Source: Eledone cirrhosa (Eukaryota). Taken from it: a stretch of 64,000 nucleotides of DNA. The stretch is taken from NCBI GenBank assembly GCA_964016885.1, contig OZ024740.1, positions 2,852,001 to 2,916,000 on the forward strand, in the 5' to 3' direction. The notes under the pieces are model-generated. The model saw only the letters and a list, made by a program, of their open reading frames with translations, was not told the DNA's origin and made no database searches. Positions 1-64,000 of the stretch are shown here, piece after piece. Numbering within the stretch: the stretch's first letter is position 1; the number at the start of each line of letters is the position of its first letter. The position numbers were made by a program, and so were the translations under genes.

Positions 1-143
1 CTTCTCTGATTGTTGATGAGGGACATTATGTTGTTTTGGAGGTTATGTTTTTTAATCTCTAGTGATGAAATGGCAGTCAAGTTGATGTGTTGCTGCTGAC
101 AGTATTTCAGCTTGTTGATTTTTTTGTTCGTTCTCTTAATTTT
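1..143 (-). mobile_element. 5'-truncated end of a CR1-group LINE copy (copy 0); the rest lies left of the window
   Basis: Near-identical to 2324-2467 inside ORF2 of the full copy; ends abruptly in (TA)n. Confidence 0.9.
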
Positions 144-404
144 TATATATCTATATATATATCTATATATATATCTATATATATATCTATATATATATCT
201 ATATATATATATCTATATATATATATATATATATATCTATATATCTATATATATCTATATATCTATCTATATATATATATATCTATATATATCTATATAT
301 ATATATCTATATATATATATCTATATATATATATCTATATATATATATCTATATATATATATCTATATATATATATATATCTATATATATATATCTATAT
401 ATAT
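144..404. repeat. (TA)n microsatellite with TC interruptions
   Basis: Direct reading. Confidence 0.97.
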
Positions 405-480
405 AACTTTGAAATGTTTTGGCCAGTATTGGCCCAGGCCATGTCTAACTTAATAGCACCACCTGGCGAAGTCTTTCAAT

Positions 481-3400
481 TCAGGATTTGGGCACCATGG
501 CCCATTCGAGAAGAGAATTACTGTTTGCGGAGACATATCCGGGTGTGGGTGGTTTGTCCGGGATTACTTGGAGGAATTTGTCCAAAGACTTCTTGAATTT
601 TGTGTGGTCAGTTTCTGTTTTGACGTGTCCTGGTGTGATGTTGAAGAGAGCAGGGCCGATTGAGGTGAAATAATTGTGCCGTATTGTTGTTATGAGTTGC
701 GATTTAGATTTTTGAATGGGACGGATAGCACGGGGCCCAAGCCTTGGGTGTATCTTGAAGGCGATGCCAACATCATTTGGGCAGTGATGATGGAACATTT
801 TCCACATCATGCAGATAATATAACGCTCACGGCGACGTTGGAGTGAGTAAAGTTTCAGGTTTTCCAATCGACCCCAGTAGTCAAGGTCTGACATGCCATC
901 TATCTTTTTCGTGATTGCCCTTTGAGGAGCTTCAAGTTTCATGATACTTTGTTTCGTGTGGGGAGACCACAGTGGACAACAGTATTCAAGGTGTGGTCGG
1001 GCGAAAGTAGAGAAGAGAAGGATAATGGTGCGGGAATCTCTCGACTGGAAGGTTCTGAGGATCCAGGAACACATTCTGCGGGCCATGTCAACTTTGCTGC
1101 TTATATGCGTGGTCCAGCTTATGTTGCTGTCCACGGTTACTCCCAAGTCTCTGATGTTGTTAGATGCCATGAGAGTTTCCCCGGAGGGAAGGGAGTACGG
1201 GAGTTTCAGAGCATCCTCTTTTCCAAAGTGGATCAGTTCGAATTTGTCTTCGTTCAGTAACATGTTGTTCTTTTCTGCCCATTGGGTAACAGCCAGTAGG
1301 TCTGACTGAAGGCTTATCCGGTCATCCACGCCATTGATGACCTTTTGGAGCTTGGAATCATCAGCGAAAATTTTAATGTTGCTGTGTTTGATGATGTCAG
1401 TGATGTCATTAATATAGATGATGAAGAGAAGTGGGCCCAACACAGTGCCTTGTGGGACTCCACTACTGACTTTGGCTGGGCTTGATTTGACTCCCTCAAC
1501 TACAACATGTTGGGTTCTGTTTGACAGGAAGCTCTTGATCCACTGCAGCAGCTTTCCAGTGACACCAATATTGGACAGCTTTCTCAGTAGAATGTTATGA
1601 TCAACCCTGTCAAAGGCCTTGCTGAAATCAAGGTAGATAACATCAGTGTTGGAACCCTCTCCCAAGGCTCTCAAAATGTCATCAAAGTGATGCAGTAGTT
1701 GCGTCAGGCAATCCCTTCCATTACGGAATCCATGCTGGTTGGAGTTCAGCATATTGTTACTCTCAAGGAAGTGGGTCATTCGCGATCTCACCACTCGCTC
1801 AAATACCTTAATGATATGAGAGGTGAGTGAGATTGGACGGTAATTCACGGCAAGGGATTTGTTTCCCTTTTTGAAAACTGGGACAACAGACTGGGATAGA
1901 AGGTTTTCTGGCACATATCCAGCATCCAGTGAGTTCCGCCACAGATTGGCAAGAGGAGAAGCAAGTTGGTGTTGACACGCCTTCAAGACACAAGCAGGGA
2001 ACCTATCGGGACCTACTGCTGAATTATGCTTGATTTCCTTTATTGCCGCCAAGACATCAGGGGCGCCAAACGTTATGTCCGATAAGGTGTAATGGGGAGT
2101 AACATCGCCGATACAGCCCAGATCGGCCATATCAGGATTGCTGAAAACAGAGCAGTATTGTTTCTGCAGTATCTCACCCATGGTTTTAGCATTGTCTTGA
2201 AGAGTGCCATTTTCATCAATTAGAGGGCCAACAGTAGAGCCAGTGATTTTGTGTTTTTTTGCAAATGAAAAGAACACTTTGGGATTGAGTTTGATCTTCT
2301 CAATGGCCCAGGCCTCTTCAGCTCTTCTCTGATTGTTGATGAGGGACATTATGTTGTTTTGGAGGTTATGTTTTTTAATCTCTAGTGATGAAATGGCAGT
2401 CAAGTTGATGTGTTGCTTCTGACAGTATTTCAGCTTGTTGATTTTTTTGTTCGTTCTCTTAATTTTTCTGATGAGCGTTTTTCTATTTCTAGGGATTCTG
2501 CTCTTAGATTTGTTTATAGTTCTTAATGGGGTGTGTTTAGCACATATGTTTGTAACAGTGTCCACAAATGTCTGCCAGGACTTTTTGATGTTAGTGGGTG
2601 TATGAGTGTGCGTGAAGGACCAGTCGACATGTGCAAGATCATGACTGATCGCTTCCCAGTTTGCATTGTGGAAATCCATAGCGTCAAACGGATGGACAGG
2701 AGAGATGACATTGGGTTTGTATATTGGACGGTGGAATCTCAGATCACAGAGAACCATGTCATGATCAGAGAGTAGAGTTTTCTCCACTGCAATATTGTGG
2801 ATATTGTCAGTGTGATTGCTGAAAATTAAGTCTAGGACGTTTTTGTGGCACCTCGTTGGTTCGAGCACTAGTTGGGATAGGAAGAAATCATCCATGAAGT
2901 CAAGAAGCGATTCCACAGCTTCCCTGTCAGAGGTTGAGGCAGAAGAACCTGGTGGCAGGGTGTTTGTGGACCAGTCAACTCCGGGGAGGTTGAAGTCCCC
3001 CATCATTAAGATGTTGTCAGGGTGACACTCTTGGATGAAACACTTTATGCTGTTGAGGCATTCCTTGAAGCATGGTACAGGCGTTTGGGGTGGCCTATAG
3101 AGCCCAACTACTAATAGGTTGTTGGTTTGACTGAATACAGTGACTGCCTCACAGTATCCATTAGTGAATATGTTCATAGCCTCTGTTGAGAAAGAATTAT
3201 GGACATAAATGGCAGTTCCGCCCTTTCTTCTGCCAGCGCGATCAGCACGGATGGCTTTGAAATTTTTCACTTTCACCTCGGCTTCCAAGTGGAGGTTACT
3301 GAGATGGGTTTCAGTGAGGACGAAGAAAGGGATGTGGTTTGGATGGACATCAATCCAGTCCTCCAGGAATTTGATCTTCCATTTTTGAGTATTGGTGGAA

Positions 3401-3501
3401 GGGCTGATGCCTTGGGCGTTAAGCAAAAATGTAGAGGCGAGAGTGGATGGTTTTAATTGTTTTGGTGTGTTGTTAATTTGTTTGTTTGTTAATGGCAGCA
3501 A
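481..3501 (-). CDS. LINE ORF2: apurinic-like endonuclease plus reverse transcriptase (CR1 group), uninterrupted; frame actually open up to 3618
   Basis: EN motifs LNAQG, LTETH, GLYRPP, MGDFNLP, LDLIF, SDHD. RT motifs YRPISLTS, QHGFR, YLDFSKAFD, GVPQGTVLGPLLF, FADD, DLGV. CR1-type RPHLEYC..LWSP. The listed start at 3501 is TTG, not ATG. Confidence 0.95.
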   Translation of the reverse strand: MLPLTNKQINNTPKQLKPSTLASTFLLNAQGISPSTNTQKWKIKFLEDWIDVHPNHIPFFVLTETHLSNLHLEAEVKVKNFKAIRADRAGRRKGGTAIYVHNSFSTEAMNIFTNGYCEAVTVFSQTNNLLVVGLYRPPQTPVPCFKECLNSIKCFIQECHPDNILMMGDFNLPGVDWSTNTLPPGSSASTSDREAVESLLDFMDDFFLSQLVLEPTRCHKNVLDLIFSNHTDNIHNIAVEKTLLSDHDMVLCDLRFHRPIYKPNVISPVHPFDAMDFHNANWEAISHDLAHVDWSFTHTHTPTNIKKSWQTFVDTVTNICAKHTPLRTINKSKSRIPRNRKTLIRKIKRTNKKINKLKYCQKQHINLTAISSLEIKKHNLQNNIMSLINNQRRAEEAWAIEKIKLNPKVFFSFAKKHKITGSTVGPLIDENGTLQDNAKTMGEILQKQYCSVFSNPDMADLGCIGDVTPHYTLSDITFGAPDVLAAIKEIKHNSAVGPDRFPACVLKACQHQLASPLANLWRNSLDAGYVPENLLSQSVVPVFKKGNKSLAVNYRPISLTSHIIKVFERVVRSRMTHFLESNNMLNSNQHGFRNGRDCLTQLLHHFDDILRALGEGSNTDVIYLDFSKAFDRVDHNILLRKLSNIGVTGKLLQWIKSFLSNRTQHVVVEGVKSSPAKVSSGVPQGTVLGPLLFIIYINDITDIIKHSNIKIFADDSKLQKVINGVDDRISLQSDLLAVTQWAEKNNMLLNEDKFELIHFGKEDALKLPYSLPSGETLMASNNIRDLGVTVDSNISWTTHISSKVDMARRMCSWILRTFQSRDSRTIILLFSTFARPHLEYCCPLWSPHTKQSIMKLEAPQRAITKKIDGMSDLDYWGRLENLKLYSLQRRRERYIICMMWKMFHHHCPNDVGIAFKIHPRLGPRAIRPIQKSKSQLITTIRHNYFTSIGPALFNITPGHVKTETDHTKFKKSLDKFLQVIPDKPPTPGYVSANSNSLLEWAMVPKS

Positions 3502-4291
3502 TGGGAGTTTGTGCAGTGGGGTGATAGTGGAGGGTGGTGCTGGGTGATAGCTCGAATGTTTTTTTCCAGTTCTTTTGCCAGATTCATTATGGCTAAAAAA
3601 GAGGAAGAAGTTTCCTGTTTAGAAGACTGTTGGTGACTGTGGTAGTGGTTATTTTTATGTAGGTTATGGTTTTTGTTTTTGCTTTTATTTTTAATTTTAT
3701 TTTCATTTATCCGACGGGTCCCCGGGAGATGGGTAAAGGGACAATCCCGGTCTAAACACAATCTGTCTCGCAGGGAAAAACGGCAGATTTGTGGATTCCT
3801 TGTTTGAGTTATTGGTGGTTGTGTTGGTGTTAAATTAGAGTATGTATTATGGTGGTGGCTGTTTGTGGGGATAGATCGTTTTGTCCTAGGTAAATGGGTG
3901 AATTTGCAGCCACTATCCGTACATATTCTATAGCGTAGAGAGTAGCGGCAAATGGTGGGGTTTCGAGTGGGTGGGTATGTGGGTGTGGGTGTTGTGAGAG
4001 GTGTAGATGATGGTTTGGGTAGGATTTGACGACCTTTGTGGACTGTGGGAGGGAGAATTCTTGTTCTGGTATTAGAAGGTAAATTCCTTGACATAGCAGT
4101 AGACAAAAATGTTGTAGTAGTAGTAGTAGTAGTAGGCAGAGATGTTGGCAGTGGTGATGATTGGACTGCTGGGCCAGAGAAAGGATGTGGCGTTTCATGC
4201 TGTGAGACAGAGGCTACTGGGGGGTCAATAGTTTCATTTAGTAGATCGGCCATTGTTGATGAATCAAGGAGTGGTTCACACTGTTGTTGTC

Positions 4292-4326
<35 letters not shown>

Positions 4327-4661
4327 AGCTGTTGTTGATGTTGTTGTTGTAGCTGTTGTTGTTGTTGCTGTTGTAGCTGCTGTTGTTGTTGTTGCTGCTG
4401 CTGGACAGCATTCGAAGAGAAAACACACCGTAGTTTATCCAAATGTTTATTGATTAATTTAAAAGCAATTTCGATTTGCTTTAATTTATTTTGAATCTGT
4501 TGTTCAGATCGAGTTTTCAAAAATTGAACTGTACGTTTAGCAATGTCGTTCAGACATGAAGCATCTATGTCTTCTGTTTGGGAAAGGCAATGCCATGTGT
4601 TTATTAGAATGTCGATTTCATTATCAGACCAGTTCTGTTTGGATTTTTGCTGGTTAGCCAT
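3489..4661 (-). CDS. LINE ORF1, 390 aa: Myb/SANT-like N-terminus, polyQ, Pro/Thr-rich linker, two CCCH zinc fingers
   Basis: ATG at 4661; WSDNEIDILINTW...RSEQQIQNKLKQI pattern; C-x8-C-x4-C-x3-H at 3894-3950 and 3729-3785; lies directly upstream of ORF2. Confidence 0.85.
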
Positions 4662-4759
4662 TCTAGTTTTGAGTGTGTGTGTGTGTTTTAGTTAAGTATT
4701 TCAATATATATATATTTTTTTAAAATTTATTTTTGATTTATTTTTGTTTTTTGTTTTTC

Positions 4760-7790
<3,031 letters not shown>

Positions 7791-10700
7791 AACTTTGAAT
7801 AACTTTGAAATGTTTTGGCCAGTATTGGCCCAGGCCATGTCTAACTTAATAGCACCACCTGGCGAAGTCTTTCAATTCAGGATTTGGGCACCATGGCCCA
7901 TTCGAGAAGAGAATTACTGTTTGCGGAGACATATCCGGGTGTGGGTGGTTTGTCCGGGATTACTTGGAGGAATTTGTCCAAAGACTTCTTGAATTTTGTG
8001 TGGTCAGTTTCTGTTTTGACGTGTCCTGGTGTGATGTTGAAGAGAGCTGGGCCGATTGAGGTGAAATAATTGTGCCGTATTGTTGTTATGAGTTGCGATT
8101 TAGATTTTTGAATGGGACGGATAGCACGGGGCCCAAGCCTTGGGTGTATCTTGAAGGCGATGCCAACATCATTTGGGCAGTGATGATGGAACATTTTCCA
8201 CATCATGCAGATAATATAACGCTCACGGCGACGTTGGAGTGAGTAAAGTTTCAGGTTTTCCAATCGACCCCAGTAGTCAAGGTCTGACATGCCATCTATC
8301 TTTTTCGTGATTGCCCTTTGAGGAGCTTCAAGTTTCATGATACTTTGTTTCGTGTGGGGAGACCACAGTGGACAACAGTATTCAAGGTGTGGTCGGGCGA
8401 AAGTAGAGAAGAGAAGGATAATGGTGCGGGAATCTCTCGACTGGAAGGTTCTGAGGATCCAGGAACACATTCTGCGGGCCATGTCAACTTTGCTGCTTAT
8501 ATGCGTGGTCCAGCTTATGTTGCTGTCCACGGTTACTCCCAAGTCTCTGATGTTGTTAGATGCCACGAGAGTTTCCCCGGAGGGAAGGGAGTACGGGAGT
8601 TTCAGCGCATCCTCTTTTCCAAAGTGGATCAGTTCGAATTTGTCTTCGTTCAGTAACATGTTGTTCTTTTCTGCCCATTGGGTAACAGCCAGTAGGTCTG
8701 ACTGAAGGCTTATCCGGTCATCCACGCCATTGATGACCTTTTGGAGCTTGGAATCATCAGCGAAAATTTTAATGTTGCTGTGTTTGATGATGTCAGTGAT
8801 GTCATTAATATAGATGATGAAGAGAAGTGGGCCCAACACAGTGCCTTGTGGGACTCCACTACTGACTTTGGCTGGGCTTGATTTGACTCCCTCAACTACA
8901 ACATGTTGGGTTCTGTTTGACAGGAAGCTCTTGATCCACTGCAGCAGCTTTCCAGTGACACCAATATTGGACAGCTTTCTCAGTAGAATGTTATGATCAA
9001 CCCTGTCAAAGGCCTTGCTGAAATCAAGGTAGATAACATCAGTGTTGGAACCCTCTCCCAAGGCTCTCAAAATGTCATCAAAGTGATGCAGTAGTTGCGT
9101 CAGGCAATCCCTTCCATTACGGAATCCATGCTGGTTGGAGTTCAGCATATTGTTACTCTCAAGGAAGTGGGTCATTCGCGATCTCACCACTCGCTCAAAT
9201 ACCTTAATGATATGAGAGGTGAGTGAGATTGGACGGTAATTCACGGCAAGGGATTTGTTTCCCTTTTTGAAAACTGGGACAACAGACTGGGATAGAAGGT
9301 TTTCTGGCACATATCCAGCATCCAGTGAGTTCCGCCACAGATTGGCAAGAGGAGAAGCAAGTTGGTGTTGACACGCCTTCAAGACACAAGCAGGGAACCT
9401 ATCGGGACCTACTGCTGAATTATGCTTGATTTCCTTTATTGCCGCCAAGACATCAGGGGCGCCAAACGTTATGTCCGATAAGGTGTAATGGGGAGTAACA
9501 TCGCCGATACAGCCCAGATCGGCCATATCAGGATTGCTGAAAACAGAGCAGTATTGTTTCTGCAGTATCTCACCCATGGTTTAGCATTGTCTTGAAGAGT
9601 GCCATTTTCATCAATTAGAGGGCCAACAGTAGAGCCAGTGATTTTGTGTTTTTTTGCAAATGAAAAGAACACTTTGGGATTGAGTTTGATCTTCTCAATG
9701 GCCCAGGCCTCTTCAGCTCTTCTCTGATTGTTGATGAGGGACATTATGTTGTTTTGGAGGTTATGTTTTTTAATCTCTAGTGATGAAATGGCAGTCAAGT
9801 TGATGTGTTGCTGCTGACAGTATTTCAGATTGTTGATTTTTTTGTTCGTTCTCTTAATTTTTCTGATGAGCGTTTTTCTATTTCTAGGGATTCTGCTCTT
9901 AGATTTGTTTTATAGTTCTTAATGGGGTGTGTTTAGCACATATGTTTGTAACAGTGTCCACAAATGTCTGCCAGGACTTTTTGATGTTAGTGGGTGTATG
10001 AGTGTGCGTGAAGGACCAGTCGACATGTGCAAGATCATGACTGATCGCTTCCCAGTTTGCATTGTGGAAATCCATAGCGTCAAACGGAATGGACAGGAGA
10101 AATGACATTGGGTTTGTATATTGGACGGTGGAATCTCAGATCACAGAGAACCATGTCATGATCAGAGAGTAGAGTTTTCTCCACTGCAATATTGTGGATA
10201 TTGTCAGTGTGATTGCTGAAAATTAAGTCTAGGACGTTTTTGTGGCACCTCGTTGGTTCGAGCACTAGTTGGGATAGGAAGAAATCATCCATGAAGTCAA
10301 GAAGCGATTCCACAGCTTCCCTGTCAGAGGTTGAGGCAGAAGAACCTGGTGGCAGGGTGTTTGTGACCAGTCAACTCGGGGAGGTTGAAGTCCCCCATCA
10401 TTAAGATGTTGTCAGGGTGACACTCTTGGATGAAACACTTTATGCTGTTGAGGCATTCCTTGAAGCATGGTACAGGCGTTTGGGGTGGCCTATAGAGCCC
10501 AACTACTAATAGGTTGTTGGTTTGACTGAATACAGTGACTGCCTCACAGTATCCATTAGTGAATATGTTCATAGCCTCTGTTGAGAAAGAATTATGGACA
10601 TAAATGGCAGTTCCGCCCTTTCTTCTGCCAGCGCGATCAGCACGGATTGCTTTGAAATTTTTCACTTTCACCTCGGCTTCCAAGTGGAGGTTACTGAGAT

Positions 10701-10965
10701 GGGTTTCAGTGAGGACGAAGAAAGGGATGTGGTTTGGATGGACATCAATCCAGTCCTCCAGGAATTTGATCTTCATTTTTGAGTATTGGTGGAAGGGCTG
10801 ATGCCTTGGGCGTTAAGCAAAAATGTAGAGGCGAGAGTGGATGGTTTTAATTGTTTTGGTGTGTTGTTAATTTGTTTGTTTGTTAATGGCAGCAATGGGA
10901 GTTTGTGCAGTGGGGTGATAGTGGAGGGTGGTGCCGGGTGATAGCTCGAATGTTTTTTTCCAGTT
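7791..10965 (-). mobile_element. 5'-truncated copy 2 of the same CR1-group LINE; ORF2 broken by several 1-bp indels
   Basis: Near-identical to 405-3570; RT part open at 7877-9577, EN part split into frameshifted pieces; two copies of the 10-bp terminal unit (AACTTTGAAT AACTTTGAAA on +). Confidence 0.93.
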
Positions 10966-11541
10966 ATATATATATATATATATATAGATATATATATATA
11001 TATAGATATATATATATATATATCTATATATATATATATATATCTATATATATATATATCTATATATATCTATATATATATATATCTATCTATATATATA
11101 TATATCTATATATTATATATCTATATATATCTCTATATATATATATATCTATATATATATAATATCTATATATCTATATATATATCTATATATATATATC
11201 TATATATCTATATATATATCTATATATATATATATATATATCTATATATATATCTATATATATATATATATATATCTATATATCTATATATATATATATC
11301 TATATATATATATATATATCTATATATATATCTATAATATATATCTATATATATATATATATATCTATATATATATCTATATATATATCTATATATATAT
11401 ATATATCTATATATATATATATATATCTATATATATATATATATATCTATATATATATATCTATATATATATATATATATATATCTATATATATATATCT
11501 ATATATATATCTATATATCTATATCTATATATATATATATA

Positions 11542-11592
<51 letters not shown>

Positions 11593-11661
11593 ATATATAT
11601 ATATATATATCTATATATATATCTATATATATATATATATATCTATATATATATCTATATA

Positions 11662-11714
<53 letters not shown>

Positions 11715-12378
11715 ATATATATATATATATATATATCTATATATATATATATATATATATATATCTATATCTATATATATATATATATATCTATATATAT
11801 ATATATATATCTATATATATATATATATATCTATATATATATATATATATCTATATATATATATCTATATCTATATATATATATATATATCTATATCTAT
11901 ATATCTATATCTATATATATATATATATATCTATATATATATATATATATATCTATATATATATCTATATATATCTATATATATATCTATATATATATAT
12001 CTATATATATATATATATATATCTATATATATATATATCTATATATATATATATATATATATCTATATATATATATATATATCTATATATATATCTATAT
12101 ATATATATCTATATATATATATATATATATCTATATATATATCTATATATATATATATCTATATATATATATATATATCTATATATATATATATATATAT
12201 ATATCTATATATATATATATATATCTATATATATATCTATATATATATATATATCTATATATATATATATATCTATATATATATATATCTATATATATAT
12301 ATATATATCTATATATATATATATATATCTATATATATATATATATATCTATATATATATATATATCTATATATATAT
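10966..12378. repeat. (TA)n tract
   Basis: Direct reading. Confidence 0.95.
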
Positions 12379-13350
12379 CTGAGTGTGCCCAGGCGCTCAC
12401 CGCCCTCTGGCAGGCGGATCCGGTTATCAGTGGAGACTCCACCGCAACATTCTATAGAGGGCTGGTACGCAGCAGGTGCGACGACGCCCTCGGAGAAGCC
12501 CTAGACATGGAGGAGGACGAACTGGCCAGCCTGTTCGGTAGGACATTCAGCCCGGGACCTATGGACAACTTCCAGAAGTCCCTGGCCTGGCAGTGCTACC
12601 GAGGGGCTTTACCCCGTTCGAGAAAGGCTCTACAGACACGGGCGCCCGGGTAGGGACCCCGCCAAAAAGATCTGTCCCAGATGCGTGTGCGACGAGGAAA
12701 CCGTTGCACACGCATTGGTACACTGCTCGGGCGTAGCCGATCTGTGGGCTATGTCGAACAACTGCTGTCAAGGGTGGGACCGATCCGGTTGACCACCGAG
12801 TCTATTGTAATGATCAAGCCGCCTCCCCCCTTCAAAGATGAAGCAGAGGCGGTGTTTCTGTGCGTAATAGCCATGGCGAAAGAGGTTGTATGGTGGACGC
12901 GTCTGAAAGGACTGAGGTCAGACACCTTTCTCTCTGGCCAACAACTGGTCCGTTTCTTCCGATATCATTTCGGAAGAGATCAGGATGGAGAGAGAGGTGC
13001 TGCACCCCAGCCGTTTCTATGAAAGATGGGTGAAAGTGGCGAGAATGGCCCGTGTGAATGGGCCTTCACTCTACATCAGACTATAGGTGAGGAAGATGAA
13101 AGACCAAGGGAGCACCCCTTCTCTGTGCTCCTGAGGAGAAGGGTTGCACACTTTTTTCGGGGGTGTGTGCGACCCCCCAAGGCGCCTCCTCTCTATTGAG
13201 GATTTTGTTAAAAATTTTATTTTTTGTTATATCTTATTTTATTTTTATATTTTGTTATTGCCTCCTCCTTATTGAGGACGCCTTTTTGTGTAAACTCCCC
13301 CCTTTGTACTTGTCCCACTTTTGATGCCCTAGTGGCAAATAAAAGAAACT
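12379..13350 (+). mobile_element. 3' fragment of a Tx1/L1-clade LINE (zf-RVT region plus 3'UTR), frameshifted
   Basis: Manual translation: SLAWQCYRGALPVRERLYRHG...ICPRCVCDEETVAHALVHC...LW and ...SRFYERWVKVAR...IRL*, stop at 13084-13086; AATAAA near 13338; flanked by (TA)n. Confidence 0.8.
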
Positions 13351-17135
<3,785 letters not shown>

Positions 17136-17790
17136 AGTTTAGGTATGATACATTTTATTACTAATTATATCTAAATGTTTCTTCTCTCTTCATAATGTAT
17201 TTTTAACTCTGATACTGGTTCAGTCTGGTTTAAACTGAATTGGTCTGTCCCAGTCATTCATTGAGCAACATCGGTGAAGTTGGCACCCTTAACTCACAGT
17301 TGGGTGCGGATGCATTCATGTATATATGTGTGTGTCCGCATGTATCTGTGTGTTTCTAAATATATTAATAACTCCCTCTGGTCGAGCAATCTTTGAAGTG
17401 TGGGGACAACTGGAAAGCTTCCATTACTCATACTTCTCGCCTTCTTCACTACCTCTTCTACGGCCTCGATATGAATACCCCCTCCGCCTCCGTGGTATTT
17501 TCTTCGTGGTTATAAGAGGCTTAGCTCTGTTTCTCGACCGTTATATCGCGTGACTATCTCCCCCTCCGCCTTTTGGGATTCTTTCTCACGTCGTGTAGAC
17601 GCGTTCTTGAGACTAGTAAAATGAGGTATCCTCTTGATAAGTCGGCAGACCTCGCAAGGACTCTATATCTTTGATATATTGTTTTTGTTTATGCCACGAA
17701 ACTACGTAGTCGAGGAATTTAGGAACAGTTTAGGTATGATACATTTTATTACTAATTATATCTAAATGTTTCTTCTCTCTTCATAATGTA
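17136..17790 (+). mobile_element. Non-coding, hammerhead-bearing element with 64-bp direct terminal repeats (retrozyme-like or Penelope pLTR-like)
   Basis: 17136-17199 equals 17727-17790 (period 591 bp); hammerhead at 17629-17716; (TA)n on both sides; no credible ORF. Confidence 0.75.
17629..17716 (+). ncRNA. Type I hammerhead ribozyme, U3-A8 core variant; predicted cleavage after C17711
   Basis: Stem I TCCTC/GAGGA; core TTGATAA; stem II GT(C)GGCA/TGCCAC; GAAA; stem III AC-TACGTA-GT; cleavage triplet GTC. Confidence 0.75.
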
Positions 17791-17833
<43 letters not shown>

Positions 17834-17876
17834 ATATCTATATATATATATATATATATCTATATATATATATATA

Positions 17877-17941
<65 letters not shown>

Positions 17942-18032
17942 ATATATATATATATATATATATATATCTATATATATATATATATATATATCTATATATA
18001 TATATATATATATATCTATATATATATATATA

Positions 18033-35150: not shown

Positions 35151-38100
35151 TTCCATGAGACATTCTAGCCACATGTTGATAGTATCGGAGCTGTGACCTC
35201 TCAATTCAGAGATTCTTTCCATGAGACATTCTAGCCACATGTTGATAGTATCGGAGCTGTGACCTCTCAATTCAGAGATTCTTTCCTGAGACATTCTAAC
35301 CACATGTCTGTAGTATCAGAGCTGTGACCTCTCAATTCAGAGATTCTTTCCTGAGACATTCTAGCCACATGTTGATAGTATCAGAGCTGTGACCTCTCAA
35401 TTCAGAGATTCTTTCCTGAGACATTCTAACCACATGTTGATAGTATCGGAGCTGTGACCTCTCAATTCAGAGATTCTTTCCATGAGACATTCTAGCCACA
35501 TGTTGATAGTATCGGAGCTGTGACCTCTCAATTCAGAGATTCTTTCCTGAGACAATCTAGCCACATGTTGATAGTATCGGAGCTGTGACCTCTCAATTCA
35601 GAGATTCTTTCCATGAGACATTCTAGCCACATGTTGATAGTATCGGAGCTGTGACCTCTCAATTCAGAGATTCTTTCCTGAGACATTCTAGCCACATGTT
35701 GATAGTATCGGAGCTGTGACCTCTCAATTCAGAGATTCTTTCCATGAGACATTCTAGCCACATGTTGATAGTATCGGAGCTGTGACCTCTCAATTCAGAG
35801 ATTCTTTCCATGAGACATTCTAACCACATGTTGATAGTATCGGAGCTGTGACCTCTCAATTCAGAGATTCTTTCCTGAGACATTCTAACCACATGTCTGT
35901 AGTATCAGAGCTGTGACCTCTCAATTCAGAGATTCTTTCCTGAGACATTCTAGCCACATGTTGATAGTATCAGAGCTGTGACCTCTCAATTCAGAGATTC
36001 TTTCCTGAGACATTCTAGCCACATGTTGATAGTATCAGAGCTGTGACCTCTCAATTCAGAGATTCTTTCCTGAGACATTCTAACCACATGTTGATAGTAT
36101 CGGAGCTGTGACCTCTCAATTCAGAGATTCTTTCCATGAGACATTCTAGCCACATGTTGATAGTATCGGAGCTGTGACCTCTCAATTCAGAGATTCTTTC
36201 CTGAGACATTCTAGCCACATGTTGATAGTATCGGAGCTGTGACCTCTCAATTCAGAGATTCTTTCCATGATACATTCTAGCCACATGTTGATAGTATCGG
36301 AGCTGTGACCTCTCAATTCAGAGATTCTTTCCTGAGACATTCTAGCCACATGTTGATAGTATCGGAGCTGTGACCTCTCAATTCAGAGATTCTTTCCATG
36401 AGACATTCTAGCCACATGTTGATAGTATCGGAGCTGTGACCTCTCAATTCAGAGATTCTTTCCTGAGACATTCTAACCACATGTTGATAGTATCGGAGCT
36501 GTGACCTCTCAATTCAGAGATTCTTTCCATGAGACATTCTAGCCACATGTTGATAGTATCAGAGCTGTGACCTCTCAATTCAGAGATTCTTTCCTGAGAC
36601 ATTCTAGCCACATGTTGATAGTATCGGAGCTGTGACCTCTCAATTCAGAGATTCTTTCCTGAGACATTCTAACCACATGTCTGTAGTATCAGAGCTGTGA
36701 CCTCTCAATTCAGAGATTCTTTCCTGAGACATTCTAACCACATGTTGATAGTATCGGAGCTGTGACCTCTCAATTCAGAAATTCTTTCCATGAGACATTC
36801 TAGCCACATGTTGATAGTATCGGAGCTGTGACCTCTCAATACAGAGATTCTTTCCTGAGACATTCTAGCCACATGTTGATAGTATCGGAGCTGTGACCTC
36901 TCAATTCAGAGATTCTTTCCATGAGACATTCTAGCCACATGTTGATAGTATCGGAGCTGTGACCTCTCAATTCAGAGATTCTTTCCATGAGACATTCTAG
37001 CCACATGTTGATAGTATCGGAGTTGTGACCTCTCAATTCAGAGATTCTTTCCATGAGACATTCTAGCCACATGTTGATAGTATCGGAGCTGTGACCTCTC
37101 AATTCAGAGATTCTTTCCATGAGACATTCTAGCCACATGTTGACAGTATCGGAGCTGTGACCTCTCAATTCAGAGATTCTTTCCATGAGACATTCTAGCC
37201 ACATGTTGATAGTATCGGAGCTGTGACCTCTCAATTCAGAGATTCTTTCCTGAGACATTCTAACCACATGTTGATAGTATCGGAGCTGTGAACTCTCAAT
37301 TCAGAGATTCTTTCCTGAGACATTCTAGCCACATGTTGATAGTATCAGGAGCTGTGACCTCTCAATTCAGAGATTCTTTCCTGAGACATTCTAACCACAT
37401 GTTGATAGTATCAGAGCTGTGACCTCTCAATTCAGAGATTCTTTCCTGAGACATTCTAACCACATGTCTGTAGTATCAGAGCTGTGACCTCTCAATTCAG
37501 AGATTCTTTCCTGAGACATTCTAACCACATGTTGATAGTATCGGAGCTGTGACCTCTCAATTCAGAGATTCTTTCCTGAGACATTCTAACCACATGTTGA
37601 TAGTATCAGAGCTGTGACCTCTCAATTCAGAGATTCTTTCCATGAGACATTCTAGCCACATGTTGATAGTATCGGAGCTGTGACCTCTCAATTCAGAGAT
37701 TCTTTCCTGAGACATTCTAGCCACATGTTGATAGTATCGGAGCTGTGACCTCTCAATTCAGAGATTCTTTCAATGAGACATTCTAGCCACATGTTGATAG
37801 AATCGGAGCTGTGACCTCTCAATTCAGAGATTCTTTCCATGAGACATTCTAGCCACATGTTGATAGTATCGGAGCTTTGACCTCTCAATTCAGAGATTAT
37901 TTCCATGAGACATTCTAGCCACATGTTGATAGTATCGGAGCTGTGACCTCTCAATTCAGAGATTCTTTCCATGAGACTTTCTAGCCACATGTTGATAGTA
38001 TCGGAGCTGTGACCTCTCAATTCAGAGATTCTTTCCATGAGACATTCTAGCCACATGTTGATAGTATCGGAGCTGTGACCTCTCAATTCAGAGATTCTTT

Positions 38101-41100
38101 CCTGAGACATTCTAACCACATGTTGATAGTATCAGAGCTGTGACCTCTCAGTTCAGAGATTCTTTCCATGAGACATTCTAGCCACATGTTGATAGTATCA
38201 GAGCTGTGACCTCTCAATTCAGAGATTCTTTCCTGAGACATTCTAACCACATGTTGATAGTATCAGAGCTGTGACCTCTCAATTCAGAGATTCTTTCCTG
38301 AGACATTCTAACCACATGTCTGTAGTATCAGAGCTGTGACCCTCTCAATTCAGAGATTCTTTCCTGAGACATTCTAACCACATGTTGATAGTATCGGAGC
38401 TGTGACCTCTCAATTCAGAGATTCTTTCCTGAGACATTCTAACCACATGTTGATAGTATCGGAGCTGTGACCTCTCAATTCAGAGATTCTTTCCTGAGAC
38501 ATTCTAACCACATGTTGATAGTATCGGAGCTGTGACCTCTCAATTCAGAGATTCTTTCCTGAGACATTCTAACCACATGTTGATAGTATCGAGCTGTGAC
38601 CTCTCAATTCAGAGATTCTTTCCTGAGACATTCTAACCACATGTTGATAGTATCGGAGCTGTGACCTCTCAATTCAGAGATTCTTTCCTGAGACATTCTA
38701 ACCACATGTTGATAGTATCGGAGCTGTGACCTCTCAATTCAGAGATTCTTTCCTGAGACATTCTAGCCACATGTTGATAGTATCGGAGCTGTGACCTCTC
38801 AATTCAGAGATTCTTTCCTGAGACATTCTAGCCACATGTTGATAGTATCGGAGCTGTGACCTCTCAATTCAGAGATTCTTTCCTGAGACATTCTAGCCAC
38901 ATGTTGATAGTATCGGAGCTGTGACCTCTCAATTCAGAGATTCTTTCCATGAGACATTCTAGCCACATGTTGATAGTATCGGAGCTTTGACCTCTCAATT
39001 CAGAGATTATTTCCATGAGACATTCTAGCCACATGTTGATAGTATTGGAGCTGTGACCTCTCAATTCAGAGATTCTTTCCTGAGACATTCTAGCCACATG
39101 TTGATAGTATCAGAGCTGTGACCTCTCAATTCAGAGATTCTTTCCTGAGACATTCTAACCACATGTTGATAGTATCAGAGCTGTGACCTCTCAATTCAGA
39201 GATTCTTTCCTGAGACATTCTAACCACATGTCTGTAGTATCAGAGCTGTGACCTCTCAATTCAGAGATTCTTTCCTGAGACATTCTAACCACATGTTGAT
39301 AGTATCGGAGCTGTGACCTCTCAATTCAGAGATTCTTTCCTGAGACATTCTAACCACATGTTGATAGTATCGGAGCTGTGACCTCATCAGATTCAGAGAT
39401 TCTTTCCATGAGACATTCTAGCCACATGTTGATAGTATCGGAGCTGTGACCTCTCAATTCAGAGATTCTTTCCTGAGACATTCTAGCCAGATGTTGATAG
39501 TATCGGAGCTGTGACCTCTCAATTCAGAGATTCTTTCCATGAGACATTCTAGCCACATGTTGATAGTATCGGAGCTGTGACCTCTCAATTCAGAGATTCT
39601 TTCCATGAGACATTCTAGCCACATGTTGATAGTATCGGAGCTTTACCTCTCAATTCAGAGATTATTTCCATGAGACATTCTAGCCACATGTTGATAGTAT
39701 CGGAGCTGTGACCTCTCAATTCAGAGATTCTTTCCATGAGACATTCTAGCCACATGTTGATAGTATCGGAGCTGTGACCTCTCAATTCAGAGATTCTTTC
39801 CATGAGACATTCTAGCCACATGTTGATAGTATTGGAGCTGTGACCTCTCAATTCAGAGATTCTTTCCTGAGACATTCTAACCACATGTTGATAGTATCGG
39901 AGCTGTGACCTCTCAATTCAGAGATTCTTTCCATGAGACATTCTAGCCACATGTTGATAGTATCAGAGCTGTGACCTCTCAATTCAGAGATTCTTTCCTG
40001 AGACATTCTAGCCACATGTTGATAGTATCGGAGCTGTGACCTCTCAATTCAGAGATTCTTTCCTGAGACATTCTAGCCACATGTTGATAGTATCGGAGCT
40101 GTGACCTCTCAATTCAGAGATTCTTTCCTGAGACATTCTAGCCACATGTTGATAGTATCGGAGCTGTGACCTCTCAATTCAGAGATTCTTTCCATGAGAC
40201 ATTCTAGCCACATGTTGATAGTATCAGAGCTGTGACCTCTCAATTCAGAGATTCTTTCCTGAGACATTCTAGCCACATGTTGATAGTATCGGAGCTGTGA
40301 CCTCTCAATTCAGAGATTCTTTCCTGAGACATTCTAGCCACATGTTGATAGTATCGGAGCTGTGACCTCTCAATTCAGAGATTCTTTCCATGAGACATTC
40401 TAGCCACATGTTGATAGTATCAGGAGCTGTGACCTCTCAATTCAGAGATTCTTTCATGAGACATTCTAGCCACATGTTGATAGTATCGGAGCTGTGACCT
40501 CTCAATTCAGAGATTCTTTCCATGAGTCATTCTAAGCCACATGTCTGTAGTATCAGAGCTGTGACCTCTCAATTCAGAGATTCTTTCCTGAGACATTCTA
40601 ACCACATGTTGATAGTATCAGAGCTGTGACCTCTCAATTCAGAGATTCTTTCATGAGACATTCTAGCCACATGTTGATAGTATCGGAGCTGTGACCTCTC
40701 AATTCAGAGATTCTTTCCTGAGACATTCTAGCCACATGTTGATAGTATCGGAGCTGTGACCTCTCAATTCAGAGATTCTTTCCATGAGACATTCTAGCCA
40801 CATGTTGATAGTATCGGAGCTGTGACCTCTCAATTCAGAGATTCTTTCCATGAGACATTCTAGCCACATGTTGATAGTATCGGAGCTGTGACCTCTCAAT
40901 TCAGAGATTCTTTCCATGAGACATTCTAGCCACATGTTGATAGTATCGGAGCTGTGACCTCTCAATTCAGAGATTCTTTCCATGAGACATTCTAGCCACA
41001 TGTTGATAGTATCGGAGCTGTGACCTCTCAATTCAGAGATTCTTTCCATGAGACATTCTAGCCACATGTTGATAGTATCGGAGCTGTGACCTCTCAATTC

Positions 41101-44100
41101 AGAGATTCTTTCCATGAGACATTCTAGCCACATGTTGATAGTATCGGAGCTGTGACCTCTCAATTCAGAGATTCTTTCCATGAGACATTCGATCCACATG
41201 TTGATAGTATCGGAGCTGTGACCTCTCAATTCAGAGATTCTTTCCATGAGACATTCTAGCCACATGTTGATAGTATCGGAGCTGTGACCTCTCAATTCAG
41301 AGATTCTTTCCATGAGGACATTCTAGCCACATGTTGATAGTATCGGAGCTGTGACCTCTCAATTCAGAGATTCTTTCATGAGACATTCTAGCCACATGTT
41401 GATAGTATCGGAGCTGTGACCTCTCAATTCAGAGATTCTTTCCATGAGACATTCTAGCATCATGTTGATAGTATCGGAGCTGTGACCTCTCAATTCAGAG
41501 ATTCTTTCCTGAGACATTCTAGCCACATGTTGATAGTATAGGAGCTGTGACCTCTCAATTCAGAGATTCTTTCCATGAGACATTCTAGCCACATGTTGAT
41601 AGTATCGGAGCTGTGACCTCTCAATTCAGAGATTCTTTCCATGAGACATTCTAGCCACATGTTGATAGTATCGGAGCTTTGACCTCTCAATTCAGAGATT
41701 ATTTCCATGAGACATTCTAGCCACATGTTGATAGTATCGGAGCTGTGACCTCTCAATTCAGAGATTCTTTCCATGAGACATTCTAGCCACATGTTGATAG
41801 TATCGGAGCTGTGACCTCTCAATTCAGAGATTCTTTCCATGAGACATTCTAGCCACATGTTGATAGTATCGGAGCTGTGACCTCTCAATTCAGAGATTCT
41901 TTCCATGAGACATTCTAGCCACATGTTGATAGTATCAGAGCTGTGACCTCTCAATTCAGAGATTCTTTCCTGAGACATTCTAGCCACATGTTGATAGTAT
42001 CGGAGCTGTGACCTCTCAATTCAGAGATTCTTTCCATGAGACATTCTAGCCACATGTTGATAGTATCGGAGCTGTGACCTCTCAATTCAGAGATTCTTTT
42101 CATGAGACATTCTAGCCACATGTTGATAGTATCGGAGCTGTGACCTCTCAATTCAGAGATTCTTTCCATGAGACATTCTAGCCACATGTTGATAGTATCG
42201 GAGCTGTGACCTCTCAATTCAGAGATTCTTTCCATGAGACATTCTAGCCACATGTTGATAGTATCGGAGCTGTGACCTCTCAATTCAGAGATTCTTTCCA
42301 TGAGACATTCTAGCCACATGTTAATAGTATCAGAGCTGTGACCTCTCAATTCAGAGATTCTTTCCTGAGACATTCTAGCCACATGTTGATAGTATCGGAG
42401 CTGTGACCTCTCAATTCAGAGATTCTTTCCTGAGACATTCTAGCCACATGTTGATAGTATCGGAGCTGTGACCTCTCAATTCAGAGATTCTTTCCTGAGA
42501 CATTCTAGCCACATGTTGATAGTATCGGAGCTGTGACCTCTCAATTCAGAGAATCTTTCCATGAGACATTCTAGCCACATGTTGATAGTATCAGAGCTGT
42601 GACCTCTCAATTCAGAGATTCTTTCCTGAGACATTCTAGCCACATGTTGATAGTATCGGAGCTGTGACCTCTCAATTCAGAGATTCTTTCCTGAGACATT
42701 CTAGCCACATGTTGATAGTATCGGAGCTGTGACCTCTCAATTCAGAGATTCTTTCCATGAGACATTCTAGCCACATGTTGATAGTATCAGAGCTGTGACC
42801 TCTCAATTCAGAGATTCTTTCATGAGACATTCTAGCCACATGTTGATAGTATCGGAGCTGTGACCTCTCAATTCAGAGATTCTTTCCTGAGTCATTCTAA
42901 CCACATGTCTGTAGTATCAGAGCTGTGACCTCTCAATTCAGAGATTCTTTCCTGAGACATTCTAACCACATGTTGATAGTATCAGAGCTGTGACCTCTCA
43001 ATTCAGAGATTCTTTTCATGAGACATTCTAGCCACATGTTGATAGTATCGGAGCTGTGACCTCTCAATTCAGAGATTCTTTCCTGAGACATTCTAGCCAC
43101 ATGTTGATAGTATCGGAGCTGTGACCTCTCAATCAGAGATTCTTTCCATGAGACATTCTAGCCACATGTTGATAGTATCGGAGCTGTGACCTCTCAATTC
43201 AGAGATCTTTCCATGAGACATTCTAGCCACATGTTGATAGTATCGGAGCTGTGACCTCTCAATTCAGAGATTCTTTCCATGAGACATTCTAGCCACATGT
43301 TGATAGTATCGGAGCTGTGACCTCTCAATTCAGAGATTCTTTCCATGAGACATTCTAGCCACATGTTGATAGTATCGGAGCTGTGACCTCTCAATTCAGA
43401 GATTCTTTCCATGAGACATTCTAGCCACATGTTGATAGTATCGGAGCTGTGACCTCTCAATTCAGAGATTCTTTCCATGAGACATTCTAGCCACATGTTG
43501 ATAGTATCGGGAGCTGTTGACCTCTCAATTCAGAGATTCTTTCCATGAGACATTCTAGCCACATGTTGATAGTATCGGAGCTGTGACCTCTCAATTCAGA
43601 GATTCTTTCCATGAGACATTCTAGCCACATGTTGATAGTATCGGAGCTGTGACCTCTCAATTCAGAGATTCTTTCCATGAGACATTCTAGCCACATGTTG
43701 ATAGTATCGGAGCTGTGACCTCTCAATTCAGAGATTCTTTCCATGAGACATTCTAGCCAATCATGTTGATAGTATCGGAGCTGTGACCTCTCAATTCAGA
43801 GATTCTTTCCTGAGACATTCTAGCCACATGTTGATAGTATCGGAGCTGTGACCTCTCAATTCAGAGATTCTTTCCATGAGACATTCTAGCCACATGTTGA
43901 TAGTATCGGAGCTGTGACCTCGCAATTCAGAGATTCTTTCCATGAGACATTCTAGCCACATGTTGATAGTATCGGAGCTGTGACCTCTCAATTCAGAGAT
44001 TCTTTCCATGAGACATTCTAGCCACATGTTGATAGTATCGGAGCTGTGACCTCTCAATTCAGAGATTCTTTCCATGAGACATTCTAGCCACATGTTGATA

Positions 44101-47100
44101 GTATCGGAGCTGTGACCTCTCAATTCAGAGATTCTTTCCATGAGACATTCTAGCCACATGTTGATAGTATCGGAGCTGTGACCTCTCAATTCAGAGATTC
44201 TTTCCATGAGACATTCTAGCCACATGTTGATAGTATCGGAGCTGTGACCTCTCAATTCAGAGATTCTTTCCATGAGACATTCTAGCATCATGTTGATAGT
44301 ATCGGAGCTGTGACCTCTCAATTCAGAGATTCTTTCCTGAGACATTCTAGCCACATGTTGATAGTATCGGAGCTGTGACCTCTCAATTCAGAGATTCTTT
44401 CCATGAGACATTCTAGCCACATGTTGATAGTATCGGAGCTGTGACCTCTCAATTCAGAGATTCTTTCCATGAGACATTCTAGCCACATGTTGATAGTATC
44501 GGAGCTTTGACCTCTCAATTCAGAGATTATTTCCATGAGACATTCTAGCCACATGTTGATAGTATCGGAGCTGTGACCTCTCAATTCAGAGATTCTTTCC
44601 ATGAGACATTCTAGCCACATGTTGATAGTATCGGAGCTGTGACCTCTCAATTCAGAGATTCTTTCCATGAGACATTCTAACCACATGTTGATAGTATCGG
44701 AGCTGTGACCTCTCAATTCAGAGATTCTTTCCATGAGACATTCTAGCGACATGTTGATAGTATCAGAGCTGTGACCTCTCAATTCAGAGATTCTTTCCTG
44801 AGACATTCTAGCCACATGTTGATAGTATCGGAGCTGTGACCTCTCAATTCAGAGATTCTTTCCATGAGACATTCTAGCCACATGTTGATAGTATCGGAGC
44901 TGTCACCTCTCAATTCAGAGATTCTTTTCATGAGACATTCTAGCCACATGTTGATAGTATCGGAGCTGTGACCTCTCAATTCAGAGATTCTTTCCATGAG
45001 ACATTCTAGCCACATGTTGATAGTATCGGAGCTGTGACCTCTCAATTCAGAGATTCTTTCCATGAGACATTCTAGCCACATGTTGATAGTATCGGAGCTG
45101 TGACCTCTCAATTCAGAGATTCTTTCCATGAGACATTCTAGCCACATGTTGATAGTATCGGAGCTGTGACCTCTCAATTCAGAGATTCTTTCCTGAGACA
45201 TTCTAACCACATGTTGATAGTATCGGAGCTGTGACCTCTCAATTCAGAGATTCTTTCCATGAGACATTCTAGCCACATGTTGATAGTATCAGAGCTGTGA
45301 CCTCTCAATTCAGAGATTCTTTCCTGAGACATTCTAACCAGATGTCTGTAGTATCAGAGCTGTGACCTCTCAATTCAGAGATTCTTTCCTGAGACAATCT
45401 AACCACATGTTGATAGTATCGGAGCTGTGACCTCTCAATTCAGAGATTCTTTCCTGAGACATTCTAGCCACATGTTGATAGTATCAGAGCTGTGACCTCT
45501 CAATTCAGAGATTCTTTCCTGAGACATTCTAACCACATGTTGATAGTATCAGAGCTGTGACCTCTCAATTCAGAGATTCTTTCCTGAGACATTCTAACCA
45601 CATGTTGATAGTATCGGAGCTGTGACCTCTCAATTCAGAGATTCTTTCCTGAGACATTCTAACCACATGTTGATAGTATCAGAGCTGTGACCTCTCAATT
45701 CAGAGATTCTTTCCTGAGACATTCTAACCACATGTTGATAGTATCGGAGCTGTGACCTCTCAATTCAGAGATTCTTTCCTGAGACATTCTAGCCACATGT
45801 TGATAGTATCAGAGCTGTGACCTCTCAATTCAGAGATTCTTTCCTGAGACATTCTAACCACATGTTGATAGTATCAGAGCTGTGACCTCTCAATTCAGAG
45901 ATTCTTTCCTGAGACATTCTAGCCACATGTTGATAGTATCGGAGCTGTGACCTCTCAATTCAGAGATTCTTTCCTGAGACATTCTAGCCACATGTTGATA
46001 GTATCGGAGCTGTGACCTCTCAATTCAGAGATTCTTTCCATGAGACATTCTAGCCACATGTTGATAGTATCGGAGCTGTGACCTCTCAATTCAGAGATTC
46101 TTTCCTGAGACATTCTAGCCACATGTTGATAGTATCGGAGCTGTGACCTCTCAATTCAGAGATTCTTTCCATGAGACATTCTAGCCACATGTTGATAGTA
46201 TCGGAGCTGTGACCTCTCAATTCAGAGATTCTTTCCTGAGACATTCTAGCCACATGTTGATAGTATCGGAGCTGTGACCTCTCAATTCAGAGATTCTTTC
46301 CATGAGACATTCTAGCCACATGTTGATAGTATCGGAGCTGTGACCTCTCAATTCAGAGATTCTTTCCTGAGACATTCTAGCCACATGTTGATAGTATCGG
46401 AGCTGTGACCTCTCAATTCAGAGATTCTTTCCATGAGACATTCTAGCCACATGTTGATAGTATCGGAGCTGTGACCTCTCAATTCAGAGATTCTTTCCTG
46501 AGACATTCTAGCCACATGTTGATAGTATCGGAGCTGTGACCTCTCAATTCAGAGATTCTTTCCATGAGACATTCTAGCCACATGTTGATAGTATCGGAGC
46601 TGTGACCTCTCAATTCAGAGATTCTTTCCATGAGACATTCTAGCCACATGTTGATAGTATCGGAGCTTTGACCTCTCAATTCAGAGATTATTTCCATGAG
46701 ACATTCTAGCCACATGTTGATAGTATCGGAGCTGTGACCTCTCAATTCAGAGATTCTTTCCATGAGACATTCTAGCCACATGTTGATAGTATCGGAGCTG
46801 TGACCTCTCAATTCAGAGATTCTTTCCATGAGACATTCTAGCCACATGTTGATAGTATTGGAGCTGTGACCTCTCAATTCAGAGATTCTTTCCTGAGACA
46901 TTCTAACCACATGTTGATAGTATCGGAGCTGTGACCTCTCAATTCAGAGATTCTTTCCATGAGACATTCTAGCCACATGTTGATAGTATCGGAGCTGTGA
47001 CCTCTCAATTCAGAGATTCTTTCCATGAGACATTCTAGCCACATGTTGATAGTATCGGAGCTGTGACCTCTCAATTCAGAGATTCTTTCCTGAGTCATTC

Positions 47101-50100
47101 TAACCACATGTCTGTAGTATCAGCGCTGTGACCTCTCAATTCAGAGATTCTTTCCATGAGACATTCTAGCCACATGTTGATAGTATCGGAGCTGTGACCT
47201 CTCAATTCAGAGATTCTTTCCTGAGTCATTCTAACCACATGTCTGTAGTATCAGAGCTGTGACCTCTCAATTCAGAGATTCTTTCCATGAGACATTCTAG
47301 CCACATGTTGATAGTATCGGAGCTGTGACCTCTCAATTCAGAGATTCTTTCCTGAGTCATTCTAACCACATGACTGTAGTATCAGAGCTGTGACCTCTCA
47401 ATTCAGAGATTCTTTTCATGAGACATTCTAGCCACATGTTGATAGTATCGGAGCTGTGACCTCTCAATTCAGAGATTCTTTCCTGAGATATTCTAGCCAC
47501 ATGTTGATAGTATCGGAGCTGTGACCTCTCAATTCAGAGATTCTTACCATGAGACATTCTAGCCACATGTTGATAGTATCGGAGCTGTGACCTCTCAATT
47601 CAGAGATTCTTTCCATGAGACATTCTAGCCACATATTGATAGTATCGGAGCTGTGACCTCTCAATTCAGAGATTCTTTCCATGAGACATTCTAGCCACAT
47701 GTTGATAGTATCGGAGCTGTGACCTCTCAATTCAGAGATTCTTTCCATGAGACATTCTAGCCACATGTTGATAGTATCGGAGCTGTGACCTCTCAATTCA
47801 GAGATTCTTTCCTGAGACATTCTAGCCACATGTTGATAGTATCAGAGCTGTGACCTCTCAATTCAGAGATTCTTTCCTGAGACATTCTAGCCACATGTTG
47901 AGAGTATCAGAGCTGTGACCTCTCAATTCAGAGATTCTTTCCTGAGACATTCTAGCCACATGTTGATAGTATCAGAGCTGTGACCTCTCAATTCAGAGAT
48001 TCTTTCCTGAGACATTCTAACCACATGTTGATAGTATCGGAGCTGTGACTTCTCAATTCAGAGATTCTTTCCATGAGACATTCTAGCCACATGTTGATAG
48101 TATCGGAGCTGTGACCTCTCAATTCAGAGATTCTTTCCTGAGACATTCTAGCCACATGTTGATAGTATCGGAGCTGTGACCTCTCAATTCAGAGATTCTT
48201 TCCATGAGACATTCTAGCCACATGTTGATAGTATCGGAGCTGTGACCTCTCAATTCAGAGATTCTTTCCCTGAGACATTCTAGCCACATGTTGATAGTAT
48301 CGGAGCTGTGACCTCTCAATTCAGAGATTGTTTCCCTGAGACATTCTAGCCACATGTTGATAGTATCGGAGCTGTGACCTCTCAATTCAGAGATTCTTTC
48401 CTGAGACATTCTAACCACATGTTGATAGTATCGGAGCTGTGACCTCTCAATTCAGAGATTCTTTCCATGAGACATTCTAGCCACATGTTGATAGTATCGG
48501 AGCTGTGACCTCTCAATTCAGAGATTCTTTCCTGAGACATTCTAACCACATGTCTGTAGTATCAGAGCTGTGACCTCTCAATTCAGAGATTCTTTCCTGA
48601 GACATTCTAACCACATGTTGATAGTATCAGAGCTGTGACCTCTCAATTCACAGATTCTTTCCTGAGACATTCTAGCCACATGTTGATAGTATCAGAGCTG
48701 TGACCTCTCAATTCAGAGATTCTTTCCTGAGACATTCTAACCACATGTTGATAGTATCGGAGCTGTGACCTCTCAATTCAGAGATTCTTTCCATGAGACA
48801 TTCTAGCCACATGTTGATAGTATCGGAGCTGTGACCTCTCAATTCAGAGATTCTTTCCTGAGACATTCTAGCCACATGTTGATAGTATCGGAGCTGTGAC
48901 CTCTCAATTCAGAGATTCTTTCCATGAGACATTCTAGCCACATGTTGATAGTATCGGAGCTGTGACCTCTCAATTCAGAGATTCTTTCCATGAGACATTC
49001 TAGCCACATGTTGATAGTATCGGAGCTGTGACCTCTCAATTCAGAGATTCTTTCCTGAGACATTCTAACCACATGTTGATAGTATCGGAGCTGTGACCTC
49101 TCAATTCAGAGATTCTTTCCTGAGTCATTCTAACCACATGTCTGTAGTATCAGAGCTGTGACCTCTCAATTCAGAGATTCTTTCCTGAGACATTCTAACC
49201 ACATGTTGATAGTATCAGAGCTGTGACCTCTCAATTCAGAGATTCTTTCCTGAGACATTCTAGCCACATGTTGATAGTATCAGAGCTGTGACCTCTCAAT
49301 TCAGAGATTCTTTCCTGAGACATTCTAAACCACATGTTCATAGTATCGGAGCTGTGACTTCTCAATTCAGAGATTCTTTCCATGAGACATTCTAGCCACA
49401 TGTTGATAGTATCGGAGCTGTGACCTGTCAATTCAGAGATTCTTTCCTGAGACATTCTAGCCACATGTTGATAGTATCGGAGCTGTGACCTCTCAATTCA
49501 GAGATTCTTTCCATGAGACATTCTAGCCACATGTTGATAGTATCGGAGCTGTGACCTCTCAATTCAGAGATTCTTTCCTGAGACATTCTAGCCACATGTT
49601 GATAGTATCGGAGCTGTGACCTCACAATTCAGAGATTCTTTCCATAAGACATTCTAGCCACATGTTGATAGTATCGGAGCTGTGACCTCTCAATTCAGAG
49701 ATTCTTTCCATGAGACATTCTAGCCACATGTTGATAGTATCGGAGCTGTGACCTCTCAATTCAGAGATTCTTTCCATGAGACATTCTAGCCACATGTTGA
49801 TAGTATCGGAGCTGTGACCTCTCAATTCAGAGATTCTTTCCTGTGACATTCTAACCACATGTTGATAGTATCGGAGCTGTGACCTCTCAATTCAGAGACT
49901 CTTTTCATGAGACATTCTAGCCACATGTTGATAGTATCAGAGCTGTGACCTCGCAATTCAGAGATTCTTTCCTGAGACATTCTAGCCACATGTTGATAGT
50001 ATCGGAGCTGTGACCTCTCAATTCAGAGATTCTTTCCATGAGACATTCTAGCCACATGTTGATAGTATCGGAGCTGTGACCTCTCAATTCAGAGATTCTT

Positions 50101-53100
50101 TCCATGAGACATTCTAGCCACATGTTGATAGTATCAGAGCTGTGACCTCGCAATTCAGAGATTCTTTCCTGAGACATTCTAGCCACATGTTGATAGTATC
50201 GGAGCTGTGACCTCTCAATTCAGAGATTCTTTCCATGAGACATTCTAGCCACATGTTGATAGTATCGGAGCTGTGACCTCTCAATTCAGAGATTCTTTCC
50301 ATGAGACATTCTAGCCACATGTTGATAGTATCGGAGCTGTGACCTCTCAATTCAGAGATTCTTTCCATGAGACATTCTAGCCACATGTTGATAGTATCGG
50401 AGCTGTGACCTCTCAATTCAGAGATTCTTTCCTGAGACATTCTAGCCACATGTTGATAGTATTGGAGCTGTGACCTCTCAATTCAGAGATTCTTTCCATA
50501 AGACATTCTAGCCACATGTTGATAGTATCGGAGCTGTGACCTCTCAATTCAGAGATTCTTTCCTGAGACATTCTAACCACATGTCTGTAGTATCAGAGCT
50601 GTGACCTCTCAATTCAGAGATTCTTTCCTGAGACATTCTAGCCACATGTTGATAGTATCAGAGCTGTGACCTCTCAATTCAGAGATTCCTTCCTGAGACA
50701 TTCTAACCACATGTCTGTAGTATCAGAGCTGTGACCTCTCAATTCAGAGATTCTTTCCTGAGACATTCTAGCCACATGTTGATAGTATCGGAGCTGTGAT
50801 GTCTCAATTCAGAGATTCTTTCCTGAAACATTCTAGCCACGTGTTGATAGTATCGGAGCTGTGACCTCTCAATTCAGAGATTCTTTCCATGAGACATTCT
50901 AACCACATGTTGATAGTATCGGAGCTGTGACCTCTCAATTCAGAGATTCTTTCCATGAGACATTCTAGCCACATGTTGATAGTATCGGAGCTGTGACCTC
51001 TCAATTCAGAGATTCTTTCCATGAGACATTCTAGCCACATGTTGATAGTATCGGAGCTGTGACCTCTCAATTCAGAGATTCTTTCCATGAGACATTCTAA
51101 CCACATGTTGATAGTATCGGAGCTGTGACCTCTCAATTCAGAGATTCTTTCCTGAGACGTTCTAACCACATGTTGATAGTATCAGAGCTGTGACCTCTCA
51201 ATTCAGAGATTCTTTCCTGAGACATTCTAACCACATGTTGATAGTATCAGAGCTGTGACCTCTCAATTCAGAGATTCTTTCCTGAGACATTCTAACCACA
51301 TGTTGATAGTATCAGAGCTGTGACCTCTCAATTCAGAGATTCTTTCCTGAGACATTCTAACCACATGTTGATAGTATCGGAGCTGTGACCTCTCAATTCA
51401 GAGATTCTTTCCATGAGACATTCTAGCCACATGTTGATAGTATCAGAGCTGTGACCTCTCAATTCAGAGATTCTTTCCTGAGACATTCTAGCCACATGTT
51501 GATAGTATCAGAGCTGTGACCTCTCAATTCAGAGATTCTTTCCTGAGACATTCTAACCAGATGTCTGTAGTATCGGAGCTGTGACCTCTCAATTCAGAGA
51601 TTCTTTCCTGAGACATTCTAACCACATGTTGATAGTATCGGAGCTGTGACCTCTCAATTCAGAGATTCTTTCCTGAGACATTCTAGCCACATGTTGATAG
51701 TATCAGAGCTGTGACCTCTCAATTCAGAGATTCTTTCCTGAGACATTCTAACCACATGTTGATAGTATCGGAGCTGTGACCTCTCAATTCAGAGATTCTT
51801 TCCATGAGACATTCTAGCCACATGTTGATAGTATCGGAGCTGTGACGTCTCAATTCAGAGATTCTTTCCTGAGACATTCTAACCACATGTTGATAGTATC
51901 GGAGCTGTGACCTCTCAATTCAGAGATTCTTTCCATGAGACATTCTAGCCACATGTTGATAGTATCGGAGCTGTGACGTCTCAATTCAGAGATTCTTTCC
52001 TGAGACATTCTAACCACATGTTGATAGTATCGGAGCTGTGACCTCTCAATTCAGAGATTCTTTCCATGAGACATTCTAGCCACATGTTGATAGTATCGGA
52101 GCTGTGACCTCTCAATTCAGAGATTCTTTCCATGAGACATTCTAGCCACATGTTGATAGTATTGGAGCTGTGACCTCTCAATTCAGAGATTCTTTCCATG
52201 AGACATTCTAGCCACATGTTGATAGTATCGGAGCTGTGACCTCTCAATTCAGAGATTCTTTCCTGAGACATTCTAACCACATGTTGATAGTATCGGAGCT
52301 GTGACCTCTCAATTCAGAGATTCTTTCCTGAGACATTCTAGCCACATGTTGATAGTATCGGAGCTGTGACCTCTCAATTCAGAGATTCTTTCCATGAGAC
52401 ATTCTAACCACATGTTGATAGTATCGGAGCTGTGACCTCTCAATTCAGAGATTCTTTCCTGAGACATTCTAACCACATGTTGATAGTATTGGAGCTGTGA
52501 CCTCTCAATTCAGAGATTCTTTCCATAAGACATTCTAGCCACATGTTGATAGTATCGGAGCTGTGACCTCTCAATTCAGAGATTCTTTCCTGAGACATTC
52601 TAACCACATGTCTGTAGTATCAGAGCTGTGACCTCTCAATTCAGAGATTCTTTCCTGAGACATTCTAGCCACATGTTGATAGTATCAGAGCTGTGACCTC
52701 TCAATTCAGAGATTCTTTCCTGAGACATTCTAACCACATGTCTGTAGTATCAGAGCTGTGACCTCTCAATTCAGAGATTCTTTCCTGAGACATTCTAGCC
52801 ACATGTTGATAGTATCAGAGCTGTGACCTCTCAATTCAGAGATTCTTTCCTGAGACATTCTAACCACATGTCTGTAGTATCAGAGCTGTGACCTCTCAAT
52901 TCAGAGATTCTTTCCTGAGACATTCTAACCACATGTCTGTAGTATCAGAGCTGTGACCTCTCAATTCAGAGATTCTTTCCATGAGACATTCTAGCCACAT
53001 GTTGATAGTATCAGAGCTGTGACCTCTCAATTCAGAGATTCTTTCCTGAGACATTCTAGCCACATGTTGATAGTATCAGAGCTGTGACCTCTCAATTCAG

Positions 53101-56100
53101 AGATTCTTTCCATGAGACATTCTAGCCACATGTTGATAGTATCGGAGCTGTGACCTCTCAATTCAGAGATTCTTTCCTGAGTCATTCTAACCACATGTCT
53201 GTAGTATCAGAGCTGTGACCTCTCAATTCAGAGATTCTTTCCTGAGACATTCTAACCATATGTTGATAGTATCAGAGCTGTGACCTCTTAATTCAGAGAT
53301 TCTTTCCTGAGACATTCTAGCCACATGTTGATAGTATCAGAGCTGTGACCTCTCAATTCAGAGATTCTTTCCTGAGACATTCTAAACCACATGTTGATAG
53401 TATCGGAGCTGTGACTTCTCAATTCAGAGATTCTTTCCATGAGACATTCTAGCCACATGTTGATAGTATCGGAGCTGTGACCTCTCAATTCAGAGATTCT
53501 TTCCTGAGACATTCTAGCCACATGTTGATAGTATCGGAGCTGTGACCTCTCAATTCAGAGATTCTTTCCATGAGACATTCTAGCCACATGTTGATAGTAT
53601 CGGAGCTGTGACCTCTCAATTCAGAGATTCTTTCCTGAGACATTCTAGCCACATGTTGATAGTATCGGAGCTGTGACCTCACAATTCAGAGATTCTTTCC
53701 ATAAGACATTCTAGCCACATGTTGATAGTATCGGAGCTGTGACCTCTCAATTCAGAGATTCTTTCCATGAGACATTCTAGCCACATGTTGATAGTATCGG
53801 AGTTGTGACCTCTCAATTCAGAGAATCTTTCCATGAGACATTCTAGCCACATGTTGATAGTATTGGAGCTGTGACCTCTCAATTCAGAGATTCTTTCCAT
53901 GAGACATTCTAACCACATGTTGATAGTATCGGAGCTGTGACCTCTCAATTCAGAGATTCTTTCCTGAGACGTTCTAACCACATGTTGATAGTATCAGAGC
54001 TGTGACCTCTCAATTCAGAGATTCTTTCCTGAGACATTCTAACCACATGTTGATAGTATCAGAGCTGTGACCTCTCAATTCAGAGATTCTTTCCTGAGAC
54101 ATTCTAACCACATGTTGATAGTATCAGAGCTGTGACCTCTCAATTCAGAGATTCTTTCCTGAGACATTCTAACCACATGTTGATAGTATCGGAGCTGTGA
54201 CCTCTCAATTCAGAGATTCTTTCCATGAGACATTCTAGCCACATGTTGATAGTATCAGAGCTGTGACCTCTCAATTCAGAGATTCTTTCCTGAGACATTC
54301 TAGCCACATGTTGATAGTATCAGAGCTGTGACCTCTCCATTCAGAGATTCTTTCCTGAGACATTCTAACCAGATGTCTGTAGTATCGGAGCTGTGACCTC
54401 TCAATTCAGAGATTCTTTCCTGAGACATTCTAACCACATGTTGATAGTATCGGAGCTGTGACCTCTCAATTCAGAGATTCTTTCCTGAGACATTCTAGCC
54501 ACATGTTGATAGTATCAGAGCTGTGACCTCTCAATTCAGAGATTCTTTCCTGAGACATTCTAACCACATGTTGATAGTATCGGAGCTGTGACCTCTCAAT
54601 TCAGAGATTCTTTCCATGAGACATTCTAGCCACATGTTGATAGTATCGGAGCTGTGACGTCTCAATTCAGAGATTCTTTCCTGAGACATTCTAACCACAT
54701 GTTGATAGTATCGGAGCTGTGACCTCTCAATTCAGAGATTCTTTCCATGAGACATTCTAGCCACATGTTGATAGTATCGGAGCTGTGACGTCTCAATTCA
54801 GAGATTCTTTCCTGAGACATTCTAACCACATGTTGATAGTATCGGAGCTGTGACCTCTCAATTCAGAGATTCTTTCCATGAGACATTCTAGCCACATGTT
54901 GATAGTATCGGAGCTGTGACCTCTCAATTCAGAGATTCTTTCCATGAGACATTCTAGCCACATGTTGATAGTATTGGAGCTGTGACCTCTCAATTCAGAG
55001 ATTCTTTCCATGAGACATTCTAGCCACATGTTGATAGTATCGGAGCTGTGACCTCTCAATTCAGAGATTCTTTCCTGAGACATTCTAACCACATGTTGAT
55101 AGTATCGGAGCTGTGACCTCTCAATTCAGAGATTCTTTCCTGAGACATTCTAACCACATGTTGATAGTATCGGAGCTGTGACCTCTCAATTCAGAGATTC
55201 TTTCCATGAGACATTCTAGCCACATGTTGATAGTATCAGAGCTGTGACCTCTCAATTCAGAGATTCTTTCCTGAGACATTCTAGCCACATGTTGATAGTA
55301 TCAGAGCTGTGACCTCTCAATTCAGAGATTCTTTCCTGAGACATTCTAACCAGATGTCTGTAGTATCGGAGCTGTGACCTCTCAATTCAGAGATTCTTTC
55401 CTGAGACATTCTAACCACATGTTGATAGTATCGGAGCTGTGACCTCTCAATTCAGAGATTCTTTCCTGAGACATTCTAGCCACATGTTGATAGTATCAGA
55501 GCTGTGACCTCTCAATTCAGAGATTCTTTCCTGAGACATTCTAACCACATGTTGATAGTATCGGAGCTGTGACCTCTCAATTCAGAGATTCTTTCCATGA
55601 GACATTCTAGCCACATGTTGATAGTATCGGAGCTGTGACGTCTCAATTCAGAGATTCTTTCCTGAGACATTCTAACCACATGTTGATAGTATCGGAGCTG
55701 TGACCTCTCAATTCAGAGATTCTTTCCATGAGACATTCTAGCCACATGTTGATAGTATCGGAGCTGTGACGTCTCAATTCAGAGATTCTTTCCTGAGACA
55801 TTCTAACCACATGTTGATAGTATCGGAGCTGTGACCTCTCAATTCAGAGATTCTTTCCATGAGACATTCTAGCCACATGTTGATAGTATCGGAGCTGTGA
55901 CCTCTCAATTCAGAGATTCTTTCCATGAGACATTCTAGCCACATGTTGATAGTATTGGAGCTGTGACCTCTCAATTCAGAGATTCTTTCCATGAGACATT
56001 CTAGCCACATGTTGATAGTATCGGAGCTGTGACCTCTCAATTCAGAGATTCTTTCCTGAGACATTCTAACCACATGTTGATAGTATCGGAGCTGTGACCT

Positions 56101-59100
56101 CTCAATTCAGAGATTCTTTCCTGAGACATTCTAGCCACATGTTGATAGTATCGGAGCTGTGACCTCTCAATTCAGAGATTCTTTCCATGAGACATTCTAA
56201 CCACATGTTGATAGTATCGGAGCTGTGACCTCTCAATTCAGAGATTCTTTCCTGAGACATTCTAACCACATGTTGATAGTATTGGAGCTGTGACCTCTCA
56301 ATTCAGAGATTCTTTCCATAAGACATTCTAGCCACATGTTGATAGTATCGGAGCTGTGACCTCTCAATTCAGAGATTCTTTCCTGAGACATTCTAACCAC
56401 ATGTCTGTAGTATCAGAGCTGTGACCTCTCAATTCAGAGATTCTTTCCTGAGACATTCTAGCCACATGTTGATAGTATCAGAGCTGTGACCTCTCAATTC
56501 AGAGATTCTTTCCTGAGACATTCTAACCACATGTCTGTAGTATCAGAGCTGTGACCTCTCAATTCAGAGATTCTTTCCTGAGACATTCTAGCCACATGTT
56601 GATAGTATCAGAGCTGTGACCTCTCAATTCAGAGATTCTTTCCTGAGACATTCTAACCACATGTCTGTAGTATCAGAGCTGTGACCTCTCAATTCAGAGA
56701 TTCTTTCCTGAGACATTCTAACCACATGTCTGTAGTATCAGAGCTGTGACCTCTCAATTCAGAGATTCTTTCCATGAGACATTCTAGCCACATGTTGATA
56801 GTATCAGAGCTGTGACCTCTCAATTCAGAGATTCTTTCCTGAGACATTCTAGCCACATGTTGATAGTATCAGAGCTGTGACCTCTCAATTCAGAGATTCT
56901 TTCCATGAGACATTCTAGCCACATGTTGATAGTATCGGAGCTGTGACCTCTCAATTCAGAGATTCTTTCCTGAGTCATTCTAACCACATGTCTGTAGTAT
57001 CAGAGCTGTGACCTCTCAATTCAGAGATTCTTTCCTGAGACATTCTAACCACATGTTGATAGTATCAGAGCTGTGACCTCTCAATTCAGAGATTCTTTCC
57101 TGAGACATTCTAGCCACATGTTGATAGTATCAGAGCTGTGACCTCTCAATTCAGAGATTCTTTCCTGAGACATTCTAAACCACATGTTGATAGTATCGGA
57201 GCTGTGACTTCTCAATTCAGAGATTCTTTCCATGAGACATTCTAGCCACATGTTGATAGTATCGGAGCTGTGACCTCTCAATTCAGAGATTCTTTCCTGA
57301 GACATTCTAGCCACATGTTGATAGTATCGGAGCTGTGACCTCTCAATTCAGAGATTCTTTCCATGAGACATTCTAGCCACATGTTGATAGTATCGGAGCT
57401 GTGACCTCTCAATTCAGAGATTCTTTCCTGAGACATTCTAGCCACATGTTGATAGTATCGGAGCTGTGACCTCACAATTCAGAGATTCTTTCCATAAGAC
57501 ATTCTAGCCACATGTTGATAGTATCGGAGCTGTGACCTCTCAATTCAGAGATTCTTTCCATGAGACATTCTAGCCACATGTTGATAGTATCGGAGTTGTG
57601 ACCTCTCAATTCAGAGAATCTTTCCATGAGACATTCTAGCCACATGTTGATAGTATTGGAGCTGTGACCTCTCAATTCAGAGATTCTTTCCATGAGACAT
57701 TCTAGCCACATGTTGATAGTATCGGAGCTGTGACCTCTCAATTCAGAGATTCTTTCCATGAGACATTCTAGCCACATGTTGATAGTATCGGAGCTGTGAC
57801 CTCTCAATTCAGAGATTCTTTCCTGTGACATTCTAACCACATGTTGATAGTATCGGAGCTGTGACCTCTCAATTCAGAGATTCTTTCCATGAGACATTCT
57901 AGCCACATGTTGATAGTATCGGAGCTGTGACCTCTCAATTCAGAGATTCTTTCCATGAGACATTCTAGCCACATGTTGATAGTATCGGAGCTGTGACCTC
58001 TCAATTCAGAGATTCTTTCCATGAGACATTCTAGCCACATGTTGATAGTATCAGAGCTGTGACCTCGCAATTCAGAGATTCTTTCCTGAGACATTCTAGC
58101 CACATGTTGATAGTATCGGAGCTGTGACCTCTCAATTCAGAGATTCTTTCCATGAGACATTCTAGCCACATGTTGATAGTATTGGAGCTGTGACCTCTCA
58201 ATTCAGAGATTCTTTCCATGAGACATTCTAGCCACATGTTGATAGTATCGGAGCTGTGACCTCTCAATTCAGAGATTCTTTCCATGAGACATTCTAGCCA
58301 CATGTTGATAGTATCGGAGCTGTGACCTCTCAATTCAGAGATTCTTTCCATGAGACATTCTAGCCACATGTTGATAGTATCGGAGCTGTGACCTCTCAAT
58401 TCAGAGATTCTTTCCATGAGACATTCTAGCCACATGTTGATAGTATCGGAGCTGTGACCTCTCAATTCAGAGATTCTTTCCTGAGACATTCTAGCCACAT
58501 GTTGATAGTATTGGAGCTGTGACCTCTCAATTCAGAGATTCTTTCCATAAGACATTCTAGCCACATGTTGATAGTATCGGAGCTGTGACCTCTCAATTCA
58601 GAGATTCTTTCCTGAGACATTCTAACCACATGTCTGTAGTATCAGAGCTGTGACCTCTCAATTCAGAGATTCTTTCCTGAGACATTCTAGCCACATGTTG
58701 ATAGTATCAGAGCTGTGACCTCTCAATTCAGAGATTCTTTCCTGAGACATTCTAACCACATGTCTGTAGTATCAGAGCTGTGACCTCTCAATTCAGAGAT
58801 TCTTTCCTGAGACATTCTAGCCACATGTTGATAGTATCGGAGCTGTGATGTCTCAATTCAGAGATTCTTTCCTGAAACATTCTAGCCACGTGTTGATAGT
58901 ATCGGAGCTGTGACCTCTCAATTCAGAGATTCTTTCCATGAGACATTCTAACCACATGTTGATAGTATCGGAGCTGTGACCTCTCAATTCAGAGATTCTT
59001 TCCATGAGACATTCTAGCCACATGTTGATAGTATCGGAGCTGTGACCTCTCAATTCAGAGATTCTTTCCTGAGACATTCTAACCACATGTCTGTAGTATC

Positions 59101-62100
59101 AGAGCTGTGACCTCTCAATTCAGAGATTCTTTCCTGAGACATTCTAGCCACATGTTGATAGTATCAGAGCTGTGACCTCTCAATTCAGAGATTCTTTCCT
59201 GAGACATTCTAACCACATGTCTGTAGTATCAGAGCTGTGACCTCTCAATTCAGAGATTCTTTCCTGAGACATTCTAGCCACATGTTGATAGTATCAGAGC
59301 TGTGACCTCTCAATTCAGAGATTCTTTCCATGAGACATTCTAGCCACATGTTGATAGTATCGGAGCTGTGACCTCTCAATTCAGAGATTCTTTCCTGAGT
59401 CATTCTAACCACATGTCTGTAGTATCAGAGCTGTGACCTCTCAATTCAGAGATTCTTTCCTGAGACATTCTAACCACATGTTGATAGTATCAGAGCTGTG
59501 ACCTCTCAATTCAGAGATTCTTTCCTGAGACATTCTAGCCACATGTTGATAGTATCAGAGCTGTGACCTCTCAATTCAGAGATTCTTTCCTGAGACATTC
59601 TAAACCACATGTTGATAGTATCGGAGCTGTGACTTCTCAATTCAGAGATTCTTTCCATGAGACATTCTAGCCACATGTTGATAGTATCGGAGCTGTGACC
59701 TCTCAATTCAGAGATTCTTTCCTGAGACATTCTAGCCACATGTTGATAGTATCGGAGCTGTGACCTCTCAATTCAGAGATTCTTTCCATGAGACATTCTA
59801 GCCACATGTTGATAGTATCGGAGCTGTGACCTCTCAATTCAGAGATTCTTTCCTGAGACATTCTAGCCACATGTTGATAGTATCGGAGCTGTGACCTCAC
59901 AATTCAGAGATTCTTTCCATAAGACATTCTAGCCACATGTTGATAGTATCGGAGCTGTGACCTCTCAATTCAGAGATTCTTTCCATGAGACATTCTAGCC
60001 ACATGTTGATAGTATCGGAGTTGTGACCTCTCAATTCAGAGAATCTTTCCATGAGACATTCTAGCCACATGTTGATAGTATTGGAGCTGTGACCTCTCAA
60101 TTCAGAGATTCTTTCCATGAGACATTCTAGCCACATGTTGATAGTATCGGAGCTGTGACCTCTCAATTCAGAGATTCTTTCCTGAGACATTCTAGCCACA
60201 TGTTGATAGTATCGGAGCTGTGACCTCACAATTCAGAGATTCTTTCCATAAGACATTCTAGCCACATGTTGATAGTATCGGAGCTGTGACCTCTCAATTC
60301 AGAGATTCTTTCCATGAGACATTCTAGCCACATGTTGATAGTATCGGAGTTGTGACCTCTCAATTCAGAGAATCTTTCCATGAGACATTCTAGCCACATG
60401 TTGATAGTATTGGAGCTGTGACCTCTCAATTCAGAGATTCTTTCCATGAGACATTCTAGCCACATGTTGATAGTATCGGAGCTGTGACCTCTCAATTCAG
60501 AGATTCTTTCCATGAGACATTCTAGCCACATGTTGATAGTATCGGAGCTGTGACCTCTCAATTCAGAGATTCTTTCCTGTGACATTCTAACCACATGTTG
60601 ATAGTATCGGAGCTGTGACCTCTCAATTCAGAGATTCTTTCCATGAGACATTCTAGCCACATGTTGATAGTATCGGAGCTGTGACCTCTCAATTCAGAGA
60701 TTCTTTCCATGAGACATTCTAGCCACATGTTGATAGTATCGGAGCTGTGACCTCTCAATTCAGAGATTCTTTCCATGAGACATTCTAGCCACATGTTGAT
60801 AGTATCAGAGCTGTGACCTCGCAATTCAGAGATTCTTTCCTGAGACATTCTAGCCACATGTTGATAGTATCGGAGCTGTGACCTCTCAATTCAGAGATTC
60901 TTTCCATGAGACATTCTAGCCACATGTTGATAGTATTGGAGCTGTGACCTCTCAATTCAGAGATTCTTTCCATGAGACATTCTAGCCACATGTTGATAGT
61001 ATCGGAGCTGTGACCTCTCAATTCAGAGATTCTTTCCATGAGACATTCTAGCCACATGTTGATAGTATCGGAGCTGTGACCTCTCAATTCAGAGATTCTT
61101 TCCATGAGACATTCTAGCCACATGTTGATAGTATCGGAGCTGTGACCTCTCAATTCAGAGATTCTTTCCATGAGACATTCTAGCCACATGTTGATAGTAT
61201 CGGAGCTGTGACCTCTCAATTCAGAGATTCTTTCCTGAGACATTCTAGCCACATGTTGATAGTATTGGAGCTGTGACCTCTCAATTCAGAGATTCTTTCC
61301 ATAAGACATTCTAGCCACATGTTGATAGTATCGGAGCTGTGACCTCTCAATTCAGAGATTCTTTCCTGAGACATTCTAACCACATGTCTGTAGTATCAGA
61401 GCTGTGACCTCTCAATTCAGAGATTCTTTCCTGAGACATTCTAGCCACATGTTGATAGTATCAGAGCTGTGACCTCTCAATTCAGAGATTCTTTCCTGAG
61501 ACATTCTAACCACATGTCTGTAGTATCAGAGCTGTGACCTCTCAATTCAGAGATTCTTTCCTGAGACATTCTTGCCACATGTTGATAGTATCGGAGCTGT
61601 GATGTCTCAATTCAGAGATTCTTTCCTGAAACATTCTAGCCACGTGTTGATAGTATCGGAGCTGTGACCTCTCAATTCAGAGATTCTTTCCATGAGACAT
61701 TCTAACCACATGTTGATAGTATCGGAGCTGTGACCTCTCAATTCAGAGATTCTTTCCATGAGACATTCTAGCCACATGTTGATAGTATCGGAGCTGTGAC
61801 CTCTCAATTCAGAGATTCTTTCCTGAGACATTCTAACCACATGTCTGTAGTATCAGAGCTGTGACCTCTCAATTCAGAGATTCTTTCCTGAGACATTCTA
61901 GCCACATGTTGATAGTATCAGAGCTGTGACCTCTCAATTCAGAGATTCTTTCCTGAGACATTCTAACCACATGTCTGTAGTATCAGAGCTGTGACCTCTC
62001 AATTCAGAGATTCTTTCCTGAGACATTCTAACCACATGTCTGTAGTATCAGAGCTGTGACCTCTCAATTCAGAGATTCTTTCCATGAGACATTCTAGCCA

Positions 62101-64000
62101 CATGTTGATAGTATCAGAGCTGTGACCTCTCAATTCAGAGATTCTTTCCTGAGACATTCTAGCCACATGTTGATAGTATCAGAGCTGTGACCTCTCAATT
62201 CAGAGATTCTTTCCATGAGACATTCTAGCCACATGTTGATAGTATCGGAGCTGTGACCTCTCAATTCAGAGATTCTTTCCTGAGTCATTCTAACCACATG
62301 TCTGTAGTATCAGAGCTGTGACCTCTCAATTCAGAGATTCTTTCCTGAGACATTCTAACCACATGTTGATAGTATCAGAGCTGTGACCTCTCAATTCAGA
62401 GATTCTTTCCTGAGACATTCTAGCCACATGTTGATAGTATCAGAGCTGTGACCTCTCAATTCAGAGATTCTTTCCTGAGACATTCTAAACCACATGTTGA
62501 TAGTATCGGAGCTGTGACTTCTCAATTCAGAGATTCTTTCCATGAGACATTCTAGCCACATGTTGATAGTATCGGAGCTGTGACCTCTCAATTCAGAGAT
62601 TCTTTCCTGAGACATTCTAGCCACATGTTGATAGTATCGGAGCTGTGACCTCTCAATTCAGAGATTCTTTCCATGAGACATTCTAGCCACATGTTGATAG
62701 TATCGGAGCTGTGACCTCTCAATTCAGAGATTCTTTCCTGAGACATTCTAGCCACATGTTGATAGTATCGGAGCTGTGACCTCACAATTCAGAGATTCTT
62801 TCCATAAGACATTCTAGCCACATGTTGATAGTATCGGAGCTGTGACCTCTCAATTCAGAGATTCTTTCCATGAGACATTCTAGCCACATGTTGATAGTAT
62901 CGGAGTTGTGACCTCTCAATTCAGAGAATCTTTCCATGAGACATTCTAGCCACATGTTGATAGTATTGGAGCTGTGACCTCTCAATTCAGAGATTCTTTC
63001 CATGAGACATTCTAGCCACATGTTGATAGTATCGGAGCTGTGACCTCTCAATTCAGAGATTCTTTCCATGAGACATTCTAGCCACATGTTGATAGTATCG
63101 GAGCTGTGACCTCTCAATTCAGAGATTCTTTCCTGTGACATTCTAACCACATGTTGATAGTATCGGAGCTGTGACCTCTCAATTCAGAGATTCTTTCCAT
63201 GAGACATTCTAGCCACATGTTGATAGTATCGGAGCTGTGACCTCTCAATTCAGAGATTCTTTCCATGAGACATTCTAGCCACATGTTGATAGTATCGGAG
63301 CTGTGACCTCTCAATTCAGAGATTCTTTCCATGAGACATTCTAGCCACATGTTGATAGTATCAGAGCTGTGACCTCGCAATTCAGAGATTCTTTCCTGAG
63401 ACATTCTAGCCACATGTTGATAGTATCGGAGCTGTGACCTCTCAATTCAGAGATTCTTTCCATGAGACATTCTAGCCACATGTTGATAGTATTGGAGCTG
63501 TGACCTCTCAATTCAGAGATTCTTTCCATGAGACATTCTAGCCACATGTTGATAGTATCGGAGCTGTGACCTCTCAATTCAGAGATTCTTTCCATGAGAC
63601 ATTCTAGCCACATGTTGATAGTATCGGAGCTGTGACCTCTCAATTCAGAGATTCTTTCCATGAGACATTCTAGCCACATGTTGATAGTATCGGAGCTGTG
63701 ACCTCTCAATTCAGAGATTCTTTCCATGAGACATTCTAGCCACATGTTGATAGTATCGGAGCTGTGACCTCTCAATTCAGAGATTCTTTCCTGAGACATT
63801 CTAGCCACATGTTGATAGTATTGGAGCTGTGACCTCTCAATTCAGAGATTCTTTCCATAAGACATTCTAGCCACATGTTGATAGTATCGGAGCTGTGACC
63901 TCTCAATTCAGAGATTCTTTCCTGAGACATTCTAACCACATGTCTGTAGTATCAGAGCTGTGACCTCTCAATTCAGAGATTCTTTCCTGAGACATTCTAG
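35080..64000. repeat. Tandem satellite, 65/66-bp monomer, ~440 units, continuing past the window end
   Basis: Consensus GATTCTTTCC(A)TGAGACATTCTA(G/A)CCACATGTTGATAGTATC(G/A)GAGCTGTGACCTCTCAATTCAGA; count is length divided by ~65.5. Confidence 0.98.

Follow-up and report, generated by a model that had tools for sequence, protein, structure and literature searches.

How does a LINE make its polymerase when its second open reading frame offers no start codon ahead of the endonuclease? The question is raised by a full-length non-LTR retrotransposon (the window LINE) in the stretch of DNA analysed here, a window of 64,000 nt from Eledone cirrhosa (contig OZ024740.1, positions 2,852,001 to 2,916,000), and the translation of LINE ORF2 has itself been called an open question (PMC3894237). 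A first-pass annotation of the window proposed that programmed -1 frameshifting joins ORF1 to ORF2. Our analysis supports this at one of the two heptamers then named, on the grounds of how the frames lie, the lack of an AUG and a site that is conserved across families. As judged from sequence comparison, it is very probable that the endonuclease (EN) and reverse transcriptase (RT) are made by programmed -1 frameshifting at U_UUU_UUA (3600-3594), as an ORF1-EN-RT fusion of about 1,393 residues.

The element and its overlapping frames

The window LINE is an APE-type non-LTR retrotransposon, with EN followed by RT and with dispersed copies that are truncated to varying extents at the 5' side but share one 3' end. 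Both enzyme domains of ORF2 exceed the Pfam cut-offs (PF14529/PF03372 and PF00078) and its best solved-structure relatives are L1 ORF2p and R2, and no LTR, protease or integrase match was found in the Pfam scan. Only one of 120 protein homologs was named to an organism, Argonauta hians; its identity is 57% across 64% of the query. Non-LTR elements integrate by target-primed reverse transcription, and the window LINE is a young, (TA)n-inserting, two-ORF APE/RT LINE. The first window copy (404 and 4760 flanks) and the second both lie in (TA)n microsatellites, and microsatellite targeting is possible; all 21 of the 5' junctions inspected (L031-L074 range) adjoin TA-rich repeats, in a biased set of which many were picked for long frames. 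At the 3' end a 10-nt unit before the TA repeat is found once in the first copy (404-415) and about twice in the second (7790-7810), and a third, short fragment of the element lies at 1-144 on the minus strand, directly downstream of the TA flank of the first copy.

Both frames run on the minus strand, that of ORF1 from 4691 to 3489 (400 codons) and that of ORF2 from 3618 to 481 (Table 1). ORF1 has a weak Myb/SANT-like match at its N-terminus, tracts of poly-Q and of poly-T, a pair of CCCH fingers and, at the C-terminus, an amphipathic helix. The Myb and CCCH domains had been named in the first-pass annotation; their Pfam scores lie below the cut-offs (E 0.005 and 0.67, respectively). A C-x8-C-x4-C-x3-H motif can be read twice from the sequence. 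No PHD, RRM or CCHC match was found in ORF1 with Pfam, and an ESM Atlas search with it gave no usable match. The poly-Q and poly-T tracts (4290-4400 and 4115-4135, minus strand) differ in length, usually in steps of whole codons, between copies that are 99% identical elsewhere. Elsewhere in the window, a 207-codon open frame (40699-41322, minus strand) is made up of a 22-codon (66-nt) unit in what looks like perfect tandem repetition, and is probably a minisatellite.

As first described, ORF2 lies in the -1 frame relative to ORF1 and is open from 3618, after a TAA at 3621-3619, past the ORF1 stop, giving an overlap of 130 nt. It was also correctly said to have no usable AUG, the first in-frame ATG, at 3177, being downstream of the EN motifs NAQG and LTETH; this codon had been counted as residue 109 and is residue 148 of the open frame. 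The EN Asn and Glu motifs upstream of it are invariant among homologs. Both heptamers, U_UUU_UUA and A_AAA_AAC (3564-3558), are indeed in ORF1 phase, and no further strict X_XXY_YYZ site exists in the 400 codons of the ORF1 frame; the two fall inside the 43-codon overlap. The latter heptamer we take to be the MMTV gag-pro shift site.

Table 1. Features of the window LINE and its second copy, in window coordinates
Feature	Position	Strand	Remarks
Full-length non-LTR retrotransposon (window LINE)	404..4760	-	(TA)n at both flanks
ORF1	3489..4661	-	390 aa from ATG 4661
Myb/SANT-like stretch of ORF1	4440..4637	-	PF13837, E 0.005, below cut-off
CCCH finger 1 of ORF1, C-x8-C-x4-C-x3-H	3894..3950	-	read off translation
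CCCH finger 2 of ORF1	3729..3785	-	translation and weak PF10650 match
Last stop (TAA) of -1 frame	3619..3621	-	18 nt ahead of shift site
Conserved slippery heptamer U_UUU_UUA, proposed -1 shift site	3594..3600	-	ORF1 Phe355-Leu356
ORF1 C-terminal amphipathic helix, first residue the shift-site Phe	3546..3599	-	aligned ORF1 peptides
Predicted family-specific hairpin, U-run paired with 3570-3575	3564..3606	-	pair probability ~0.8; z -1.0 to -1.3
5'-truncation hotspot of genomic copies	3570..3571	-	
Second heptamer A_AAA_AAC	3558..3564	-	not conserved; secondary site at most
ORF2-frame linker, shift site to endonuclease	3430..3594	-	S/P/T/K-rich; 0 stop, 0 AUG
ORF1 stop TAA	3489..3491	-	endonuclease Asn codon 68 nt further on
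APE-type endonuclease (EN) of ORF2	2752..3429	-	PF14529, PF03372
First in-frame ATG of ORF2 (residue 148), within EN	3175..3177	-	
Reverse transcriptase (RT) of ORF2	1135..1866	-	PF00078
Second copy of window LINE, 5'-truncated at element position 3571, ORF2 frameshifts	7800..10965	-	

The junction is a state of the family and not a lesion of one copy, since the region 3300-3800 is 100% identical in all 40 genomic copies scored and an exact C-T6-AG is present in 604 of the 650 copies bearing the downstream 21-mer. The best 150 EN matches in the genome are likewise all 100% identical, many sharing a 1,045-codon frame, and an older subfamily, 77-82% identical to copy L078, has the same junction layout. 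A seventh T in the U-run is carried by copy L040. Open frames longer than 1,045 aa were considered as natural fusions; in the 17 stretches examined, most of the long ones proved to be 5'-truncated copies reading in from (TA)n. A genome search with homolog P0044 apparently returned only the window LINE family (30 of 45 matches examined).

The slippery site in related families

Relatives were collected through an EN-only alignment that gave 24 metagenomic loci. Grouped by EN identity, these fall into 13 families; their identity is 30-50% with the window LINE and 34-70% with one another, and one representative of each, together with the window LINE, made up the 14 families used in the stop, background and folding tests. 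Scans of viral contigs and prokaryote genomes found no relatives. In all 13 metagenomic families (intact junctions) ORF2 is in the -1 frame; its frame is open over the 70-129 codons that precede the EN Asn and overlaps ORF1 by 200-370 nt. A U-type site was found in 23 of the 24 loci; the remaining one (L111) begins inside the overlap, and one of the 23 (L132) has a deletion downstream of its site. By family, the sites are U_UUU_UUA in six, G_GAU_UUU in six and G_UUU_UUA in one. The heptamer is a strict match in the window, and in the relatives it is either strict or follows the GGA/GUU exceptions to the XXX rule, which are published, as is G_GAU_UUU (PMC3542737, PMC5009743).

The first-pass annotation had proposed conservation of heptamer and phase in related families as a check, and the U-rich site withstood it in all 14 other evaluable families (13 metagenomic, one from the same genome). 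A_AAA_AAC did not fare as well. It is absent from all other families, and in 16 old, decayed copies of the window family it is kept in 8 and altered in 8, the U heptamer being kept in 10 and lost in 6. Thus A_AAA_AAC is incidental or secondary, and it is rejected as the main site. The same AAC-to-AGC change is common to four of the 16 older copies and recurs, as a variant at 3559, among fragmentary contigs of sequencing run X2, which suggests that a lineage lacking the A heptamer probably propagated.

In every family the shift site contains the first residue, a Phe, of a homologous amphipathic helix close to the end of ORF1, and the TTT columns of this Phe are invariant in all 17 aligned rows. 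Since the Phe is the P-site codon in one type of site and the A-site codon in the other, the signal has been rebuilt around the same residue, and this switching between slippery types points to selection on slippage and not on the protein. The codon choice is equally narrow: Phe is TTT at all 14 sites (window included) against a background of 41%, and Leu is TTA at all eight Phe-Leu sites against 9%. Only 8 U-type heptamers occur in 5,539 upstream ORF1 codons, and among the other dipeptides 0 of 55 Phe-Leu and 3 of 47 Asp-Phe pairs are slippery.

The last stop of the -1 frame precedes the site by a median of 9 nt (range 0-111), and from the site to EN this frame is stop-free for 60-123 codons, a stretch in which the +1 frame has 93 stops. 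A naive expectation of 117 stops in the -1 frame was replaced by a stricter synonymous resampling of ORF1 with the protein held fixed, by which about 43 stops were expected after the sites and none were observed. The joint log10 P values from this resampling, which are -21.8 for the openness of the frame and -15.9 for the presence of a slippery site at that position, overstate the case, because the relaxed XXX list was set after the first site inspection and the families share ancestry. The site had itself been picked within the open frame, where it is the first U-type heptamer; what makes openness a fair test nonetheless is solely the anchoring of the site on the homologous Phe. An overlap with a second ORF in the -1 frame, a heptamer in phase with the first and conservation beyond the needs of the protein, all of them criteria of -1 frameshifting, are present together in these elements.

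PHD fingers were found in the ORF1 of relatives, with one match above the Pfam cut-off and five weak PF00628 matches among 10 tested. Two loci (L127:3-3080 and L128:3-2753) have ORF1 frames of more than 900 codons with PHD fingers, the latter also with weak C1 and CCCH matches. In-frame AUGs occur between the site and EN in three of the 13 metagenomic families (L126/127, L129 and L130/132). Three of the 120 protein homologs (P0018, P0029 and P0046), seen as protein only, begin alike with Met-Pro-Arg, 75-85 residues before EN; their Met may mark a genuine AUG start of a single subclade, or else an ATG of the -1 frame that happens to follow directly on a Phe-Leu site.

A second active, young and high-copy family of the same genome (L137-L162), whose EN is 27% identical to that of the window LINE (31/114 residues), has the same arrangement. 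Its ORF2, a 1,076-codon frame, is in the -1 frame relative to an ORF1 with one CCCH finger, and its shift region, A_AAU_UUU_UUA, combines overlapping A_AAU_UUU and U_UUU_UUA sites. Thirty loci were examined, and in the 20 with a full 90-codon junction U_UUU_UUA is present in 17 and an AUG in none. This family also adjoins TA repeats, and ORF1 of both families ends in a Cys/His-rich tail.

The region 3' of the site and other routes to ORF2

The usual -1 frameshift signal includes a stimulator 5-9 nt downstream of the slippery site, as described in PMC3542737. By eye, the first-pass annotation saw no convincing pseudoknot there, and both folding and a pseudoknot scan bear this out. Folding of 45-100 nt 3' of the site in the 14 families gave z values of -2.4 to +1.4 and no stimulator, consensus folding of 17 rows gave no consensus pairs, and no H-type pseudoknot scored above shuffles in any family. 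Among local structures, the stem-loop or pseudoknot that forms part of the canonical eukaryotic signal was thus not found at that spacing. Because no stimulatory structure was found, the site, which would work like a canonical -1 signal, is not classed as a full two-part signal.

A structure of another kind is predicted over the U-run itself. The 5' truncations of genomic copies cluster at 3571/3570, where 17 of the 28 distinct loci of a 30-nt interval fall (counted by eye in the first 100 of 157 rows), against three loci in a control interval near 3310-3340, and the second window copy also starts at this hotspot (window 10965). In the prediction, the hotspot bases form the 3' arm of a hairpin whose other arm holds the U heptamer, so that a stop of RT at the hairpin is the simplest reading. 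The predicted hairpin has no significance against shuffles, and RNA cleavage at 3571/3570 may be an alternative source of the hotspot.

Of the other routes to EN-RT, the one that survives best, although we consider it unlikely, is a separate ORF2p, produced either through termination-reinitiation as in L1 and SART1 or from a non-AUG start close to the ORF1 stop, with the U-run conserved only as Phe. Reviews give reinitiation as the mechanism for SART1 and L1, near-cognate codons are found at the window ORF1 stop upstream of EN (TTG 3501, CTG 3498, ATT 3477), some families do have in-frame AUGs, and the frameshift stimulator was not found. Nonetheless, such a route leaves unexplained why 60-123 stop-free -1 codons should start just before a slippery site, why that site should switch between slippery types, and why it should use TTT/TTA and G-GAT codons. 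In the SART1 and L1 layout an ORF2 AUG lies at or soon after the ORF1 stop and ahead of EN; the window LINE has no ORF2-frame ATG before 3177 and no UAAUG-type junction in that frame, and in three families (those of L130 and L131 and the second family of this genome) the ORF1 stop is located within EN, in its Leu-Asn codons.

Splicing has to be taken seriously in that the window U-run, a long pyrimidine tract, ends in TAG, so that 3600-3593 could be a 3' splice site at which ORF2 is joined to an upstream exon with an AUG. The U-run leads straight into AG in four of the 14 families and in the second family of this genome, but in the other 10 an AG comes only further downstream, and its phase varies, and an acceptor would not be expected to keep strict phase with the ORF1 codons. 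Moreover, no spliced form that had been retrotransposed was seen, as none of the 650 genomic copies has a non-T at both 3597 and 3596, in a test that misses exons with T at those positions. We regard splicing as very improbable. Transcriptional slippage, in which one base added in the U-run of some RNAs would fuse the frames with no ribosomal recoding, would give the same fusion with no RNA stimulator, and seven of the 14 families do have six U in a row. It is highly improbable, as the six G_GAU_UUU families have just four U, the site keeps strictly to the phase of the codons, 5' truncation into (TA)n was the origin of the long open frames examined, and slipped RNAs would themselves be retrotransposed, yet exactly six T are present in 604 of the 650 copies. 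Finally, an N-truncated ORF2p from an internal AUG (3177, or in many relatives a Met four codons after the EN Asn) is scarcely credible, for although the start chosen by gene callers lies inside EN in most of the 120 homologs, it would remove the invariant Asn, and here also the Glu of LTETH, from a family that inserts at high copy number.

Proposed mechanism and comparison with known systems

Under the preferred reading, programmed -1 frameshifting at U_UUU_UUA, most ribosomes would finish the 390-aa ORF1p with the amphipathic helix at its end, and a small share would slip by -1 at 3600-3594. The slip would take place with tRNA-Phe and tRNA-Leu on U_UUU_UUA, and with tRNA-Asp and tRNA-Phe in the G_GAU_UUU families. 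The predicted fusion joins ORF1 residues 1-356 to 1,037 residues of the ORF2 frame; it would keep both CCCH fingers (PHD fingers in several relatives) and drop the C-terminal helix, and a flexible, low-complexity linker would be read after the slip, followed by EN and RT. As no 3' structure was detected, the rate of frameshifting is probably low, and it might be set by the slippery site itself or by some further factor. An element whose RNA calls for many ORF1p but very few RT molecules would be well served by a low rate. According to PMC3894237 a single ORF2p for each RNA may suffice, and a low unstimulated rate would fit this.

A broader reading, on which we are evenly divided, is that these elements form an old LINE clade that reaches RT by stimulator-free, retrovirus-like -1 frameshifting, in which the slip swaps the helix for EN-RT and keeps the RNA-binding fingers, and the site turns over between U_UUU_UUA, G_GAU_UUU and G_UUU_UUA. 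A Gag-Pol-like RT would then offer a direct physical basis for cis preference and for fixed ORF1p:RT ratios, and the hairpin would stall the element's own RT and give rise to the 3571 hotspot. If frameshifting is indeed the route, ORF2 annotations of window-type LINEs are N-truncated, the RT is a fusion carrying the RNA- or chromatin-binding domains of ORF1, and stimulator-free frameshifting can stay under selection where very little product is needed. The 15 families also provide natural variants of the shift site.

Among the routes to ORF2 that have been worked out, SART1 relies on UAAUG coupling, L1 on reinitiation and single-ORF elements on 2A skipping, as summarized in PMC2881922, PMC5972666 and PMC3894237, and a clade-wide, phase-locked slippery site would be a third besides reinitiation and skipping. 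Like the window LINE, SART1 and mammalian L1 (63-nt spacer) have a bicistronic RNA and a low ORF2 output (same sources). However, their ORF2p is a protein of its own, with a start that coincides with the ORF1 stop or follows it, whereas in the window LINE an ORF2 lacking an AUG overlaps ORF1 by 130 nt.

The PHD-bearing ORF1s of the relatives suggest, on domain content, that the window LINE may belong to CR1/L2. ORF1s of this kind are described for CR1/L2 lineages of the Jockey superfamily in PMC4120745, whose text has neither the word 'frameshift' nor 'overlap'. CR1/L2 elements share with the window LINE an ORF2 with APE and RT, and with its relatives the PHD fingers in ORF1; the window ORF1 itself differs in being Myb-like with CCCH motifs and in having no PHD, RRM or CCHC match. 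Among listings of the open-access literature we found no report of conserved slippery sites in CR1/L2-type LINEs, a scope outside which subscription journals and Repbase reports lie.

Recoding has been proposed for other non-LTR elements as well. For Paramecium groups 1-3 a +1 shift, reinitiation or readthrough was suggested (PMC5405496), and in Drosophila HeT-A the shift is described within gag only, unlike the ORF1-ORF2 shift of the window LINE. In the portions consulted of a 2016 review of frameshifting, HeT-A, TART and L1 are the only non-LTR elements named. The heptamers themselves are familiar from viruses. U_UUU_UUA is in print as the HIV-1 gag-pol shift site, as the first-pass annotation had it, G_GAU_UUU is the umbravirus -1 frameshift heptamer, and A_AAA_AAC is ranked among the most shift-prone sites (all PMC5009743). 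Window-type LINEs share with HIV-1 gag-pol and the umbraviruses both the heptamers and, as those systems are described, the pairing of an abundant RNA-binding protein with a rare polymerase fusion; the viral sites have 3' structures, whereas none was found in the LINEs.

The first-pass annotation had set -1 frameshifting against the reinitiation of studied LINEs, and reviews do give reinitiation, but a precedent exists. For the Dictyostelium elements TRE5-A and TRE3-A (L1-clade), a figure legend of a review states a -1 frameshift for ORF2 (PMC5911963), and like the window LINE they are two-ORF APE/RT elements. They belong to another lineage with another target. The window-type shift site is traced across 15 families.
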